Below, one piece after another: positions 1-64,000 of a DNA stretch of 64,000 nucleotides. The stretch is from positions 32,001 through 96,000 of the forward strand of contig CAWJGT010000001.1 in the NCBI GenBank assembly GCA_963842525.1, written 5' to 3'. The stretch is from an uncultured Holophagales bacterium. GTDB taxonomy: Bacteria > Acidobacteriota > Thermoanaerobaculia > Multivoradales > UBA5704. The number at the start of each line of letters is the position of its first letter. Within the stretch, counting starts at the first letter, position 1. The notes beneath the pieces are model-generated. The model was not told the DNA's origin. It made no database searches and saw nothing but the letters and a program-made list of their open reading frames with translations. Made by a program: the position numbers and the translations under genes.

Positions 1-174
1 GGTCCGGGCAAGCTGACCGACGACGGCAAGCGCTCGCCCATGGACGTCAAGGAAGGCGACAAGGTCCTGATGGGCAAGTACTCCGGCAGTGAGATCAAGA
101 TCGAAGAGAACGACTACGTGATCCTGCGCGAGGATGAGATCCTCGCCGTGATCGGCAACGGCCATCACGCCTGA
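1..174 (+). CDS. groES: co-chaperonin GroES (3' part, truncated by window start)
   Basis: Frame 1 reads [52 protein letters not shown], the typical GroES C-terminus, directly upstream of groEL. Confidence 0.97.
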
Positions 175-204
175 GCTGCGGCTCCGCCGACAACAGATTC
201 CTGA

Positions 205-1878
<1,674 letters not shown>

Positions 1879-1924
1879 ACAGCCGCTCCCTGCCGGCGGT
1901 GCTCCCGCCGGCGTGAAGATCAAG

Positions 1925-1966
1925 ACGGCCGGTTCCGGGTTTCCGGGATCGGCCGTTGGTGTTTTT
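1925..1966 (+). terminator. intrinsic terminator of groESL
   Basis: Hairpin ACGGCCGGTTCCGG-gttt-CCGGGATCGGCCGT followed by TGGTGTTTTT; a second hairpin at 1892-1912. Confidence 0.75.
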
Positions 1967-1981
1967 GGGGCGACGCCCTGT

Positions 1982-2143
1982 CCCCCCCGGCGGGGGGAGC
2001 CGCCCCCTCGTTGGTAGTGTCCTAGTTTTTCAAACTAGGACACTACCCCCCTCGTTGGGGAGGACGCCCCCCTCCCGTCGGGAGCCGGCCCCCCCAGCCG
2101 GGGGGAGCAACCCCCTGTCCGGGGGACCTTCCCCGCTCCTGGG
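1982..2143. repeat. degenerate ~21-bp-phased C-run/G-run array (array A')
   Basis: C-runs start at 1982, 2003, 2067, 2089, 2111 and 2131, each followed by a G-run; ~21-bp phase is restored when the 44-bp insertion (35-bp element plus TSD) is removed. Confidence 0.55.
2013..2047. mobile_element. 35-bp IS1-type mini-element (TIRs only) with 9-bp TSD
   Basis: Perfect 16-bp IR GGTAGTGTCCTAGTTT-ttc-AAACTAGGACACTACC flanked by direct repeat CCCCTCGTT (2004-2012 and 2048-2056); same GGTAGTG terminus as the element at 2437. Confidence 0.75.
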
Positions 2144-2199
2144 CGCAGATGAGACCGCCGGGGTGGCGAGGGACACGACTCCTGCATGTCCGTGCGTCC

Positions 2200-2436
2200 C
2201 CGCGGGACCACTGCCAGCCACCGCGGCGGGCGTAGATGGTCCCGCGGCGAACACTGCCGGCCCCGCGGGACCACTGCCAGCCGCCGCGGCGGACGTACAT
2301 GGTGCCGCGGGGAACCTTGCCGATCCCGCGGGGTCACTGCCAGCCGCCGCGGCGGACGTAGATGGTGCCGCGGGGAACGCTGCCGTTCCCACGGGACCAA
2401 TGCGAGCCACCGCGGCGAATGTTCATGGTCCCGCGG
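2200..2436. repeat. 21-bp-period CCGCGG array with 63-bp higher-order unit (array A, left part)
   Basis: CCGCGG (once CCACGG) at 2200, 2221, 2242, 2263, 2284, 2305, 2326, 2347, 2368, 2389, 2410, 2431; continues at 10223 and 10244 beyond the transposon. Confidence 0.92.
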
Positions 2437-2635
2437 GGTAGTGCTGCCCCTAGACAAGTTACACCCGCGCCAGCACCCCTGCCACCGCCTTGCGGGGCCG
2501 GAGGGGAGCCGGTGAGACACCGGGCCGATCGGGGGCCGGGTACCCGGCCCGAGGGGCGGGGGTGGAGCGGAAGTGATCGCCAGCACCTTGACATGGCCCT
2601 ACCGGTGGCAACAGCATCGCCGGCATGTCCCCTGA

Positions 2636-4213
2636 GAGCCTGTGAAAAAATCCCGGTAAGCGGTTCGTAGCGGAGCGTATCCATGAGATACTTACTGCAT
2701 GAGCGACACTCTGTTCCCTATCCCTGCGCCGGAAGTGAGTGCTGAGCCCGCCAAAGCGAAAGGGGTTCCTCGTTTGGTGGTTCCTAACCGGTCGCAGATG
2801 GAACTGCGCCCCGTGGACCTGGAAAGTCTTCTGCCGCCGGATCACGTTGCGCGTGCCGTCTGGGAGTTCGTGGAGTCCCTGGATCTGAGCCCTCTGTACG
2901 CGGAGGTGCAATCGGTGGAGGGGGGTGCCGGCCGTCCAGCCATCGACCCGCGGATCTACATGGCCTTATGGTTGTACGCCACGATTGAGGGCGTGGGCAG
3001 CGCGCGAGCCCTGGAGCGTCTGACGCTTCAACACGATGCGTATCGGTGGATCTTGGGGGGTGTATCGGTGAACCACCACTCTTTGTCGGACTTTCGGGTG
3101 CAGCACGAGGAATTTCTCGATCAGGTGCTGACGCAGAGCGTGGCGGTGTTGATGGAGCAGAAGCTGGTGACACTGAACCGTGTGTCGCAGGACGGCATCC
3201 GTGTGCGTGCCAGTGCCGGTGCGGCCTCGTTTCGGCGTCAATCGAGTCTGGAGCGCTGTCTACAAGAGGCACAGGAGCAGGTCGAACGCCTGCGCGAGGA
3301 GCTGGAGAAAGACCCGGAGGCGACGAATCGTCGTCAGACGGCAGCCCGGCAGCGCGCGGCGGAGGACCGCCAGCATCGGGTCAAGGCGGCGTTGGCGCAG
3401 ATGGCAGAGGTTGCGGCCAAGAAGCCAGCGGAGAAGAAAGACCAGGCGCGGGTGTCGACGACGGATGCCGAGGCACGGGTGATGAAGATGGGGGATGGAG
3501 GATTTCGTCCAGCGTACAACGGTCAGTTTTCGGTCGACGCCGAGACGCAGATCGTGGTGGGAGTGGATGTCAGCAACAGCGGCAGCGATCAGGGTCAGTT
3601 GGTGCCGATGCTGGAGCAACTGGAAGAGCGCTATGAAGTGATTCCGCCAGAGAGCTTGGTCGATGGTGGTTTTGCCGGTTTGAAAGATATCGAGAAGGCC
3701 AGCGAGTTGGGCACCACGGTCTATGCGCCGGTCGCCAAGCCGAAGGACAAGACGCGCGATCCGTATGTGCCTCTGTCGACCGATTCACCGGCAATCGCGC
3801 AGTGGCGCCAACGCATGGGCACACCGGAGGCCAAAGAGATCTACAAGCAGCGGGCGTCGAGCGTGGAATGTGTCAACGCTCTGGCTCGCAACCGCGGGCT
3901 GCAACGTCTGTTAGTGCGAGGCCTGCACAAGGCCCGAGCGGTGCTGCTTTGGTTCGCCATTGCCCACAACCTGATGCGCACCCTCTCGCTGGGCGCGGGC
4001 TGCGTCGCATCGGCATAAAGGTCAGGGCCTCGCGGCGAAAAGGAGGGTAATTCCCCTGTCCAAGTCTGTTTTCGACCGCTTGTCGCTGCCTTAGCTCGCG
4101 TCGGATACGATGTGGCCCCTGACCGCGCACGCTTTAGGATCCTCACATCTATTATGCGCCTTGTTACCGCCCTCCGCCTTCCAATCTCGGACCCGCGATT
4201 CCTTCACAGCCTC
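2636..4213 (+). mobile_element. IS1182-family insertion sequence
   Basis: Imperfect TIRs GAGCCTGTGAAAAAATC / GAGGCTGTGAAGGAATC; flanking TGA duplication (2633-2635, 4214-4216). Confidence 0.85.
2699..4018 (+). CDS. IS1182-family transposase
   Basis: GRPAIDPR...LWLYA N-terminal domain, QDGIRVRASA, STTDAEARVMK, YKQRASSVE DDE motifs. Confidence 0.92.
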   Translation: MSDTLFPIPAPEVSAEPAKAKGVPRLVVPNRSQMELRPVDLESLLPPDHVARAVWEFVESLDLSPLYAEVQSVEGGAGRPAIDPRIYMALWLYATIEGVGSARALERLTLQHDAYRWILGGVSVNHHSLSDFRVQHEEFLDQVLTQSVAVLMEQKLVTLNRVSQDGIRVRASAGAASFRRQSSLERCLQEAQEQVERLREELEKDPEATNRRQTAARQRAAEDRQHRVKAALAQMAEVAAKKPAEKKDQARVSTTDAEARVMKMGDGGFRPAYNGQFSVDAETQIVVGVDVSNSGSDQGQLVPMLEQLEERYEVIPPESLVDGGFAGLKDIEKASELGTTVYAPVAKPKDKTRDPYVPLSTDSPAIAQWRQRMGTPEAKEIYKQRASSVECVNALARNRGLQRLLVRGLHKARAVLLWFAIAHNLMRTLSLGAGCVASA

Positions 4214-4921
4214 TGACGCTAAACAATTCATCCTCAACGTCGTCACGGCGGTTGTCTCGGTGGTAATCGTTGCCGCCCTCGGCGCCGCATTCGGTTGGTG
4301 GCCGTTGCTTTGGGGGTGGCTCCAGAGCGGCGAGGGTGAGGTTGCTCACCGCCTCGCTTTCTTGCTGGTCGTCGCCTTGCTTCTCTATCGCCACGTCGCC
4401 CCGCTCCGGCCGCTGCCGGTTATCGTTACTCCTGTATCAGAGCCAGGCAATTACGCAGTCTTGACGGTTCGCAACCTTGGGCACGGCGGCGACTTCTACG
4501 CTACTGCCGAAATATTGGATGTCCGGCAGCCAGGAGTGAGCGGCGGGTTTAGGCGCCTCACCATGCGTCCTAAATGGGGGATGGACCGGAGAGGAGGATT
4601 CTCTTCTGTTTCGATCGACCGCCGGGGAACCGGCGACCTCTGTCTGGCAAAGATCTTTTATGATGAAACAACGAGCGGCATGATAGAAGTGCACCTAACT
4701 GATGAAGGCAAAAAACAAGAATGGTATTGCTACGAAAGAGGAGATCCGGCCGGCGGCGTAGAGATCGACTTGGAAGTCACTGTGATCAGGAAGGAAGCCC
4801 GCGAGTTCTTTCGCTTCCTCCCCATCCCCCGCCCCTACGTTGGAAGGTTTACCGTCAAAGGTAAGCCAGACGGAATCGCCACGTTAGAAACTCCGCCGGC
4901 TCATTGGTGGTCTCGATTCGT

Positions 4922-5935
4922 CTAAGCCGCCTTAGATTCGATCGCCACGGCCCCCGCCCCGTTCCCCGTCCGCAGCTCGGCTTCCCGCAGGAGGTCTTCC
5001 AGGGTCCAGGGCTTGCGCTCGATCTTGGCGGCAACGGCCGGGGGCATCCGGAGCGACTTGTGGAATTTCACGAAATTGTAGTAGGCCACGAAGACGCTCA
5101 CGGCCGCCGCAAGGTTCTCCCGCTTCCGAGAGAAGCCGTTGGACAGCAGGACGAACCGCCGGAGCCCGGTGCGCAGGGTCCAGTTGAATCGTTCAATGCG
5201 GGAGGTCCCTACGCGGTCCTCATCCGGGGTGCCAGAGATCCAAAACTTTTCACTGCCTATTAAGCGAGGCGGCGCATATCGCCGCCCCTCTTTCCCTCCC
5301 ACATTGCCGAATTCTTTGACGAGCATGCCGTAATCAACCCGAGCACCAAGGTGCTCTTCAACCGCGTTCGGATAACCGTCGAAACCGTCTGTGCTGATCT
5401 GAAACCGGCCATCCGTGGCACGTGCCAGCCGGGCCATGAAAGCGTTCGCATCCGCTGAGGTGCGCCGCCCGACGTGGTGAGCGAGCAAAACCTTCGTACT
5501 CCGCTCGATGCCGAGGAAGACGTAGCAATCGCCGGCCACCGCCGTATCGTATTGCCGCTTGCGGCGTACGGCTTCCTTGCAACGCACGAACGACCAGATC
5601 TCATCGCACTCTACGTCTATTACTTCAATGCCGCTGATCTTCTCTTCCAGGAGCTTGGCGCATCCTTCCCCGAGGTCCACCAGGAGCCGGAGAATCGCCC
5701 GCTGCGTGACACACGTAAGCCGCTCAATCGCCCGGATCGATGTCCCCTCGCAAAGCAGACCGAGGATGCGAGCGGCAACGTCATCCGGGAGCCGGCGGGA
5801 ACGGCGAGCAGCTCGGGGTAGCTTGGACTCGACCCAGACCCGCCCGCAGTCACGGCACTTGAAGCGGCTCCGGCCGTCCTGGGTGTGGCCGTAGGGGCGG
5901 TGTGACTCGCTCTGGCACTCGGGGCAGGTAGACAT
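4922..5935 (-). CDS. IS1-family transposase (zinc ribbon-HTH-DDE, single ORF)
   Basis: CPEC...CRDC zinc ribbon, EGTSIRAIERLT HTH, ECDEIWSFV, STDGFDGY, IERFNWTLR, YYNF motifs. Confidence 0.88.
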   Translation of the reverse strand: MSTCPECQSESHRPYGHTQDGRSRFKCRDCGRVWVESKLPRAARRSRRLPDDVAARILGLLCEGTSIRAIERLTCVTQRAILRLLVDLGEGCAKLLEEKISGIEVIDVECDEIWSFVRCKEAVRRKRQYDTAVAGDCYVFLGIERSTKVLLAHHVGRRTSADANAFMARLARATDGRFQISTDGFDGYPNAVEEHLGARVDYGMLVKEFGNVGGKEGRRYAPPRLIGSEKFWISGTPDEDRVGTSRIERFNWTLRTGLRRFVLLSNGFSRKRENLAAAVSVFVAYYNFVKFHKSLRMPPAVAAKIERKPWTLEDLLREAELRTGNGAGAVAIESKAA

Positions 5936-6061
5936 GGGCGGGCTCCTTGCGGTAAGCCCGGCCGGAAGCCATAATCAGCGTGCTGGTCTGCTCGGCTTCG
6001 GTCGGGCGGGCAAGGCCCTGGGGGTCGTTGACGCGACTTCCAGGGCCGTTTTCATGCTGTG

Positions 6062-6126
6062 AGTATAGCACAAGGATATCCTCTGTCAACCCCCTATGTT
6101 GACTCGGAGAATCTTTCTGGTAGACT
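6062..6126. promoter_or_regulatory. back-to-back sigma70 promoters for the transposase (minus) and the RHH gene (plus)
   Basis: Minus strand TTGACA(6089-6084)-N16-TATACT(6067-6062); plus strand TTGACT(6099)-N16-TAGACT(6121), 6 nt before ATG 6133. Confidence 0.75.
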
Positions 6127-6132
6127 TAGGGC

Positions 6133-6357
6133 ATGAAAGACACTAGGCCAACGGACACCCCTCCCCACCGCCCCCAAGGTCGGACCCAGACGGAGCCGGT
6201 CCTCCTGCGTTTCGAGCCTGCGCACCTGGAGATGATTGACGCTGCGGCCGGGCATCTCGGGCTTGCCCGGGCTTCCTGGATACGCTCAACTTTGCTACAG
6301 GCAGCGAGGGGCGTACTTAAACAGGCAACTACTGTATCTTTACTAAGTCCTGCTTGA
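6133..6357 (+). CDS. ribbon-helix-helix (CopG-like) DNA-binding protein; 3' end hit by IS66 remnant
   Basis: VLLRFEPAHLEMIDAAAGHLGLARASWIRSTLLQAA fits the RHH strand-helix-helix pattern; leaderless start. Confidence 0.7.
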   Translation: MKDTRPTDTPPHRPQGRTQTEPVLLRFEPAHLEMIDAAAGHLGLARASWIRSTLLQAARGVLKQATTVSLLSPA

Positions 6358-7521
6358 CCTTCTCCAGCGCCTCGCCGCTGAGCTTGCCCGCGTCCCGCTG
6401 ATCTCGCGCCTCCAAGGCGGCCTGCAGGATCTCTTTCACCGCCCGAGGAAAGCGCACCGCACCCCCTGTCGCCTTCTCCAGCAGCTCCTCGCAACGGCGC
6501 AACAGATGCGCCAGACAGGTCTGATGAGTCGCTTCTTCAAATTTCTGATAGGGAGCCCAACCATCAGCCACCAGCACGCCGACAAAGCCCTCCCCCAGGA
6601 CCTCAGAGGCCTCGGCATAGCCACGACCCGGCTGGATGCTGTAGACCGTCTCGCTGCGATTGGTGAACACCCACAACCACACGCTATAGCCCCCCTCCCG
6701 CCAGCCCGTCTCGTCCGGGTACACCACAGGAGAGCCTCCGGATCTTCGCCTTCAGCTCCTCGTACAAGGGCTCCAGCTTCTTACTCATGCGAAGCAGCGC
6801 GCGGCACAGGGCCGAGCGCGACACAGACAGTCCAGCCAGCTCCTTCAGCAACGCGGCGATCTTGCCGTAGCTCAAGCCTCCGACCTTGTTGAGCCAGGCG
6901 GCGAGCCCCAACACGTTTGGACCGAGTTGCACGTTGCCGACCCGGAACGCCTGGGAAGTCTGGCGCGGGTGACGCCCCACAGCTTCCCGGCCACATGCCG
7001 AGCACTTCCCATAATGGAGGATGAACTCCGTCGTCACCGGCCGAATCGGCGGCAGATCGGTCTGATACTGGCGAGCTTCGCCCTGCGGAATGACCTGACC
7101 CCCACAGTGCTCACAATACAGCGGGCACTCCACCACGATGGTTTCGTCGACGTGATCGGGCACAGCTCGAGTCGCTTGCTGACCATATTGATCCCCGGCT
7201 TTGCGCCCTGGAGACTTGGGATCCTCGCTCGGATCTCCCTTCGAGAAGGGGGCAGCCTGGCGTTTGCCCCGGCGCCGTAGCTCCTCGACAAGTTTCTCCA
7301 GATCGACGATTCGGCGCTTCAGGTGCGCAATCTGGCGCTCCTGCTCCTCCACCCGCTGGCGAAGCTCACCGTTGTCTTGGCGAAGCTCAGAGTTCTCTTG
7401 AAGGAGTTCCTCGTAAGTCGGCATGCCTGAAAGACATTAGACCATGCCGAGAAGAGAACTTCAAGCCCTTGCGGACGTGCCACCGCTCGGGGAAGGCGGC
7501 ACTAGGGCGGTAAACAGATAC
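6334..7521 (-). mobile_element. IS66-family (single-ORF, ISBst12-type) element, internally deleted copy
   Basis: Near-identical to approx. 48545-49720; intact end GTATCTGTTTACCG at 7521; damaged end GTATCTTTAC at 6334; transposase C-terminal third missing. Confidence 0.88.
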
Positions 7522-7587
7522 GCTAGCTGAAAGACGCGGACACGGCTCCTATCCTTGTGCTTTGGCGTCAAAGGGGGTAGCATTGGC

Positions 7588-8043
7588 ATGATCTTACCGG
7601 AGGCAGAATTGACCGCAATCCTAGAGGACCCCTCGAAAGCGATTGACGGCGACCTCTACTGGACGCTTCGCAACGATTTTGGCCCATTCGCGTTTTTCCA
7701 GGCTCGTGTTGACTCCTCGGAAGGTTGGCCTATCTTTATTAAAGGCAGCCATAATCACGAAGCATCAAAGTTGGCTTTCGCCATCATTCACCAAGGCTAT
7801 GGCCGCAGGATATATGGTCTTTGCCTCGGTTACGGACATACCAATTTAGACAGGAGTAGAGCGGAAAGCCCGCACAAGCATCGCCCAAGAGAGAGCGACG
7901 ATAAGTACGCCTATGCTGCCTCCGACATCACGGCGACAATTCTCGACCCGCTAGACGTGTGGAGCCAATTTTGCCGCGAAGCACGGATCACCCATCGGGG
8001 AAGGCTTCATCGCCTTCCCTCCATCCAGGCGGAGCTTCTATAA
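7588..8043 (+). CDS. DUF6978-like hypothetical protein
   Basis: MILPEAEL...HTN...PHKH pattern; low GC; TAATG coupling to the next gene. Family name from recall. Confidence 0.6.
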   Translation: MILPEAELTAILEDPSKAIDGDLYWTLRNDFGPFAFFQARVDSSEGWPIFIKGSHNHEASKLAFAIIHQGYGRRIYGLCLGYGHTNLDRSRAESPHKHRPRESDDKYAYAASDITATILDPLDVWSQFCREARITHRGRLHRLPSIQAELL

Positions 8044-8810
8044 TGCTTGCACCGTGTGAATGGATCGCCGCCTCAATGGGTAGCTTGTTTGAGTGTGAAC
8101 CCTTGGATAACTACATCCGAATTCGCACTCCCTTTATGTATCCGGACGGAGATTCAGTTGACTTGTACCTGAAGGAACAAGGCGCTATCTTGATGCTCAC
8201 TGATTTAGGCGAGACCCTCCAGTGGCTATGGATGCAACAGGTAGCAGAGCGTCGCACGAAGAAACAAGAGCGGCTGATCCAAGACATTGCGGCAGGCGCG
8301 GGCGTTGAGTTGTTCCGCGGGATGTTAATTGTAAGGTTGCGAGACCAGCAGGAGATGGCACAAGCGGTTACCGTACTTAGCCAAGCGGCGCTTCGTGTGT
8401 CTGATATCTGGTTTACGTTTCGATCGCGAGCCGGCGAAACTGTCGTCGATGATGTAGCGGAATTCCTAACCGAGAAACACTTCCGGTTTGATCAGGAGCC
8501 TAAATTCATTGGGCGCTCTGGTCGGGTATGGCGGGTGGACTTTCAAGTACGGCACCCGAGACGCAGCTCGTTAGTGAAAGTGTTGAGCACCGGCAGCAGG
8601 ACGGCGGCAAAACAGGCTACTGATACGACGGTCGCTTGCTGGCATGATCTAAGCAATCGGCGGGAAGGGCCGGAAGCTTTGCAATTTGTCTCTCTATTAG
8701 ACGATGCCGTGGATGTTTGGGCACCAGAGGATATCCGGCGGGTTGAAAATATTTCTGAGGTTGCGTTTTGGTCTAGGCCGGATGAATTTGCGGAGAAGCT
8801 TGCTGCATAA
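8043..8810 (+). CDS. DUF1828/DUF1829 domain protein
   Basis: IRTPFMYPDGDSVDLY...LTDLGETL N-domain and GRSGRVWRVDF C-domain with a nuclease-like pattern. Confidence 0.75.
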   Translation: MLAPCEWIAASMGSLFECEPLDNYIRIRTPFMYPDGDSVDLYLKEQGAILMLTDLGETLQWLWMQQVAERRTKKQERLIQDIAAGAGVELFRGMLIVRLRDQQEMAQAVTVLSQAALRVSDIWFTFRSRAGETVVDDVAEFLTEKHFRFDQEPKFIGRSGRVWRVDFQVRHPRRSSLVKVLSTGSRTAAKQATDTTVACWHDLSNRREGPEALQFVSLLDDAVDVWAPEDIRRVENISEVAFWSRPDEFAEKLAA

Positions 8811-8819
8811 TGAAGAATA

Positions 8820-8846
8820 CCGGGCTAGCGCTGCGCTCTAGCCCGG
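8820..8846. terminator. hairpin between convergent genes
   Basis: CCGGGCTAG-cgctgcgct-CTAGCCCGG. Confidence 0.5.
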
Positions 8847-8855
8847 CTTGCGGCT

Positions 8856-9320
8856 CTATATAGCCTCTCGTTGAAAACGATTTACGATCGGCGCAGGATC
8901 TTCGGCGGGCTCCCTTCCTCCCCAACGAACCCATAGGCGCGCCAGCTCGGAGGCGAGGGAGCGGCAGAGTGCGGCACGGCGGAACGTCGCGAGCAGCCGG
9001 CCGTCCGGGATGTACACCAGGGAGTAGATGTGGCATCCGTGGTAGCCAGGGCCGGCAGCGTCGCCACGGAAGTAGCCGAACGGCTCAGCGACCCACCCCG
9101 GTAACTCGGGCTCTGTGCCGTCCATGAGATGGACCCGGAAGCGCCTTTGCCGCCATGCCAGGGGCAGTGGCTTCCCGGCTCGCCTGATATCTTCCAGGTG
9201 GCGGTCTGCGGCTTCCGCCAGCCAGGACCCTACGGATCTGTGGCCGTGAGCTTCTGCCGCTTGCTTCCACCTTGCCGACTGCCGGACATCGGCCCGGACA
9301 GAGAAGACGGCAACCTTCAC
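8856..9320 (-). CDS. hypothetical protein with RHH-like N-terminus
   Basis: GTG start overlaps the upstream TGA (GTGA); VFSVRAD...WKQAAEAHGHRSVGSWLAEAA. Confidence 0.6.
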   Translation of the reverse strand: MKVAVFSVRADVRQSARWKQAAEAHGHRSVGSWLAEAADRHLEDIRRAGKPLPLAWRQRRFRVHLMDGTEPELPGWVAEPFGYFRGDAAGPGYHGCHIYSLVYIPDGRLLATFRRAALCRSLASELARLWVRWGGREPAEDPAPIVNRFQREAI

Positions 9321-9676
9321 CGCATTACCCTTTCCCGCGCCTGCCACTTCCGATGGACATCTGCCGCCTTGCCGAAGTCGGGGCCAGTGACGAGAAGGGG
9401 ATCAGCGGAGTCCCAAGCAAGATCCAGAGCCGCCAGCTCAGCCGCCGCCTCACGGCATAGGCTCTGCCGCGGGAGGGTGAACATGGCGGCTTGGGATGCA
9501 GCGTGAAATAGGGTGTAGCACCCGCCGGGCTCCAGGGAGTGGCGGGAGCCGCGGACGATGCAGAATGGACCAGCCACCAGGACGGAAGCGACCTCTGCCG
9601 CGGGCCTAGAGCTCCCGGCAGGCCAGAGGAGCACAGCCAGGATGCGACGGCGCCAGCGAAGGGGGAGGGCGATCAC
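9317..9676 (-). CDS. hypothetical protein
   Basis: GTGA coupling on both sides; shares a YxL...T..R..LCR..A.ELA.L segment with the 8856 protein. Confidence 0.55.
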   Translation of the reverse strand: MIALPLRWRRRILAVLLWPAGSSRPAAEVASVLVAGPFCIVRGSRHSLEPGGCYTLFHAASQAAMFTLPRQSLCREAAAELAALDLAWDSADPLLVTGPDFGKAADVHRKWQARERVMR

Positions 9677-10041
9677 GACTGGCCCTCCTTCTCCTCCTGC
9701 TCCTCCTGCCGCTCCCGCCACTCTTCGTACAGCTCGGCCGGCGCCAGATCCCCGGCCTCGTCGAGAGACTCGATAGCCGGCTCGATGTCATCTGCGAGGA
9801 TGCACTCGATTGATCCAATCAACGCGAAGGTGAGGGACTGCGGCTTCCGGTGCTCGCCCTGGGCTTCCGCGTCTTCTGCGGTGTACAGCTCCGGGAGAGA
9901 GTGACGGACGCCCCTGAGGACCATGGCGACCTCGCGCAGCTTGCCGGCTGCACAACGGATCAACCGTTGCGCTGCAATCTCGTCTCGGGTCTTGGGGGTG
10001 AAGGTGGGTCGGGTGGGGTTAGACTTCTCGGGCCTGGGCAT
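9673..10041 (-). CDS. hypothetical helical protein
   Basis: GAGGAG RBS upstream, acidic helical ORF, first gene of a coupled three-gene operon. Confidence 0.65.
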   Translation of the reverse strand: MPRPEKSNPTRPTFTPKTRDEIAAQRLIRCAAGKLREVAMVLRGVRHSLPELYTAEDAEAQGEHRKPQSLTFALIGSIECILADDIEPAIESLDEAGDLAPAELYEEWRERQEEQEEKEGQS

Positions 10042-10065
10042 GGGACTCGCTCCTCTGCCTGGGTA

Positions 10066-10102
10066 GGCTCGGGCGGGGTGGTCATAACACCCCGTTCGGG
10101 CC
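10066..10102 (-). promoter_or_regulatory. 5'-leader hairpin upstream of the 10041 operon
   Basis: GGCTCGGGCGGGGTG-gtcataa-CACCCCGTTCGGGCC; a comparable hairpin precedes the transposase (approx. 6014-6047). Confidence 0.35.
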
Positions 10103-10220
10103 GCTACGGTGGGTCTGTGGGTGGGAAGATGCGCTCTCCCCTCCTGGAGAGGGGAGGTTAGACCGGTCCGGTAGGATTGTGGACCGGTCCGGGCGTAACT
10201 ATTCTAGGGGCAGCACTACC

Positions 10221-10250
10221 TCCCGCGGGGAACCTTGCCGATCCCGCGGG
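10221..10250. repeat. array A, right remnant
   Basis: CCGCGGGGAACCTTGCCGATCCCGCGGG is identical to 2305-2332. Confidence 0.85.
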
Positions 10251-10287
10251 GCCACACGACGACGGCCTCTTCGGCACGACTTGGACG

Positions 10288-10833
10288 CTATGCTCGGAGA
10301 TGACCGGCCTCGCTCGCGCTGTGCTGACGGCGCCGGCGTCTGCCGAGCTTCTGCTCCAGGACGTCGCCCATGACACCGAGTAGGCCACCAATGCCCACCA
10401 CCACGTCGAGCAATCTCTGCTCCGATGGTTTCTTGGGCCATCCAGCGCCATCGATGAGCACGCAGACACCCTCGACATAGCGCAGGTCGGCCAGCAGCCT
10501 CTTGACATCCCCTCGCACGGAAACTTCCGGGCTCCCCATGGGGCCGTCCAGCAGCTCGGGGTCGGCAAACACGAGCTTCCACAGGAAATTGCCCAGGTCA
10601 CGGAAATTGACCTCTTGGGCAGGCGGTAGATATTGCAGAAAGCGCTCTCTGAACGGTGCGAGCTCGCTGAAGCTACCCGGACTGGTCCGGACGAGGTGAT
10701 CCACAAGTGCGGCGTGCTGGTCGACTTCGACCTGCTCGCGAAGCAATGCCAAGACCGCCTCGACCGACTCGCGGAGCTCAGGGAGATTCTCAACACGTGG
10801 ATTCTGAGGTGCCTCTATGGGATTGCCGCTCAT
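10288..10833 (-). CDS. hypothetical helical protein
   Basis: 181-aa ORF, ATGA coupling with the upstream gene. Confidence 0.6.
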   Translation of the reverse strand: MSGNPIEAPQNPRVENLPELRESVEAVLALLREQVEVDQHAALVDHLVRTSPGSFSELAPFRERFLQYLPPAQEVNFRDLGNFLWKLVFADPELLDGPMGSPEVSVRGDVKRLLADLRYVEGVCVLIDGAGWPKKPSEQRLLDVVVGIGGLLGVMGDVLEQKLGRRRRRQHSASEAGHLRA

Positions 10834-11054
10834 CGGGCCGCCCTTTCCTCAACCCTCCGTACCTCAGGAGACCGTGGCCGGCGCCGGCGTATGGGACGTA
10901 TGGGCTTGGGCGCCAATGCCTTGCGGGCGATCTTGGCGCAGCGGGGACAGTCCAGCAGGTGGAGGACGAAACCGGCGTCGGAAGTCGGCAGGGCCCGCAG
11001 CATCTCCCGCAGATCCCCTGCCTTCGGATGCTTCCATCCCTGCCTCTCAGCCAT
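10830..11054 (-). CDS. small zf-HC2/ZAS-like protein
   Basis: GGAGG RBS; HP...HLLDCPRC motif; basic tail. Confidence 0.55.
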   Translation of the reverse strand: MAERQGWKHPKAGDLREMLRALPTSDAGFVLHLLDCPRCAKIARKALAPKPIRPIRRRRPRSPEVRRVEERAAR

Positions 11055-11277
11055 GCAGAACATCCTCCGGATCGAGCCGGTGGGTGCGCGGGCGGTCCGC
11101 CAGGCTCCAGATAGGCGCGGTGACCGCCACACACACCCGGCAGCCGGTCAACAGATGACGCACGACGGCACGCCGTTCGGGGTGGTCGGACTCCCCGCGC
11201 AGGAAGCGTTCGAGCTGCCCCTCTCCGGGATGCCTGGTCGACCGGTCCGCCTGCGCGGCGGCTCTCTCCTTGAACAT
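11047..11277 (-). CDS. small zf-HC2/ZAS-like protein
   Basis: GAGGAGGAG RBS; HP...LERFLRGE...VVRHLLTGCRVC. Confidence 0.6.
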   Translation of the reverse strand: MFKERAAAQADRSTRHPGEGQLERFLRGESDHPERRAVVRHLLTGCRVCVAVTAPIWSLADRPRTHRLDPEDVLHG

Positions 11278-11522
11278 CGCGCCGTCTCCTCCTCAGGGGC
11301 GAAGCCCCCATCGCTGGAGCGAGGCTACGGGAGCCCGCGCCCGTCTCCAACAGCGGGACAGCAATCGACGAAAAAGCCGGTTCTCTTTCCCAGGGAACCG
11401 CAGGATTCTGCGCCCCGATTTCGTCCCGGCACGAGAGGAGGGAGCATTTTCATTCCCTGGTGTCACGCATCCTGCGCCGCCCGGCACTCTTAGTCTTTAG
11501 AATGCGCGACAAAGGAGGGAGC

Positions 11523-12964
11523 ATGGCGGACGAGATCCCATTGGAGTCCCGGGCGTTGCGGCAGATGCGGGAGGCCCATGGTTGGAAGGGCTACCAGTTG
11601 GCTGCGGCCCTCGGCATGACGCCGGAGTCGCTGTACCACTATGAGGCAGGGGACACGATGACGCCGTCGCCGGAGCTTCTGGAGCTGGCTGCTGCGAAGA
11701 TGGGCTACTCGGAAGCCATGGTGGACCGCACCTTCACCTATCTGCGGCTCGCGGACGCCGACCTGGCCCTGGGCGCGTCCGCCGCCGGGCCAGCGCACCG
11801 GGAGCTGCGGCAGGCCGCCGCCGAGATGGGCCTGCTCTGGGAGGAGGTCAACGTCTCGATGGGGCTGCGCGCCGGGATCCGGCTCGACGCGCAGATCGAG
11901 CGGCGGCGCGCGCCGGACCTGTGGGAGCGCCTGAAGAAGCACACGTCCGCGCAGCGGCGGGCGGTCTATCAGGAGGACGAGGACTACCGGAGCTGGGGCC
12001 TGATGGAGGTCCTCTGCCAGAAGAGCCTGGACGCTGCGCGGGACAACGCCCAACGGTCCCTGGAGCTGGCCGAGGAAGCCCTTTTCCTCGCCCGCCTCGT
12101 GGACGTCCCCGAGCTCTTCCGGCTGCGCCTGGAAGGTTTCGCCGGCATCCACGTCGGCAATGCCACCCGCGTGGGGGGCCACCTGCCACCGGCCGCCGCG
12201 GCGTTCGACGAGGCGCTCGACCGCTGGAAGGCCGGCGCCCCGGGCGACCCCGAGGGCCTGCTCGACGAAGTCTCGCGTGCTCGATCTCGAGGCGTCGCTG
12301 CGCCGCGACGCAGCGACGCCTGCCCGAGGCGCTCCACCTCCTCGAGCGTGCCCTCGCCGCCGACCGTACCGGCACCCGAGCAGGCCACATCCTGGTCATT
12401 CGGGCCAAGACTCTCGAAGAGATGGGAAGGAACGACGAGGCCGTCGCTACCCTCCAGCAGGCCCTGCCGCGGATCGACGCCCTTCGCGAGCCCCGGCTGC
12501 TCTGGGACGTGCGCCAGAACCTGCTGGTCAACCTGGGACGCATGGGCCGCGCCGCCGAGGCCGAGGGGCCGCTGGAGGACCTGCGGAAGGAGGCCCTCCG
12601 CCGCGGCAACCGGCTGGACTTGACGCGGCTCGTGTGGCTTCGCGGGACCCTCGACGCCGGCCTCGGCCGGCCCACGCAGGCCGAACGCGCGTTCGAGCAG
12701 GCGCGAAAGGAGTTTCTGGCGAGCGGCATCGCCTACGACGCCGCCCTGGTCTCCCTGGAGCTGTCCGTCCTCTACCTGGGCCAGGAGCGGACGGCGGAGG
12801 TGAAGGATCTCGCCCGCGAGCTCGCCCCGGTCTTCCATCTCCAGGGGGTCTCGCGCGAGACCCTGGCCACCGTCAAACTGTTCCGCGAAGCCGTGGAGAA
12901 GGAGACGATCACGATGGAGCTGGCGCAACAGCTCCTGGCCGATCTGCGCCGTGCAGGATCTTGA
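11523..12964 (+). CDS. XRE-family HTH plus TPR-repeat regulator (frameshifts near 12270-12310, probably sequencing error)
   Basis: AAAGGAGG RBS; LRQMREAHGWKGYQLAAALGMTPESLYHYEAG HTH; TPR-like C-terminus ending AYDAALVSLELSVLYL... Confidence 0.85.
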
Positions 12965-12968
12965 GCTG

Positions 12969-13035
12969 TTTCCCCCTCTCCCGTTCGGGGCGGTTGGCCG
13001 GTGGCCGTCCGGGAGAGGGGGCCAGGGGGTGAGGG
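12969..13035. repeat. REP-like CCCTCACCCCC..CCCCTCTCCC..GGGAGAGGGG element
   Basis: Palindromic CCCCTCTCCC/GGGAGAGGGG stem; related partial copies near 10134, 45273 and 46262. Confidence 0.6.
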
Positions 13036-13037
13036 AT

Positions 13038-13424
13038 TCAGTCGATGCACCGGCCGAACGGGTCGACCGAGCATCCAGCATCGCCCGTCGTGGGAGCACC
13101 GGAGGTGCCTTCGCCCGTGCCCGGGATGCACCGCCCGTTCGGGTCGACTGAGCATCCAGCATCGCCGGTCGTGGTGGCGCCGGAGGTGCCGCTTCTCGTG
13201 CCGGGGATGCACCGGCCGAACGGGTCGACCGAGCACCCGTTCTCACCCCACAGGGAGGTGAGCGCGTTCCAGAAGCGGGTGAGGAGGTCGAGCCGGGCCC
13301 ACTCGAAGGTGCCGGCGCGGTCCGGGCCGGGGAGGGTCCGCGGCGGCTCGGCCAGCGCCCACGAGGCGGCGAGAGACCCGGCGAGCAGCAGGACCGCGAT
13401 CTTGCGGCGGAAGGACGTGCTCAT
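13038..13424 (-). CDS. secreted repeat-core peptide precursor (3x GCSVDP[F/N]GRC)
   Basis: AAAGGAG RBS; Sec-type signal MSTSFRRKIAVLLLAGSLAASWALA; 81-bp (27-aa) tandem repeats at 13044, 13125 and 13206. Confidence 0.8.
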   Translation of the reverse strand: MSTSFRRKIAVLLLAGSLAASWALAEPPRTLPGPDRAGTFEWARLDLLTRFWNALTSLWGENGCSVDPFGRCIPGTRSGTSGATTTGDAGCSVDPNGRCIPGTGEGTSGAPTTGDAGCSVDPFGRCID

Positions 13425-13549
13425 GCGCAGCTCCTTTCGGGGCTGCCGCCGGCCCGGGCCGCCATGGCCACGGCGGCGGCGCCCGCAGAATTATGGTGCG
13501 ATCCAGGAGCCGGCACCGCGACAACCCCAGGTTTTCGGAGGAGACGACC

Positions 13550-14987
13550 ATGAAAACCCTACGCGGGCGGCCCGGCCTCGGCGCCGCCCTGGCCGCGGTC
13601 CGGATTCTCCAGGGAAAGAGCCGCCCGGAGGTGGAACGGGACGCCCGCCTCAAGCCGGGCACCCTCTCCACCTATGAAGAAGGCCGGACCACGCCGCAGC
13701 CGGCCACGCTGGAGCGCATCGCCGCCGCTCTCGGCGTCTCCATTCCGGTGCTGATCGCCCTCGGCGACCTCCTGGCCGCCTTTCACGGGCTCCTCGGCGG
13801 CGCCTGGATCGCCGGCGTCATCCGCTCTGCGATCCGGCTTGCGCGGGCCGTCCACGCCGCGCTGTCTGCGCGGGTCGAGGCCATACCCGTGGCACCTCCT
13901 TGCGTCAGCCTGCTCCCCGCCGAGGAGGAGCGGCGGCAGGCTGCGGAGCTGTGGCAGCGGCTCGAAGCGTACACGGCCGACCAGCGGCGCGCGATCTACC
14001 AGGAGTCACCGCGCTTCCAGAGGTGGGGCCTGGTGGAGATCCTCTGCCAGAAAAGCCTGGACGCCGCGCGGGACAGCGCCCAGCGGTCCCTGGAGCTGGC
14101 CGAGGAGGCCCTCTTCCTCGCCCGCCTCGTCCCCGAGCCCTTGCGCCAGCGACGTGGAAGGCTTTGCCAGCATCCATATCGCAAACGCCACCCGCGTGGG
14201 GGGCCAACCGCGAGCGGCCCGCGTCGCGTTCGACCAGGCCCTGGACCGCTGGCAGGCTCGGCGCTCCGGGCGACCCTGAGGGCCTGCTCGACGAATCTCG
14301 CGTCCTTGATCTTGAGGCGTCTTTGTGTCGCGCGGAGCGCCGCCTCCCCGAGGCGCTTGACCTCCTTGACCGCGCCCTCGCCGCCGACCGCGGCGGCGTC
14401 CGGGCGGGCGCATCCTGATCATCCGAGCCAAGACCCTGGAAGAGCTGGGCAGGAACGAGGAGGCCGTCGCCACCCTCCAGCAGGCCGTGGCGCGGATCGA
14501 CGCCGAGCGTGAGCCCCGGCTGCTCTGGGACGTGCGCCAGAATTTGTTGGTCAACCTTTGCCGGCTCGGCCGCCATGCCGAGGCCGAGCAGTCGCTGGGG
14601 GACCTGCACATCGAGGCGATGCAACTCGGCAACCGGCTGGACTTGACTCGCGTCATATGGCTCCGCGGGACCATCGACGCCGGCCTCGGCCGGCCTGAGG
14701 CGGCTGAAGCAGCCTTCGAGGAGGTGCGGAAGGATTTCCTGGCAGACGGCATCGCCTACGACGCCGCCCTGGTCACCCTGGAGCTGGCCGTTCTCCATCT
14801 GAAGGAAAGGCGCACGGCCGAGGTCCAGGAGCTGACCCGCCAGCTCCTCCCGGTCTTCAAGGCCCAGCAGGTCTCCCGAGAAGCCCTCGCTACCGTCAAG
14901 CTGTTCTGCGAGGCCGTGGAAAAGGAGACCATCTCCGTGGAGCTCGCGCAGGGCTTTTTGGACGACCTCCGCCGGGTTGGGGCGTGA
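13550..14987 (+). CDS. XRE-family HTH plus TPR-repeat regulator, paralogue of 11523 (frameshifts near 14150, 14258, 14408)
   Basis: GGAGGAG RBS; TLSTYEEGRTTPQPATLERIAAALG HTH; C-terminal half closely similar to the 11523 protein. Confidence 0.85.
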
Positions 14988-15005
14988 CCGTGGGGGAAGG
15001 AAATC

Positions 15006-15881
15006 TCAGAAGCGGAAAAGGACGCCGACCTCCGGGGCCACGTCCGGAGCCTGCTCGGTGAGGCCGACGCCGCAGTTGAGCTTGAGGAAGGCCCGTGGGG
15101 AGAAGAACCACTGGGCCTCGCCGATCAGGAAGACGTCTTCGGTCTCGCCCTCGACCGCCGCGACGAGGCGCCAGCCCGGCGAGACGCGCTTCAGGTACTC
15201 GACGGCGTACTCGCCCAGCTCGACCTGGCTTTCCTCGCCGTCGTAGGCGATCGTCGCGCGTCCCGTGATCGTTCCCCAGCGATAGCCGCGGATCACTCCG
15301 AAGCCGAGCTTCCCCTCCCAATCGTGGGTGCCGATGAGGACCTCGTTCTTCTGGAACGGGAAGACGACCTCGAGGAAGCTGAACAGCTCCGGGCGATCCG
15401 CGGTCTCCTCCTGCCAGCGCCAGCGGAGCTGGGCCTCGACGTCGCCCAGCCCGGACTCCTCGAGGTGGGCGGGAACGGCGCTCGGGTCGTCGGCGGCCTT
15501 GTCGAACGTCGCCTTGGTGTAGACGGCGCCTTCGAGCTCTACCGCGAGACGGTCCGAGATCCCGTAGGCGAGGAAGAGCAGGTATTCGTGCTCGACCAGC
15601 TTGCCGAGGAAGTCGTCGCTGCCCACGAACCCGAGCTCTCGTGGCTGATACTCGAAGGCGGTCGTCTTTGAGTACTCATAGAACGGATAAACCAGGATCT
15701 CGCCCTTTTCGACAAAGGTGCCGAAGGAGGACGTCGAGAGACCCCGGCCCCGGTCGGAGAGGTATTCCGGCAGCTCCGGATCCTGGGCGCCGAGCGGCGC
15801 ACCGGCCGCGAGCACTGCAACGGCCGCCAGTACCATCCGGCAGGCAGACCGGGCTCCGCACTTCGAACCGGACCGGCGCAT
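15006..15881 (-). CDS. putative outer-membrane beta-barrel (transporter/MetA-pathway-like)
   Basis: Signal peptide, GLGDVEAQLRWR motif, alternating beta pattern, C-terminal FRF. Confidence 0.7.
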   Translation of the reverse strand: MRRSGSKCGARSACRMVLAAVAVLAAGAPLGAQDPELPEYLSDRGRGLSTSSFGTFVEKGEILVYPFYEYSKTTAFEYQPRELGFVGSDDFLGKLVEHEYLLFLAYGISDRLAVELEGAVYTKATFDKAADDPSAVPAHLEESGLGDVEAQLRWRWQEETADRPELFSFLEVVFPFQKNEVLIGTHDWEGKLGFGVIRGYRWGTITGRATIAYDGEESQVELGEYAVEYLKRVSPGWRLVAAVEGETEDVFLIGEAQWFFSPRAFLKLNCGVGLTEQAPDVAPEVGVLFRF

Positions 15882-16056
15882 GGTGAGGCTCCTTTCTCCG
15901 AGGCTGCCGCTGCATTGCGCACCTCCTCTTCCGTTGGATGCACGAAGCGAGAAAGTCCTTCGCGGAGGAAACCTCGATTCGGCAGGATCTCGCAGCCGGA
16001 TCGCGCCGGGGCCGGGTGCGGTAGACTTATCCTTTCGACGCGAAACGAGGTCTACC

Positions 16057-17508
16057 ATGCTCCAACGCACCCGCTTGCACGGACCGCTCGCGGTCCTGTT
16101 GCTGTCAACCCTGTCCCTGAGCCTCGGCTGCTCGGTCAATCCGGCGACCGGCAAACAGCAGCTCAACTTCTACAACGAGGCGGAAGAGATCGAGATGGGC
16201 CAGCAGGCCAACGCGGAGATCGTCACCTCGGTGGGGCTCTATGACGATCCCGAGCTGCAGGCCTATGTCGAGGATCTGGGGATGAAGATCGCCGCCGCCT
16301 CGGAGCGGCCGCATCTGCCCTGGAGCTTCAAGATCGTGGACGATCCGGCGGTCAACGCCTTCGCCCTGCCCGGCGGCTACGTTTACATCACCCGCGGGCT
16401 CCTGACCCACCTCGAATCCGAGGCAGAGCTGGTCTCGGTCCTCGGCCACGAGGTCGGGCACGTCACAGCCCGCCACGGCCTCAATCAGCAGAGCAAGCAG
16501 GTGCTTGCCATCGTCGGCATCGGCATCGCCGCGTTCCTCGACCCCGACCTCGAGGAGCTGGCCGGAGTCGCCGGCCTCGGCATGTCGCTGCTCTTCCTCA
16601 AGTATGGCCGGGACGACGAGCGCCAGGCCGACGACCTCGGGCTGCGCTACATGGTGCGCACCGGCCACGACCCGCGCCACATGCCCGAGCTCTTCTCCGT
16701 CCTCGAGGGGGTGGCGAAGGTCGAGGGGGTGGGCCGGCTGCCGAATTGGCTGTCGACCCATCCGAACCCGGGAGCCCGCCGCGAGCGCATCCAGAAGGAG
16801 GTCGACGCCCTGCCGGGGGATTTCAGCCAGGCCGTGGTCAACCGCGACGGCTACCTGCGCCGGCTGGATGGCGCGGTCTTCGGCGACAACCCGCGCGACG
16901 GCTTCTTCGAGGGCAACGCCTTCGTGCATCCGGACCTGCGTTTCCGCATCGAGTTCCCCGACGGTTGGGAAACCGCCAACGAGACAGCTTCGGTTTCAGC
17001 GTCGCAGCCGGGCGGCAACGCCGTGGTCCAGGTCGCACTGGCGGAGAAGGGCACGCCGAAGGAGGCCACGGACGAATTCTTCGCGGCAGAGGGGGTGACC
17101 CGCGGCGAATCCTGGGAGAAGCGGGTCCACAGCCTGCCGGCCCAGTGGAACCGTTTCGATTATTCGGACGGTGACAGCGAGCTGCACGGCACGGTCGCCT
17201 TTGTCCAGCATGAGGGAAAGGTCTTCCAGCTCCTTGCGCTCGCCGCGCCGAAAGAGTGGACAGACAACCAGGAGTCCATGGAGGAGGCGCTCGCCACCTT
17301 CTCCCGCCTCGACGATCCGGAAGCCCTGAAATCCCAGCCGAACCGCCTGAAGCTGGTCGAGATCCGCAAGGAGATGACCCTGGAAGAGTTCAACCGCCAG
17401 TACCCGTCCGCCGTGGAGATGCCGACCCTGGCCCTGATCAACCACGTGCAGCCGACCGATCCGATCCCGGCGGGGTCGCTGGTCAAGCGGGTCGTGAAGG
17501 CTCCTTGA
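16057..17508 (+). CDS. M48-family metalloprotease lipoprotein (BepA/YfgC-like)
   Basis: SLGC lipobox, VNAFALPGG, HEVGH zinc motif, STHP. Confidence 0.92.
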   Translation: MLQRTRLHGPLAVLLLSTLSLSLGCSVNPATGKQQLNFYNEAEEIEMGQQANAEIVTSVGLYDDPELQAYVEDLGMKIAAASERPHLPWSFKIVDDPAVNAFALPGGYVYITRGLLTHLESEAELVSVLGHEVGHVTARHGLNQQSKQVLAIVGIGIAAFLDPDLEELAGVAGLGMSLLFLKYGRDDERQADDLGLRYMVRTGHDPRHMPELFSVLEGVAKVEGVGRLPNWLSTHPNPGARRERIQKEVDALPGDFSQAVVNRDGYLRRLDGAVFGDNPRDGFFEGNAFVHPDLRFRIEFPDGWETANETASVSASQPGGNAVVQVALAEKGTPKEATDEFFAAEGVTRGESWEKRVHSLPAQWNRFDYSDGDSELHGTVAFVQHEGKVFQLLALAAPKEWTDNQESMEEALATFSRLDDPEALKSQPNRLKLVEIRKEMTLEEFNRQYPSAVEMPTLALINHVQPTDPIPAGSLVKRVVKAP

Positions 17509-17510
17509 TT

Positions 17511-18200
17511 TTATCCTTCCCTGTGCTCCAGCCGGTAACGCCACGGAAACGGAGGTTGGCTGTACCGGATGAGACGGAAGGACCGGCCCAGCACGGGGGA
17601 TCGGAGCCAGCCTTCGGCATCGGGAGGGACTGCGGCGTAGCGGTCCCCCTGAAGACTGAGAACATCGAAGCGGAGATGCTTGCCGCGGGCGTCCACCTGC
17701 CAGAGCTCGCGGACACCCGCCCTGGCGTAGTGCCCGGGCAGACGCTTCAGATCCTTGTTCACCGAGGAGTCGCTCACGATCTCGACGATCAGGTCCACGG
17801 CTCCTTCGAAAGCCATGATCTTCTCCGAATCCTTGCGGACCGAGGGAGCAAGACGGACCCGGCCGCTCTCGATCGACTCTCGGAAAACGACGATCACGTC
17901 CGGCTCCGTGGAGACAGCGGCGAACGGGGAGTTGAACCGGGTGGTGTCCGATTGCACATCACCGAGGTCGCTATCGAGGACCAGGTCCCCCAGCTTCCGG
18001 ACAATGGCGATCTTCGGTGAACCGTGTGTGTAGATGGCCTCCGCGCACATGTCCGCCTCTATCTCCCCCGCGAGAAAGTCGATGCGCCCGGATTCGGGGA
18101 ACTCGTCCGATTCGATCCAACGCAGGAAGCCCTCGTACGTATAGGCCTCGCTGGGAATCGGGAAGTTCTCCTCGGACAGGACGGCGTGTCGTCGGGCCAT
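17511..18200 (-). CDS. Uma2 (DUF820) family endonuclease
   Basis: EPDVIV, DLIVEIVSDSS..KD, Y..AGVRELWQVD. Confidence 0.9.
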   Translation of the reverse strand: MARRHAVLSEENFPIPSEAYTYEGFLRWIESDEFPESGRIDFLAGEIEADMCAEAIYTHGSPKIAIVRKLGDLVLDSDLGDVQSDTTRFNSPFAAVSTEPDVIVVFRESIESGRVRLAPSVRKDSEKIMAFEGAVDLIVEIVSDSSVNKDLKRLPGHYARAGVRELWQVDARGKHLRFDVLSLQGDRYAAVPPDAEGWLRSPVLGRSFRLIRYSQPPFPWRYRLEHREG

Positions 18201-18224
18201 GGTGGAATTCTACCTCCGGAGGGT

Positions 18225-19970
18225 CTATCCCCGCAAGGCCAGCGACAGGATCCCAGGCAGCTTTGCGAAGGACGGGCTGGCCTCGAAGGCCACCAGCTTG
18301 GGTGTCAGCCGGTGGGCGGTCTTGTGGGTGATGAACCACGCCGGCTTGGGGATGGCGCGGAACGGCGCCCGCACGACCGCCTTCTGCGGCCGGTCGAACA
18401 TCAGCGTGTTGTGGACCCAGCCCGTGCCGGACTGGATATCGGTCCGCGTATGGCCCGGGAAGGCCCCCCATGGAGTGATCACGAGGCCATAGCCGATGGC
18501 CGCCCAGTGGTTCACCGAAACGGTGCCATAGCGCAGATCGGCGATGGCCTTGTCGACCGCCTCCGCCACCGACGGATCGCGTAACGCGGCCGGATGGACG
18601 ATCAGGGTGGCGTTCAAGGTGCCCCAGAGCGTGTCGTTGCAGAAGGCCACCGCGCGCTCCAGGTACTCGGGGACGGTGGCCGCGCCCAGGACCGTTTCCG
18701 CAAAGAGGCTGCAGAAGGCTTCCGTCCGGAAGCAGATGTCCTCCCGGTAGCCCGAGTCCACACCAGGCACCAGCATCCAGGGGAGACGGTCACCGGACCG
18801 CTCGCCGAATGTTTCGGCCTCGGGGTGCGCGGCGAGGAAGGCATCGAAACGGTCGCCAGCCCCGGTGTACCAGGCCCGGCGCGGCGGCGTCGTGCGCAGC
18901 ACGTCACGCACGGAGTCGAGGAGGGGCCGGCGCTGCGGCGAGGCGGCGTGCTGGATCACCAGACGCAGGGCATTGCAGTTGAATCCGGCGTTGTTGACCA
19001 GCATCGTGGCGATATTTTCCGCCTGGTAACGGAAATCGACCTCGCTCCATGAGCCCTTGGGGCCGGGAACCACGATGACCGGGCTCACATTGCCCAGCTC
19101 GGAGGTGAAGCGTTTGGTGTTGACCGGCTCGTCGCGCTCCTTGCGCCGCCGTCCTTCCTCGCCGGGACCGAAGACGATGGCCTCGTACGTGCGGTCCGAC
19201 CCGGTGATGTGGATCTCGTCGACGCCCGGGTGCTCGACGAGGTAGGCGCCCTCCTCGCCGCCGCCGTACACCACACGCAGGAAGCCCTGCTGGATCAGGG
19301 GACGCATGCCCTCTTCCATCAGCGGCCCGAGGTAGACATTGATTGGGTGGGTCTTGAAGAGGACCACCCGGTCCTCGACGAAAAGCTTGTACAGGGCATC
19401 CATGGGGCCGATCGAGGAGACGTTGCCGGCTCCGAGAACCAGGGAGACGCCACCGGCGTTCTCCCGGAGCGGCTTGGCGTGGTAGGCCACGGCCTGGGTC
19501 TCGGCGAGCCCTTCGGCCGTCACTCCGGGCTCCATCCAGACGTCCGCGGTGACTCCGCCATAGAAGATGCTGTCCCAGATGTCGTAGGGGAAGATGCGGG
19601 CCGTGACCTGTCCGTCCGTCCGCGTCCGCACCGAGCCGGGGATGCGCGGCCGGCCGTGCTTCTCGATGTCCGCCAGGGAGAGCCGGAGCAGGCGCAGGTT
19701 GCGCAGGATGAAATAGGGGCCGGTCAGCGACTCCTCGGCATGCCCCCGCTCGGGGTCCAGACCCTCGGCCGCGATGCAGGCAGCGGCCCAGCGGCCGGCG
19801 ACAGACAGGAAGCTCCGGGTCAGCTCCTCCAGGAGCCGTATGCGGTCGCGGACGCTCGTCTCCACCCAGGCGCGCTTGCGCTCCTGCAGCGCGGCAACTG
19901 CGGCGTCCATGGCCTGGCGGGAGGACGGAGGATGGTTGGAAGCGGACGGGGGCGCGAGGGCGATCGTCAT
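18225..19970 (-). CDS. aldehyde dehydrogenase family protein
   Basis: LGAGNV, HITGS, SELGNVSP, AGFNC catalytic Cys; start MTIALAPP. Confidence 0.88.
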   Translation of the reverse strand: MTIALAPPSASNHPPSSRQAMDAAVAALQERKRAWVETSVRDRIRLLEELTRSFLSVAGRWAAACIAAEGLDPERGHAEESLTGPYFILRNLRLLRLSLADIEKHGRPRIPGSVRTRTDGQVTARIFPYDIWDSIFYGGVTADVWMEPGVTAEGLAETQAVAYHAKPLRENAGGVSLVLGAGNVSSIGPMDALYKLFVEDRVVLFKTHPINVYLGPLMEEGMRPLIQQGFLRVVYGGGEEGAYLVEHPGVDEIHITGSDRTYEAIVFGPGEEGRRRKERDEPVNTKRFTSELGNVSPVIVVPGPKGSWSEVDFRYQAENIATMLVNNAGFNCNALRLVIQHAASPQRRPLLDSVRDVLRTTPPRRAWYTGAGDRFDAFLAAHPEAETFGERSGDRLPWMLVPGVDSGYREDICFRTEAFCSLFAETVLGAATVPEYLERAVAFCNDTLWGTLNATLIVHPAALRDPSVAEAVDKAIADLRYGTVSVNHWAAIGYGLVITPWGAFPGHTRTDIQSGTGWVHNTLMFDRPQKAVVRAPFRAIPKPAWFITHKTAHRLTPKLVAFEASPSFAKLPGILSLALRG

Positions 19971-20069
19971 CGGCGAGCCTCCTGGGCCGGAGCGTGAGCA
20001 ACGATAGCACGGCTGTTTCTCTACTGAGCACGGCGCAAATCGAGCCTCATCACGCTGCTGTACGCGTAA

Positions 20070-20620
20070 AGAGTCGCACTGAATCGATTCGCTGCGATCC
20101 TGAACGCGTTCGGAGTCGCAATAGATCCCTTCAGAGTTGCATTCAAGATGTTCTTTGCGACACTCAATCCATTTTTGCCAGCGGGAAGCAGCCTGCGCAG
20201 AGGAGCCAGAGGATTCTTTGCGACGCAATGTCGATCTGAAGGCGCACAGAAGGGCTTGGCGGCGCGATTTATCGCAAGACTGCGACGAGAGATCAATTGC
20301 GAGTCGCGCTTGGCATGTGCGCAGTCGCAAGAATGGCGCGCTAAGTCGCAGGCAGGCTCCAGGAGGTGCGGAAGATGGATTGTGAGTCGCTCTGTACGTG
20401 CAAAGAGGCGTGCTGAGCATCTGGCTTGTCGCACTGTGTCGACCTTGCGTCTCTTCCAACGCAACGAGGCAGGCCCGGAAGGTAGGCAAAGTCGCACTGA
20501 ACGCGTACCATGTGACGTGGCCTGGACAGAGGACCCGCTTGGCGCTAGCGTTGGCGCAGAGCTCGACGTCGTGCGACGTCCATGCGACCGACTGCGACGC
20601 GGCTCAGGACCTTTGCGACT
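20070..20620. repeat. degenerate 21-bp-phased GTCGCA/TGCGAC array (array B)
   Basis: GTCGCA-like at 20073, 20115, 20136, 20241, 20303, 20324, 20345, 20386, 20407, 20428, 20491; TGCGAC at 20156, 20219, 20572, 20593, 20614; spacings are multiples of 21 with two 1-bp slips. Confidence 0.7.
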
Positions 20621-20643
20621 CTGAATCGGCCAAGGAGGTCACC

Positions 20644-21156
20644 TTGAGCACCAAGCTGTCCGTCGAGCAGTTCCTCGCGGAGCTGAAAGCGGAGGTCGAG
20701 CACCACCGCGCCCAGGAGGCGTTGCATGCTCAGCAGGAGGTCTTCCACCGCGAGCAGCGGGCCCTCCACGCCGAATCCCTCCAGGTCGCCCAGGAACGAC
20801 TCGCGGCTTTCGAGCAGGCCACGCTGGCGGCGAACGAGTTGGTCGAGCGCCGGCGCGAGGCCGCCAAGCCTCCCAAAGTGGACGAAGAGGCCGCGACCAG
20901 CCGGCTCACCACGATGACCGATTTCGTGGCGTACCTGATTCAGGGCAAGGCACCGGAAGAGACCTTTGGTCCAAGCAGTCTGGCGCGCGAGGTCGATCAA
21001 CGCTTCCGTACGCGGCTCAAAGCTCTTGTCGGTCCGCGCAACGTCTCCGCCGCCCTCCGCCGCTTTGCCACGGCCGGCCGCATCCACCTCATCCGCAAAG
21101 GCAAGGGTCCCATCGAGGCGCTCTACGCAAAAGCACGCAAGCCATCGCCTGCGTGA
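20644..21156 (+). CDS. coiled-coil plus winged-helix-like hypothetical protein
   Basis: AAGGAGG RBS then TTG; heptad-rich N-half; FGPSSLAREV...VSAALRRFATAGRIHLIRKG wHTH-like C-half. Confidence 0.7.
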   Translation: MSTKLSVEQFLAELKAEVEHHRAQEALHAQQEVFHREQRALHAESLQVAQERLAAFEQATLAANELVERRREAAKPPKVDEEAATSRLTTMTDFVAYLIQGKAPEETFGPSSLAREVDQRFRTRLKALVGPRNVSAALRRFATAGRIHLIRKGKGPIEALYAKARKPSPA

Positions 21157-21472
21157 CACCCCGGCTACCTGCCCGCCCCGGAAAATCAGAACCTCTGCTT
21201 TGCGGGAGAACGTGCCTCCGGGGTTCTGCCTGTCCTTGTTTTAAGACGCTCTTGGCATGTCCGGCATAGCGCTGCACCGGAAGTAGGTCTCTCTGGACAA
21301 ATCTGAGGTCGCCGGCATGCGAAATCCCCGGAGCCCCTTCAAAAAAGCGGGTCTTTTGCCTGCCGCCCTGCAATATTTCCGGCCTGTCCTCCAAAAGTCG
21401 CCTGAGCCTGGTAAAACGGCCTGAATCCCATCTATTGATCGTCTGCACGGGGGCTGACTACGATCCTCTTCG

Positions 21473-21874
21473 ATGGCGACCAGGAAGAGAAAAGACGAGA
21501 TCTTCAAGGATCTCAAGCTGTATTTTGGCAAGGCGCTGGCCCGGCTCCGCGGCAACAGATCGCAGGAGGCGCTGGCCAAGCTCGCCGGCATGGATTCGGG
21601 AACTCTGAGACGTTTGGAGAAGGGCGAGTCTCCTCTTCGACAGGATTATGTTTCGAACATCCTGCGGAGCCTGGAGGTCACACTCGTCGACCTCCTGAGA
21701 AGTGTCGCCGACTGCTACGAGGAGGCGGAGAGGGCTCCGTATCACGAGATGTCGCGGGACGAGCTGCTCCGCAGCCTGCGCAAGCTTCATGACGCCAGGG
21801 CCCGCTGGGAAAGGGAAGCCTCGGAGATCGATCTCGAGATCAAGCGCCGCCAGATCCCCGACGTCCAATCGTGA
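21473..21874 (+). CDS. XRE-family transcriptional regulator
   Basis: SQEALAKLAGMDSGTLRRLEKGE HTH. Confidence 0.85.
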   Translation: MATRKRKDEIFKDLKLYFGKALARLRGNRSQEALAKLAGMDSGTLRRLEKGESPLRQDYVSNILRSLEVTLVDLLRSVADCYEEAERAPYHEMSRDELLRSLRKLHDARARWEREASEIDLEIKRRQIPDVQS

Positions 21875-21926
21875 ATACCGTCAAATCTTCCTGATAAGAT
21901 CCCGGTCTACACCGGGAGGAAAAGCC

Positions 21927-22148
21927 ATGGGAGATCTGACGGGGCGGCTGCGCGCGGAGTTGGAAAGTTGGACCGAACGTCTCCCCTCGGCCTGGCAGCC
22001 GCTGTTCGCAGGCGTCGAGCTGGGCTTCGCCGCCCTGGCTCCGGCTTTTGCGCTCGGCGAGGACGACAGGATCTGGCCGCAGGAGACCAACGACGGCACG
22101 GTCACCGAAGCGCTCGGCGACTCCGGTCCGCCGATCCGCTGGACCTGA
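21927..22148 (+). pseudogene. short gene remnant (N-terminus loosely resembles uracil-DNA glycosylase-like proteins)
   Basis: GGAG RBS, LPSAWQPLF...IWP segment and then an abrupt end. Confidence 0.3.
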
Positions 22149-22157
22149 GGAGTCGAC

Positions 22158-23789
22158 ATGCTGCAGGGATCGGACCGTCCGCTGCTTCTCCGCGGCAAGA
22201 TCGTCCAGCCGGACGGCACGGCGCCGGACCGGTATGTGCTGGTGCGGGACGGCCGGATCGTCTCGATCAGCCGGCAGCGTCCGCCGTTGACGGAAGGCGT
22301 CCCCTACGTCAAGACGGAGAGCGAGGACTGGATCTTCCCCGGCCTGCTCGACCTCCACACCCATACGACCTACAACGCCCTGCCGCTCTGGCACTCCTGG
22401 CGCGCGCCCTTCGACAACCGTTTCGAATGGCGCGGCGATGCCGGCTACAAAAAGGAGGTCAGCGGCACCTCCCGAACCATCAATACCGAGGAGAACCGGA
22501 AGATCCTGGAGGTCTTCGCCGAGCTGCAGGCCGTGACGGGTGGCACCACGGTCCTCCAGGAGTCCCAGCGTCTCGACCAGGAGATCTCGGGCCAGCGGCT
22601 CCTGCTCTGCCGGGACACGGCAGATCCGGCGGAGCTGTTCCTGAACGAGAACGGCGTCATCCTCTCCGTGGTCGACTTCTTCCGCCCGGGCGACGACGGC
22701 CGGCCGGCTCCGGTCCAGAAGGTCCTCGACGAGTATGTCAAACACCGGAGTGAAGGCACGCTGCTGGCGACCCTGGCCCATCTGGCAGAGGGGCGTTCCG
22801 GCTACGGCACCCACCGCGGAGCAGACCCCTATTCACGACGGGAATTCGAGGCCTTCATGGCCCATCCGGCCTTCGCCGATGCCGAGGCCGTCCGTTCGAG
22901 CCCGTTGACCCTCATTCATGGCTGTGGGATCGACACGCGCAATCCGCAGCACCTCGACTTCCTGCGGGAGCGCAATATTTCGATCGTCTGGTCGCCGGTC
23001 TCCAACCTTTTGCTCTACGGCGATACGCTGGACGCCGAAACGCTCCTCGCGAAGGGGATCAACGTGGCGCTCGGCTCGGACTGGAGCCCCAGCGGCTCGA
23101 AGCACGTCTGGGAGGAGGCCAAGTTTGCCCGCTTCTACCTCGACGCCATCGGCGCCCAGGTCAGCGACCAGCAGATCTTCCAGATGGTGACCCGCAATGC
23201 CGGCCGTTGCCTGGCGCTGCCCTCCTTCGGCTGCATCGAGCTCGGCGCACCAGGCGACTTCTTCATCCTGCGCAGCCCGCTGGAGACCGACGATCCCATG
23301 GAGGTCTTCCTGGCGACCACCGACCGGCACGTCCGGGCGACGATCCTCGGCGGCCGGCCGCTCTACGGCGCCCGCGAGTTCCTGGAACAGTTCGAGGTGG
23401 ATCTGCAGGGTCTGCCGCCGGAGGAGGGCTCGGCGGTGAAGGACAAAGCGGTCCACCTGCCGGCGGCCCTGGGAGTGGACGTTGCCCGGGACGTCAAGCG
23501 GATCGAGGACGCGCTGAAGGCCCTGACGCCGCCGGTCAAGCGGAGCAACCTGCTCGCCAGCTCGGACGCCGGAGGCCGTCCAGGTCTGGCGCGGTTTTCG
23601 TGCGGCGGGACTCGATGCCGGCAGCTTCCGTCGCGCCCTCGGCGAGGTGCTTCTTCCTGCCGCGGTGCAGACACAGGCGCCTCTCGGGCTGGCCGCGTGC
23701 CTGACCGCCGTGCTGCCCGACGACCGGCCGGCGCACGTACCGGACGAGGTGGCCCTGCTCGTCTACGAATCGCGAGAGGCCTGGGATAA
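22158..23789 (+). CDS. amidohydrolase-family (deaminase-like) protein; C-terminus frameshifted or fused near 23570
   Basis: PGLLDLHTH, HLAEG, LIHG, ALGSDW metal-binding motifs. Confidence 0.85.
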   Translation: MLQGSDRPLLLRGKIVQPDGTAPDRYVLVRDGRIVSISRQRPPLTEGVPYVKTESEDWIFPGLLDLHTHTTYNALPLWHSWRAPFDNRFEWRGDAGYKKEVSGTSRTINTEENRKILEVFAELQAVTGGTTVLQESQRLDQEISGQRLLLCRDTADPAELFLNENGVILSVVDFFRPGDDGRPAPVQKVLDEYVKHRSEGTLLATLAHLAEGRSGYGTHRGADPYSRREFEAFMAHPAFADAEAVRSSPLTLIHGCGIDTRNPQHLDFLRERNISIVWSPVSNLLLYGDTLDAETLLAKGINVALGSDWSPSGSKHVWEEAKFARFYLDAIGAQVSDQQIFQMVTRNAGRCLALPSFGCIELGAPGDFFILRSPLETDDPMEVFLATTDRHVRATILGGRPLYGAREFLEQFEVDLQGLPPEEGSAVKDKAVHLPAALGVDVARDVKRIEDALKALTPPVKRSNLLASSDAGGRPGLARFSCGGTRCRQLPSRPRRGASSCRGADTGASRAGRVPDRRAARRPAGARTGRGGPARLRIARGLG

Positions 23790-24303
23790 AACGGACCAGA
23801 CCACCGCGGGACGGCTCTGGCCCCGGCTGCGGGGCGCGCACTTCGGACCAGCCAGCCAGAGCGGCTTCGCGGAGAGGCTCGACGGAGCCCTGGAGCCGGA
23901 CCGCCCGTGCTTCCTCTTTACCGACGAGGCGGACTGGCTGCACGGGCTGACGAAGGTCCTGGTGGCGACGACCGCTTCCGGGCAGACGGGAGAAGCCTTT
24001 CGTGCCGCCGTCCAGAGCGCCCTCGCGGCGCTGCAAGGAAATCGTCCTGCGGGTCTCGACGGCGCCATTGCCGTGGTTTCCGCGGACGGCGTCCTTATCT
24101 ATTGGGAGCACTGGACCGACGCAGCATCAGCAGGCAACAGCCGGATCGCAAGCCTGGCGGCGCTCGGCACGCCGGTGCTCCTCGCCAATGCTGTCCCCAC
24201 CAAGGTGGCGGCCCATCCGGCGGAGCTCCATCCAGGCCTCGAAATCAAGGGAGGGGAGTGCCTGAGCCTTCGCTTCGAACGGCGGAGGCTGTACCTCTAT
24301 TGA
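23566..24303 (+). CDS. hypothetical domain (downstream frame, no clear start)
   Basis: Open frame TPEAVQVWRGF...PDEVALLVYES...RLYLY* begins inside the amidohydrolase tail. Confidence 0.5.
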   Translation, partial: TPEAVQVWRGFRAAGLDAGSFRRALGEVLLPAAVQTQAPLGLAACLTAVLPDDRPAHVPDEVALLVYESREAWDKTDQTTAGRLWPRLRGAHFGPASQSGFAERLDGALEPDRPCFLFTDEADWLHGLTKVLVATTASGQTGEAFRAAVQSALAALQGNRPAGLDGAIAVVSADGVLIYWEHWTDAASAGNSRIASLAALGTPVLLANAVPTKVAAHPAELHPGLEIKGGECLSLRFERRRLYLY

Positions 24304-24336
24304 AAGACGTCAGCTATTCCCGGACGCAGCTCAGGG

Positions 24337-26046
24337 TTACACGAACAGCGGCACGACCTCGAACCGTTCGACGTCCACCAAACCCACGTCGGTCAGCTTG
24401 AGCTTGGGGATCACTTCGAGGGCGAGGAAGCTCATGGCCATGAAGGGGTCGCGGAGGTGCGCGCCGAGGCCGTGGGCGGCTTCGAGGAGAGCTTTCATGC
24501 CGTCCCGCACTTCTTCGATCGGCCGGTCGGACATCAACCCGGCGAGCGGGAGAGGCAGGACGGAGAGCACGGACTCACCTTCGGCCGCTGCCAGCCCGCC
24601 GCCGGTCCGCGCCACCGCCAGGGCGGCTGTGCGCATCGAGGTGTCATCGGCGCCGATCACCACCAGGTTGTGGTGGTCGTGGGCCACCGTGCTCGCGATC
24701 GCTCCACGCCGCAGGCCGACGCCGTGGACGAAGCCGAGCCCGGCCTGGCCGCTGCCGCGGTGCCGCTCGACCACGGCCATCTTGAGGAGGTCCCGGCCGG
24801 GATCGGCCGCGGCCTGGCCGTCGCGCACGGCCGTTTCCATCACCAGCGCCTCGGTCAGGAGCTGGTCGGGGATGGCGCCGATCACCCGCACGTTCCGTCC
24901 CTCGGCCCGGATCGCGAAGTGGAGCCGCTCGGGGTCGATATGGACCGTGGCCGGGAGGCTGGCGCTGTAGGAGTGCCCGTGGTGGTCGTGGATCAGCCGG
25001 CCGTCGCGTGCCACCAGGGCGCCTTGGCGGACGACCATCTCGGCCTGGGGTGCGGTCAGGTCGGAGAAGACCACCAGGTCGGCGCGCCGGCCCGGGGCCA
25101 CGGCGCCGCGGTCGCGCAGGCCGTAGTGCTCGGCCGGGTTGAGCGTCCCCATCCGGATGGCGACCACGGGGTCGATTCCTTCGGCAATGGCCATCCGGAT
25201 CAGGTGGTCGATCGATCCCTCTTCCAGGAGGTCGGCCGGTTGCCGGTCGTCGGTGCACAGGCAGAGCCGCCGCTCGTTCGCCGGCGTGACGAGGGGCAGC
25301 AGCGTCCGCAGGTTGCGGGCGTTGGTGGCTTCCCGCAGGAAGATCGTCAGGCCGGCGCGAAGCTTCTCCCGGGCCTCCTCGACGGACGTGCATTCGTGAT
25401 CGTTGCCGATGCCGGCTGCCGCATAGGCGTTCAGGAGATGCCCCGAGAGGCCGGGGCAGTGACCGTCGATCGGCCGGCCGCGGAAGGCGCGGAGCTTGGC
25501 GAGCACCTCCTCGCTGCCGGCGATCACCCCGGGAAAGTTCATCACCTCGGCGAGGCCCAGGACCCGCGGATGGCCGAGCAGCGTGGCGAGGTCGTCCGCC
25601 TCCAGCCGTGCGCCCGAGGTCTCCAGGTGGGTGGCCGGCACGCAGGACGGGGCGTTGACGAGCACGTCGAGCGGCGCCCCCTCGGCATCGTCGAGCATGA
25701 AGTGGATGCCGGGGAGCCCCAGCACGTTGCCGATCTCGTGCGGGTCCGTGATCACGGTGGTCACCCCGCGCGGCACCACGGCGCGGGCGAATTCGGCCGG
25801 CGGCACCATGGAGCTCTCGATGTGGACGTGGGCGTCGAGGAAGCCGGGAGCGACGAAGCAGCCGTCCAGGTCGAGGACCTGCCGCGCCTCGTAGCCTTCT
25901 CCCAGGCCGGCGATCAATCCGACCGCGACAGCGATGTCCGTCCTATGGATCTCACCGGAGAGCACGTTGACGAGCCGGCCGCCGCGCAGCAGCAGGTCCG
26001 CGGGCTGATCGCCGCGGGCGACGGCGAGGAGATGGGGAAGGTCCAT
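24337..26046 (-). CDS. ade: adenine deaminase
   Basis: PGFLDAHVHIESSM, DPHEIGNV, LAEVMNFPGV, TDDR, AHDHHN motifs. Confidence 0.95.
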   Translation of the reverse strand: MDLPHLLAVARGDQPADLLLRGGRLVNVLSGEIHRTDIAVAVGLIAGLGEGYEARQVLDLDGCFVAPGFLDAHVHIESSMVPPAEFARAVVPRGVTTVITDPHEIGNVLGLPGIHFMLDDAEGAPLDVLVNAPSCVPATHLETSGARLEADDLATLLGHPRVLGLAEVMNFPGVIAGSEEVLAKLRAFRGRPIDGHCPGLSGHLLNAYAAAGIGNDHECTSVEEAREKLRAGLTIFLREATNARNLRTLLPLVTPANERRLCLCTDDRQPADLLEEGSIDHLIRMAIAEGIDPVVAIRMGTLNPAEHYGLRDRGAVAPGRRADLVVFSDLTAPQAEMVVRQGALVARDGRLIHDHHGHSYSASLPATVHIDPERLHFAIRAEGRNVRVIGAIPDQLLTEALVMETAVRDGQAAADPGRDLLKMAVVERHRGSGQAGLGFVHGVGLRRGAIASTVAHDHHNLVVIGADDTSMRTAALAVARTGGGLAAAEGESVLSVLPLPLAGLMSDRPIEEVRDGMKALLEAAHGLGAHLRDPFMAMSFLALEVIPKLKLTDVGLVDVERFEVVPLFV

Positions 26047-26088
26047 GGGGGGAGGATATCGCTCCTCCCCCCGATCCGGGAGTGTGGG

Positions 26089-26292
26089 CTAGGTGGCCCA
26101 GCCTTCGCGCGGCGCCTTGGGCATCACGAGCCAGAGGATGAGATAGACCACGATGCCCGGGAAGCCGGCCGAAAGGACCGAGACCAGCACATAAACGACG
26201 CGCATCGCGGTGGGGCTCCAGCCGAGCCAGTCGGCCAGGCCGCCGCAGACTCCGGCGATGATCTTGTGGTGTCGAGAGCGATACAGAGCCAT
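26089..26292 (-). CDS. PspC domain-containing protein
   Basis: LYRSRHHKIIAGVCGGLADW...YLILWLVMP. Confidence 0.9.
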   Translation of the reverse strand: MALYRSRHHKIIAGVCGGLADWLGWSPTAMRVVYVLVSVLSAGFPGIVVYLILWLVMPKAPREGWAT

Positions 26293-26374
26293 CGTGTCCT
26301 CCTCTTCGAACCGGCTGGGCCGGCCCACCCTTCCCTACGACGGTGGGCCGGCAGGGTTTCGCCCGGCGAGCGCC

Positions 26375-27974
26375 TCAGGCCTCGCCGGTGGAGTCGACTG
26401 CAAGCTCCTGGCCGGCCCCGTGCCGCGCAGCCACCACCGCGGCGGTCATCAGGCCGCAGGTTGCTGCAAAGATGAGCAGGCCGGCCAGGGTGATCCATCC
26501 CGCATTGTCCTCCGGCCGGGCTAGGGTAATCAACGGCGTCCACATGTCAAACACCGCCCCAGGGTTGTCCTTCAACAGCTTGAGAGCATCCAGGAAGGCG
26601 AGGAGCAGCGCGGCGAAGGCGAACCCCACCGTGCCGCCGGTGAGGCCGCGGGCCACGAGCTGGCCGCGGGTCAGCGGCTCGCGGATCCTCGGCGGCTCGA
26701 TCTTGAACTCGACCTCGCGGGCGTTCCACGGCACGAAGCGGGCAAGCATGATCATCCCCGGGATGCCGAGTGGGAGCGTCGCCCAGAAAAACGGCGCCCA
26801 GCCCACCGCATAGGCCGCATACCCGGCGATCGGTCCGGAAAGGATGCGCGGCAGTCCGAAGAGGCTGGAGAACAGGGCGTACTGGGTCGCCGAGAAGCGC
26901 TTCTGGGTCATGCGCAGAAGGAGCACGCTGAAGGCGCCGCTGCCCAGGCCGGAGCAGAGCTGCTCGAAGGTGAAGGCGGCCCACATGAGCGGCCGGTTGA
27001 GCTCCGTCTGCTGCGCGAGGAGGGCGTAGCCGGCGTTCGAGAAGATCTGGAAGAAGCCGAAGATCCAGAGCGCACGCCCCAGTCCGAGCGGCGCCGTCAA
27101 GAGCCCTCCGATCAGCGTGCCGATGATGTTGCCCCACAGGCCGAGGGTCCCGACGACGAAGCCGCGGTCGAAGCTCGTTGTACCCCATGTCGTTGAGAAA
27201 GGGGCGCTGTAGCGCCTGCACCAGGTTGTCCGCCAGCTTGTAGAGCACGACGAAGGCGAGGATCTCCAGGGCCCGGTGGCGGGCGAGGAAGCCGAGGAAC
27301 GGATTCCAGACCGCCTCCTTGAGCGTCCTCGGCGCGGCCCCTACAGCAGCCGGCTCCGGGGCTTTCCACACCACCAGGATCATGGGCAGATAGAGGCAGG
27401 CCAGGAGGACGTTGACCACGGGCCAGCCCCACATGCCGGCGAACGTGATGGAGAGGCTGCCCGCGAGGAAGTAGCCGATGCGCCAGAGGAAGTTGCGCGC
27501 ACCCACCGCGACCGGCTGCTCCTCCTTGTGCAGCACGTCGACCGCATAGGCGTCGATGGCAACGTCCTGCGTGGCGCCCGCAAAGGCGATCGCCAGGGTC
27601 ATGGCCAGGACCACCCAGGGGGTGTCCGGATGGTTGCCGACGCCGGCCAGGGCGAACATCGCGATGAAGAGGCCGATCTGGGCGATCATCGCCCACCCGC
27701 GCCGCCGGCCGAGCTTCGGCGGCACGAAGCGGTCCATCAACGGCGACCAGGCGAACTTGAACGTCCACGGGATCTGCGCCAGGGTGAACAGTCCCACGAT
27801 CCGGATGTCCACCCCGATGTCGCGCATCCAGTCGGGGATGGCGATCCATGCCAGCCCCAGGGGCATGCCCGAGGCAAAGGACATCAGGACCACGGACCAG
27901 GTGCGCCAGGAGGTGAACGCCCAGGCGAGGCTCTGGAGGGTGGTGGGCTTCTTGGGCTTGACCGGTTCGCTCAA
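26375..27974 (-). CDS. ampG: AmpG-family muropeptide MFS permease (frameshift near 27170)
   Basis: FASGMPLG, PWTFKFAWSPLMDR, LGRRRGW, ATQDVAIDAY, SATQYALFSSL. Confidence 0.9.
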
Positions 27975-27996
27975 TGGGATCTCCCGTGCATCCCCA

Positions 27997-29734
27997 TCAC
28001 AGCGCCTCCACGCGCGCCCGCAGCCGGACGAGTCCCTCGTGGACCTGTTGGAGCTCGCTGTGGACATCGTTCAGCTTGTCGCGCTCGGCGCGGACGAAGC
28101 GGGTATAGGGGCCGATCGCCTCGTCGATCCGCCGCAGGCTGCTCTCGATCTCGCGGTCGAACTGGCTGGTCAGACCGGTCATGAGCTGCACGCGCAAGAG
28201 TCTCGATCTTCTGCCGCAGCTCCTTCTTGGCGTCGTGGCGGCGGTTGGGGATGATGAAGAAGCCGAGCACCGCGATCGTGCCCGCGGCGAGGATGCCGGT
28301 GACGTCGGCCGCGGCCGTCACTGCGATGTGGGTGAGGACGGCGCCGAGACCGATCGCCCCGACTTCCACCAGCGCCGTGCCCGCCACCGCCACCTGGACC
28401 GACTCGGCCAGCCGGTTCGCCTCGGCCTCCTTGTCGTAGCTCGCCACCGACTTCTGGGCCTCCCGCCCGGCGCTGTCGAGCAGGCGGGTGCGGCTGTAGT
28501 CGAAGCTCCGCCCGACCTGCCCGACGATGCGGTCGGCGTGCTCGTGCCGGCGCTTCTGGAGGTGGTCCATGACCGCCTGCCATTGCCGCAGGTCCGCGGC
28601 GACCATCCAGTCGATCACCTCCGACACCCGCCGCTCGATGAGCTGCGGCGCGTCGCCCACGACCTTCTGCTCGAAGTCCGCCTTCATCTTGGACTTGTTG
28701 AGCAGGTCGAGGAAGCGCGCGAGGCGCATGGTCTCGTCGAAGAAGGCCTCGCCGCGGTTCTCGAACTCGTGGAGGACGTTGTCCACGTCCGAGAGCCGGA
28801 AGCGGAACTCCCGCTTCATGTCCTCTTTATAGAGGGCGAGCTGGCGCTCGATGTCCTCCAGGGTGGTGAAGTCTTCCTTGAGGAGGTCGAGCCGGCCGTT
28901 CGGTTATCTGCAGGTACTTGCCCGACAGGTGGGCGGCCACGCCGAGCGGGTTCATGAGCTTGAGCCGCACCCGTTCCTTTTCGTCCAGGGTCTCGACGAG
29001 GTAGTGCTCCAGCTCCTCGAACCGGCTGCTGGCGAGGAGGGCCGCGTCGCCGTTAGTCTTGGCGCGCAGGGCCAGCCGGGCGGCCACGGGGAAGATCTGC
29101 GGGTGTGAAGCCCAGGAGGGCCTGGGCGTTGTCGGCGATGAAGGCGCGGATCCGCTCGACGTCCTGCGGGTCCTCCAGGATGTCGATCTTGTTGAGGACG
29201 ACCACGATCTTCTTGCCCCACTCGCGGATGCCCTGGAGGAAGGCGCGCTCGCTCTCGGTGAACGGGCGGTCGGCCGAGGTGACGAAGAGCACCATGTCCG
29301 AGCGGGGGACGAACTCGCGGGTGATCGCCTCGTGCTCGCGGTGGATGGCGTTGGTGCCCGGAGTGTCGACGATGTTGATGTCCTGGAGGAGGTCGACCGG
29401 CGCGGTGACGCCGGTCGAGGGCCGGCTCGAGGGTTTCGCGGGTGACCTCGGGGCCGTGCTGGATGAGGTGGATGCGGGTGGTGGTCGGGGTGACCCCCTC
29501 TTCGAGGACCTTGCTGCCGAACAGGGCGTTGATGAAGGCGCTCTTGCCGGCGTTGAACTCGCCGGCGATGACGAGGAGGAAGAGCTCGTCGAGCTGCCGG
29601 GCGGACCCCTGGAGGGTCTCCTGGTCCTCGGCCGAGGCGTCGAACCGCGCCAATGCCTGCCGGAGAGCTGCCACCAGCCGGCGGTTCTCGGCCAGCAGCT
29701 CCTCTTCCTTCTTTTTGAGGATCCTCCGCAGCAT
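27997..29734 (-). CDS. dynamin-like GTPase (several frameshifts)
   Basis: GEFNAGKS, GVTPTT, DTPG, NKID GTPase motifs; C-terminal TM hairpin GILAAGTIAVLGFFIIP. Confidence 0.85.
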
Positions 29735-29862
29735 CGGTCCCCCCACCCGGGGGACGATAGCACGGGGTGTGCCAGGGGGCGGGTGGATGCCTGGGCGAGG
29801 GTAAAGAAGGGGTGAAGAGATCAGCGCACCATCATGCCCGTCGGAGACCCGCCCGGCGACGC

Positions 29863-29969
29863 CCCGCCCGGCGATGAATCGCCGGGCTAGCAACAGCGCC
29901 CCATGAATGGGGCTTGAAGCCGGGTTCACCCGGCGCTGTTCCTAGCCCGGGCATTCATGCCCGGGTGGG
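29863..29969. repeat. REP/BIME-like compound palindrome
   Basis: Four hairpins (GCCCGGCGATGAATCGCCGGGC, GCCCCATGAATGGGGC, GCCGGGTTCACCCGGC, CCCGGGCATTCATGCCCGGG) arranged as a larger inverted pair. Confidence 0.75.
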
Positions 29970-30086
29970 GAGGCCGCGCCAGCCCACCCTCGAAACCTCT
30001 CCTCCGTCGCCACGTATTCACGGCCGGCGTTTTCCCTGGGCGCGATAGGATCTCTCTGCTCTGCTCTTTTCAAGGAGGCTGACTGC

Positions 30087-32279
30087 ATGCTCTTGCGTTT
30101 CTTGTCCCGCCGCGCCGCCGCGGCCTTCGTCGCCGTCCTGCTCCTGGCCCTGCCAGGCAACCTGACCGCGGCCGCGAAGCGGCCCATCACAGAGAAGGAC
30201 CTTTTCCAATTCGTCTGGATCGCCGACCCCCAGATCTCTCCGGATGGCAAACAGGTCGCCTTCGTACGGGTGACCGTCAATGCCAAGAAGGACGGCTACG
30301 ACACCGCGCTCTGGATGGTGTCCGCCGACGGCAGCACGCCGGCCCGGCCGTTCACCAACGGGCTGCGCGATGGCGCGCCGCGCTGGTCGCCGGACGGGAG
30401 GTGGATCGCCTTCGTCCGCCCCCCTGAGAAGGACGGCAAGGTCCAGGACCCGCAGATCCACCTGATCTCCGCCGCCGGAGGCGAGGCGTTCGCGATCACC
30501 GACATCCCGCAGGGGGCCGGTGCAGCGGTCTGGTCCCCGGACGGCAAGACGATCGCCTTCGAGGCTGCCGCCAACGAGAAGGACCTGGAGAAGAAGAGGA
30601 AGGAAAAGGACCGGCAGGGAAAGACCGGAGACGCCGCCGAGGAGGAGGAGCGCGCGAGCGACGTCCGCGTGATCACCCAGGCGATCTACCGTTTCAACGG
30701 CGCCGGGTATACCGACTTCACCCGGCATGCCCATCTCTGGACGGTGGACGTGCCCGCCCCTGGCGCCAAGCTCCCCGAGGCGCGACAGCTCACCCGGGGT
30801 GATTTCGACGAGTTCGGCCCCGTCTTCTCTCCCGACGGCTCGCGCCTGTACTACGCGACCGACCGCGTGAAGGAATCGTATTACGTCCTGCCGGACAACG
30901 ACCTCTGGGCCGTGCCGGCCCGCGGCGGCGAGCCCCGGCAGGCGGTCAGCATCAACGGCCCCATCGGCGATTTCGTCTTCTCTCCCGACGGCCGCCGCAT
31001 CGCCTTCACCGGTTTCCTCAACGCGGAGCCCGAGCGCTCCCACAACCAGTTGGACCTTTTCGTGGTCGACGCCCAGCCCGGATCGCAACCTGGGGATCAA
31101 CCGCGGAACCTGACGGCGGACTACGACTTCGACGTTGCCGAGGGGCTGGTGAGCGATCAGCACGCCCCCCGCGGCGGCCGGCCGCAGCCGGTCATCTGGA
31201 GCGCGGACGGCCGGTCCCTGATCGTTGCCACAGGCGAGCGGGGCCGGGTCAACCTGCAGCGTTTCGACGTGGCCACCGGCAAGGCCACGCCGGTCACCAC
31301 TGGGGACCAGGAAGTCGCGTCCTACACCGCGACTCCGGACGGCTCGCTGGTTGCGATGGTCGTTTCGACTCCCACCGTGATCGGCGACCTGTACGTGCTC
31401 GACACTGCCACGGGGAAGGTGAAATCGCTCGTGCAGCCGAACGAGGAGCTGTTCTCGCAGCTCGACCTGACCGCGCCCGAGGAGATCACCTACCCGAGCT
31501 TCGACGGCATGCAGATCCAGGGCTGGATCCAGAAGCCGCCGGGCTTCGATCCGCGGAAGAAGTACCCCTTCCTCCTCCAGATCCACGGCGGACCGCACGC
31601 CGCCCACGGCTACGCCTTCTTCCACGAAGTCCAGTGGATGGCGGCCAAGGGCTACGTCGTGCTCTATCCGAACCCTCGCGGGAGCTCGTCCTACGCGCAG
31701 GACTTCGGCAACGTCATCCAGTTCGAGTTCCCGGGCGACGACGCCAAGGACCTTCTGGCCGGCGTCGATGACATGGTCAAGCGGGGGTACGTCGATCCGA
31801 AGCGGCTCGGGGTGACCGGCGGCAGCGGCGGCGGCATCCTGACCAACTGGATCGTCACCCAGACCGACCGTTTCGCCGCCGCGGTCTCCCAGCGTTCGGT
31901 CTCCAACTGGGTCGACTTCTGGTACACGGCGGACTTCAGCCAGTTCACCAAGTTCTGGTTCCGCGGCGCGCCCTGGGAGAAGCCGGAGGACTTCGCCCGG
32001 CTGTCGTCCATTACCCACGTCGCCAACGTGAAGACCCCCCTGATGCTGATCGAGGGGGAGGACGACCTCCGCACCCCGGCCTCGGCCGGCGGCGAGCAGA
32101 TGTTCCGGGCCCTCAAGTACCTGAAGAGGCCGACCGTCATGGTGCGCTTCCCCGGAGAGACCCACGAGCTCTCCCGCTCCGGCCAGCCCTGGCACCGGAT
32201 CGAGCGGCTGCAGCACATCCTGAGCTGGTTCGACAAGTACCTGCTGGGGAAGAAGATCGACCTCTACGACGCGCCGTGA
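30087..32279 (+). CDS. S9-family (prolyl oligopeptidase/acylaminoacyl) peptidase
   Basis: Signal peptide, WSPDG propeller repeats, IHGGPH, GGSGGG nucleophile, D...H triad. Confidence 0.95.
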   Translation: MLLRFLSRRAAAAFVAVLLLALPGNLTAAAKRPITEKDLFQFVWIADPQISPDGKQVAFVRVTVNAKKDGYDTALWMVSADGSTPARPFTNGLRDGAPRWSPDGRWIAFVRPPEKDGKVQDPQIHLISAAGGEAFAITDIPQGAGAAVWSPDGKTIAFEAAANEKDLEKKRKEKDRQGKTGDAAEEEERASDVRVITQAIYRFNGAGYTDFTRHAHLWTVDVPAPGAKLPEARQLTRGDFDEFGPVFSPDGSRLYYATDRVKESYYVLPDNDLWAVPARGGEPRQAVSINGPIGDFVFSPDGRRIAFTGFLNAEPERSHNQLDLFVVDAQPGSQPGDQPRNLTADYDFDVAEGLVSDQHAPRGGRPQPVIWSADGRSLIVATGERGRVNLQRFDVATGKATPVTTGDQEVASYTATPDGSLVAMVVSTPTVIGDLYVLDTATGKVKSLVQPNEELFSQLDLTAPEEITYPSFDGMQIQGWIQKPPGFDPRKKYPFLLQIHGGPHAAHGYAFFHEVQWMAAKGYVVLYPNPRGSSSYAQDFGNVIQFEFPGDDAKDLLAGVDDMVKRGYVDPKRLGVTGGSGGGILTNWIVTQTDRFAAAVSQRSVSNWVDFWYTADFSQFTKFWFRGAPWEKPEDFARLSSITHVANVKTPLMLIEGEDDLRTPASAGGEQMFRALKYLKRPTVMVRFPGETHELSRSGQPWHRIERLQHILSWFDKYLLGKKIDLYDAP

Positions 32280-32869
32280 CGCGGCACCTGCTGCAAGATC
32301 TCTTCGAGGCAGGCGGTGAGCCTTCGGAACGAGGCACACCGCCTGATCGCGAGGTCGAGGTCCATCTGGGCAGCGAAGGCCGGTGCATCGTCGCGCTCGA
32401 GGTACTTTCGTCTCCCGACCATGTTGCTCGTCAGCCGTTGCTTCGCACCACGGATGCTTTCCGGATGTTCCGGTGCCCTGGCGTCTTCTCGAATGCCACG
32501 AACGCCGCGAAGAGAGTCCTTGCTCCCCAGGAACCAGGCCTCGAATTCCCGGGTGGCTGCCACGACGGCGGCCGGCAGAGGCGTGGTCGCCCGGCATCTT
32601 TCCAAGAGCGTCGTCTCGAGCCTCGCCGGGTCATCATCGTCCGCATCGAGGACCACCAGGACGGCGACAGTCCCCCTCCGGGATCTGACTCCCTGGATCA
32701 AGGCTCTCTCCAATTCGCCCGTGCAGAGTATCCGGTGTCGTCCCACCCGGAAGGGCGGGGCGACAGCAATGTCTGATCGATCAACGCGAGCCAGTAGACG
32801 ACGCAACAGAACCGGGATCGCCGGGATCTCGGAATGGCCTTCGACGATCGGGAGGATCGCTCTGTTCAT
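32264..32869 (-). CDS. DUF4276-family (TOPRIM-like) protein
   Basis: IVEGHSE, VVLDADDD, REFEAWFL, PE..RGAK motifs; ATGA-coupled to the ATPase. Confidence 0.8.
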   Translation of the reverse strand: MNRAILPIVEGHSEIPAIPVLLRRLLARVDRSDIAVAPPFRVGRHRILCTGELERALIQGVRSRRGTVAVLVVLDADDDDPARLETTLLERCRATTPLPAAVVAATREFEAWFLGSKDSLRGVRGIREDARAPEHPESIRGAKQRLTSNMVGRRKYLERDDAPAFAAQMDLDLAIRRCASFRRLTACLEEILQQVPRHGAS

Positions 32870-34065
32870 GGAGTACTTTGCGTTTGGATCTCGCCGAAGA
32901 GATCGACGCTCCCCGAGGAATCCTCCGCCGCCTGGACATCCTGGCTCAGCTCATCGATCCTCAGCAGCTCGCCGGGGGTATAGAGGTGTTCCCGGATCGC
33001 TCGCCGGCTCGCATCCGACAACGGGGCGATCTTCGTACGGCCATGCTCGATTGTGACGACACGGATCTGGTCGTCCCTCAGATCTTTGGAGTCGAGGATG
33101 TCGGGGCTGTGAGTCGTGACCAGAACCTGGCGGTCCTGAGCAGCATCCAGGAGGATTTGGACCAGCAACTCGGCAGCGGCCGGATGCACAGTCGCCTCCG
33201 GCTCTTCGATGGCTATCAGCGATGCCTGCCGAGGCTGGTAGACAGCGAGCAGAAGCCCGAGCATGCGCAACGTGCCGTCCGACATTTCCCAACCTGAAAA
33301 CTCCCCGGGATGTTCATGTCCGATGTCGTGATGAAACTCGATCGCGGCCTTTTGGCCGATGACGCGGGTATAAACCTTCCGGACACCCTCAGTAACATAG
33401 GAAAGGATGCGGCCAATGCGCTCCTGCTGCTCGGGTCGCGTTTCTTGGAGGAGCTTCAGGATCGCAGCCGCATTGCTCCCGGTCCGCTCGAGGAATTCTT
33501 CGGTTTCCAAGCTCTGCATCGAGCCGATTGTTTCGGGATCGATGGCATAGAAGCGCATCGAAGTGAGAAAGTCATAAACGGGCCGAAACTCCTCCACGGC
33601 CGCGGCAGCGAAGAGAGCCAACCGGTCCGGAGAGATCTGGGGGCGAATCCCAGGGATTTCCTGGAGGAAGCGGCCTTCGGCGACCTCAAAGCCGGTTGCG
33701 TCCTCATTCCCGGAGAGAATCCTGCAGCGCTCGCGCGCGACCTGGAAGCCGTTGGAGGCTCCCCTGGCGATCTCAAGGGTGTAGTCCGCGAAAGCGGATT
33801 CCGCCAATTCGATCAGGACACGGAATCCGAATCGGGCCGAGGATCCCGACGCCCACTGAGAGATCACTCTGGCTCCGCCGCGGTTGGCGAGCGCGTGATG
33901 TGGCGAGCTGTCCAGGCTCTCCTGCACGAACGCCAGTGCATCCACAAAGTTGCTCTTTCCGCTCCCGTTCGCTCCCACCAGCACCGTGAAAGGCTCCAGA
34001 TCGACCACCGCCTGGCCGATGCTCTTGTAGTTTCGGATCTGGACTTGCCGGATTCTCGGGATCAT
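32866..34065 (-). CDS. AAA_15/AAA_21 ABC-type ATPase
   Basis: NYKSI, GANGSGKSN Walker A, MSDGT signature, IEEPE Walker B, TTHSP. Confidence 0.92.
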   Translation of the reverse strand: MIPRIRQVQIRNYKSIGQAVVDLEPFTVLVGANGSGKSNFVDALAFVQESLDSSPHHALANRGGARVISQWASGSSARFGFRVLIELAESAFADYTLEIARGASNGFQVARERCRILSGNEDATGFEVAEGRFLQEIPGIRPQISPDRLALFAAAAVEEFRPVYDFLTSMRFYAIDPETIGSMQSLETEEFLERTGSNAAAILKLLQETRPEQQERIGRILSYVTEGVRKVYTRVIGQKAAIEFHHDIGHEHPGEFSGWEMSDGTLRMLGLLLAVYQPRQASLIAIEEPEATVHPAAAELLVQILLDAAQDRQVLVTTHSPDILDSKDLRDDQIRVVTIEHGRTKIAPLSDASRRAIREHLYTPGELLRIDELSQDVQAAEDSSGSVDLFGEIQTQSTP

Positions 34066-34175
34066 GGCCGTACCCGCTTCACGATATCAGACCTTCCAGA
34101 CTGTTGCTCCTGCCGCGGAACGTGTAAAATGCTTCCGCAGCATATCAAGCGCGGCAGGAGCCCTGGAGGCCCTCG

Positions 34176-35781
34176 ATGAACCGAACTTTCCGACGTACCC
34201 TTGTCCTTTGCTTCGCCGTCCCGGATTTTCGCCGCGACCGCGGAAGGGCTCTTCCAGAGCGAGGACAGCGGCGCGAGCTGGGACCTGAATCCCGGCGTCC
34301 CGGCCGGGCAGGCCGGCGTTGCCGCCGTGGCGTTTGACCCGGCGTCGCCCGGCACGATCTACGCCCTCCATTCCGGAGGTGTCCTGAAGAGTGTGGATGG
34401 AGGCGCAACGTGGACGCTGAAGAACAGCGGCCTGCCGGCGGAATTCGATCGCCTCTGGAAGCTTGCCGTCGACCCGCGGACACCCGGCACGCTCTACATC
34501 GCCCGGCACTCTCTGCCCGAGGAGGAGGCGACCGTCTTCCGGAGCACGGATGGCGCCGCGACCTGGTCCCCGACGGCCGAAGGGCTACATGGACATCAGC
34601 TCTTCGAGCTGGCAGTGCATCCCGCGACCTCGATCCTCTATGCGGCGACGATGGACGGTGTGTTCCAGAGCAGCAACGGCGGCCAAACCTGGACCGCTCC
34701 GGCTGCGGGAACACCGGTCCGCCCGGCGCGGGCGCTTGCCGTGCCTTCCGGACCGGCGGAGGTGGTCTACGCCGGGGTCGAAGTGGAAGGCGTCTTCAAG
34801 AGCACCGACCGCGGCGTCTCCTGGCGCACCGTGAACCGGGGGCTCCACGGCCTGGAGATGGATTCTCTTCTGATCGCTCGCACCAACCCATCGATCCTCT
34901 ATGCGGGCGTCTCAGGATGGGGGAGTCTGCGAAGCCAGAATGGAGGAGCGACGTGGACGCGGGTGGGCGCTGCGTCGATGAACGGAGCCCAGGTCGATCC
35001 CTGGGTGATCGCCATCGATCCGAGCGATGCGCGCACCGTGTACGCGATCTCCGCCGGCAATGTCATCTGGAAGAGCACGAATGGCGGCGTGAGCTGGCGT
35101 TCCATCGCCGAGGAGGACATGGCCTGCCTGCGTCTGGGGAGCTTCGTGATCGATCCGATGGAGCCCGACAACCTCTTCGTGGGCGGCTACGAGAGCCAGT
35201 GTCCGGAACGGCGCGATGTGTGTCTCGGCTTCCACAGCGCCGACGCGGGAGAGAGCTGGTCGTGCCTGAAGAAGGCGCCCGAGAGCGGCCTGCTCGCGCT
35301 CGCCATCGATCCCGTCCGGCCGTCGACGCTCTATTCTATCGGCCTCTACGGCGACGTCGTGAAGACCACGAACCGGGGAAAGAGCTGGACGACCTTGGGC
35401 AGTAAGCTGCCCACCCGGGGCGGCGGCAGCTCCCTGGCCGCCACGTCGTCCGCGCTCTACGTGTCCCTGCCGGACGGCATCCACAAGAGCCGCGACGGTG
35501 CCGCCACCTGGACCCCGGCCCGCACGGGGCTCGGTCATCTCACCTTTGGCCTCGCCGCGACGCCGGCCAATCCGTCCATCCTCTATGCCGTCTCGATGAC
35601 CTTCGATCCGTCCGGGACCACCGAGTATGGTGTCTACCGCACGACGGACGCCGCCGGCTCCTGGCACCGGCTGACGAAGGAAGGCCTGCCGCCGGGACCG
35701 CTCGGCGCGGCCATAGCCCATCCGCGGTTACCACGGCAGGTCTTCGTCCTGACGCCGGCCGGCATCTATCAACTGAAATGA
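34176..35781 (+). CDS. BNR/Asp-box (VPS10/Ycf48-like) beta-propeller protein; N-terminus broken near 34222
   Basis: Many S-x-D/N-G-G-x-T/S-W repeats; out-of-frame signal start MNRTFRRTLVLCFAV at 34176. Confidence 0.8.
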
Positions 35782-35843
35782 ATGTGCGCGCGGGAGCACT
35801 TCCTGTAGAGTCAAATAAAACAGCTTTGCAGGAGGTGTTCCTG

Positions 35844-36493
35844 ATGTCCCAGCGGTTCCGTGTTGTCGTGCGAAGCGCTCTTGCCGTCCTGATCCTTGCC
35901 GCCGGGCTTGTCGCCCCTCTCCAGGCTGCCACCGATCCGACCTATGCCGCGCTCCGTGCCGCGAAGCCGGACGGGCGGAAGATCCCGGTCCAGGGCCTGG
36001 TGCTGGAGCGCGACGCCTTCCGGTTCCAGCTCGACTCCGGAGCGCTCCACCAGCCCGTGCAGGTCGCCGGCTTCAACTACGGCAAGTTCGAGAAGCTCGA
36101 GCGCAAGGACGACGTCAGCGGCCTTCAGGTGGAGGTCTTCACCGGCACGGACAGCCCCTACCTGGGGCCCCAGGCGGGAAAGGTGACCGCGTCCCGGCTG
36201 GCGGACAGCGCCGCCGTGGACGGGCTCAACTCCGCCCGCGTCTTCACCGCCTACTTCGGCGCGCTCCCGCAGACCCATGTGGCGATCACCCAGCAGGCGC
36301 AGTGGTCGTTCGGCCAGTCGTGGCCGTCGCTGATCTTCCTGCCCTATGTGGCCTTCCTCGACGGGACCCAGCGCAATGCCCTGGGGCTCACCGGCGCGGC
36401 CGACTTCATCAACCAGGTGGGGTTCCACGAGTTCGCCCACGTGGCCGACGTGCCCTGGTCAATGCCATGGGGGAAGTCCTGGCACGTGACTGA
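35844..36493 (+). pseudogene. internally deleted paralogue of the adjacent M1 aminopeptidase
   Basis: Signal/N-terminus (to DSGALH) joined directly to QPVQVAGFNYG...HEFAH, then VAD, then the frameshifted terminus RALVNAMGEVLARD*. Confidence 0.85.
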
Positions 36494-36543
36494 CCGCTTC
36501 CTGGTGTAGAGTAGAATTCGTTGTTCCTCAGGAGGTACTGAAG

Positions 36544-39048
36544 ATGTCCACCACCCGCCTGTCTCCGTGGCGTACGCTCGCGGCCCTGGCCCTCGCCGCT
36601 GCGCTCGCCACCCCTCTGCACGCCGCAAAAGATCCAACCTACACCGCGCTCCGCGCCGCCAAGCCGGACGGCCGGAAGATCCCTGTCCAAGGTTTGGAGC
36701 TCGAGCGCGACGCCTTCCGGTTCAAGTTCGACTCCGGGGCGTTCCACCTGCTGGCCCCGGTCGACGGGCGCACCGTCGGTGCGGTCTTCGTCGGCCAGGG
36801 GAGCTATCGGTTGAGCCCGGCGACCCCCAACGAACGGCGGCAGCTCGCCCTGTCGTCGGGTGGCGGCCAGGACTTCGAGACGCTCACGGACAACTTCGAG
36901 GATCTGCTGCTGCTGTTTGCCGACGACACGGCGGAGGAGATCCAGCTCCACGCTCCTGTCCAGACCGGAGCGCCCGATCCGAAGGCGCTCCAAGTCCAGG
37001 AGGCCTGGCTCAAGAGGCAGCGGAAGGACTTCAAGATCAACTTCCACGTGCGCATCCTCCAGGACCTCCTGAACAGCCCGGGCCTGCGGAGCGGCGTCTT
37101 CCTGGCCCTGGTCAACGGCAAGAAACACCCGCCCGCCCTGGCCGCCGTCGATCCCAACGGCGCCGGCGCCTTCGGGCCCCTGCTCGGCGGGGAGGACACC
37201 CTCTTCCTGGTCGCCGACCCGAACAAGGGAGGCCTGTGGTATCTCAGCGACCGCCAGGCTGAAGTGGACCGCAAACGGGCTCTGCCCGAAAAGCGGCTCG
37301 CCGATGCCCTCGACTATCGGGTCGAGACCAGCATCGAGAAGGACACCGACGTCGCCGGGACCACCACGGCCCGCTTCAAGGCCCTGGTGCCGAACCTGCG
37401 GGTCCTGCCCTTCTACCTGCTGCCGGAGCTTCGCATCGGGGAAGCGTCGTACGCGGTCGAAGCCGCGGGGTCCGAGCCCGCCTGGAAGCCCGCCGCCTTC
37501 ATCCAGGAAGACAAGGAAGAGGACGCTGGCGCAGCCCTTATCTTCCCGGAGCCCCTCGCCAAGGACTCCACCATTCTGCTCCGGCTCTCCTACAAGGGAG
37601 ACGAGGTGCTGGAGGACGCCGGCGACAAGAACTACTTCGTCCTCGCCCGGGCGGCCTGGTACCCCGACCTCGGGATCTTCAGCGATCTCGCCACCTTCGA
37701 GCTGATCTACCGCGTCCCCGCCGACAACGAGGTCATCTCGGTCGGCCGCAAGGTCGAGGAGCGGAGCGAGGGCAAACAGGTCGTCTCGGTCTGGAAGACC
37801 GATCATCCTGTCCAGATCGCGGGCTTCAACTACGGCAAGTTCAAGAAGCTGGAGAAGCAGGATGAGACGAGCGGCATCCTGGTCGAGGTGTATACCAACC
37901 CGGGTACGCCGGACGGCATCCGGGAGATCAATGACCTGATGAGCCGGTTTGGCACCGGCGATGAATACATCGAAGGGGCGGAGGAGTTCTCCGGCGCGGC
38001 GCCCGGGGCGAACCTCGGCACGATCAACACCTCCAAGCTCGCCGAAGCGACGCTCGCCGACGCCCTCAACTCCGCCCGCCTGTTCACCACCTATTTCGGC
38101 CCCCTGCCGCAGAAGCACGTGGCCATCACCCAGCAATCGCAGGCTTTTTTCGGCCAGTCCTGGCCGTCGCTCATCTACATGCCCTACATCTCCTTCCTCG
38201 ACGGCACCCAGCGCCAGCGGCTCGGCCTCACGCAGGCCAGGAACTTCGTCGAGGAGGTGGGCTTCCACGAATTCGCCCACCAGTGGTGGGGGCATCTCAT
38301 CGGCTGGAGCTCCTACCGCGATCAGTGGCTCTCGGAAGGCTTCGCCGAGTTCTCGTCGAGCCTTGCCGTGCAGCACACGAAAGGTTGGGGTGCCTACTTC
38401 AAGTTCTGGCGTGACCGCCGCAAGGAGATCCTCGACAAATACCCCGGCAACGCCATCCCCCACTATCAGGCGGGACCGATCACGCAGGGCTCGCGTCTGG
38501 TCACACCGCGCACCCCGTCGGCCTACCAGACCCTGATCTACGCCAAGGGCGGCTATGTCCTGCACATGCTGCGCATGCTGATGTACGATCCCGCCTCGAA
38601 AGACCCCGATGCCAGCTTCATCGCGATGATGAAAGACTTCACCTCCACCTATGGCAACAAGCATCCGTCGACCGCCGACTTCCAGAAGGTGGTCGAGCGC
38701 CACATGGTGCCGGCCATGAACGCCACCGGCGACGGCAAGATCGACTGGTTCTTCAACCAGTGGGTCTACGGTACCGAGATGCCGCGCTACGTGGCCGATC
38801 TCAAAGTCGAGAAGGCGTCGGGTGATGAGTACCGCATCTCGGGCAACATCAAGCAGGAGGGGGTCTCCAAGGACTTCCGCGCCCTCGTCCCCATCTACGT
38901 CGAGTTCAACAAGAACGAGGACGCCCGGATCGGCATGATTCCCATGGTGGGAGAGACCTCCGTGCCGGTCGATGTCAAGCTGAAGCTCCCCAAAAAGCCG
39001 AAGCGGGCACTGGTCAACGCCCACGGAGAAGTGCTGGCCCGCGACTGA
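36544..39048 (+). CDS. M1-family metalloaminopeptidase
   Basis: Signal peptide, HEFAHQWWG...WLSEGFAEF, YAKG. Confidence 0.92.
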   Translation: MSTTRLSPWRTLAALALAAALATPLHAAKDPTYTALRAAKPDGRKIPVQGLELERDAFRFKFDSGAFHLLAPVDGRTVGAVFVGQGSYRLSPATPNERRQLALSSGGGQDFETLTDNFEDLLLLFADDTAEEIQLHAPVQTGAPDPKALQVQEAWLKRQRKDFKINFHVRILQDLLNSPGLRSGVFLALVNGKKHPPALAAVDPNGAGAFGPLLGGEDTLFLVADPNKGGLWYLSDRQAEVDRKRALPEKRLADALDYRVETSIEKDTDVAGTTTARFKALVPNLRVLPFYLLPELRIGEASYAVEAAGSEPAWKPAAFIQEDKEEDAGAALIFPEPLAKDSTILLRLSYKGDEVLEDAGDKNYFVLARAAWYPDLGIFSDLATFELIYRVPADNEVISVGRKVEERSEGKQVVSVWKTDHPVQIAGFNYGKFKKLEKQDETSGILVEVYTNPGTPDGIREINDLMSRFGTGDEYIEGAEEFSGAAPGANLGTINTSKLAEATLADALNSARLFTTYFGPLPQKHVAITQQSQAFFGQSWPSLIYMPYISFLDGTQRQRLGLTQARNFVEEVGFHEFAHQWWGHLIGWSSYRDQWLSEGFAEFSSSLAVQHTKGWGAYFKFWRDRRKEILDKYPGNAIPHYQAGPITQGSRLVTPRTPSAYQTLIYAKGGYVLHMLRMLMYDPASKDPDASFIAMMKDFTSTYGNKHPSTADFQKVVERHMVPAMNATGDGKIDWFFNQWVYGTEMPRYVADLKVEKASGDEYRISGNIKQEGVSKDFRALVPIYVEFNKNEDARIGMIPMVGETSVPVDVKLKLPKKPKRALVNAHGEVLARD

Positions 39049-39300
39049 CCGGCCGGCACCCGGTTGACCCACGCACGGAGATTGCAGATCTCCGGGAGCA
39101 TGGCGAAGAGCACGATCGAACGACCGACCACTTCCCGAAGGTGCGTTGGATCGCAAACCTGCTGGCGGCGCGCCGCGAGCGAGAGCGGACGTAGTAGGAT
39201 CATGCCGTGCTCAACGGAATACTCGGCTCAATCGTATAGATTGGTAACGATGTAGCGTGCCCGGAAGCTCCGGGCCGCCATTCCCGTGGAGGACACATCC

Positions 39301-39552
39301 ATGATCGATCGGGTCCAGAAGGTCTTGAAGAGCCGTTTCTTCGCTGTCGCCCTCGCTCTGGCGCTCACCGGCTTGGCGCTAGCGGTCCCGTCGACCACGA
39401 ACGCCTGCCCACCGCACGAGATCGAGACGACCTACTACACCGATGCTTCGAAGACCGTCGAGTGTGGCTGGAAGATCATCACCTGCGGTTGCGGTGTCTA
39501 CCAGGAAGGTTGTGTGACGAGCTACTACACCCGCTTCACCTCCGCTTGCTGA
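39301..39552 (+). CDS. small secreted Cys-rich protein (DUF6289-like)
   Basis: GGAGG RBS, signal peptide, YYTDAS..T..CG....CGC....G..T.Y....C; six Cys in the mature part. Confidence 0.75.
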   Translation: MIDRVQKVLKSRFFAVALALALTGLALAVPSTTNACPPHEIETTYYTDASKTVECGWKIITCGCGVYQEGCVTSYYTRFTSAC

Positions 39553-39654
39553 TCCTCCCTTTGCAGCGTTCTGGCGGGAGCGGCCGTGGAGCCTCGGGCC
39601 CCCGGCCTCCCGCCTCGCTGCTGGGAAGCTTTTGAGGCCTCGGCTTCAGCCTTC

Positions 39655-39775
39655 TCCTGCCTGCCTCCTGGGCCAGTGCAAGGACTTCGGCCTCTCCTCG
39701 GTCGAGGTGATTCAGGAGCGACAGTGCAATGACCGGGGTCGTGTTGACGACAACCGTCTGCGGCTCCTCAGGCAT
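39655..39775 (-). pseudogene. DUF3368 PIN-domain toxin remnant
   Basis: VVVNTTPVIALSLLNHL joined directly to DRGEAEVLALAQE; the intervening region and C-terminus are missing. Confidence 0.7.
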
Positions 39776-40022
39776 TTGCCAAATCCTCGGCAAGCTCCTC
39801 GGGATCAACACCTATAGGAGACAGACCGAACCGGTTCAGGGCGAACATGAACTCCACTCGGCCGATCCCTGCAATTTCCGCCGCCCTTCCGGTGGAGACC
39901 CGACCGAGCTCGTAGAGCTTGACAGCGAGGAGCAGACGCGCCTCTGCCTCGAATTCCTCCGGGCTTTCTTTCAGGGACAGGAGGAGGTCATCGGTATACG
40001 GGATGGTCAGTGTTCGTGTCAT
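39768..40022 (-). CDS. UPF0175-family antitoxin-like protein
   Basis: LLLAVKLYELGRVSTGRAAEIAG..R.EF. Confidence 0.88.
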   Translation of the reverse strand: MTRTLTIPYTDDLLLSLKESPEEFEAEARLLLAVKLYELGRVSTGRAAEIAGIGRVEFMFALNRFGLSPIGVDPEELAEDLANA

Positions 40023-40045
40023 AGGGGACTCCGATCCAGGGACGC

Positions 40046-40924
40046 TCAGAGCGAGCCCCAAAGGTGCAGTGTCGCATACGCCCGCCAGGGCCGCCATCTC
40101 TCGCCTAGGGCTGCGATCTCCTTCCCCGTGATCCCATCCCCCTGCGGCGTCAGCGCCCGCATCGCCTTCACCACCCCCAGATCGCTGGCCGGAAATGCAT
40201 CCCGATCTCCCAAGGTGCGCATGCGGACGTAGGACGCCGTCCAGGGGCCGATGCCGGGAAGGGCGAGGAGGGCGGCCTGGGTCTCCTCGGGTGGCGCGGA
40301 CCGCAGGCGCTCCCAGTCGAGCCGGCTGTCCAGGATCGCCTGGGCTACGCCATGGAGGGCCGCGGCCTTGGCGCGGGTCAGGCCTACGGCGGCGAGCTCG
40401 GTGGGTTCGGCGGAGGCGATGGCTTCGGGGCTGGGGAAGGACAGGAAGCCGGTGTCGTCCAGCGGCGGTGCGGGCGCGCCGAAGCGCTCGGTCAGCCGGT
40501 GGACGAGGAGGGAGGCCACGCCGACGTTCACTAACTGGCCGACGATTGCCCGGGCGATGCCCTCGAAGGGATCGATGTACTGCAGCAGGCGGAGGCCGGG
40601 ACGGTGCGGGACCAGGTCGCGGAGCAGGGGGTCCTTCGCGGCCAGGGAACGGAAGGCGGCGAGGTCGACGTCCAGGTCGAACATGCGGGCGACGACGGCG
40701 CGGAGCTCTTCTGGCGGGAGGTCCGGGGAGGACCGGGCCTGCAGGGAGAGCCGGCCGTCCCGCCCTTTTTGAATGCGCAGGGCGAGGACGACCGGTCTCC
40801 CGGCGATGCGGAGGCTGCGGAGGTACTCCTTGTCCGAGATCTCCTCCAGCGAGGGGACCGTCCGCTCGGACAAGAACTTCCAGGTCCAGGCGAGGTCGAA
40901 GTCCGGCGGCAGCGGGATTTTCAC
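40046..40924 (-). CDS. alkA: DNA-3-methyladenine glycosylase II (AlkA)
   Basis: AlkA N-domain, DPFE..ARAIVGQ, LPGIGPWTA HhH, DAFPASDL. Confidence 0.92.
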   Translation of the reverse strand: MKIPLPPDFDLAWTWKFLSERTVPSLEEISDKEYLRSLRIAGRPVVLALRIQKGRDGRLSLQARSSPDLPPEELRAVVARMFDLDVDLAAFRSLAAKDPLLRDLVPHRPGLRLLQYIDPFEGIARAIVGQLVNVGVASLLVHRLTERFGAPAPPLDDTGFLSFPSPEAIASAEPTELAAVGLTRAKAAALHGVAQAILDSRLDWERLRSAPPEETQAALLALPGIGPWTASYVRMRTLGDRDAFPASDLGVVKAMRALTPQGDGITGKEIAALGERWRPWRAYATLHLWGSL

Positions 40925-42015
40925 GCCCGGTTCCGCGCTCCTTCCCGCTCGCGCTCTTGGATGCGCCGCTTGCGCTCCTCCCCCCAGCGGTAGCCGCCGG
41001 ACGCACCGTCTCCCCGGACCACGCGGTGGCAGGGGATCACCAGGGCGGCCGGGTTGCTGGCGCAGGCCTGGGCTACGGCGCGGGCGGCTCCGGGCCGGCC
41101 GAGGGCTGTTGCGACCTCGCCATAGGAGCGGGTCTCGCCGTAGGGGATCTCCCGGAGCGCCTTCCAGACCCTCTCCTGGAAGGCGGTTGCCTGGAGGTCG
41201 AGGGGCAGGCGGAGGTCCGGGGAGGCCCCTTCCAGGTAGCGGACCACCTCGCCGATGCGCTTGCGCAGCCCTTCGTCCGCCTCGCCGGCGCGCTCGATCT
41301 CGGCCCGGGGATACTCGCGCTGCAGGGCCGCCGCGAGGTCCTCGTCCGAGTCACCGAGCTGCACGGCGCAGACTCCCCGGTCGGTCATGGCCACGAGCAG
41401 CCGGCCGAGCGGCGACGGCGCGGTGCCGTAGCGGATCCGCATGCCGGGGCCGCCGCGGCGGTAGGTCGCGGGGGTCATGCCGAGCCGGGCGTCCGACTGC
41501 TCGTAGACCCGGCTGCCGGAGCCGAAGCCTGCCTCATAGGTGGCGGTGGTCACGTCGTCTCCCTGCTGGAGCCGCTCCTTGAGCCTGTCCAGCCGGCGCG
41601 CCCTGGCGAGCTCGCGGGGAGACACCCCGGTCAGCCGCTTGAACGTCCGCTGCAGGTGCCAGGGGCTCATGCCGACCTCCTGGCCGAGCTTCTCCAGGGT
41701 GACCGGCTCGTCGAGGTGCTCTTCGAGGTACGCGCTGACCCTCTCGACCAGGCGCGCCGCATCGGAGTCCGCGTTCCTGGGCCGGCAGCGCCGGCAGGCC
41801 CGGAACCCCGCCCGCTCCGCCTCGTCCGGCCCCGGGAAGAACCGCACTCCTTCCCTCCGCGGCCGCCGTGACGGGCACGACGGCCGGCAATAGACACCGG
41901 TCGACGCCACCGCATAGACGAACTGGCCGTCCATCCGGGTGTCTCTCGCCATCACGGCGGTCCAGGCTGTCTGCTCTTCGATCATTCCTCGTTCCAAAAC
42001 GTTCGTCGCTATCAT
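40921..42015 (-). CDS. ada: bifunctional Ada regulator / O6-methylguanine-DNA methyltransferase
   Basis: TGVYCRPSC...RACRRC zinc domain, AraC HTH, IPCHRV. Confidence 0.95.
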   Translation of the reverse strand: MIATNVLERGMIEEQTAWTAVMARDTRMDGQFVYAVASTGVYCRPSCPSRRPRREGVRFFPGPDEAERAGFRACRRCRPRNADSDAARLVERVSAYLEEHLDEPVTLEKLGQEVGMSPWHLQRTFKRLTGVSPRELARARRLDRLKERLQQGDDVTTATYEAGFGSGSRVYEQSDARLGMTPATYRRGGPGMRIRYGTAPSPLGRLLVAMTDRGVCAVQLGDSDEDLAAALQREYPRAEIERAGEADEGLRKRIGEVVRYLEGASPDLRLPLDLQATAFQERVWKALREIPYGETRSYGEVATALGRPGAARAVAQACASNPAALVIPCHRVVRGDGASGGYRWGEERKRRIQEREREGARNRA

Positions 42016-42115
42016 AGCCGTCTCCTTTCCCGATGTCCGAAGGCTACGCGGACGGGAGACGGCGGACCATCCGCGCCTTGCGGTCAAAGCACTGATCTTT
42101 CGCTAGGATGCTCGC

Positions 42116-44530
42116 ATGGGACTTCTTCGCGACCTCCGCCATGCCGTCCGGACGCTGACTGGCCATCCCGGCTACACCGCGGCTGCGGTGCTCACTCTGG
42201 CGCTGGGGATCGGGGCCAACACGGCGATCTTCAGCGTCGTCGATGCGGTGCTGCTGCGCCCGCTGCCCTTCCCGGAGCCGGACCGGCTGGTCGACGTGCT
42301 GGCCGTCCGGTCGGGACCGGAGACGGACCGGGTAGCGATCAGCCCGGCGGACTTCCTTGCCTGGCGTGCCCAGGGGCGGGTGTTCCAGGACCTCGGCGCC
42401 TATGTCCCCTTCGGCAGGCTCGACTGGACGGGCGGCCCGGAGCCGGTGCGGCTGTCGCGGCATCTGGTGTCCGAGGGGCTGCTCGCCGCGCTGGGGGTGC
42501 GGCCGGCGCACGGCCGGCTGTTCGCCGCGGAGGAATACCAGGAAGGCGCCCGCCGTGTGGCTTTGCTCAGCGACCGGCTGTGGCGGACCCGGCTCGGGGC
42601 TGATCCGGCAGCGGTCGGCCGCAGCCTGACCCTGGGCGGTGAGGTCTACGTGGTCGTCGGCGTCCTGCCGCGCGATTTCCGTATCCGCGGCGGCGAGCCG
42701 GACCTCCTGCTGCCGCTCGCCTTCGGGCCGGCGGCGGCGGCCGACCGTGAGTCCTCCTATCTCGGCGCGATCGGCCGGCTGCGTCCGGGGGTGTCGCTGG
42801 AGCAGGCACGCCTCGCGATGGGCAAGGACTTCAAGGACGGCAAGGACACCAACGATCAGACGATGACGGCCAGCCTGGTGCCTCTGCATGAGGTGATGGC
42901 TGGGCCGGCCCGGACAGCTCTCTTCGTGCTCTTTGGCGCCGTGGTCTTCGTGCTGCTGATTGCCTGCGCCAATGTGTCCGGCCTGCAGCTCGTGCGCGCT
43001 GCGTCGCGCCAGCCGGAGATCGTGCTGCGCTCGGCGCTCGGCGCGGACCGGAGACGCCTGGCGCGGCAGCTCCTGGTGGAGAGCGGCGTCCTGGCCGTCC
43101 TCGGCGGACTGGGCGGCGTGCTCCTTGCGGTCCTGGCTCTCCGGCTGTTGCCCGACGCGCGGGGCGTCTACCTTCCGCGGGACGTGGAGCTGGGCGTCGA
43201 CCTGCGGGTGCTCGGTTTCACCTTGATCCTGACGCTGCTCGCCGGGCTGGTCTCCGGGCTCGCACCGGCCCTGCGCGGCTCGCGGGCCGACCTGCGCGCG
43301 GCGTTCCAGGCCGGGGCCGCGGGGTCGCAGGAAGGCGGCACGTCGCGCCTCCAGGACAGCTTCGTCGTGGCCGAGATCGCCCTGGCCCTGGTGCTGCTCT
43401 GCGGCGCCGGCCTGATGCTCCGGTCCTTCGTGCGCCTGCTGGGCGAAGACCCCGGCTTCGAGCCGCGGCACGTGCTGACGATGGAGATCGAGGTGCCGGC
43501 GGCGCGGTACCCTGAGGCCGCCCAGGCCGCGGCGTTCTACGCCGGGCTGCTCGACCGCCTCGGGCACCTGCCCGGCGTGACGGCTGCCGGTGCCGCGAAG
43601 GAGCTGCCTCCCGACACGCCCTGGGGCTTCCGCCCCGTGCTGGAGGGCCGGGAAGAGCCGGAAGAACCCCAGGAGTCACTCGCGGGCTGGCAGCTCGTCA
43701 CGCCGGGCTATTTCGCAGCCATGGGCACCCCCGTGCTGCGCGGCCAGGCCTTCACCCTGAGCGACCGGGAAGGGAGCCGGCCGGTGACGGTGATCAACGA
43801 GAGTGCCGCCCGCCGCTTCTTCCCGGAGGTCGACCCTGTCGGCCGGCGGGTGCGGTTCAATGACATCTGGCACGAGGTGGCCGGTGTGGTGCGGGACCAG
43901 AAGACCCCGGGCGAAGCGGCTGGCGGCTCGCCGGTCTTCTACTTCGCCCATGCGCAGCTCCCGGTGCCGTCCGATTTCCTGCGTACCATGGCCATCGCGG
44001 TGCGCACGGAGAAGGACCCGCTCGCCCTCGCCGCCGCGGTGCGCCGCACGCTCTGGTCGCTCGACGCGGACCTGCCGGCGGCGGAGCTCCAGCCGCTGGA
44101 GCAGCGCCTCGTCGGCGGGCTCTTCTTCGCCCGCTCCCACTTCAACACCGTGCTCCTGGTGCTCTTCGCCGGCCTCGCTCTGCTCCTGGCGATGATCGGG
44201 ATCGCCGGCCTCCTCTCCTACCGGGTGCGCCGCCGCACCCGCGAGCTCGGCATCCGGATGGCGCTCGGTGCGCAGCGGGCCGACCTCCTGCGGCTGGTGA
44301 TGGCGCACGGCCTCGCCCTGACTCTCGTCGGGCTCGTCCTCGGCCTCGCCGGCGCCGTCTCCCTGACCCGCGTCCTGGCGAGCCTCCTCTATGGCCTGGG
44401 CGCTCTCGATCCGCTCACCCTCGGCGCGGTCGTCCTCCTCCTCGCCGCGTCCGCCTCCCTCGCCTGCTATCTCCCCGCCCGCCGCGCCAGCCGTCTCGAG
44501 CCCGTGACGGCGCTGCACGCCGACGTCTAG
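42116..44530 (+). CDS. ADOP-type duplicated MacB/FtsX ABC permease
   Basis: [48 protein letters not shown]; no adjacent ATPase. Confidence 0.93.
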
Positions 44531-44537
44531 CGCCTTC

Positions 44538-44810
44538 AGCGCCGTGGTGCGGGTCGTGGGCGCCGCGGTGGCCCGCCCCCATACCGTGGTATGGGCCGCT
44601 CACACCGGGGGATGAGCAGCTCATACCGCGGTATGGTATCGCCATACTGGGGTATAGTTGATCCAAACCGCGGTATGAAGATCACATACCCGGGTATGTC
44701 GAGATTGAACCTTGGAACGTTTGCTTCATACCGCGGTATGGTTGACTCGCACCACGGTATGGTGACAACATACCGTAGTTTGGCTGACTCATACCGAGGT
44801 GCGTGTGGCT
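44538..44810. repeat. 21-bp-period array of palindrome CATACCGCGGTATG plus 7-nt variable spacers (array C)
   Basis: 13 units starting at 44538+21n; exact palindrome at 44622 and 44727, near-exact at 44580, 44664, 44685, 44748; spacers differ (ggccgct, agcagct, gtatcgc, gttgatc, aagatca, tcgagat...). Confidence 0.95.
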
Positions 44811-44857
44811 CGTACTTTCACCCGGACGAGCCGTTCTGGCCTTGAGGGGAGGAGAGA

Positions 44858-45253
44858 ATGCCGATTCCGACTGCATACCCCGACATCTTTCAGGACTGGA
44901 GCCTACTGCTCGCCGCGGTGCGGAAGAACCTGGAAGCCTTGCCGGGGATCGAGCCGCTGTTTCGCGAGATGGAGAGGGTCGCAGCCGAGGCCAAGTCGCT
45001 CAAGGGGGATCAGGACGAGCTCCAGGCGCGCCGGCAGAAGGCGACGCAGGACCTCAAGGAGAAGATCCGGGAAGGGCGCGATCTGGCGATCGTCCTGCGT
45101 GGGATCGTCCGCTCGCGGCTCGGACCCCGCAACGAGAGGCTGGTGCAGTTCGGGATCGCACCCATCCGGAAGCGCGGGCCCCGCTCGCGCGGGAAGGCCG
45201 CCGGGAACAGCGATGCCTCGCAGCCGGCGAACGAGGAGCCGCAGGCCGAGTGA
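44858..45253 (+). CDS. small helical/coiled-coil hypothetical protein with basic tail
   Basis: GGAGGAG RBS; amphipathic helices, GPRNERLVQFGIAP, then RKRGPRSRGK. Confidence 0.8.
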   Translation: MPIPTAYPDIFQDWSLLLAAVRKNLEALPGIEPLFREMERVAAEAKSLKGDQDELQARRQKATQDLKEKIREGRDLAIVLRGIVRSRLGPRNERLVQFGIAPIRKRGPRSRGKAAGNSDASQPANEEPQAE

Positions 45254-45299
45254 GGGTCGAGGCGGCAAGGAAAGCCCTCTCCCCCTGGCCCCATACGCG

Positions 45300-46244
45300 C
45301 TAGCTTTGCGCCGGAGGTCGGGTCGTGCGAAGCGCCTGGTAGAGGCCTTCGAAGAGGGCGGTCCCGTGGCGCTCCAGCTCGGCGTCGGGCCAGCCGGCCG
45401 CGGCCCAGCCGCGCAGGACGGCGTCGATGCCTGCGGCCTCGGGGGAGGCCGGGCCGTCCCGCAGGTCGATCTCGTGGACGACGGCGGCGAGGGCCCGGAG
45501 GGCAGGCTCGTCGAGGCGGAAAGCCGCGAGCAGGGTCTCGAAGGTGCAAAGGTTGCCGCTGTGGCCGAACTCGGCCTCCCGCATGTCGAACGAGACCTCT
45601 CCCGCGGCGGGCTCGTCGGCGTAGCGGACCACGGCCTCCGTATCGATGAAGCGGCGGATCAGCCAGATCGAAGCCAGACGGTCGACGTGCGGGCGCGGCC
45701 GGGTCGCCCAGGTCCGGCCGCGGTAGCGCGCGAGGTCGGCCTGCGGCACCTCGCGAGGGGCGGCCTCCTCGCCGGCGATCGCCTCCGCGAGCCGGTTCAG
45801 GGCCGCGGCAGCTTCTGTGCCCTCCGGTGCCTGGAAGAAGTCGATGCGCGCCACCTCGGCCTGGCGGCGGCGCAGGCGTTCCAGCCGATCGCGGAATCCG
45901 GCGCGGTCGTCGTTCGCTGCGCGGGCGCTGCCGGCCGCTTCATCGGCCTCGGCGGCGATCTTCCGGTAGTCCTCGTCACGGGCGGCGCGGGAGAGCTCGA
46001 TCACCCGCGCCTCGGCCTTGTCCTCCAGCCGCTCGGCATGGAGCACCAGCGCCTCGCCGCCCCCGTCGCGGATCTCCTGCGCCAGCCAGTCGAAGGCCTC
46101 CCTGCTCTCGGCGCCGTCCGGCAGCAGGTAGAGCGAGCCGGTGGGCGAGACTGCTCCGAGCTGGCGCAGCCGCCGCCACACCGCCACGCGCTTGCTGGAC
46201 GAGGCGGGGGAGGGGAGGGAGTAGGCGAGGCCGACCCAGCGCAT
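45300..46244 (-). CDS. chrB: chromate resistance protein ChrB-like
   Basis: RVAVWRRLRQLGA N-domain; WATRPRPHVDRLASIWLIRRFID, FDM..AEFGH.GNLCTFE. Confidence 0.9.
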   Translation of the reverse strand: MRWVGLAYSLPSPASSSKRVAVWRRLRQLGAVSPTGSLYLLPDGAESREAFDWLAQEIRDGGGEALVLHAERLEDKAEARVIELSRAARDEDYRKIAAEADEAAGSARAANDDRAGFRDRLERLRRRQAEVARIDFFQAPEGTEAAAALNRLAEAIAGEEAAPREVPQADLARYRGRTWATRPRPHVDRLASIWLIRRFIDTEAVVRYADEPAAGEVSFDMREAEFGHSGNLCTFETLLAAFRLDEPALRALAAVVHEIDLRDGPASPEAAGIDAVLRGWAAAGWPDAELERHGTALFEGLYQALRTTRPPAQS

Positions 46245-46297
46245 GGGGGGAATCCTACCGACCTCACCCCCTGGCCCGCTCGGCCCTCTCTCCCTGC

Positions 46298-47259
46298 CTA
46301 AGACCCCGACCCCGATCCCACCACCCTAAGCGCCGTGGGCGGGCAGAGCGCCTTCGGCGTGTCCGTGGTGAAATTGACACGGCCCGGTGGGGGAGGGACG
46401 ACCTCGAAGAGGAACGGCCTGATGCCCTGCTCGCGGTCGAAACCCTTCACCAGATCATAGAAGACCTCGAAGTCGGCGACCGGCTGGTCGAGCTCATCGG
46501 GCTCTGGCGGCTCGGGGAGCCCGATGTGCTCGAACTCGCGGCTCATGAGCCTCACACGGACTTCGCTCGTCCCATCCGGAGGAGCGAGGAACAGCGTCTG
46601 GGCCGGCTTCCCCTCCTTCTTCATGGAGAGTGCCACGTGTATCGGCACGTTCTCGATGAGGAGCTGCCAGGCTGGCTGCCACTCTCCGGTCCAGGGGGTT
46701 CTGGTCGAGGGGCTCGATCCGGCAGGAATTTTCGCTCAGCGCGTGCGTCGCGAGCGTGCCCCGTTCGAGCTTCACCTGCGTGATGATCCGCCCCTTCCGG
46801 TTCAGGGGGGCCGCGTCGAGGCCGGGCTCGAGGGCTCCGTTGCCGGGGGAGGCCTGTTCCATGGTGACGAGCCAGAACAGAGACCTCTTTCGCCGGGTGT
46901 CGGGTTGTCGACATCGTTTGGCACGCCGGTGAGCAGCTTGAAATCGGAGTGAGCCCGGGAAGAGGCAGGATCTCGATCTTTTCGGTCTCGAGATGGCAGA
47001 TCCCCCGGCCGTCGTTGGTCGAGAGATCTACCGGGCGCGTGCTGGAGGCCTGCCGGTTTTGCAGGTCGAAGTCCAGGATGGGGAAGTGCGGGTCAAGGAT
47101 CTCCTGCTGACCGTTACGCCGGTTGTTCAGCGGGCGCGGCTTGAGCAGGTTGGGCACCAGGATGGTCACGGAGTCGGCGGATTCGAGGCTCGTGTCAAAG
47201 GTCCGGTCTGGAATGACGGCCATCAGGCCGGAGAGGATCATCCGGAAGGTGAAGGGCAT
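46298..47259 (-). CDS. hypothetical protein downstream of the CHAT gene (frameshifted)
   Basis: AGGAG RBS; pieces in three ORF-track frames (46621-47259, 46494-46862, 46298-46648) join into about 310 aa. Confidence 0.6.
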
Positions 47260-48063
47260 TGTCGGTCTCCTGTCGATCGGTCAGGGTTGAAGGGCGTGGG
47301 CCGCGACGACCTCGAAGGCTCCCCAAGTCCAGGGAGCCCTGTGCTTCTCTTCGCGGCCTTCCAGGAACGAGAGATGCGCTTCCCGGAGGGCGCCGACCGG
47401 ATCCGGCCGCGCGAGGAGGCTTTTGTAGAAGACCGCGAAGAAGCGGTCCGCCGTGCGGTCGTCGACGTTCCAGAGGCTGGCGACGACCTGGGGCACGCCC
47501 ACGGCGAGGAAGGCCCGGGCCAGGCTCGTGCCGCCTTCGTCTGCCGCAGGCACGGCGTCCGCGGTGCCGCAGGCGGAGAGCACGACCAGGCGCGTGCCGG
47601 TGAGGTCCAGCCGGTAGATCTCCCAGGCGGAGAGAGCCCGGAATCTCCGGCGCCCGACGGGGCGAGCACGAGCTGGGAGAGGAGAGGGTCCCTGGGATCG
47701 GTGACGGCATGGCCGGCGAAATGGACCATCCCGGAGCGCGGGGCCAGATCCAGGAACGAAGCCTTGGTCGCCTCGGCGCCGCGTACCAGGACCGAGCCGG
47801 GAAGGAGCCGCGCGATCCGGGCCGATTCCTTTTCGGTTCCGCGCAGGGACTCCAGACCCGGCCAGAGATTGACGTTGAACGCCGGATTGCCGATGACGAG
47901 GGCGGCAGGCGGGGGTAGCCCGGCTGGGCTGTCCCGGGCCGGGGAGCGACATACAGGGTCGCGCTCGGCGCGCAGGCAATCCGGTAGTCCTGGATGAGGT
48001 AGCGGCTCGAGCGCGAGTCCCAGAGGGCGGCGAAGGGGACGCCGTGCAGGGCCTTGTCCGGAA

Positions 48064-49720
48064 GTATCTGTTTACCGTCAGCGGCACTTTTGGGGAAGGT
48101 TTTCCCTGGACACACGTCCGCGCTGGCCAGGCGACCTGACGAGGGCGAGCGGCTACCGACCTGGAGCCACGGATAACTCGTGGCGAGAACTGTTACGGTG
48201 GCTGTGACGCAGGAAGTATTGCCTCAAGCTTCGGTAGCTGGGGGCTGCGCAGAAGCTGGGGCAAGATCTCGAGTGTCCCGACTTGGTGTTGCTGAAATGT
48301 GCGCAGGGCACTCATCAAGACCGCTTGCGCCTGGGACCCCTCGGCCGTCCGATTTCCCCCAGATGTCTTGCGGTTGATGACCGCCGGGCGAATCCCTTGT
48401 TCGGCCGGCCAATTGGTCGCCTCCACATCCGTGCGTTCCAGGAAGACAAACAGCTGCTCCTGGTGACGTATCAAATGCTGAGCCAGACGCTGGTTGTCGG
48501 GGTTCGTGAACTGCCCCGACAGACGCCTTTCCATCTGGAGCTCCAAGTTCTGCTTGACCTTCTCCAGCGCCTCGCCGCTGAGCTTGCCCGCGTCCCGCTG
48601 ATCTCGCGCCTCCAAGGCGGCCTGCAGGATCTCTTTCACCGCCCGAGGAAAGCGCACCGCACCCCCTGTCGCCTTCTCCAGCAGCTCCTCGCAACGGCGC
48701 AACAGATGCGCCAGACAGGTCTGATGAGTCGCTTCTTCAAATTTCTGATAGGGAGCCCAACCATCAGCCACCAGCACGCCGACAAAGCCCTCCCCCAGGA
48801 CCTCAGAGGCCTCGGCATAGCCACGACCCGGCTGGATGCTGTAGACCGTCTCGCTGCGATTGGTGAACACCCACAACCACACGCTATAGCCCCCCTCCCG
48901 CCAGCCCGTCTCGTCCGGGTACACCACAGGAGAGGCTCCGGATCTTCGCCTTCAGCTCCTCGTACAAGGGCTCCAGCTTCTTACTCATGCGAAGCAGCGC
49001 GCGGCACAGGGCCGAGCGCGACACAGACAGTCCAGCCACTCCTTCAGCAACGCGGCGATCTTGCCGTAGCTCAAGCCTCCGACCTTGTTGAGCCAGGCGG
49101 CGAGCCCCAACACGTTTGGACCGAGTTGCACGTTGCCGACCCGGAACGCCTGGGAAGTCTGGCGCGGGTGACGCCCCACAGCTTCCCGGCCACATGCCGA
49201 GCACTTCCCATAATGGAGGATGAACTCCGTCGTCACCGGCCGAATCGGCGGCAGATCGGTCTGATACTGGCGAGCTTCGCCCTGCGGAATGACCTGACCC
49301 CCACAGTGCTCACAATACAGCGGGCACTCCACCACGATGGTTTCGTCGACGTGATCGGGCACAGCTCGAGTCGCTTGCTGACCATATTGATCCCCGGCTT
49401 TGCGCCCTGGAGACTTGGGATCCTCGCTCGGATCTCCCTTCGAGAAGGGGGCAGCCTGGCGTTTGCCCCGGCGCCGTAGCTCCTCGACAAGTTTCTCCAG
49501 ATCGACGATTCGGCGCTTCAGGTGCGCAATCTGGCGCTCCTGCTCCTCCACCCGCTGGCGAAGCTCACCGTTGTCTTGGCGAAGCTCAGAGTTCTCTTGA
49601 AGGAGTTCCTCGTAAGTCGGCATGCCTGAAAGACATTAGACCATGCCGAGAAGAGAACTTCAAGCCCTTGCGGACGTGCCACCGCTCGGGGAAGGCGGCA
49701 CTAGGGCGGTAAACAGATAC
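48064..49720 (-). mobile_element. IS66-family (ISBst12-type) element, full length
   Basis: TIR GTATCTGTTTACCG at both ends; 8-bp TSD GTCCGGAA (48056-48063, 49721-49728). Confidence 0.95.
48193..49623 (-). CDS. IS66-family transposase (frameshifts near 48935 and 49038)
   Basis: Leucine zipper, CxxC zinc finger, DETGW, QTCLAHLLR, TNWPAEQGIR. Confidence 0.88.
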
Positions 49721-52399
49721 GTCCGGAATGAAGACGAGCGTCTCCCCGCGCGCCGCTCCTTCCAGCCAGGGGCGGACGAGCAGCTCGAACAGGGCCGAAG
49801 AGGCCTTCTCCCAGGCTGCGCTGTCGGTGCGGTGGAGGGACCGCAGCGCAGCGACCTGCCGTTGGAGGTCTTCGCTGGAGACCGGCCGGTCGGCAAAGAG
49901 GACGCCCTTGCGCCGGACCCGCCACATGAGCAGCCGCTCGGGCAGGACGGCGTACTGTACCAGGGTGGTGCCGGAGGGGGAGCTCGCGGCGGATGGCTCC
50001 GAGGTCCAGCGGCTGCGGTTCGGCGGCGAGGAGCCTCGTGCGGTCGGCGCTTCCGATGCCCTTGGCCTGCGTGCGCGCCGCCAGAGCCGGCAGGCTGCGG
50101 GTGCGTGCGGTGTCCGCGAAGAGGAAGGCCGCCTCCGGCCGCCTGCGCTCGAACGCCTGGAAGGCGATCATTTCGTCGAACGCCTCCTCCGTCCTGTTCA
50201 GATAGGCGAGCCGCTGGTCCTCGCTGGAGAGCTGGGCGCCGAGCCGTTCATAGGCGGAGAGCGCCGCCTGGAGGTCCTCCTCGGCGCGCTCCAGGTCGCC
50301 GGCCTGCAGGAAGGCACGGGCGCGGAAGCGGTAGACCCAGAGAGTGAGGAAGTTGTGCCCGATCTCCTCATAGAAGCGCAGCGAGGAGGTGAGAAGGGAG
50401 ACGGCTTTCCGGGCATCGCCCGCCAGCATCATCTCGCCCTCGATCATCGAGATGTCGGCCATGGCGCGCCGGCGGGCGGCGCGGTCGGACAGGCGCTCGG
50501 CTCCCTGGCGGGCCAGACCCAGGTCGTGCCAGGCCCCCTGCCGGAGACCGGCCCGGCTCCGCAGGAGGCCGCGCCAGTGGTAGGCTTCGACCAGGGCTTC
50601 CGGAGTCGTCGCCTCCTTCGCCTGGAGCACCGCCTCGTCCTGGAAGCGGAGAGCGGCCTCCAGCTCTCCATCCGCCAAAGCGAGAATTGCCGCATTCGAA
50701 TAGAGGATGTACCTGCGCACGGGATCCTGCTGGGCCGCGGCGTCGCGCAGAGCGCGGTACCGGTAGCTCCAGGCATCCCGCTGGCGGCCGATCTGCTGCA
50801 AGGCTGTGGACAGCAGGCCGTGGACGGCTGCGACGTTGCCCGTCTCTCCGAGGCGCTGGAAGCAGGGGAGCGCCCTCTCATACTCGCGGGCCGCCGCCCT
50901 CGGGTCGCCCTGGTCCGAATGGATCAGGCCCCGCATCCAGAGGACATGGCCAAGGAGCGCTCCATAGGGTGCCTTGACGAGCTTGCGCTGGAGGCTCCCC
51001 AGAGCAACCGCGGACTGGCGCAAGGAACCGAGGCGGTAGGAGCAGGCAGTCCGGTAGAAAACAGCCCGTGCGGCAAAGGGGCTGTCCGCGCGGGCGAGAG
51101 CCTCGCCGGCGGCTGCGAGCTCTTCTGCGGCACCCTCCTGCGCGCCGCGCCGGTACAGGAAAAGGCCTCGCTTATAGGCGCGGTGTCCGGCCACCAGGGA
51201 GGACAGGCGAAGGCTGTCCCGCCGGTCCTTCGCGGCGTCGATCACTGCCACTGCATCGTGGACCAGGCGGTCGCCGCTGGCCCCTGCCAGGGCTCCGCCG
51301 ATCGTGCGGGCCGTCTCCAAAGCCCGGCCCGCCGCGTCCCCGGGCCGGCCCCAGGAGTCCGCCCATTCTCCGAGCAGTCCCTCGGCGCGCTCACGCGCCG
51401 CCTGGGGGTCTTCACCTGCCGCTGCCGCCGGAGGCCGGTCCAGAGCCATCCGCCGCTGCTGCGCCTCCTCGCTCCAGCCCGGCTCCGGGCCGAGCTGAGG
51501 TATGCATCCCAGTCCTCCCGGGCTCCGGCACGCAGGAAGAGGGACTCGGAGAACCGGCCCGGTTGAACAAGGCTTCCGGGAGCGCCGGATCGGCCTTCAG
51601 CGCCCGCTCTACGGCCCCGAGCGCCCGGACCAGATCCCCGGGCTCCTCCCGCTGCCGGGCGCGGAGGAAGTAGGCGGCGGCGAGGTCGTTCCAGGCGGCC
51701 GCGTCGCCAGGGGCGGCGGCCGTGACGCGCTCGAGCCGCCCGACGGCCCCGGCGATCCTCGTCCTGCTCCCCATCACCAGGTCCAGGACGGCCAGGGCAT
51801 GGAGCGCCTGGGGGGACGGCTTCGCCCTGGCCTCCCTCTCGATCTGCTGCAAGGCCTCTTTCAAGCTTGCGCGCTCGGGAGTGCCCAGGTCCGGCAGGCC
51901 GGAGCAACGGGATGCGGGGATCAGCCGGGAGCTGTCCGCCAAGGGCTGGCAGGGAGCGTAGTCGAAGCCTCCCGTCAGGCGTGGCTCCGCGGGCCGGCGT
52001 CCCTCCAGGGCGCGGGCGAGGGCCGGCAGCCCCGCCCCCGAGGCCACCCGCGCTGCCTGCGGGGTGCGCCAGCAGGTATACGCCGCAAGGCTCGCGGCCC
52101 CGAGCGAGAGCGCCGCGACCAGTTGCGATCTCCTCATGGAGACATCCTCGACCGCGCAGCCGGAGCTTACGAAAAAATCTGCCCAGGGGATTCCGGCGGA
52201 TCGCCTCTCATCGTACCAGAAGGCCTCGAGGTCGGGCGAGAGGCTGGTCGTTGCGCGGTGCATGACGGTCTCTTTCGCTTCGATAGACGGCTCCGCGTCC
52301 CCTTTTTCCCGCGCTGAAAAGACGCGACCGCGTCCGTCTGTAGAGACAGACAGTGAGCCAGCGCAACCGAACGCCATCTGCTATGACAAGGAGGCAATC

Positions 52400-54294
52400 A
52401 TGGAGAAACGCAACCCGGAGGACGGGCAGACCCCGGACCTCTACCTGGAGCGCGAGGACGACCTGCTGAACGACCTCGACCCCCACCTCCAGGAGCTGAT
52501 CCTGGCCCAACGCGCCGGCGAAGTGCCGGACAGCTCGATCGTTACGGATGTGAACGGAGTCTTCCGTGTGGACGTGATCGCGAAGCTGAGAAACCCGGAG
52601 GAGGAGGTCCCGGGGTTTCAGGTGGTGAGCACGATCGGCGACATCGTCACCGGCTCGGTCGCGCTGCCCGACATCGAGAGAGTCCGCCGGCACGACAACG
52701 TCAGGAGCCTCAAGGCGGCCACCCGTGTGCAGCCGATGCTGGACGCGTCGGTGCCGGAGGTGCGCTGTGACGCCGCGACGCTTCGCAATGCCTTCCCCGA
52801 CATTGACCAGGGGATCGACGGCAGGGGCGTGATCGTGGGGATCGTGGATATCGGTTGTGACTTCGCGCACAGGAGCTTCCTGGACGGTTCCAGCTCCCGC
52901 ATCCTCTCTCTCTGGGATCAGCGGGAGCGTAACGCCACAGAGCAGCGGCCTGTCCGTCCGACCGCGCCATCACCGGCGGGCTTCGGCTACGGCCGGGAAT
53001 TCACGCAAGCCCGGCTCAATGACGCCCTTGCCAAGAGCGATCCCTATGCGGACATCGATCATGAGCTGGCGGCAGCGGCCCACGGCACGCACGTCATGGA
53101 CATTGCGGCCGGGAACGGGCAGAACGGACAGCCCGGAGTGGCTCCCAGGGCCAGCCTGATTTTTGTCCATGTCGACATCGACGATGTCGCCGATTCCGAA
53201 TCGCTGGGCAATTCCCGGCGCCTGCTGGAAGCTGTCGAGTACATCTTCCGGAAAGCCGGCTCCACCCCTGTCGTCGTCAACCTCAGCCTCGGCACCCACG
53301 GCGGGCCGAAAGACGGCAGCACTCTCGTCGAGCAGGCCCTCGACCGGCAGCTCGAAACCGCCGGGCGGGCGACCGTGATCGCGGCGGGCAACTCCTTCAA
53401 CCTGCGGTCGCACGCTCAGGGCACGGTCCAGCCCGGCCAGCCGGTGACTCTATCCTGGGAGATCATCCCCTTCGACCGGACTCCCAACGAGTTGGAGGTC
53501 TGGTATGACTTCGCGGACGGATCCAGCCTGGAGGTTACCCTGACGGCCCCGAACGGCACGTCGCTGGGGCCTGTCCCGGTCGGGGAGACCTATGTGATCC
53601 GGAATCAGAATGGAATGAGGGTAGGGCGGGTCATCCACCGGAGGAGGGATCCAACAATGGCGACCGCCAGATCGACATCCTGCTCCAACCGTCTCTGTCG
53701 TCAGGGAGCTGGAAGGTCAGGCTGGAGGCCCGCGGCTCCCACCTGTTCCGTTCCATGCCTGGATCGAACGCGACGACTCGGCCAGTCCACCTTTACGCCA
53801 GCAGGAGAGCCGGACTCACACCCTGGGCTCGATTCCGCGGCCGGCGCACGATTGCGGTGGGCTCTCATGACCCGCGGGACCCGCAGCGCAGGCTTTCAGG
53901 GTTCTCCGCCTCGGGTCTACGCGGGATGGAAGGGCCAAGCCGGACGTGAGCGCACCGGGCCAGCACATCGTAGCTGCCAGAGCGCGCGGCGGCACCACGC
54001 AGAAACAGGGGACCAGCATGGCCGCCCCGCACGTGACCGGGCTCGTCGCGCTCATGCTCCAGGTCAACGGTGCGTTGTCCGCCCAGAAGATCCTGGACGC
54101 GCTGAAGCGCGGCACGGCGCAACCCGCCCGCCGGGACCGGGCAGGACGCACGGTACGGGAACGGCCGGATCGACGGCGTAGCGGCCCTGCAGGCGGTCCA
54201 GACGCCGGTCGCCGTCCTGGTACCGCCGCCTCAGGCCAATGTTGTGGTTCCTGTACCACTGGCAGAGGTCATTCCGTCCAACGGACATGCATAG
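52400..54294 (+). CDS. S8 subtilisin-like serine peptidase (frameshifts after approx. 53650)
   Basis: GIVDIG (D), HGTHV (H), IAAGN, GTSMAAPHV (S), YGNGRID. Confidence 0.88.
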
Positions 54295-54420
54295 TGCCGG
54301 CTCTGCTCGCCAGCCTGATCTCCGGTACCTATCGCATCGACGTCAACGTCGAGCGGCTCGAAAACTAGCAGCAGGCCAGGGTCGCGGCGCCTCTGTCGGC
54401 AGCGCCGCGGCCTCACGCGC

Positions 54421-55638
54421 TCACGGGTGATCCTCCTCCGGCTCTCCTTTCGGTCCCCAACGGGCATGGACCAGGCAACCGACCACTCCCACGGCAAAGG
54501 CGGCGTAGAACGGCCACCTCCGGTCGAGGGTCCACAGCCAGCCGCCGATCAGCGGGGCCGGGAACACGGCGAGGCCGCGGATCAGGTAATAGAGGCCGAC
54601 GGAGCGCCCGCGTGCCCCGGCGGCGGCGAGGTCGAGGATGAGCGCCTTGCGCGCCGGCTCGCCGGTCTCCCGCAGGCCGCCCACCACGAAGGCGGCGGTC
54701 AGCGCGGCGGGTCCGGCGGCGGTGGCGAGCGCCAACGGGAAGAGGGCGAAGAAGGCGAAGGTCAGGAGGACGAACGGCTTGCGGTTCATCCGGTCGGACA
54801 TCGTGGCGACCGGCAGGTAGACGAGGGTCGCGGCGATCATCTGGACGCTGGTCAGCCAGCCGAACTGGATCGCGGTGCCGCCCAGGACGTCGACGACGAA
54901 GAGGAGGATGAAGACCTTGGGGATGCCCTCGGCCCAGCGCGCCAGGACGTCGGCGGCGAGCAGCCGCTTGAGGCCCGGGTCCATCCGCCGCCAGAGGCTC
55001 CGCAGGTCCTGCGGATCGGCAGGCGGTGCCTCCCTTTCCTGATAGGCGCGCCGCAGGATCCAGATCCCCAGGAGTGCGAGGCCGATGGTGACCGCCACCC
55101 CGGCCCGCACACCGCCCTGCATGCCGAGGCCGACGATGAGGGCGCCCCCCAGCGGCGGCGCGAGGATGATCGGCACCCTTTTGAGGGTGGACTGCACCCC
55201 GAACCCGATCGCCCGTCTCTTGGAGGGTAGATGGTCGCCCAACACCGCGAAGATGGCCGGCAGCGTCAAGCTGCTCCAGGCCATGACGAGCACCGTGCCG
55301 GCCAGCACCCACGGCCAGCTCGGCGCCACCAGATAGAGGACATAGCCGGCGATGGCGAGCAGCGCGAAGAGGATCAGCGACGAGCGTCGGCCGAAGCGGT
55401 CCGCGAGCCAGCCGCCCGGGTAGGGATAGACGGCGTCGAGCAACTCACGAAGGGTCCCATAGAAGGCCACCCCCCACGCTCCGGCCCCGAGCACCTCCAG
55501 ATACTTGGGCACGAAGCGCACCCACAGCTCCTCGCCCATCCCCAGGACGAGGAATGCGGCGAGCATCGCGACGACGTTGCGCTCCAGCCCCAGGGAGGAG
55601 CGGAAGCGGGAGAGTGGCGGAGCGGCGGCGGGGAGCAC
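54421..55638 (-). CDS. MFS transporter
   Basis: GGWLADRFGRR motif A, about 12 TM segments. Confidence 0.92.
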   Translation of the reverse strand: MLPAAAPPLSRFRSSLGLERNVVAMLAAFLVLGMGEELWVRFVPKYLEVLGAGAWGVAFYGTLRELLDAVYPYPGGWLADRFGRRSSLILFALLAIAGYVLYLVAPSWPWVLAGTVLVMAWSSLTLPAIFAVLGDHLPSKRRAIGFGVQSTLKRVPIILAPPLGGALIVGLGMQGGVRAGVAVTIGLALLGIWILRRAYQEREAPPADPQDLRSLWRRMDPGLKRLLAADVLARWAEGIPKVFILLFVVDVLGGTAIQFGWLTSVQMIAATLVYLPVATMSDRMNRKPFVLLTFAFFALFPLALATAAGPAALTAAFVVGGLRETGEPARKALILDLAAAGARGRSVGLYYLIRGLAVFPAPLIGGWLWTLDRRWPFYAAFAVGVVGCLVHARWGPKGEPEEDHP

Positions 55639-55714
55639 GAAGGAGATTGTAATACATGTTGCTAGATGGAAACAGTAGTTTCACGCTGTGTCATGCTATT
55701 TGCGGGGGGGCGGG

Positions 55715-55984
55715 GTAGAGACGCCCCCAGTCCGTGACCACGAACCTGCCGGGTGCATACAGTCGGGGCGTCTCAAGGCCTCGCCCGCGAAACGGGTTCG
55801 CTCTTGCGCAGGAAACACGGATGGGATGGCTGTGCACAGGGACAGCCGGCCCGTCAGCGATGCGCGTACCGTGGACCCATCTCGGCGTCCACGGCGTGCT
55901 GTCGGCGTTGGTGGTATCTGGGGCCGTGAGTGAGACGCCCCGACTGTGTGCACCCGGTCAGTTTGGTCACGGACTGGGGCGTCT
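55715..55984. repeat. inverted doublet of GTAG-type REP elements
   Basis: GTAGAGACGCCCC-loop-GGGGCGTCTC at 55715-55774 (+) and an inverted copy at 55931-55984 whose GTAG lies at 57421-57424. Confidence 0.85.
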
Positions 55985-55998
55985 TCTATGAGAAGGCC

Positions 55999-56259
55999 CC
56001 GAATGTCAAGGCCGCCTTGGCGGCCTTCCCTATCTGGCTTCAGAGCTGCGTCTGTCCCCGAGTCTTCTATCCGCACTCTCGAGGAGTCCGTCGCTTGGAC
56101 TCGGTGCATGATGGGGTTCCACCGCAGCGGCGCTGCTATCTCTACAGCGGCCTCGTAGGCTGAAGACGCCCAGCGCAGTCGCCGGCAGCGGGGGTTCGAA
56201 CGCGAGCTCCTATCGACCGTGGTTTCTCCTACCTGAGATTTCCCCCTACCTGAGCTTTT
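55999..56259 (-). ncRNA. candidate seekRNA/bridge RNA
   Basis: 3' non-coding region holds segments matching the target (56164-56171, 56139-56145) and the donor junction (56110-56115, 56063-56070); RNA ends are not determined. Confidence 0.75.
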
Positions 56260-57318
56260 TTACGCTGCTGCCGGCTGGCGGCACAGCTCGTAATCCTCGC
56301 CGCTGATCCAGAGCCGGTGCAGCAGCACCGCCAGTTTCCGGGCCACGGCCACCACCGCTCGCTTCTTGCCGTTTTTGCCTCCACGCCGCGCCAGTTCCAG
56401 TCCGAACCTGCGTAGATCGCTGTCCTGGCCGAAAGGACCGAGGATGTAGTGCGCGGCCTGCACCAGCAGCCAGCGCAACAGCCGGTCGCCCTGCTTGGTG
56501 ATCGGCAACTGCGGCGTCGAGCTGCCCGAGCTTCGACTTGCTGGCACCAATCCCAGGTAGGCCCCCACCGAACGCGAGCGAGCAAAACGATGCGGATCGT
56601 CCAGCGTCAACACGAAGACCAGAGACGTCAGCGCTCCCACTCCCTTGATCTGGCGCAACCGCTGCGTCACGGCAAAACGCTGCGCCCACGCCTCAATGTC
56701 TCGGTCAAAGCCCCCGATCCGCTCACTCAGATCAGCGATCACCGCCAACAGCGGCTCCAGAGAAGCCTTCAGCGTCTGCGGCAAGGCCTGCGACGCACTT
56801 CGGGCGAAGCTTTTCGCCGAGCACCCCGGCAGGCGAAAGCCGAACGACTTCACCATCCCGCGGACCTGGTTGACCAGCATCGTCCGGACCTTGACCAGAC
56901 CCTCCCGGGCGCGCACCACCGCCAAGGCTTGCTGCGCTTCCGGGCTTCGCGCGTGCACCGGACTGAGCAACTCCGGGTCCACTCGGCCCAACTGCGCCAG
57001 GCACCGGGCATCCCGCTCGTCGCTTTTGCGCAGGCTCGATGCGATCGCCCGAACCTTGCTGGGATTGGCGGTGATCACCTGGTGGCCCAAAGATTCCAAC
57101 AACCGCCGCACCCAGGGTGTGTGCGTCCCGCTCTCCAGGATGACCAAACACGGGCTTGCCCCTTCAAAGTAGCGCTGAAAGCTCGCCGAGGTCGTCGACA
57201 GACGCTTCTCTTCCAAGATCGCTCCCGTTTCTCGATCCAGACGACAGATCTGACTCGAACGGTCCCCAAGGTCTACGCCCACCACCGCCTCCACCTCCAC
57301 TCTGATAGCATTCTTCAT
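56260..57318 (-). CDS. IS110-family transposase/recombinase
   Basis: GVDLG, LESG, KSDERDA (DEDD), GVG, AYLGLVP..SSG, AVARKL. Confidence 0.95.
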   Translation of the reverse strand: MKNAIRVEVEAVVGVDLGDRSSQICRLDRETGAILEEKRLSTTSASFQRYFEGASPCLVILESGTHTPWVRRLLESLGHQVITANPSKVRAIASSLRKSDERDARCLAQLGRVDPELLSPVHARSPEAQQALAVVRAREGLVKVRTMLVNQVRGMVKSFGFRLPGCSAKSFARSASQALPQTLKASLEPLLAVIADLSERIGGFDRDIEAWAQRFAVTQRLRQIKGVGALTSLVFVLTLDDPHRFARSRSVGAYLGLVPASRSSGSSTPQLPITKQGDRLLRWLLVQAAHYILGPFGQDSDLRRFGLELARRGGKNGKKRAVVAVARKLAVLLHRLWISGEDYELCRQPAAA

Positions 57319-57420
57319 GGCCACCCTCCTTTCTTGCGCTTTCCAGCGCTTAAATATTCCCAGTTTGCAGGGCCATTTTAAGGCACTGCGCACCGGGAGG
57401 GTGGCCTTCTCATCCCATCT

Positions 57421-57666
57421 CTACCCCCAGCGGTTCCGGAAGGGCTTCGCTGTGCTCCAACCGATCGGCGAGCACGCGAAGGGTCAGGGCCTGCGCCGCG
57501 GAGAGGGCGGCTTCCCGCGTCGGGCCGTAGACCATGACCTCAGGGCCTGCGCCGCGGAGAGGGCGGCTTCCCGCGTCGGGCCGTAGACCATGACCCCGGG
57601 GAGATCGGTGACGTCCGCGATCCAGCGACCATCGACTTCTCGTTCCAGCTCGACCGTCAGACGCAT
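57421..57666 (-). pseudogene. HicB-like antitoxin, disrupted by a 56-bp tandem duplication
   Basis: ELEREVDGRWIADVTDLPGVMVYGPTREAAL; 57484-57539 repeated at 57540-57595. Confidence 0.75.
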
Positions 57667-57711
57667 GAACGGAGGATACCACGCACCTGCCCTACAGGGC
57701 TGAGGATTCAG

Positions 57712-58431
57712 CTACTTCGGCGGCCGGCTGGGCCGCATCTCCACCCGGCTCGGCAGGGCGTGCGGGGGATAGCTGAGCAGGTGGAGGACCATGGAGGCGA
57801 TGTCCTCCGGGCGGAGCTTCCAGCTCTGGTCGCCGCTCTGGCTGCCTCTCCCGAAGGTGGTGTCGACGCTGCCGGGCATGATTGCGGCCACCCGGATGCC
57901 GTGCGGGCGCAGGTCCAGCATGGCCGCCTCGGAGAGGCCGAGCAGGCCGAACTTGCTGGCGTTGTAGGCGGAGCCGCCGGGGAACGGGTTCTTCGAGGCC
58001 AGGGAGGCGATGTTGATGATCCAGCCGTGCCCCTGCCGCTTCTGGGCCGGCGCCACGGCGTGGATGAAATAGAAGCAGCCGTCGAGGTTCGTCTGGATCA
58101 CCTCCCGCCACTGGTCGCCGGTCAGCTCGTCGACCGGCGCGAAGCGGCCCAGGCCGGCATTGTTGACCAGGCAGTCGATCCGTCCGGCCGCCTCCAGCAC
58201 CCAGGCGACGAAGCCGTCGACCTCCTCCTGGTTGCGGACGTCGACGGGCCGGCCGTCCACCCGGTCGCCGAAGCGCTCGCGCAGCTCGCCGAGCGCCTTT
58301 TCGACCGAGCCCGGAGCCCGGCTGCAGATGTAGACGCGCCACCCCTCCGCGAGCAGCGCCTCGGCGGTGCTGCGTCCAATCCCGCGGCTGCCGCCGGTGA
58401 CGATGGCGATTCTGGAGTTTTCTTCAGCCAT
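57712..58431 (-). CDS. SDR-family oxidoreductase
   Basis: TGGSRGIG, NNAG, YNASK. Confidence 0.95.
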   Translation of the reverse strand: MAEENSRIAIVTGGSRGIGRSTAEALLAEGWRVYICSRAPGSVEKALGELRERFGDRVDGRPVDVRNQEEVDGFVAWVLEAAGRIDCLVNNAGLGRFAPVDELTGDQWREVIQTNLDGCFYFIHAVAPAQKRQGHGWIINIASLASKNPFPGGSAYNASKFGLLGLSEAAMLDLRPHGIRVAAIMPGSVDTTFGRGSQSGDQSWKLRPEDIASMVLHLLSYPPHALPSRVEMRPSRPPK

Positions 58432-58516
58432 TCGCGTAAGCCCTCCTCGGCGTACTGTACCCCGGAATGCCGGAGCCGGACCCCATGTTTTGATGGGTCG
58501 AAGGGAGGGGTGCGAG

Positions 58517-59233
58517 ATGTTCGGTTTCATCGATCCGGTCTATCTGCTGTTCATCCTGCCGGCCCTGGCGCTGTCGCTCTGGGCGAGCTGGCGGACGAAG
58601 TCGGCTTTCAACAAATACTCCGGCGTGCGGACGATGCGCGGGTTGACCGGGGCCCAGGCCGCCAAGACGCTGTTGGAGCGGTCCGGGATCCACGACGTGC
58701 AGGTCGTGCCGACGCACGGCATGCTGACCGACCATTACAATCCGACGAACAAGACCCTGGCACTGTCCGAAGGGGTCTATGGCTCGCCGTCGGTGGCGGC
58801 GGTGGGCGTCGCCTGCCACGAGGCGGGCCATGCGATCCAGCACGCCGAAGGGTACAAGCCGCTGTGGCTGCGTTCGGTGCTGGTGCCCACCGCCAACATC
58901 GGCTCGACCCTGGGCTACATCGTGATGGCGCTCGGCCTGCTGTTCCTCTACATGGGGTCGCAGTTCGGGCAGAGCATGGTGCTGTTCGGCGCCCTGCTGT
59001 TCTCGGCGGTGTTGGTGTTCCAGATCGTGACCCTGCCGGTCGAATTCGACGCCTCGGCGCGGGCGAAGCGGCTGGCGCTGGCCAACGGCATCATCCTGGA
59101 GCAGGAGCGCGAGGGCATGGACCGGGTGCTCAACGCCGCGGCCCTGACCTACGTGGCGGCGGTCGTCTCCACGCTGATGACCCTGCTGTACTATCTGTTC
59201 CGCGCCGGCCTGCTCGGCGGACGCCGCGATTAG
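58517..59233 (+). CDS. membrane zinc metallopeptidase (YugP-like)
   Basis: LTDHYNP, HEAGHAIQH, TLPVEFDAS, AAALTYVA. Confidence 0.93.
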   Translation: MFGFIDPVYLLFILPALALSLWASWRTKSAFNKYSGVRTMRGLTGAQAAKTLLERSGIHDVQVVPTHGMLTDHYNPTNKTLALSEGVYGSPSVAAVGVACHEAGHAIQHAEGYKPLWLRSVLVPTANIGSTLGYIVMALGLLFLYMGSQFGQSMVLFGALLFSAVLVFQIVTLPVEFDASARAKRLALANGIILEQEREGMDRVLNAAALTYVAAVVSTLMTLLYYLFRAGLLGGRRD

Positions 59234-59282
59234 GGACGCGCATCTGGACGGCTTTCGGTCTCCGTCCGTATACTGAGCTGCT

Positions 59283-60477
59283 ATGAATAGAGTGCTGTGC
59301 CTCCTTCTCCTCGCCATCGTTTTCGTGCCGGCCGTCGGCTGCGACAAGGTCAACCCGACCGCCCCGAACGGGACCATCCTCACGATGAGCGCCAACCCGG
59401 CGCAGATCTCCTTGAACGGTACATCGACCATCACGGTGATCGGCCGCAAGCCGAACGGCAGCCCCCTGAACCGGGGGACCGAGGTCCGGCTCGACGACGA
59501 CACTCGGCAGCATCGAGCCCTTCGTGCAGGTCGATGACGACGGCGTGGCGACCGCGACCCTGCGGGGCGACGGCCGGCAGGGGGTCGCGACGATCACGGC
59601 CGCTACGTCCTCGGCCGGCGGCACCACGCCGCCCGCGACTCCGACTCCTCCCCCCGGCGGCACGACCCCCACTCCCCCGACCGGCGGCAGCAGCAGCGGC
59701 ACCTCCAGCGTCACCTTGGGCGTGGAGATCGGCGGGGCGGCGAAGACGATCGTCTTACAGGCGACTCCGACCAATCTTCCCTCGACGGGGGGCAACGTCA
59801 GCCTGGTCGCCCTTGTGCGGGACTCCCGGGGACAACCGCTGGTCAACGCGCGTGTGAATTTCCTCACCGAGCTCGGGAGGCTCAGCTCGGGAGGTGCGCT
59901 GCGGAATACGAATGCGAACGGCCAGGCGACAGATACCCTCATCGTCAGCGAAAGCGACATCGACCTCACGGAGAGCACCGGCTTCAATGTGACGGCTCAG
60001 ACCGCGGCAAGCGACGGGGTCCTGGTCAGCGACGATTTTCACATCACGGTCCAGAGCGGCAAGCCACAGGCGGATTTCCGGGTGGAGGGGACCGGGCGCA
60101 ACGTGAAGTTCGTCAGCACCTCGACGGGTGAAGAGCCGCTGACCTTCGACTGGGACTTTGGAGATGACACGGCGCACTCGACGGAGCGAAACCCCAGCCA
60201 TCTGTATGCCACGGCCTCAACCTACACTGTGGTTCTGGAAGTGACGAACGCTCGCGGCGGCGACGTGGTGACCAAGCGGGTCGAGGTCTCGGCCAGCGGA
60301 GCTTCCCAAGATCGTCCCATGACCTGGAGCAGGTGGACCAGGAGCGGCCCTTGGGCCGCTCCTGCCGTCTCTGGCCTGTGGAGCCGGGCCCCCTGCTATA
60401 ATGCGGCCACTTTGCCGGCCGACCTCGATGCCTTCCGCCCCGTCCCCTGCCACCACCATGCCCAAGGTGTCTCATGA
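59283..60477 (+). CDS. lipoprotein with Ig-like and PKD domains (frameshift near 59500; 3' end uncertain)
   Basis: AVGC lipobox, Thr/Gly-rich Ig strands, WDFGD...NPSHLY PKD motif. Confidence 0.75.

Positions 60478-64000: not shown

Follow-up and report, generated by a model that had tools for sequence, protein, structure and literature searches.

Two paralogous regulator genes of an acidobacterium, placed on either side of the gene for a small peptide precursor, raise the question of whether a bacterium with an outer membrane could communicate by peptides in the manner of RRNPP systems. The genes lie in the window, meaning here the whole 64,000-nucleotide stretch of DNA analysed, and the earlier note had read them as an RRNPP-like locus with one peptide and two receptors. 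The features concerned are given below by window position.

The peptide gene and its flanking regulators

11523–12964, plus strand: gene A, an XRE-HTH and TPR regulator gene convergent to the peptide gene, with two frame breaks (Pfam, tblastn, DNA alignment)
11550–11726, plus strand: HTH domain of gene A, of the 'convergent-position' HTH type (HTH_31 match, residues 10–68)
12965–13037, no strand assigned: GC-rich palindromic element between two convergent stop codons (inverted repeat, folding, genome copies)
13038–13424, minus strand: intact gene of a putatively exported, multi-core propeptide of 128 aa (ORF list)
13047–13076, minus strand: core 3, GCSVDPFGRC, residues 117–126 (ORF and alignment A3)
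13128–13157, minus strand: core 2, GCSVDPNGRC, residues 90–99 (ORF and alignment A3)
13209–13238, minus strand: core 1, GCSVDPFGRC, residues 63–72 (ORF and alignment A3)
13350–13424, minus strand: putative Sec signal peptide, residues 1–25, cut after ALA (sequence inspection)
13425–13550, no strand assigned: intergenic region from which the peptide gene and gene B diverge, with both ribosome-binding sites inside (sequence comparison)
13551–14987, plus strand: gene B, an XRE-HTH and TPR regulator gene divergent from the peptide gene, with three frame breaks (Pfam, tblastn)

Pfam and the alignments agree with the earlier description of paralogous HTH and TPR genes, with divergent HTH domains and similar TPR halves, on both sides of the precursor gene. 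The N-terminal parts of genes A and B match HTH_31 and HTH_3 (E of 1e-8 or lower), with HTH_31 at E 3.9e-10 in gene A and 1.2e-10 in gene B. Their C-terminal parts match TPR families, with TPR_12 at E 8.7e-8 in gene A and weak matches in gene B. Similarity between the two genes begins at the domain boundary near codon 125, past which the DNA is 85% identical and upstream of which it is barely alignable; the TPR halves share 74% protein identity. The HTH domain of gene A is 56.5% identical to that of the same-position regulator in a paralogous cassette on contig C9. A transmembrane receptor facing the periplasm was considered and set aside because gene A and the intact paralogue P0023 show, on reading, no convincing hydrophobic segment.

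The N-terminus of the precursor contains RRK, then a hydrophobic run and ALA before a Glu, which on inspection only is a Sec-type signal peptide, and its n-, h- and c-region pattern is kept across alignment A3. Downstream of the signal peptide is a Trp-rich helix (LDLLTRFWNALTSLW), the best-conserved part of the precursor outside the cores in this alignment. The three cores are separated by linkers rich in Gly, Thr and Ser, and the stop codon falls two residues past the end of core 3. Reading frame and inspection therefore bear out the earlier account of a 128-aa Sec-type precursor with three GCSVDP[F/N]GRC cores, the last near its C-terminus. Alignment A3 shows little or no variation at the core residues G, C, D, P, G and C. 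Searches of the precursor against Pfam and NCBIfam matched no family. A set of 5.8 billion proteins gave 22 homologues, all 'hypothetical' or without a name, and the ESM Atlas matches were unnamed Acidobacteriota clusters (0.89–0.91). Calcium-binding repeats of the RTX or EF-hand-like kind were considered for the DPxG units and dropped because the motif spacing, by reading only, does not fit.

Canonical ribosome-binding sites are retained by all three genes, with AAAGGAGGG as the Shine-Dalgarno sequence 5' of the gene A ATG at 11523 and AAGGAG 5' of the peptide-gene ATG. Between the convergent stop codons, the palindromic element contains a 17-nt inverted repeat (12972–12988 and 13005–13021, 88% complementary), has a minimum free energy of −40.3 kcal/mol and is present in 29 copies in the genome (at least 50 nt, at least 80% identity). 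Probably it serves as a bidirectional terminator or belongs to a REP-like repeat. Three terminator-like sites did not exceed the shuffled background. The divergent intergenic region holds an imperfect palindrome at 13458–13477 and a block, TATGGTGCG, that is conserved with the paralogous cassette. A scan for sigma-70 consensus promoters found none in this region, and an Rfam search of 10000–16500 gave no match.

On these features the peptide could itself be the product that matters, a regulated, secreted and disulfide-stabilised effector with an antimicrobial, adhesive, metal-binding or surface-binding role, with the HTH-TPR regulators sensing something else. A stable extracellular peptide would be in keeping with the conserved amphipathic Trp helix and the putatively Cys-closed loops, and the gene runs convergent to the closer regulator, with a strong ribosome-binding site of its own.

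A cassette family with a shared TPR half

The linkage of peptide and XRE-TPR genes, on which the earlier note had staked its reading, holds strongly within this genome and across 16 related ones. Of the 37 peptide genes that the motif defines in the genome of the window, 33 have one of its 87 TPR loci at a distance of at most 1.5 kb, compared with 3% of random 400-bp segments; under relaxed criteria, 20 of the 46 TPR loci left over also have a peptide gene beside them. Each of 11 peptide loci, from as many other genomes, is accompanied by a regulator homologue, on both sides in eight cases, and all 20 regions around peptide matches in related genomes contain regulators. Combined, these cross-genome sets amount to 23 distinct peptide loci in 16 genomes, each adjoining a regulator. 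Matches to the peptide family number 33 in its own genome and occur in 23 of the 24 further genomes of the family-level group, so a chance origin of the family is not at issue. Outside this group, only 2 of 10 regulator loci have a candidate peptide by the motif used here. Within the phylum, the receptor profile matched 8 of 301 genomes, and these eight belong to one and the same class; the nearest named relative is a Thermoanaerobaculia MAG, and source names of homologues are Thermoanaerobaculia or Acidobacteria. In public data the receptor family comprises 936 clusters (50% identity) at E ≤ 1e-30 and 3346 clusters at E ≤ 1e-10. The locus thus belongs to a large family of cassettes in the Thermoanaerobaculia (Acidobacteriota).

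Among 535 flank ORFs of the 37 cassettes, only regulators (35 in 23 cassettes) and peptides (9 in 9) recur, and no third gene family was found recurring within 5 kb in this genome. The earlier observation that no RiPP-modifying enzyme lies nearby is borne out. In the window, an M48 peptidase gene 1 kb past gene B and a barrel-like gene are neighbours that recur at no other cassette.

The two regulators of a cassette are mosaics. In 13 two-regulator cassettes the paired TPR halves average 70% identity, compared with 42% between cassettes, and in 11 of the 13 they are each other's closest relatives. The paired HTH domains share a mean identity of 24% and are nearer to HTH domains at the same position in other cassettes (13 of 13 convergent, 12 of 13 divergent). 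TPR halves are thus homogenised cassette by cassette while HTH domains track gene position. This pattern fits the earlier proposal that two receptors may share one sensor and address different operators, although neutral gene conversion can be an alternative source of homogenisation between adjacent paralogues.

The cassette-specific variable part of the precursors is the repeated core and not the Trp helix. Cores are repeated two to four times per precursor, and DPxG forms the exact C-terminus of 19 of the 37 precursors. Variable core positions agree at 0.63 within a precursor and at 0.30 between precursors, with none of 2000 shuffles reaching 0.63. On the co-variation of peptide and XRE-TPR genes that the earlier note had asked for, a Mantel-type comparison of core similarity with TPR and HTH similarity, confounded by shared ancestry, gave a mixed result: the partial rank correlation is 0.38 for divergent-position regulators (reached by 3 of 2000 permutations) and 0.13 for convergent ones (294 of 2000), where cores fit the HTH slightly better. 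As the result is both mixed and confounded, it is not used as support for the pairing.

A sister type of cassette bears on which half of the regulator accompanies the peptide. In these genes the same TPR module is fused to a different, three-helix N-domain carrying a zinc motif, with an invariant His and a near-invariant His-x4-Cys-x2-Cys (H5, H30, C35 and C38 in alignment A5), and a linear peptide gene ending in DPxG lies directly upstream. As the zinc-motif type keeps the upstream peptide, the peptide travels with the TPR module and not with the HTH. The N-domain may resemble that of zinc-binding anti-sigma (ZAS) proteins like ChrR and RsrA, which likewise carry an N-terminal zinc motif. Searches of Pfam and PDB sequences (E up to 10) gave no anti-sigma match and no zf-HC2. 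There are 42 Sigma70_r2 matches, and an ECF sigma gene directly upstream of a zinc-motif gene is seen at two loci only (C34:43598 and C34:46015). Genes A and B of the window have no zinc-motif domain.

These results weigh against the peptide being an effector whose regulators sense something else. Diversity between paralogues could reflect an arms race; however, such a role leaves unexplained why each of dozens of effectors would have one or two private regulators, why these share a TPR half but have different HTHs within a cassette, and why the peptide tracks the TPR module across a change of N-terminal output domain. Nor does any immunity, export or modification gene recur nearby. An effector role is considered unlikely, and an RRNPP-like pairing of peptide and sensor is the best reading of the cassettes, held at slightly under an even chance.

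Relation to known peptide-sensor systems

Of the receptor traits of RRNPP systems, an N-terminal HTH like that of the PlcR, NprR, Rgg, PrgX and AimR branch (Pfam) and a C-terminal TPR superhelix (Pfam and an AF2 model) are present. The intact paralogue P0023 matches HTH_31 and HTH_3 together with TPR_12, TPR_1, TPR_2 and other TPR models, and its AF2 model has a pLDDT of 92. Over about 300 residues each, the modelled TPR part aligns with a pheromone-bound phage Rap (8rsv, Z 21.4), RapJ-PhrC (4gyo, Z 21.3) and NprR (5dbk, Z 20.9). The Rap and NprR alignments span Z 20.4–21.4 and are tied with non-RRNPP TPR proteins, and the top structural neighbours are LGN/Pins TPR entries (4wnd, 5a6c and 3ro2, Z 22.0–22.3). 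Like the P0023 model, LGN/Pins proteins have about eight TPR-like repeats, and these entries hold an extended peptide; they are, however, eukaryotic scaffold proteins at 13–17% identity that have the fold alone in common with the cassette receptors. Since such Z values are common among TPR superhelices, the match of the model to RRNPP receptors is not specific. A predicted complex of P0023 residues 125–482 with the mature part of P0024, the peptide encoded next to it, gave a score of 0.04 and a mark of 0.32, which was classed as 'no answer' and speaks neither for nor against binding.

By sequence, membership of the RRNPP family could not be upheld, as neither Pfam nor PDB sequence searches gave an RRNPP match. 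A phmmer search of all PDB sequences (E up to 1) returned designed TPRs, DdrOC/XRE and LapB, with Rap, NprR, PlcR, Rgg, PrgX and AimR all absent, and Pfam and NCBIfam searches of the receptors matched only generic HTH and TPR models.

The likeness to RRNPP(A) systems (PlcR-PapR, NprR-NprX, Rgg-SHP, PrgX, AimR-AimP and Rap-Phr) lies in organisation and predicted fold. Both have a cytoplasmic receptor with an HTH and a TPR-type superhelix, an adjoining gene for a small exported propeptide whose active-looking part is C-terminal, and many paralogous copies per genome. RRNPP pheromones often derive from the C-terminal end of the propeptide. The cassettes differ in having no detectable sequence homology to these systems and in their host, an acidobacterium with an outer membrane as opposed to Bacillota and their phages. 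Their cores keep [ILVM]-D-P-x-G as a constant scaffold, in many cases with a Cys pair that would close it. Of its two receptor genes, the peptide gene lies convergent to one and divergent from the other, with one sensor half common to both. Copy number is also far higher, with 87–96 receptor loci in one genome.

Repetition of the core has a close counterpart in Rap-Phr systems, for which the available text of one study describes tandemly duplicated pheromones in one propeptide and extracellular proteolysis yielding multiple pheromones (PMC11343458). As in those systems, the putatively exported cassette precursor carries several putative copies of a mature peptide. Phr cores differ in being linear penta- or hexapeptides with neither a common scaffold nor a Cys pair, and Rap receptors lack an HTH.

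Multi-core RiPP precursors, of the cyanobactin type and similar, are recognised by a modifying enzyme encoded alongside (radical SAM, YcaO, lanthionine synthetase, peptidase-transporter and the like) and as a rule have leaders other than Sec signals. The cassette precursor resembles them in its short repeated cores, linkers and conserved flanking residues; the cassettes are unlike RiPP clusters in that no enzyme gene recurs within 5 kb.

Peptide route, state of the window copy and meaning

In the preferred reading as a peptide-sensor pair, each cassette would bring together a small propeptide exported by Sec and cytoplasmic sensor-regulators that share one TPR module. Cores of the form x-x-[ILVM]-D-P-x-G recur along the propeptide, and at this locus they would be closed by a Cys pair. 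After export, the Cys pairs may close 9-residue loops in the periplasm, and proteases would free several copies of a short core peptide. This peptide, or a fragment of it, would re-enter the cytoplasm, perhaps via an Opp-type importer, and fill the concave groove of the TPR superhelix in both flanking regulators. The unrelated XRE HTH domains of the two regulators would then direct them to different operators. The genome contains six Omp85 matches as outer-membrane markers and three SBP_bac_5 matches for Opp/Dpp-type binding-protein genes. As the host has an outer membrane, a peptide of about 1 kDa needs a route of exit and re-entry, and no such route is encoded in the cassettes (flanks up to 5 kb, 37 cassettes).

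Passage across the outer membrane and re-import would be unnecessary if the TPR module instead bound the pre-peptide in the cytoplasm, for example at the Trp helix, and reported secretion flux as an export-coupled switch, in the manner of anti-sigma systems under export control. Conservation of the Trp helix as the foremost non-core part of the precursor is in keeping with such a switch, as is the possible resemblance of the sister regulators' zinc motif to anti-sigma N-domains, for which Pfam and PDB gave no match. On the other hand, variation specific to each cassette sits in the core rather than in that helix, and two to four core repeats together with exact DPxG ends point to released products. 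A switch of this kind is considered very improbable.

Whichever way the family works, the window copy itself may no longer do so. The frameshifts hinted at earlier were confirmed, two in gene A and three in gene B, and a working system at this locus is not supported, given the receptor genes as assembled. In gene A, +1 shifts occur near 12270 and 12308, with tblastn matches in frame f3 at 11511–12269 and f2 at 12311–12955. In gene B the frame changes near 14140, 14256 and 14410 (f2 at 13550–14134, f1 at 14260–14409, f3 at 14412–14984). Because both regulators are frameshifted as assembled, the window copy is probably a decaying member of the family with an intact peptide gene.

It is somewhat more likely than not that this copy is a dead relic in which both regulator genes are true pseudogenes. 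The five frame changes fall within 2.9 kb, and homopolymer runs are absent from the indel sites. A high general rate of indel error is argued against by the 724 stop-to-stop ORFs of at least 1000 aa that persist in the genome, the longest of 10,975 aa. Furthermore, 20 of the 96 regulator loci of the genome match in more than one frame, which fits gene birth and death. Against a dead relic are the three canonical ribosome-binding sites and the intact peptide ORF. The out-of-frame pieces also still encode well-conserved protein, at 51–88% identity to P0023 (50–88% for gene B taken piece by piece), and any inactivation would therefore be recent. Local consensus errors are a further possibility, as the neighbouring paralogues are 85% identical and the assembly is of metagenome type (96% complete, 3.4% contamination). 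A public soil metagenome run containing 8% of sampled words gave six contig pieces, all outside the five frameshift sites. A DNA search of five other genomes of the genus found no close orthologue that could serve as an intact copy, and the best DNA match outside the window is the C9 paralogue of the same genome at 70–71%.

The available text of the RRNPP_detector paper frames peptide pheromones with cytoplasmic TPR receptors as a hallmark of Bacillota (PMC10075063). No paper on this cassette or on RRNPP systems in Acidobacteria was found, nor a relevant one on TPR-HTH proteins or quorum sensing in Thermoanaerobaculia, in a literature search beyond which subscription journals and supplements may hold more. 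The cassettes show RRNPP logic with no detectable homology, in an outer-membraned member of the Acidobacteriota with about 90 receptor loci in one genome. Tentatively, and with appreciable doubt, Thermoanaerobaculia may operate dozens of private channels, in which multi-core DPxG pheromones addressed by their variable positions would be read by a convergent, non-homologous TPR sensor with at least three outputs, namely two XRE HTH types for different operators and the anti-sigma-like zinc-motif domain. If so, they would provide the first case of RRNPP-like communication by peptides in an outer-membrane phylum, with far more such systems per genome than any other. Peptide signalling would then reach into a major soil phylum with few cultured members, which would raise the question of how peptides traverse the outer membrane in both directions. 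The cassettes would also supply a library of naturally occurring peptide-receptor pairs in which the scaffold is constant and the address positions vary.

Anatomy of the window locus

The locus at 11523-14987 comprises two XRE-HTH + TPR regulator genes, A and B, on either side of a peptide gene. An earlier note had described it as two HTH-TPR genes with an exported three-core peptide, correctly, as ORFs and Pfam matches agree.

Features of the window locus and its flanks
10288-10833, minus strand: 181-aa ORF of no known family, after the tandem small ORFs
11047-11277 and 10830-11057, minus strand: tandem zinc-motif-like small ORFs of 76 and 75 aa, each with a HLLxGCxxC / HLLDCPRC motif
11523-12964, plus strand: gene A, XRE-HTH (Pfam HTH_31, E 3.9e-10), then TPR repeats
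13038-13424, minus strand: intact peptide ORF of 128 aa, between genes A and B
13551-14987, plus strand: gene B, XRE-HTH (Pfam HTH_31, E 1.2e-10), then TPR repeats
15006-15872, minus strand: barrel-like gene adjoining gene B, weak Phenol_MetA_deg match (E 6e-4, below cut-off)
16051-17508, plus strand: M48 family peptidase gene near gene B (E 9e-36)

The peptide gene converges on gene A, with 73 bp from stop to stop, and diverges from gene B, with 126 bp between the two; all three genes carry canonical Shine-Dalgarno sequences. By reading, the peptide begins with a putative Sec-type signal peptide (RRK, a hydrophobic run, ALA-E) followed by an apparent Trp-rich amphipathic helix. Three GCSVDP[F/N]GRC units (residues 63-72, 90-99 and 117-126) are separated by Gly/Thr/Ser linkers, the last lying 2 residues from the stop. 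The peptide has no family match in Pfam or NCBIfam.

The 12965-13037 spacer, which separates the stop codon of gene A from that of the peptide gene, is a GC-rich palindromic element (MFE -40.3 kcal/mol) resembling a REP-like repeat or a terminator. Copies are scattered over both strands of the genome (142 short-blastn matches, 29 of at least 50 nt at ≥80% identity), and the element is also found in same-genus genomes. The three-ORF group at 10288-11277 (minus strand) is divergent from gene A; its tandem small ORFs lack a TPR part and resemble the zinc-motif N-domain of the sister regulators described below (pairwise E 4e-4 and 0.004).

Coupling of peptide and regulator genes

A scan of the window genome (9.95 Mb, 34 contigs, 67% GC) for small ORFs that begin like a signal peptide and carry two or more [ILVMAST]DPxG units gave 37 peptide ORFs, and 87 TPR loci were located by tblastn with the gene A TPR half as query. 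Of these peptide ORFs, 33 have a TPR locus no more than 1.5 kb away, compared with 3% of random 400-bp segments. A motif-defined peptide accompanies 41 of the 87 TPR loci; under relaxed criteria, where a single DPxG unit or a Trp helix sufficed, 20 of the remaining 46 gained a candidate. Two peptide genes each occur as identical copies with identical flanks on different contigs (C9:3995-4408 and C18:2594-3007; C10:33013-33195 and C8:979-1161), which suggests redundant contigs or very recent duplications; the contamination figure is 3.4%.

When every high-GC3 ORF lying up to 5 kb from the 37 peptide genes was clustered (535 in total), only two real recurrent families emerged, the regulator (35 members at 23 cassettes) and the peptide (9 in 9). 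No recurrent enzyme, transporter or protease was found among these clusters, bearing out the earlier remark that no RiPP-modifying enzyme is adjacent. Neither the barrel-like gene nor the M48 peptidase gene recurs at other cassettes, so any part played by them in exporting or processing the peptide is speculative.

Across other genomes, peptide matches occur in 23 of 24 from the same family-level group, with up to 31 per genome, and as weak single matches only in 5 of 16 from other families of the order. Among named relatives, the nearest to P0023, the intact regulator paralogue, is from a Thermoanaerobaculia MAG (48% identity, E 2e-113), and the source names of homologues are Thermoanaerobaculia or Acidobacteria. 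A regulator profile of 82 sequences (P0023 and 81 of 150 listed representatives, picked for full length) matched 8 of 301 genomes in a phylum-wide sample, each belonging to the same class. Relatives of the regulator in a representative set of 1.84 billion sequences number 5258, 3346 and 936 at E thresholds of 0.001, 1e-10 and 1e-30, respectively.

At each of the 11 best peptide loci, taken from 11 other genomes, a regulator homologue lies no more than 1.5 kb away, and 8 of these loci are flanked by one on both sides. Twenty larger regions around peptide matches, 8 repeating earlier loci and 12 new, all contain regulators, with a motif-defined peptide ORF in 18. Linkage to XRE-TPR genes, which the earlier note had named as the test of its proposal, thus holds at 23 of 23 distinct loci in 16 genomes. 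The reverse direction is weaker: by the same motif, only 2 of the 10 regulator loci sampled in other families within the class had a candidate peptide, one of the two lacking a signal peptide, and 1 of 3 regulator-chosen loci in a same-family genome did.

In another genome, region L040 (G024:C4:219000-229000) holds five Cys-loop peptide genes alternating with regulators in a tandem array within 10 kb, showing that cassettes multiply locally. In another family of the order (L063, G025:C12:105300-110500), a short ORF just upstream of a regulator homologue (1424-1588, plus strand) ends in two RGSLIDPIG units and has no obvious signal peptide; it may be a leaderless variant of the peptide.

Among 88 cores from 36 distinct precursors, where D, P and the final G were fixed by the search pattern, the residue before D is I, L, M or V in 84. 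Other core positions agree at 0.63 within precursors versus 0.30 between them, a value reached in 0 of 2000 shuffles. The window repeats are near-identical in DNA as well, so recent duplication or conversion explains this agreement as well as selection does.

Sensor and DNA-binding halves of the regulators

The order is the same in an intact sister cassette on contig C9, where P0023 (482 aa) is the divergent regulator, P0024 is the peptide and the convergent regulator carries a single late frameshift. From 30 loci 39 regulators were extracted and 33 compared, leaving out three co-directional zinc-motif proteins and three shorter than 450 aa. In the 13 two-regulator cassettes, the two TPR halves share a mean of 70% identity, compared with 42% between cassettes, and in 11 of the 13 each half is the other's nearest match among the sampled TPRs. 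The HTH domains of one cassette share a mean of only 24%; all 13 convergent regulators and 12 of the 13 divergent ones have an HTH that is more similar to one from the same position elsewhere. High similarity between genes A and B begins near codon 125; in the AF2 model this position falls in the disordered linker that precedes the first helix of the TPR module.

Within a cassette, then, the two sensor halves stay similar and the DNA-binding halves remain distinct. This pattern fits the earlier proposal of two receptors addressing different operators, with both regulators reading one cassette-specific input, although the sample is limited and neutral gene conversion between neighbours is an alternative explanation of the TPR likeness.

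As assembled, neither window regulator is a single open frame. Alignment with each other and with the intact paralogue places shifts near 12270 and 12308 in gene A and near 14140, 14256 and 14410 in gene B. These may be local consensus errors between neighbouring 85%-identical paralogues, and public reads have no coverage at these positions; the indels lie outside homopolymers, and the genome is not indel-ridden (724 stop-to-stop ORFs of at least 1000 aa, the longest 10,975 aa). Of 96 regulator-family loci genome-wide, 48 are complete in one frame, 20 multi-frame, 26 partial and 2 at contig ends, which we read as much birth and death. We lean towards decay of the window copy, whose receptor side is probably non-functional whichever reading of the family holds.

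Sister regulators, fold and relation to RRNPP systems

Many regulator-family genes lack the HTH and begin with a short three-helix segment with a His and Cys-x2-Cys motif, in which an invariant His, a near-invariant His and Cys-x2-Cys correspond to H5, H30, C35 and C38 of alignment A5. Their peptide gene lies directly upstream on the same strand and mostly encodes a linear peptide that stops exactly with DPxG; in 19 of 37 precursors the final unit is followed immediately by the stop. The sister type shows peptide and TPR module travelling together. The N-domain motif is reminiscent of zinc-binding anti-sigma factors; searches with it against Pfam and PDB sequences returned nothing, and only 2 sister genes have a sigma-70-family gene directly upstream. 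Sister-type loci in the window genome include L018 (C9:846501-851500), L020, L021, L022 and ~17 further; at these loci a linear peptide with DPxG as its very end, in one example made of three GDNGGQLDPxG units, is encoded immediately upstream of and in the same direction as a TPR protein whose N-terminus carries His/His-x4-Cys-x2-Cys in place of the HTH.

The AF2 model of P0023 (pLDDT 92.0, pTM 0.75) predicts an HTH domain joined by a long helical linker to a superhelix of ~8 TPR-like repeats. Its top structural neighbours (Foldseek, VIA-align) are LGN/Pins TPR domains (Z 22.0-22.3), followed within about one Z unit by phage Rap bound to pheromone (8rsv, Z 21.4), RapJ-PhrC (4gyo, Z 21.3) and NprR (5dbk, Z 20.9; 4gpk, Z 20.4). 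All except apo NprR 5dbk carry peptide ligands, so the predicted fold is compatible with peptide sensing without singling out RRNPP receptors, to which no sequence relation was found.

Six Omp85-family matches indicate that an outer membrane is expected. LpxC has no match in this 96% complete genome, which suggests that the outer membrane may lack classical lipid A. There are three Opp/Dpp-type binding-protein genes. Propeptide export, loop closure, processing, passage across the outer membrane, uptake, binding and signalling are all inferred. A rival reading, in which the peptide is a regulated secreted product, seems unlikely to us, and an export-coupled intracellular switch distinctly more so.

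Tandem pheromone copies within one propeptide are already known from Rap-Phr systems, as PMC11343458 describes. No paper describing the cassette family was found in a literature search that included PMC10075063. The anatomy, the genetic coupling, the two-component cassette and its cassette-wise sensor homogenisation are direct observations. Tentatively, the best-supported reading is a peptide-sensor pairing that would work like RRNPP systems but does not belong to that family by descent.

Follow-up and report, generated by a model that had tools for sequence, protein, structure and literature searches.

We found that the tract from 44538 to 44810 of the window, the 64,000-nucleotide stretch of DNA analysed here, is an array of palindromes in an exact 21-bp register just before a gene for a 131-aa protein, and that arrays of the same build recur beside relatives of this gene. 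We propose, with a probability of roughly 0.4, that the tract is a duplex-DNA platform of a new kind, in which dyad binding sites stand in a row and would be coated by the 131-aa protein. The focal locus is one of about 30 modules of gene plus array among 150 to 300 arrays that share a build and differ in sequence. Its features are as follows.

44538 to 44579, no strand assigned: upstream edge of the array, two decayed in-register units, starting 8 bp past the stop codon of the permease gene
44580 to 44810, no strand assigned: array body, made up of 11 units of 21 bp in which a 14-bp palindrome (consensus CATACCGCGGTATG) precedes a 7-nt variable spacer
44811 to 44857, plus strand: 47-bp linker with one last decayed unit and the Shine-Dalgarno-like GGGGAGGAG at 44846 to 44854, read from the sequence
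44858 to 45253, plus strand: gene for the 131-aa protein of an unnamed family, an ORF with coding composition (GC3 0.88)

In a pattern search of the 64-kb window, CATACCGCGGTATG had 11 matches at 3 or fewer mismatches, a number reached in 0 of 100 dinucleotide-shuffled windows (mean of 1.68 matches and maximum of 5). Ten of these 11 matches sit at 44580 + 21k, with k from 0 to 5 and from 7 to 10, so they hold an exact 21-bp register from 44580 to 44803; the internal unit at 44706 is degenerate, with 7 mismatches to the consensus. The edge units at 44538, 44559, and 44811 have 7, 7, and 9 mismatches, respectively, and the first two still keep both the central CCGYGG and the register. The 13 in-register units decaying toward the edges that an initial annotation of this DNA had described are therefore present, as 11 units in the body and 13 to 14 with the decayed edges. 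Its division of each unit into a 14-bp palindrome and a differing 7-nt spacer also agrees with the mean pairwise identities within the array, which are 0.72 for the core and 0.30 for the spacer, where 0.25 is expected by chance from composition. Tandem Repeats Finder reported just two partial rows, of 2.6 to 2.7 copies, because the spacers differ. The GC content is 0.52 to 0.55 in the array body and 0.70 to 0.76 in its flanks, and at 1 or fewer mismatches, the focal palindrome is found only at this array in the whole 9.95-Mb genome. Between the last good unit, which ends at 44810, and the ATG at 44858 is the 47-bp gap that had been noted before, with a GGAGG-type ribosome site inside it. By Pfam, the neighbouring genes encode a MacB/FtsX permease (upstream) and ChrB; in five genomes of the same genus, the homologues of these two genes lie on separate contigs, with no family gene adjoining.

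From its N-terminus, the 131-aa protein has a first helix, then a helix of 57 residues and the conserved motif LGPRNERLVQFGIAPxRKR, and it finishes in a disordered tail that is basic and becomes acidic at the very end. Its AlphaFold2 model (mean pLDDT of 90) is all-helical, with helices at residues 7 to 23, 32 to 88, and 93 to 98 and no N-terminal strand; with the GC3 of the gene, this bears out the earlier description of a well-formed gene encoding helices and a basic tail. The homodimer model had a score of 0.66, compared to 0.00 for the best control, a mark that, among proteins of solved structure, 20 of 30 same-chain pairs and 1 of 23 single chains attained. The homodimer runs concur in at least 98% of contacts, the partner pLDDT is at least 87, and the contacts (residue 45 with 70 and residue 77 with 17) correspond to an antiparallel arrangement. 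These models predict that the protein is a rod-shaped antiparallel coiled-coil dimer. A Foldseek search with the protein gave nothing at an E value of ≤0.001 and no recognisable DNA-binding fold, which we count against the platform reading. The best VIA-align Z score was 7.0, with all matches being generic helical hairpins, and PDB fold and profile searches likewise gave generic helical matches, together with small-terminase matches that were weak (E values of 0.07 to 0.12) and not significant.

The gene had been called an orphan, which proved incorrect, since the same genome holds 44 ORFs related to the 131-aa protein and public data contain at least 1,463 clusters of the family. At an E value of ≤1.8e-4, 35 places in the genome match the protein, the focal copy included. 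In alignment A1, of which the focal protein is the first row, the hallmarks of the family are a length of about 120 to 140 aa, a DW near the N-terminus, and the motif LGPRNERLVQFGxAPxRKR, and the family profile scores the focal protein at an E value of 8e-43. The region of the basic motif is the most conserved part of the protein and is near-invariant across paralogues whose arrays have unrelated cores, which also counts against the platform reading. The 75 residues from W14 to G89 are indel-free in nearly all paralogues, and this anchor spacing is alike in the clades with 19-, 20-, and 21-bp arrays; a simple model in which the length of the rod sets the period finds no support, because the helix length is the same in all three.

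The family has no named match in Pfam, NCBIfam, PHROGs, or PADLOC (32 members were without a Pfam or NCBIfam match, and PADLOC gave none at an E value below 0.002). Ten longer homologues that we checked had no Pfam domain, and one 388-aa protein likewise has none on record. Metagenome contigs encode the proteins P0002 to P0004, with identities of 74 to 83%. By tblastn, the family had no match in 72,556 plasmid records or in phage collections. Searches of the literature outside subscription journals brought up neither arrays of this kind nor the family, in line with the earlier view that the module is apparently undescribed.

Across the genome, 312 periodic stretches make up 93 kb of the 9.95 Mb, or roughly 1%, and 186 well-formed arrays have a period of 19 to 21 bp. 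The modal spacing is 19 to 21 bp, or double that, in 176 of the 204 well-formed periodic motif arrays, and arrays linked to the family elsewhere in the genome include ones with 19- and 20-bp periods. When clustered at 1 or fewer mismatches, the array cores fall in 66 classes, 26 with multiple arrays and 40 singletons (at 2 or fewer mismatches, 128 arrays were chained into one class). The GC content of the arrays is 0.616, compared to 0.662 in other intergenic DNA.

We found that 30 of the 44 family ORFs have an array with a period of 19 to 21 or 40 to 42 bp at most 600 bp away, while random placement gave 2.3 on average and never more than 8 in 200 trials. Three counts speak against the platform reading: 14 of the 44 family ORFs have no array inside 600 bp; arrays outnumber genes, and a family gene lies inside 600 bp of only 25 of the 151 intergenic arrays; and an array with a family gene at this distance is found in only 8 of the 26 multi-array classes and 7 of the 40 singletons. 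Thus, the array and protein form a recurrent module, as had been suggested, and the part of that suggestion that made the array type dedicated to this gene does not fit a genome with 186 such arrays. Similarly, the placement of the array directly upstream of the gene is correct for the focal locus, and in most paralogues the array is downstream.

The linkage extends to other genomes. Among 19 homologous loci in other genera, 10 have an array in their 1.5-kb flanks, and of 13 loci from other MAGs and metagenomes, 7 have the array upstream of the family gene. Unbiased samples of 400 kb gave 3 family matches each in G010 and G020, and in each genome, 2 of these have an array at most 600 bp away. 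The initial annotation had said that homologues lacking flanking arrays would refute its reading, and these counts do not refute it. The numbers of strict arrays per 400 kb and of family matches per genome are, respectively, 12 and 45 in G010, 9 and 30 in G020, 4 and 13 in G024, and 2 and 4 in G011; G000 has 4 to 8 strict arrays per 400 kb and 32 family matches (42 at E values up to 10), and both numbers are 0 in G023, a member of the same taxonomic family, and in G031. Array density tracks family copy number across these seven genomes, which are related and few. Density here is a strict motif-based count, because raw autocorrelation in genomes of 72% GC is swamped by codon periodicity.

Along the protein tree, the side of the array changes once (mean of 4.7 changes in shuffles, with 1 of 2,000 as low) and its spacing changes 3 times (mean of 10.3, with 0 of 2,000 as low), and protein identity inside the groups that share these traits falls to 15 to 34%. 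Each homologue's array has its own dyad core, and the cores turn over quickly. The initial annotation had proposed to check whether the array consensus covaries with protein clade; side and period follow the tree, and the consensus cores change. Another clade of the family has a GGATAAGCTTATCC array.

To account for these observations, we propose that the dyad-symmetric sites, exactly two helical turns apart, would be preserved as sequence and not as a foldable hairpin. The most likely binder of the array would be the protein of the gene 47 bp downstream, and each end of its predicted rod dimer would bear an invariant basic motif and a basic tail. Such dimers may line up along the array; if they did so side by side, each palindrome would be touched from both sides and a continuous protein-DNA filament would therefore result. 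Since the array of the focal subfamily is just upstream of the promoter region of the gene, such a coat would also set the gene's own expression. This binding, the filament, and the regulation of the gene are inferred, and what we observed directly are the array and its uniqueness, the gene family, its linkage to arrays and their joint occurrence in the lineage, and the missing covariation of the arms. Candidate cellular roles would be chromosome structuring, a barrier at gene ends, or titration.

The duplex arrays might instead be bound by some other factor, e.g., a helix-turn-helix regulator, in which case the 131-aa protein would be a target of regulation or would play an accessory part without itself reading the array. 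The conserved basic motif of the family, which is constant whatever the array core, is consistent with this explanation, as are the 18 of 26 multi-array classes without an adjoining family gene. Regulators of a zinc-finger or HTH plus TPR family are also found beside arrays (16 near raw arrays, and 7 of 64 near strict ones), and members of a second small coiled-coil family are located 0 to 27 bp from 20-bp arrays. However, the 131-aa family is the only strongly enriched neighbour of the arrays, with 15 of its 26 called genes beside them, and the 7 of 64 for the regulators does not match this enrichment. In addition, array period and side track the tree of the 131-aa family, and there were no arrays in the samples of the two genomes that lack it. 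We consider a reader other than the 131-aa protein unlikely.

An explanation that we also hold to be unlikely is that the arrays are self-propagating or neutral REP/BIME-like satellites at gene 3' ends, with the gene riding along and no binding function. The self-contained module of gene plus array is about 0.8 to 1.3 kb, and the modules of the 19-bp class have 70 to 90% DNA identity over gene and array and therefore duplicate as units, with broken family genes in some copies. Arrays also prefer convergent and tandem intergenic regions (49 convergent, 81 tandem, and 19 divergent, compared to a background of 621, 1,515, and 643, respectively), and the quick turnover of cores would be expected of satellites as well. 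In contrast, satellites without a binding function would not explain why the cores of the focal array are kept when its spacers are near chance, or why period and side are retained down to the low protein identities given above. Nor do the modules contain a transposase, and matches to the Y1 (RAYT-type, PF01797) transposase within 3 kb of an array were not enriched (5 of 20, compared to 3.3 with a standard deviation of 1.6 at random; P = 0.22).

The initial annotation had left open whether the array is a DNA platform or a structured RNA leader. As RNA, it would form successive small hairpins within a leader or 3' UTR and would confer stability, act as a sponge for protein, or serve as a repeat RNA of the type III antitoxin kind on which the adjacent protein acts. 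Both strands of the focal tract fold far better than shuffles (z scores of -7.1 and -7.9), and the basic tail of the 131-aa protein is compatible with such a role. Most arrays are directly 3' of a gene and are therefore probably in or near its transcript. At the focal locus, neither a sigma-70-like promoter, toward the permease gene or the downstream gene, nor an intrinsic terminator was matched from 44200 to 45500, so read-through from the permease gene could put the array in a transcript. However, in its best fold, the focal tract has different units paired together and does not form a row of unit hairpins, and an Rfam scan of 43500 to 46500 gave no family at an E value below 0.08, with only chance-level microRNA and sRNA matches. 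Across the arm pairs of 116 arrays (6,051 cells), Watson-Crick pairs numbered 4,579, slightly below the 4,614 (standard deviation of 15) of within-array shuffles, and compensatory pairs numbered 61, compared to 80 (standard deviation of 7). Changes compatible with G:U pairing have no strand bias, since G:T and A:C pairs in the arms are alike (375 and 413, or 182 and 203 when oriented to the flanking gene). Finally, all 4 of the homologous loci that were scanned have a single promoter, matching TTGACA-17/18-TAnnnT at 10 of 12 positions, in the interval from array to gene. The absence of arm covariation, the similar numbers of G:T and A:C, and a promoter located between array and gene favour duplex-DNA sites over an RNA leader; the platform is thus the favoured one of the two options, and we view a function as RNA as quite improbable.

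It is hardly credible that the tract encodes an SYRGM heptad-repeat protein (44591 to 44845) or a minus-strand product: an 84-codon ORF is open across the array, YRGM-like repeats can be read from both strands, and palindromic coding repeats (PARCELs) do exist, but the GC1/2/3 values of this ORF are 0.48/0.55/0.60 and those of minus-strand ORFs are 0.55 to 0.60 at GC3, compared to a GC3 of 0.88 to 0.91 in neighbouring genes and a mean of 0.87 in called genes, the ORF has no Pfam match, the PARCEL unit is, in the available part of its description, an amphipathic repeat of 25 residues (PMC2996958) and the unit here is 7 codons, and related arrays have 19- and 20-bp periods and therefore cannot code. 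The earlier preference for a role at the level of nucleic acid over a repeat protein is thus well founded.

Returning to the duplex-DNA platform, a wider form of this reading is possible, and we put it forward as doubtful. In it, an Acidobacteria lineage (Thermoanaerobaculia-type MAGs) would have a genome-wide system of hundreds of two-turn palindrome arrays and tens of rod-shaped dimer paralogues, each specific for its own array class, which would polymerise and so serve as marks or insulators of gene ends or bring distant loci together, with rapid co-evolution of protein and array and no described counterpart. If this were so, protein-coated repeat platforms absent from textbooks would take up roughly 1% of the DNA in a whole bacterial lineage, which would maintain 30 to 45 paralogous genes for them. 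This would constitute a new class of chromosome-organising or gene-end-marking system, and the modules would provide naturally orthogonal pairs of protein and DNA that come with their own ruler. Rapid joint evolution of satellite-like DNA and the protein that binds it would then have a bacterial example, recalling the evolution of eukaryotic satellites and centromere proteins. The minimal result is already a new annotation, as a family of at least 1,463 clusters with a strict genomic partner lies outside Pfam, NCBIfam, PHROGs, and PADLOC.

These arrays have likenesses to several known systems. As in CRISPR loci, a partly palindromic repeat alternates with spacers of fixed length; in the available part of PMC1933234, CRISPR repeats are 23 to 47 bp long with spacers of similar size. 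The 14-bp repeats here are far shorter, the 7-nt spacers are decayed copies of one another, and there is no cas gene among the genes flanking the focal array, so the earlier statement that the array is not a CRISPR stands. Like REP and BIME elements, the arrays consist of short extragenic palindromes that are often clustered or in tandem and mostly 3' of genes; REPs, as far as the available part of PMC3733652 describes them, are 20 to 40 bp long, have GTAG or CGTC tags, form one or a few sequence families per genome, and are linked to Y1 transposases. The arrays differ from these in having an untagged 14-bp core, 66 core classes, a fixed period of 19 to 21 bp, another partner gene, and no Y1 link.

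ToxI-type repeats are about 36 nt long and work at the RNA level, and the toxin beside them has the ToxN/AbiQ endoribonuclease fold. ToxIN loci share with the focal locus a tandem repeat array directly 5' of a small protein gene; they differ in that the 131-aa protein has no ToxN/AbiQ match in PADLOC or Pfam and is modelled as a helical hairpin, and in that the arrays have no RNA-type covariation. H-NS, Lsr2, and MvaT are small proteins that combine coiled-coil oligomerisation with a basic C-terminal DNA-binding part and form filaments on DNA. The predicted coiled-coil dimer and the basic tail would be in keeping with such a protein if the tail binds DNA, and the arrays are somewhat poorer in GC than the other intergenic DNA. 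To our knowledge, no cognate repeat arrays accompany the proteins of these three groups, which are encoded by one or a few genes per genome, compared to 30 to 45 genes here, and 0 of 32 family members match Histone_HNS, Lsr2, or MvaT at an E value of ≤0.01.

Iterons are repeated directly at a single origin in each replicon, together with DnaA boxes, an AT-rich region, and a winged-helix Rep protein, and in both iteron systems and the omega protein/heptad arrays of pSM19035, repeat number and phase outweigh spacer sequence. The likeness lies in phased short repeats beside the gene of a small reader protein, such reading being proposed here; the differences from iteron-Rep systems are the palindromic units, the 186 arrays per genome, and a predicted coiled-coil protein. 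In type II plasmid partition by ParR-parC, e.g., that of pSK41, 20-bp tandem repeats are coated into a filament by a small dimeric protein. The ribbon-helix-helix N-terminus of ParR is absent from the all-helical model of the 131-aa protein, and no gene for an actin-like (ParM) or ParA ATPase adjoins the focal gene or is enriched beside the family or the arrays. The modules described here are also chromosomal and number dozens per genome, with over 150 arrays per genome, and the 131-aa protein had no tblastn match in the plasmid records. What they share with ParR-parC are repeats at about two helical turns beside the gene and promoter of a small, predicted dimeric protein, by which we propose that they are coated.

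The periodic tract lies between two coding features of the window, as follows.

42116..44530: MacB_PCD/FtsX permease gene, whose stop codon bounds the tract on one side
44858..45253: open reading frame (ORF) of 131 codons, which bounds it on the other side

A pattern search for CATACCGCGGTATG with at most 3 mismatches returned 11 matches in the 64-kb window, while 100 shuffled windows averaged 1.68 matches, had no more than 5, and never reached 11. Ten of the matches lie at 44580 + 21k, the absent register position (44706) is a degenerate unit with 7 mismatches, and in-register remnants are found at 44538, 44559, and 44811, so the initial annotation had described this phased palindrome array correctly. 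Between units, identity is 0.72 in core columns and 0.30 in the 7-nt spacers, with 0.25 expected by chance from composition; the faint spacer likeness (GTTGACT, GCTGACT, and GTTGATC) indicates that the units arose by duplication and that the cores were kept afterwards. The GC content of the tract is 0.52 to 0.55, compared to 0.70 to 0.76 in its surroundings, and all four hits to CATACCGCGGTATG with at most 1 mismatch in the whole 9.95-Mb assembly fall inside this array.

We found that the 131-aa product, previously labeled an orphan, belongs to a large family. A tblastn search of its own genome (G000; C numbers are contigs) identified 35 places at E ≤1.8e-4, itself included, and an iterated profile search of six-frame ORFs identified 44 family ORFs, including two pairs that each derive from a single broken gene. 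Within the same taxonomic family, 22 of 24 other genomes contain members (3 to 45 matches each), and none was found in 16 genomes representing eleven further families of the order; additional hit records are titled as Acidobacteria, Thermoanaerobaculia, and Holophagales MAGs. Among 1.84 billion representatives searched, a 32-member profile matched 1,463 clusters at E ≤0.001 and 965 at ≤1e-10, mostly of 115 to 160 aa. Family members had no meaningful match in Pfam, NCBIfam, PHROGs, or PADLOC, and the plasmid and phage collections searched gave no hit.

Sliding autocorrelation detected 650 periodic stretches in the genome, 312 of them with a period of 19 to 21 or 40 to 42 bp (157 at 21, 88 at 42, 24 at 41, 25 at 20, 14 at 19, and 4 at 40), while any other period accounted for at most 57 stretches. 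A stricter motif-based pass yielded 186 arrays with at least 5 units and consistent 19- to 21-bp spacing, and in an all-period run, 176 of 204 well-formed arrays had a modal spacing of 19 to 21 bp or double that. The cores vary (GGATAAGCTTATCC, TTCTGAGGTACCTCAGAA, CGGACGGTCCG, GCAAGCTTC, and others), and the 151 intergenic arrays sort into 66 core classes, of which 40 are singletons; at least 4 dyad arm pairs are available in 116 intergenic arrays. Intergenic arrays favor gene ends (convergent, 49; tandem, 81; divergent, 19; background, 621, 1,515, and 643, respectively), a count that excludes 35 further arrays overlapping called genes.

Several individual arrays were also observed. At window 2193-2403, an array with 21-bp spacing and a 42-bp higher order, in which GTCCCCGCGGGAC-like and CCGCGGCGG cores alternate, has no family gene nearby. 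A weak 21-bp periodic stretch at window 49461-49627 adjoins a minus-strand 85-codon ORF (window 49233-49490; G000:C1:81233-81490) that is repeated at 16 or more genomic positions, is identical in the six copies compared, and probably belongs to an insertion sequence or another mobile repeat. In GGATAAGCTTATCC arrays of the 19-bp class (e.g., G000:C1:699788-700272), outermost arm positions are anticorrelated, with R...Y pairs being Watson-Crick in 0.385 of units versus 0.514 expected, and multi-unit higher-order repeats recur, which suggests that this class grows by duplicating multi-unit blocks. In a genome of the same genus (G001:C88), a strong 42-bp-period array with a lag identity of 0.77 (homologous locus L034, 2364-2783) abuts the 5′ side of a ChrB homologue; the focal module lies at the 3′ side of ChrB.

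Thirty of the 44 family ORFs have an array within 600 bp, whereas random placement (200 trials) averaged 2.3 and never exceeded 8. In 25 of these cases the array is downstream of the gene; in the other 5, which include the focal locus, it is upstream. Only this family was strongly enriched among array-flanking genes (15 of 26 called members; next best family, 7 of 64). Arrays were also found in the flanks of homologues, at 10 of 19 loci from relatives and, on the upstream side, at 7 of 13 loci drawn from other MAGs and from metagenomes; the arrays of homologues each have their own dyad core at the same 21-bp period (e.g., CTGGA-N5-TCCAG at L045 and CCGGCCGYGGCCGG at L024). In 400-kb samples chosen irrespective of the family, an array lay within 600 bp of 2 of 3 family hits in each of the related genomes G010 and G020 and of neither of the 2 hits in a third, G011. 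A count over all of G000 gave 110 strict arrays and another 18 with doubled spacing.

Family matches and strict dyad arrays per 400 kb in seven genomes, a sample that is small and of related genomes.
G010: 45 matches; 12 arrays
G020: 30 matches; 9 arrays
G000 (this genome): 32 matches (42 at E up to 10); 4-8 arrays
G024: 13 matches; 4 arrays
G011: 4 matches; 2 arrays
G023 (same taxonomic family): 0 matches; 0 arrays
G031 (another family): 0 matches; 0 arrays

On the G000 protein tree, the focal clade has upstream 21-bp arrays and is followed by clades whose arrays are downstream, with periods of 21, then 20, then 19 bp. Array side requires 1 change by Fitch parsimony (shuffles, mean of 4.7, with 1 of 2,000 as low) and array spacing requires 3 (mean of 10.3, with 0 of 2,000 as low), and protein identity inside one array-trait group goes down to 15 to 34%. 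Since these labels are shared by descent among relatives, they indicate long coinheritance of gene, side, and period despite core turnover; the tree pattern alone is no demonstration of protein-array coadaptation. Side and period follow protein clade while cores turn over. The module is real and old.

Other genes also adjoin arrays. A second unnamed small-protein family (about 170 to 210 aa), with a coiled-coil N-terminal half and no match in a Pfam search, starts 0 to 27 bp after 20-bp arrays with a ATAAGCTTATCCACCGCGAC unit in 3 of about 10 G000 members. Regulator-like proteins of about 410 to 540 aa, which combine TPR-like repeats with a helix-turn-helix or zinc-finger-like part at the N terminus, lie near raw arrays in 16 cases and near strict arrays in 7 of 64, the array always downstream.

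G000:C1:320847-321849, G000:C9:107972-108962, and G000:C9:476702-477340: second small-protein family at arrays
G000:C9:847888-849270, C11:116431-117894, C19:66916-68535, and C9:238300-239646: regulator-like protein examples

AlphaFold2, with a 32-row alignment, predicted the focal protein at a mean pLDDT of 90, with helices at residues 7-23, 32-88, and 93-98 and then a disordered tail. The family alignment has DW near the N terminus and, after the long helix, a nearly invariant LGPRNERLVQFGxAPxRKR followed by a basic, proline-rich tail, in agreement with the helical, basic-tailed protein of the initial annotation. A two-copy model scored 0.66 (best of 3 controls, 0.00), passing a mark reached by 20 of 30 proteins whose solved structures are pairs of one chain and 1 of 23 whose solved structures are single chains, counts that are only rough here because a custom alignment was used. 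Contact agreement between runs was at least 98% and partner pLDDT at least 87, which supports a predicted pairing of the protein with itself. Model contacts (45 with 70, 48 with 66, and 77 with 17) would make the pair an antiparallel rod with a conserved basic head at each end. By standard geometry, a helix of 57 residues is about 85 Å long and 21 bp about 71 Å, so one dimer could bridge two successive palindromes, and every palindrome could take heads from two neighboring dimers. Such a dimer is compatible with a protein that reads dyad sites. Nearly all of the 35 paralogues keep a W14-to-G89 distance of exactly 75 residues, at identities down to 15 to 40%, which is unusually strict conservation of length for a helical protein. 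A simple ruler model is contradicted in one prediction, since this spacing is alike in the 19-, 20-, and 21-bp clades.

No other candidate for array binding comes close to the adjacent family protein. The proposal that gene and array form a module is borne out by their linkage, but a picture of one protein for one array is opposed by arrays outnumbering genes about 4 or 5 to 1, by 18 of 26 multi-array core classes having no adjacent family gene, and by 14 of 44 family ORFs having no array within 600 bp. In addition, the most conserved, basic part of the protein is constant across differing array cores, and a search of the focal protein for a known DNA-binding fold found none.

A DNA platform and a structured RNA leader had both been proposed. 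The focal tract folds strongly as RNA, equally well on both strands (z of −7.1 and −7.9), with the best fold pairing different units; such folding follows from tandem palindromes and hence does not discriminate between the two roles. In 116 arrays (6,051 arm-pair cells), we found 4,579 Watson-Crick pairs versus 4,614 (SD, 15) when right arms were permuted within each array, and 61 compensatory arm pairs versus 80 (SD, 7). G:T and A:C mismatches were equally common (375 and 413), with 182 and 203, respectively, in sense-oriented arrays between codirectional genes, and mutual information between symmetric positions was 0.00 to 0.07 in the best-sampled class (GGATAAGCTTATCC, 260 units). Thus, the arms appear to be kept as sequence, not as pairs, with neither strand preferred. 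Four homologous loci (L009, L002, L041, and L036) have one 10-of-12 match to TTGACA-17/18-TAnnnT between array and gene on the gene's strand (shuffles, 0.0 to 0.2), and the same placement was judged by eye at L016, L040, and L044, which puts the arrays of those homologues upstream of the promoter, outside the leader. The focal locus had no match to this promoter pattern or to a terminator. By these sequence patterns, the array behaves as duplex-DNA sites, and an RNA leader is disfavored. The initial observation is confirmed and its interpretation partly supported; for function, we infer a DNA platform coated by the family, at a probability of roughly 0.4.

RAYT-driven REP spread is unsupported by a Y1 transposase test, PF01797 hits genome-wide in G000 not being enriched near arrays. 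A Y1 transposase (PF01797) fragment at G000:C7:144751-144873 is 240 bp away from the 19-bp array that accompanies family member C7:143647-144045; modules of the 19-bp class are duplicated 0.8- to 1.3-kb units without a transposase. The units of PARCELs, which are coding palindromic repeats, are 25 residues long (PMC2996958). The reading of the focal tract as a gene for a heptad-repeat protein is rejected, since its 84-codon ORF (GC1/2/3, 0.48/0.55/0.60) and two minus-strand ORFs (GC3, 0.55 to 0.60) have noncoding GC3 compared to the permease (0.91), the 131-aa gene (0.88), and the called-gene average (0.87), a Pfam search of the array ORF gave no match, and sister arrays with 19- and 20-bp periods are unreadable as codons.

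The literature searched, with coverage outside subscription journals, contained no description of such arrays or of the family, and the kind of system appears new. CRISPR, REP/BIME, type III toxin-antitoxin systems, H-NS-like proteins, and PARCELs each differ from it in at least one defining feature. The nearest systems in mechanism are ParR-parC, iteron-Rep, and omega-heptad arrays, each of which differs from the system here in fold, partner genes, or copy number.

Follow-up and report, generated by a model that had tools for sequence, protein, structure and literature searches.

RNA-guided recombinases of the IS110/IS1111 type are under development as programmable DNA-insertion tools. The bridge RNA or seekRNA of such elements was described in 2024 (Durrant et al., 2024, PMC11208160; Siddiquee et al., 2024, PMC11187229), and these reports give as marks of the IS1111 group a transposase of ~330-350 aa with the motif GL-P----S(t)G and a longer non-coding region 3' of the transposase gene (PMC11187229), together with subterminal inverted repeats of 7-17 bp (PMC11208160). 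In ISPpu9 of Pseudomonas putida, the small RNA downstream of the gene is described by Pares-Guillen et al. (2025, PMC12288879) as a separate mobile module that is dispensable for transposition, in which it differs from the RNA proposed below, so that a downstream RNA is not automatically a guide. The window analysed here (the whole stretch of 64,000 nucleotides) contains an insertion sequence that is very probably an unnamed IS1111-group element of the IS110 family, with a recombinase guided by an RNA from the 3' non-coding region (Table 1). Ordinary in kind but intact, this jumping gene sits within a palindrome that recurs in the genome of a soil bacterium.

Table 1. Positions in the window of the element, its target site and the features of its predicted RNA.
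Feature	Position	Strand	Remarks
Insertion sequence, one copy of the AG core counted	55983-57418	minus	1436 bp; from copy alignment and termini conserved in relatives
Recombinase gene, 352 aa	56260-57318	minus	ATG 57318-57316; GGAGG 7 nt upstream
Left subterminal inverted repeat, ATGAGAAGGCC	57403-57413	minus (as read)	5 nt inside left end
Right subterminal inverted repeat, GGCCTTCTCAT	55988-55998	minus	5 nt inside right end
5' arm of leader stem, GGCCACCCTCC	57396-57406	minus	overlaps GGCC of left subterminal repeat
3' arm of leader stem, GGAGGGTGGCC	57319-57329	minus	contains Shine-Dalgarno GGAGG; ends one base before ATG
TTGACA, outward-facing -35-like hexamer	56004-56009	minus	17 nt before right-end GAAG
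Predicted bridge RNA / long seekRNA	56056-56194	minus	~139 nt; helix P1 from CCCC (56194-56191) to GGGG (56059-56056)
Predicted helix P3, 5' strand GGCG-A-CUGC	56175-56183	minus	pairs with GCAGCGCC at 56136-56129; closes target-binding loop
Putative right target guide, GGGCGUCU	56164-56171	minus	complementary to top strand AGACGCCC; 5' strand of target-binding loop
Predicted hairpin P4	56150-56160	minus	GCCU-ACG-AGGC; caps target-binding loop
Putative left target guide, GUAGAG(A)	56139-56145	minus	same as top strand GTAGAG; 3' strand of target-binding loop
Putative right donor guide, CCCAUC	56110-56115	minus	complementary to GATGGG of left end
Predicted helices P5/P6	56072-56108	minus	hairpin between donor guides; UGCAC...GUGCG around GAGUCC-loop-GGACUC
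Putative left donor guide, AUAGAAG(A)	56063-56070	minus	identical to right-end terminus CATAGAAG
Left half of interrupted target	57419-57427	minus	GGGGTAG + AG core
Right half of interrupted REP-like unit, ACGCCCCAGTCCGTGACC...GGGGCGTCTCA	55931-55982	minus	from repeat search
Intact partner REP-like unit, inverted	55712-55775	plus	empty target GTAGAGACGCCC at 55715-55726

Regarding the recombinase, its sequence has the N-terminal DEDD (RuvC-like) domain and the C-terminal domain of the IS110 family (Pfam DEDD_Tnp_IS110, PF01548, E 1.4e-18; Transposase_20, PF02371, E 4.1e-19) and reaches 243.7 bits against the NCBIfam model NF033542, 'IS110 family RNA-guided transposase', for which the cut-off is 140. 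The GL-P----SG motif characteristic of the IS1111 group is found as GLVPASRSSG at residues 256-265. The transposase of IS621 (8wt6) aligns to residues 60-348 (phmmer, E 9.8e-08, 34.6 bits), and in this alignment E62, D100, D103 and S264-G265 line up with the corresponding IS621 motifs; D16, within GVDLG, lies outside the aligned region and was assigned from the motif alone. D16, E62, D100 and D103 are candidate catalytic residues. An IS4321-family transposase, representing a named member of the IS1111 group, gave 84 bits, a score obtained with a different program from that of IS621, at ~29% identity over 82% of the length, and the best plasmid-borne protein relative is 37% identical. The length of the protein is two residues above the range quoted for the IS1111 group.

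The left end of the element starts with ATGGGATGAG at 57418 and the right end closes with CATAGAAG at 55983, a boundary that is ambiguous by 1-3 bases because AGA is present at both junctions. A repeat search recovered the subterminal repeats as a pair of 11 nt with 100% complementarity, an 11-bp perfect repeat at each end being within the range of the group, and the left one is conserved in all ten related elements described below. The non-coding region downstream of the recombinase gene measures ~268-272 nt, compared with 97 nt upstream, and a small open reading frame adjoining the left end has no Pfam match. On the minus strand the sequence across the insertion reads GGGGGTAG-AG-ATGGGATGAG...CTCATAGA-AG-ACGCCCCAG, so that the REP is split in the way that the original prediction, made from the letters of the window, had described; the intact partner target GTAGAGACGCCC proposed as the empty site lies exactly where expected on the plus strand, and the inverted pair of REP units was recovered independently by the repeat search. 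The assignment to an IS1111-type element made there fits the protein family, the subterminal repeats, the long 3' non-coding region and the oriented, site-specific insertion. The proposed shared core AGA needs correction, as the relatives share AG only; AG is the more likely core, AGA being shared at this locus because the left end and the right half of the target both happen to start with A.

The genome has three copies of the element, with 99-100% identity over 1440 bp; their flanks diverge from the element ends outwards and are unrelated beyond the 12-bp site. All three lie in GTAG-AG-ACGCCC in a single orientation relative to the site; insertion is thus at one defined sequence, is orientation-specific and leaves no target duplication beyond the shared core (3/3 copies, as in the IS1111 group), and the unrelated targets that would have told against the original prediction were not seen. 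The full 352-aa frame is kept in two of the three copies and the RNA core is identical in all of them; the third copy (L003) has a reading frame broken by a one-base insertion, and the window copy lacks one G in the right-end hairpin that both other copies retain. The empty 12-mer occurs in 47 further exact copies (~2.3 expected from base composition), with the inverted partner GGGCGTCT within 88 nt at 42 of these, where the 12-mer is one arm of a REP-like hairpin. Three of 50 sites are therefore occupied; one empty perfect site lies at a distance of 270 bp, and another copy (L002) has two such sites within 1.3 kb. The REP-like repeat family of this genome can accordingly be annotated as an IS landing site. 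The abutted-end (circle) junction gave no match in the assembly. Among four soil-metagenome contigs with related copies (X1-X4), X1 has a copy with 99% identity and a right junction that falls in a REP of this kind, followed by other sequence, and neither the empty-site form nor the circle junction was found in them.

Comparison was extended to ten related elements, comprising the window element and nine from other genomes of the phylum with 46-55% protein identity, which have their termini and RNA scaffold in common. Loci with one or both terminal motifs missing were left out (L011, L013-L017, L019, L020, L022-L032, L042-L046), an exclusion that refers to the sequence at each locus, some of them lying on short contigs; L013 (G152), with no terminal motif match, was used in no analysis. 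For single-copy relatives, the element limits were placed by means of the conserved terminal motif and on the assumption of an AG core, so that guide comparisons in these are not fully independent.

In the consensus structure of the ten RNAs the target-binding stem-loop is nested inside P1, the helix closing the donor-binding region. Helices P1, P3 and P5 together have 95.3% of cells paired, with compensatory changes in 9 of 19 pairs; P3 contributes nine pairs, of which six show compensatory changes (96.7% of cells paired), and P5 six pairs (98.3%), P6 appearing in constrained folds. With the guides held unpaired, a hairpin of variable length and sequence occupies the position of P4 in 10/10 RNAs. 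The score of the scaffold helices was matched by none of 500 shuffles, and slid controls were 20-44% paired. The scaffold is thus conserved in ten elements, and it is identical in all three genomic copies. The suggestion that each guide pair sits in an internal loop holds in this comparative structure across the relatives and fails in the single-sequence fold: the plain minimum free energy fold of 55985-56262 was no better than shuffles (z = -0.67) and left the guides partly paired, and is therefore not informative. A search of Rfam with E up to 1 over 55400-57800 returned no matches. The guides are accordingly placed in the loops of a conserved secondary structure by the comparative model.

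All four strings proposed as guides, on the minus strand GGGCGTCT, GTAGAGA, CCCATC and ATAGAAGA, are present at the stated positions, and the putative RNA thus has segments matching both sides of the target, the left target guide being complementary to the bottom strand, as well as both element ends, the right donor guide being short. When the 268-nt 3' non-coding region was shuffled 20000 times with dinucleotides preserved, the four core-anchored strings occurred singly in 178, 2027, 899 and 459 shuffles, at least two of them in 188 and all four in none. Across the relatives, the sequence at the right target guide position matches the right flank of its own element over 10 nt in G389 and G112, 9 nt in G335 and 8 nt in G069, and poorly in G259 (2), G357 (3), G336 (4) and G070 (5), while the left target guide matches its own flank over 6-10 nt in G259, G357, G070, G336 and G266 and poorly in G389 and G335 (3 each). 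The summed match to own flanks is 55 for the right target guide (nine families; permutation mean 25.6) and 57 for the left (ten families; permutation mean 26.9), in both cases with 0 of 20000 permutations as high. In G069, four copies have G and one has A opposite the guide U, as wobble pairing would allow. Guide positions thus change with the insertion sites of their own elements across nine related elements, and matches combined with covariation over 9-10 families indicate, at the level of sequence, that the four short guide segments are real.

Regarding the donor guides, an A or G at the third position of the left one tracks the right-end terminus in 10/10 families. The weakest guide is the right donor guide, which has only 6 nt and lacks the first core base; its covariation with left-end variants is partial, being clear only in G112 and G070, and it does not fit in G069 and G336. 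The variable base within it (CCCA-N-C) showed no consistent pairing with the left end or the right target and was dropped as a candidate. A handshake pairing like that of IS621 was also considered, since with the UC that follows the right target guide in the window copy 10 nt are complementary to the right junction, and was treated as chance because only one of ten relatives has the extension. The ten elements form a small natural series of reprogrammed guides that shows which positions are free to vary, and this set, with a common protein family and RNA scaffold and different guides and targets, is the more useful result.

By analogy with the family, the RNA would be produced, bound by the protein and used to direct recombination. 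A DEDD/serine recombinase would thus be guided by a predicted non-coding RNA with two guide pairs: in the target-binding loop GGGCGUCU would pair with the top strand AGACGCCC, and in the donor-binding region CCCAUC would pair with the left end. The circularised element, with the junction ...CATAGA-AG-ATGGG..., would be brought to GTAG-AG-ACGCCC in the 5' arm of the REP-like hairpin, with exchange at the shared AG. Circle formation would also join the conserved TTGACA to GAAG/AT and so create a junction promoter: the GAAG at the right end would become GAAGAT when joined to the left end, and in 10/10 elements TTGAC is invariant, as is its spacing from the right end. A sigma-70 promoter scan of 55600-57700 returned no sites; a linear sequence cannot show a junction promoter. 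The promoter, like the effect on translation by which the conserved pairing of the left subterminal repeat with the Shine-Dalgarno sequence would keep translation low, is proposed from what is known of the family. The element may be a complete and reprogrammable system, as had been suggested.

Could the protein of an IS1111-type element instead read the REP hairpin and the subterminal repeats, the target-like strings being captured REP or end remnants with no guiding role? The REP hairpin has in its 3' arm the same sequence as GGGCGUCU, so that a captured REP fragment could resemble a guide; the left donor guide directly repeats the right terminus; and ISPpu9 is reported to enter REPs without its downstream small RNA (PMC12288879). 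Relatives at other sites nevertheless match their own flanks, over 10, 10, 9 and 8 nt on the right and up to 10 nt on the left, the guide strings are flanked by covarying helices and, in the published account of ISEc11, ISPa11 and ISKpn4, RNA co-purified with the transposase and the RNA-encoding downstream region was essential in ISEc11 (PMC11187229), which makes this explanation very improbable. A dead relic, with the anatomy of a bridge-RNA element in an immobile lineage and three copies that are old duplications carried with the repeats, is somewhat easier to entertain and still unlikely. Three copies against 47 empty perfect sites, some of them nearby, one frameshifted copy, small indels between copies and a circle junction not found in the assembly are what a relic might leave, but 99-100% identity over 1440 bp between flanks unrelated beyond the 12-bp site, a full 352-aa frame in two copies and an identical RNA core in three are not, and low copy number with rare excision is the reported norm for IS621 (PMC13626964).

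The original prediction also held that an 11-bp inverted repeat could occlude the ribosome-binding site. The repeat, GGCCACCCTCC/GGAGGGTGGCC, is perfect and was also found by the repeat search, and the proposal gained support from the relatives: the consensus fold of the ten related 5' leaders has 11 pairs, five of them with compensatory changes, and in 10/10 the partner arm includes GGAG and stops 1-3 nt short of the start codon. The same repeat could be a DNA-level extension of the left subterminal repeat that is read by the recombinase and has no part in translational control, as its 5' arm overlaps that repeat (GGCC) and IS1111 elements are defined by such repeats. We consider this quite unlikely, given that GGAG stands just before the start codon in the partner arm of every relative, that variable middle positions change jointly on both sides (5/11 pairs compensatory) and that the right end has no matching third copy. 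With translational control as the preferred reading of the stem, the left subterminal repeat might have a dual role, as a DNA end mark and as one strand of an RNA stem burying the Shine-Dalgarno sequence, and the element, with its nested bridge RNA, might be a regulatory and structural variant of the IS1111 group not yet described, as far as the published text descriptions extend, a tentative and rather doubtful suggestion. If the dual role were true, transcripts from the junction promoter or from host read-through would be translationally closed until opened, for example by a processing step, by the recombinase or by the bridge RNA.

Regarding known systems, the known mechanism of IS110/IS1111 elements is unchanged by these findings, and the window element adds a further intact natural example, found in a soil bacterium of high G+C content. 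As far as the published descriptions of ISEc11, ISPa11 and ISKpn4 extend (PMC11187229), it resembles these IS1111 seekRNA elements in having a DEDD transposase (~340-350 aa in those elements) with the GL-P----S(t)G motif, inverted repeats in subterminal position, non-coding sequence that is longer 3' of the gene than 5' of it, a segment complementary to the top strand 5' of one complementary to the bottom strand, target matches that overlap at the insertion point and a potentially folded repeat as target, ISPa11 targeting a REP of Pseudomonas aeruginosa; ISEc11, with positions given up to 1443, is close to it in length. Target sequence and host differ from those of the named IS1111 elements. 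The protein of IS4321 is only ~29% identical to the window recombinase, and the 3' region of IS4321 shows neither the scaffold motif GACUGCG...AGAUGGCAGC nor any other similarity to the scaffold. IS4321 has a right-end repeat, ATAGATTC, upstream of its terminus.

ISPpu9 and ISPpu10 of P. putida are described (Pares-Guillen et al., 2025, PMC12288879) as REP-targeting IS110-family elements with recombination between a target AG and an IS AG and a folded 5' leader that inhibits transposase translation, and ISPpu10 as forming a junction promoter. ISPpu9 differs, according to the same text, in belonging to the IS110 group without terminal repeats and in an antisense RNA that releases translation, of which there is no sign at the window element.

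With IS621 (Durrant et al., 2024, PMC11208160; Hiraizumi et al., 2024, structures 8wt6-8wt9) the element shares a homologous recombinase with aligned D-x-x-D and SG motifs and, going by the published descriptions, four guides, each with core bases, bottom strands as the partners of left guides and top strands as those of right guides, a dinucleotide core common to donor and target, a REP target and a junction promoter upon circularisation, which is predicted for the window element; the guide logic agrees with the LTG/RTG/LDG/RDG definitions (PMC11208160). It differs in having its RNA in the right end, whereas that of IS621 lies in the left, in guides ordered right then left in both pairs, in a right donor guide that lacks the first core base, in an AG rather than a CT core, in long (11 bp) subterminal repeats and in a predicted target stem-loop that is nested inside P1, where IS621 has two loops in series.

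The only long open reading frame with family support in the element (ATG start, preceded by GGAGG) encodes a 352-aa product with two Pfam domains of IS110-family transposases, which scores 243.7 bits against the NCBIfam model 'IS110 family RNA-guided transposase' (cut-off 140) and shows a weak alignment to the IS621 transposase (PDB 8wt6) that covers most of the protein, the D-x-x-D and SG motifs being in register. The neighbouring genes encode an MFS transporter and a short-chain dehydrogenase, and the element thus lies in an intergenic stretch. The window's genome (9.95 Mb, 34 contigs, 68% G+C) has three copies, which share 99-100% identity over 1440 bp; alignment of their ends showed that identity extends from GTAGAGATGGGATGAG (left) to CTCATAGAAGACGCCC (right), with unrelated sequence beyond. 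A perfect inverted repeat of 11 bp lies 5 nt inside each end, and the non-coding regions comprise 97 nt upstream of the recombinase gene vs 272 nt downstream. This gene is intact in the window copy and in a second copy, L002; in the third, L003 (contig C25:401717-403159), a G inserted at element position 196 (window 57226) breaks the frame near codon 30. The right-end hairpin of the window copy lacks one G; the three copies do not differ in the RNA core.

Features of the element and its surroundings (window positions)
Feature	Position	Strand	Sequence	Remark
Element	55983-57418	minus		one core copy counted
Recombinase gene	57318-56260	minus		352 aa
Right target guide	56171-56164	minus	GGGCGUCU	pairs with top strand AGACGCCC
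Left target guide	56145-56139	minus	GUAGAG(A)	pairs with bottom strand
Right donor guide	56115-56110	minus	CCCAUC	pairs with left end
Left donor guide	56070-56063	minus	AUAGAAG(A)	equals right-end terminus
G+C-rich hairpin	56010-56027		GGCCGCC-AA-GGCGGCC	directly before TTGAC
Empty target site	55715-55726			in REP-like unit
Example REP-like unit	55712-55775
Tandem duplication	57484-57595			two copies of 56 bp
Small ORF	57484-57666	minus		no Pfam match

Regarding the target site, all three copies interrupt GTAG-AG-ACGCCC, as the original prediction had proposed for the other copies, and the uninterrupted exact 12-mer occurs 47 more times in this genome vs 2.3 expected from base composition, giving a site occupancy of about 3/50. 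An inverted partner, GGGCGTCT, lies within 88 nt at 42 of the 47 empty sites. Apart from 2 sites, the 47 belong to REP-like hairpins of three subtypes, represented at 20, 14 and 11 sites: two of about 62 nt and a short one of 26 nt. The palindrome of this family is GAGACGCCC(C)...(G)GGGCGTCTC; its units are often paired in inverted orientation, and the unit with the empty site at 55715 forms such a pair with the interrupted unit. Thus, the copies and the excess of the 12-mer in REP-like hairpins together confirm REP targeting, including the intact partner. A soil-metagenome contig carries a 99% copy with its right junction in a REP of the same type and different sequence further out, which lends weak support to the target site.

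Neighbouring sites stay unoccupied: one empty site lies 270 bp from the window copy, and two perfect ones (C9:1772675 and C9:1773061) lie within about 1.3 kb downstream of L002. At the insertion site of L003, the REP partner arm is missing and the sequence is similar to another repeat, which also occurs at C3:9522. Just outside the left end of the window copy, the two copies of the tandem duplication are 100% identical and lie inside the small ORF; as their length of 56 bp is not divisible by three, the duplication shifts its frame. A tblastn search with the recombinase revealed further IS110-family genes at 15 places (22-26% identity; contigs C3, C9, C11, C19, C21, C23, C30 and C34), with at least two or three sets of near-identical copies among them, and this genome therefore carries other elements of the IS110 family.

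All four guide strings, named here as in Durrant et al. (PMC11208160), were found exactly where they had been predicted, and in 20000 dinucleotide-shuffled versions of the non-coding region they did not once occur together. The right target guide with the next two bases (GGGCGUCUUC, 56162-56171) shows 10-nt complementarity to the integrated right junction (GAAGACGCCC, 55977-55986), which resembles the handshake pairing of IS621; this complementarity is absent from all nine related elements compared.

In a sample of 401 genomes of the same phylum, recombinase matches at E up to 1e-40 were detected in 29, the window's genome included. Nine elements from other genomes (46-55% protein identity) share a left end, AG|AT(G/A)..GATGAGAAGG(C/T)C, and a right end, G(G/A)CCTTCTCAT(A/G)GA(A/G)G, with the window element; further copies set the boundaries for three of the nine, and those of single-copy elements rest on the terminal motif. 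The common 3' scaffold consists of CCGGyGACUGCG, a variable block of 9-11 nt, a hairpin of variable length, a second variable block of 6-10 nt and AGAUrGCAGCrCC, followed by CCCAnC-AUGCACC, a hairpin, GAGUGCG and rAUrGAAG. The first block is the reverse complement of the core and the element's own right flank (10 nt in G389 and G112, 9 in G335, 8 in one G069 copy and in the window element), and the second equals the own left flank and core (10 nt in G266, 7 in G259, G070 and G336, 6 in G357 and the window element). Right-guide matches are weak in G259, G357, G336 and G070 (scores 2-5), as are left-guide matches in G389 and G335 (score 3). Against flanks of other families almost all scores are 2-3, the sole score of 10 being that between G389 and G357, which have a right half-site in common. 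When targets were permuted among families, using the first copy of each and leaving out the G266 right flank, which is itself a further part of that element, the observed sums were reached in 0 of 20000 permutations for each guide.

The right flank of this G266 element (L021; C38, a short contig) contains a partial repeat of the element's 3' non-coding region (GCTTTCAGGCAGAGAGCGAAATCCC), which suggests a tandem or nested partial copy. In G112, one of three copies (L035; C1:86715-90719) has the right terminus CATAGAAG, with the left donor guide AUGGAAG in all three; this natural mismatch between guide and end could still allow pairing of G opposite T.

Folding of the single sequence, the check originally proposed, was uninformative, whereas the comparative structure places the target guides in an internal loop. 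RNAalifold recovered three helices for ten RNAs, with 19 pairs, 95.3% of cells paired and changes on both sides in 9 pairs; none of 500 shuffles matched this pairing and covariation, and sliding the partner by 1-3 columns reduced pairing to 20-44%. When pairing of the guides was disallowed, all ten folds had a hairpin separating the two target guides, which argues that these guides would face each other as opposite strands of an internal loop, with helix P3 closing the loop and P4 capping it. A second hairpin, P5/P6, is predicted to lie between the donor guides, with P1 closing the donor region and enclosing the whole target arm, in a nested rather than serial layout. No Rfam family matched the element region. 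The G+C-rich hairpin before TTGAC, without a U-tract, is present in six of the ten elements (the window's and those of G266, G112, G070, G069 and G336), and could be an RNA 3'-end marker or terminator.

The original prediction was not borne out in the width of the shared core, given as AGA. Only AG is common to both junctions in the relatives (TCAG|ATGGG and GGAAG|GCGATT in G335; CTAG|ATGAG and GAAG|TGGCC in G069), the third base being shared in the window element because its left end and right half-site both begin with A. Recombination of ISPpu9 is also described at AG (PMC12288879).

Regarding expression, the left-end arm of the 11-bp inverted repeat, GGCCACCCUCC, pairs with GGAGGGUGGCC, which ends one base before the start codon. 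The corresponding leader sequences pair in all ten elements, with 11 pairs in the consensus fold, 5 of them compensatory, in agreement with the proposal that the repeat could occlude the ribosome-binding site; the comparison thus supports a putative RNA stem hiding the recombinase Shine-Dalgarno sequence. No paper treating such a stem in IS1111 elements was found in the parts of the literature covered by our search. All ten elements have TTGAC, always at the same distance from the right end, and circularisation would bring it to 17 nt upstream of GAAGAT. Promoters at the junction have been documented in the IS1111 group, e.g., for ISEc11 (PMC11187229; PMC12288879), and we infer one from this pair in the window element; a transcript starting there would probably retain the 5' arm of the stem. 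The circle junction was not found in the genome assembly or the metagenome contigs compared.

The original observation was correct, as was its interpretation apart from core width, and on sequence grounds the element appears to belong to the IS1111 group, as a new and so far unnamed member with a predicted bridge RNA or seekRNA. Such systems were described in 2024 and have been predicted for 93% of the IS1111 elements catalogued (PMC11208160); the element is no surprise, and represents a sound annotation with a useful small comparative set. Its guide order is that of IS1111 seekRNAs, in which the top-strand complement comes first, the IS110 group having the reverse order (Siddiquee et al., PMC11187229). 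IS4321 (from an E. coli plasmid; L047 590-2000) resembles this family in its left end, ...GAGATGG followed by the repeat, and in its right end, the repeat followed by ATAGATTCC. An internal copy of ATAGATTC, about 65 nt ahead of its right terminus, would fit a left donor guide.
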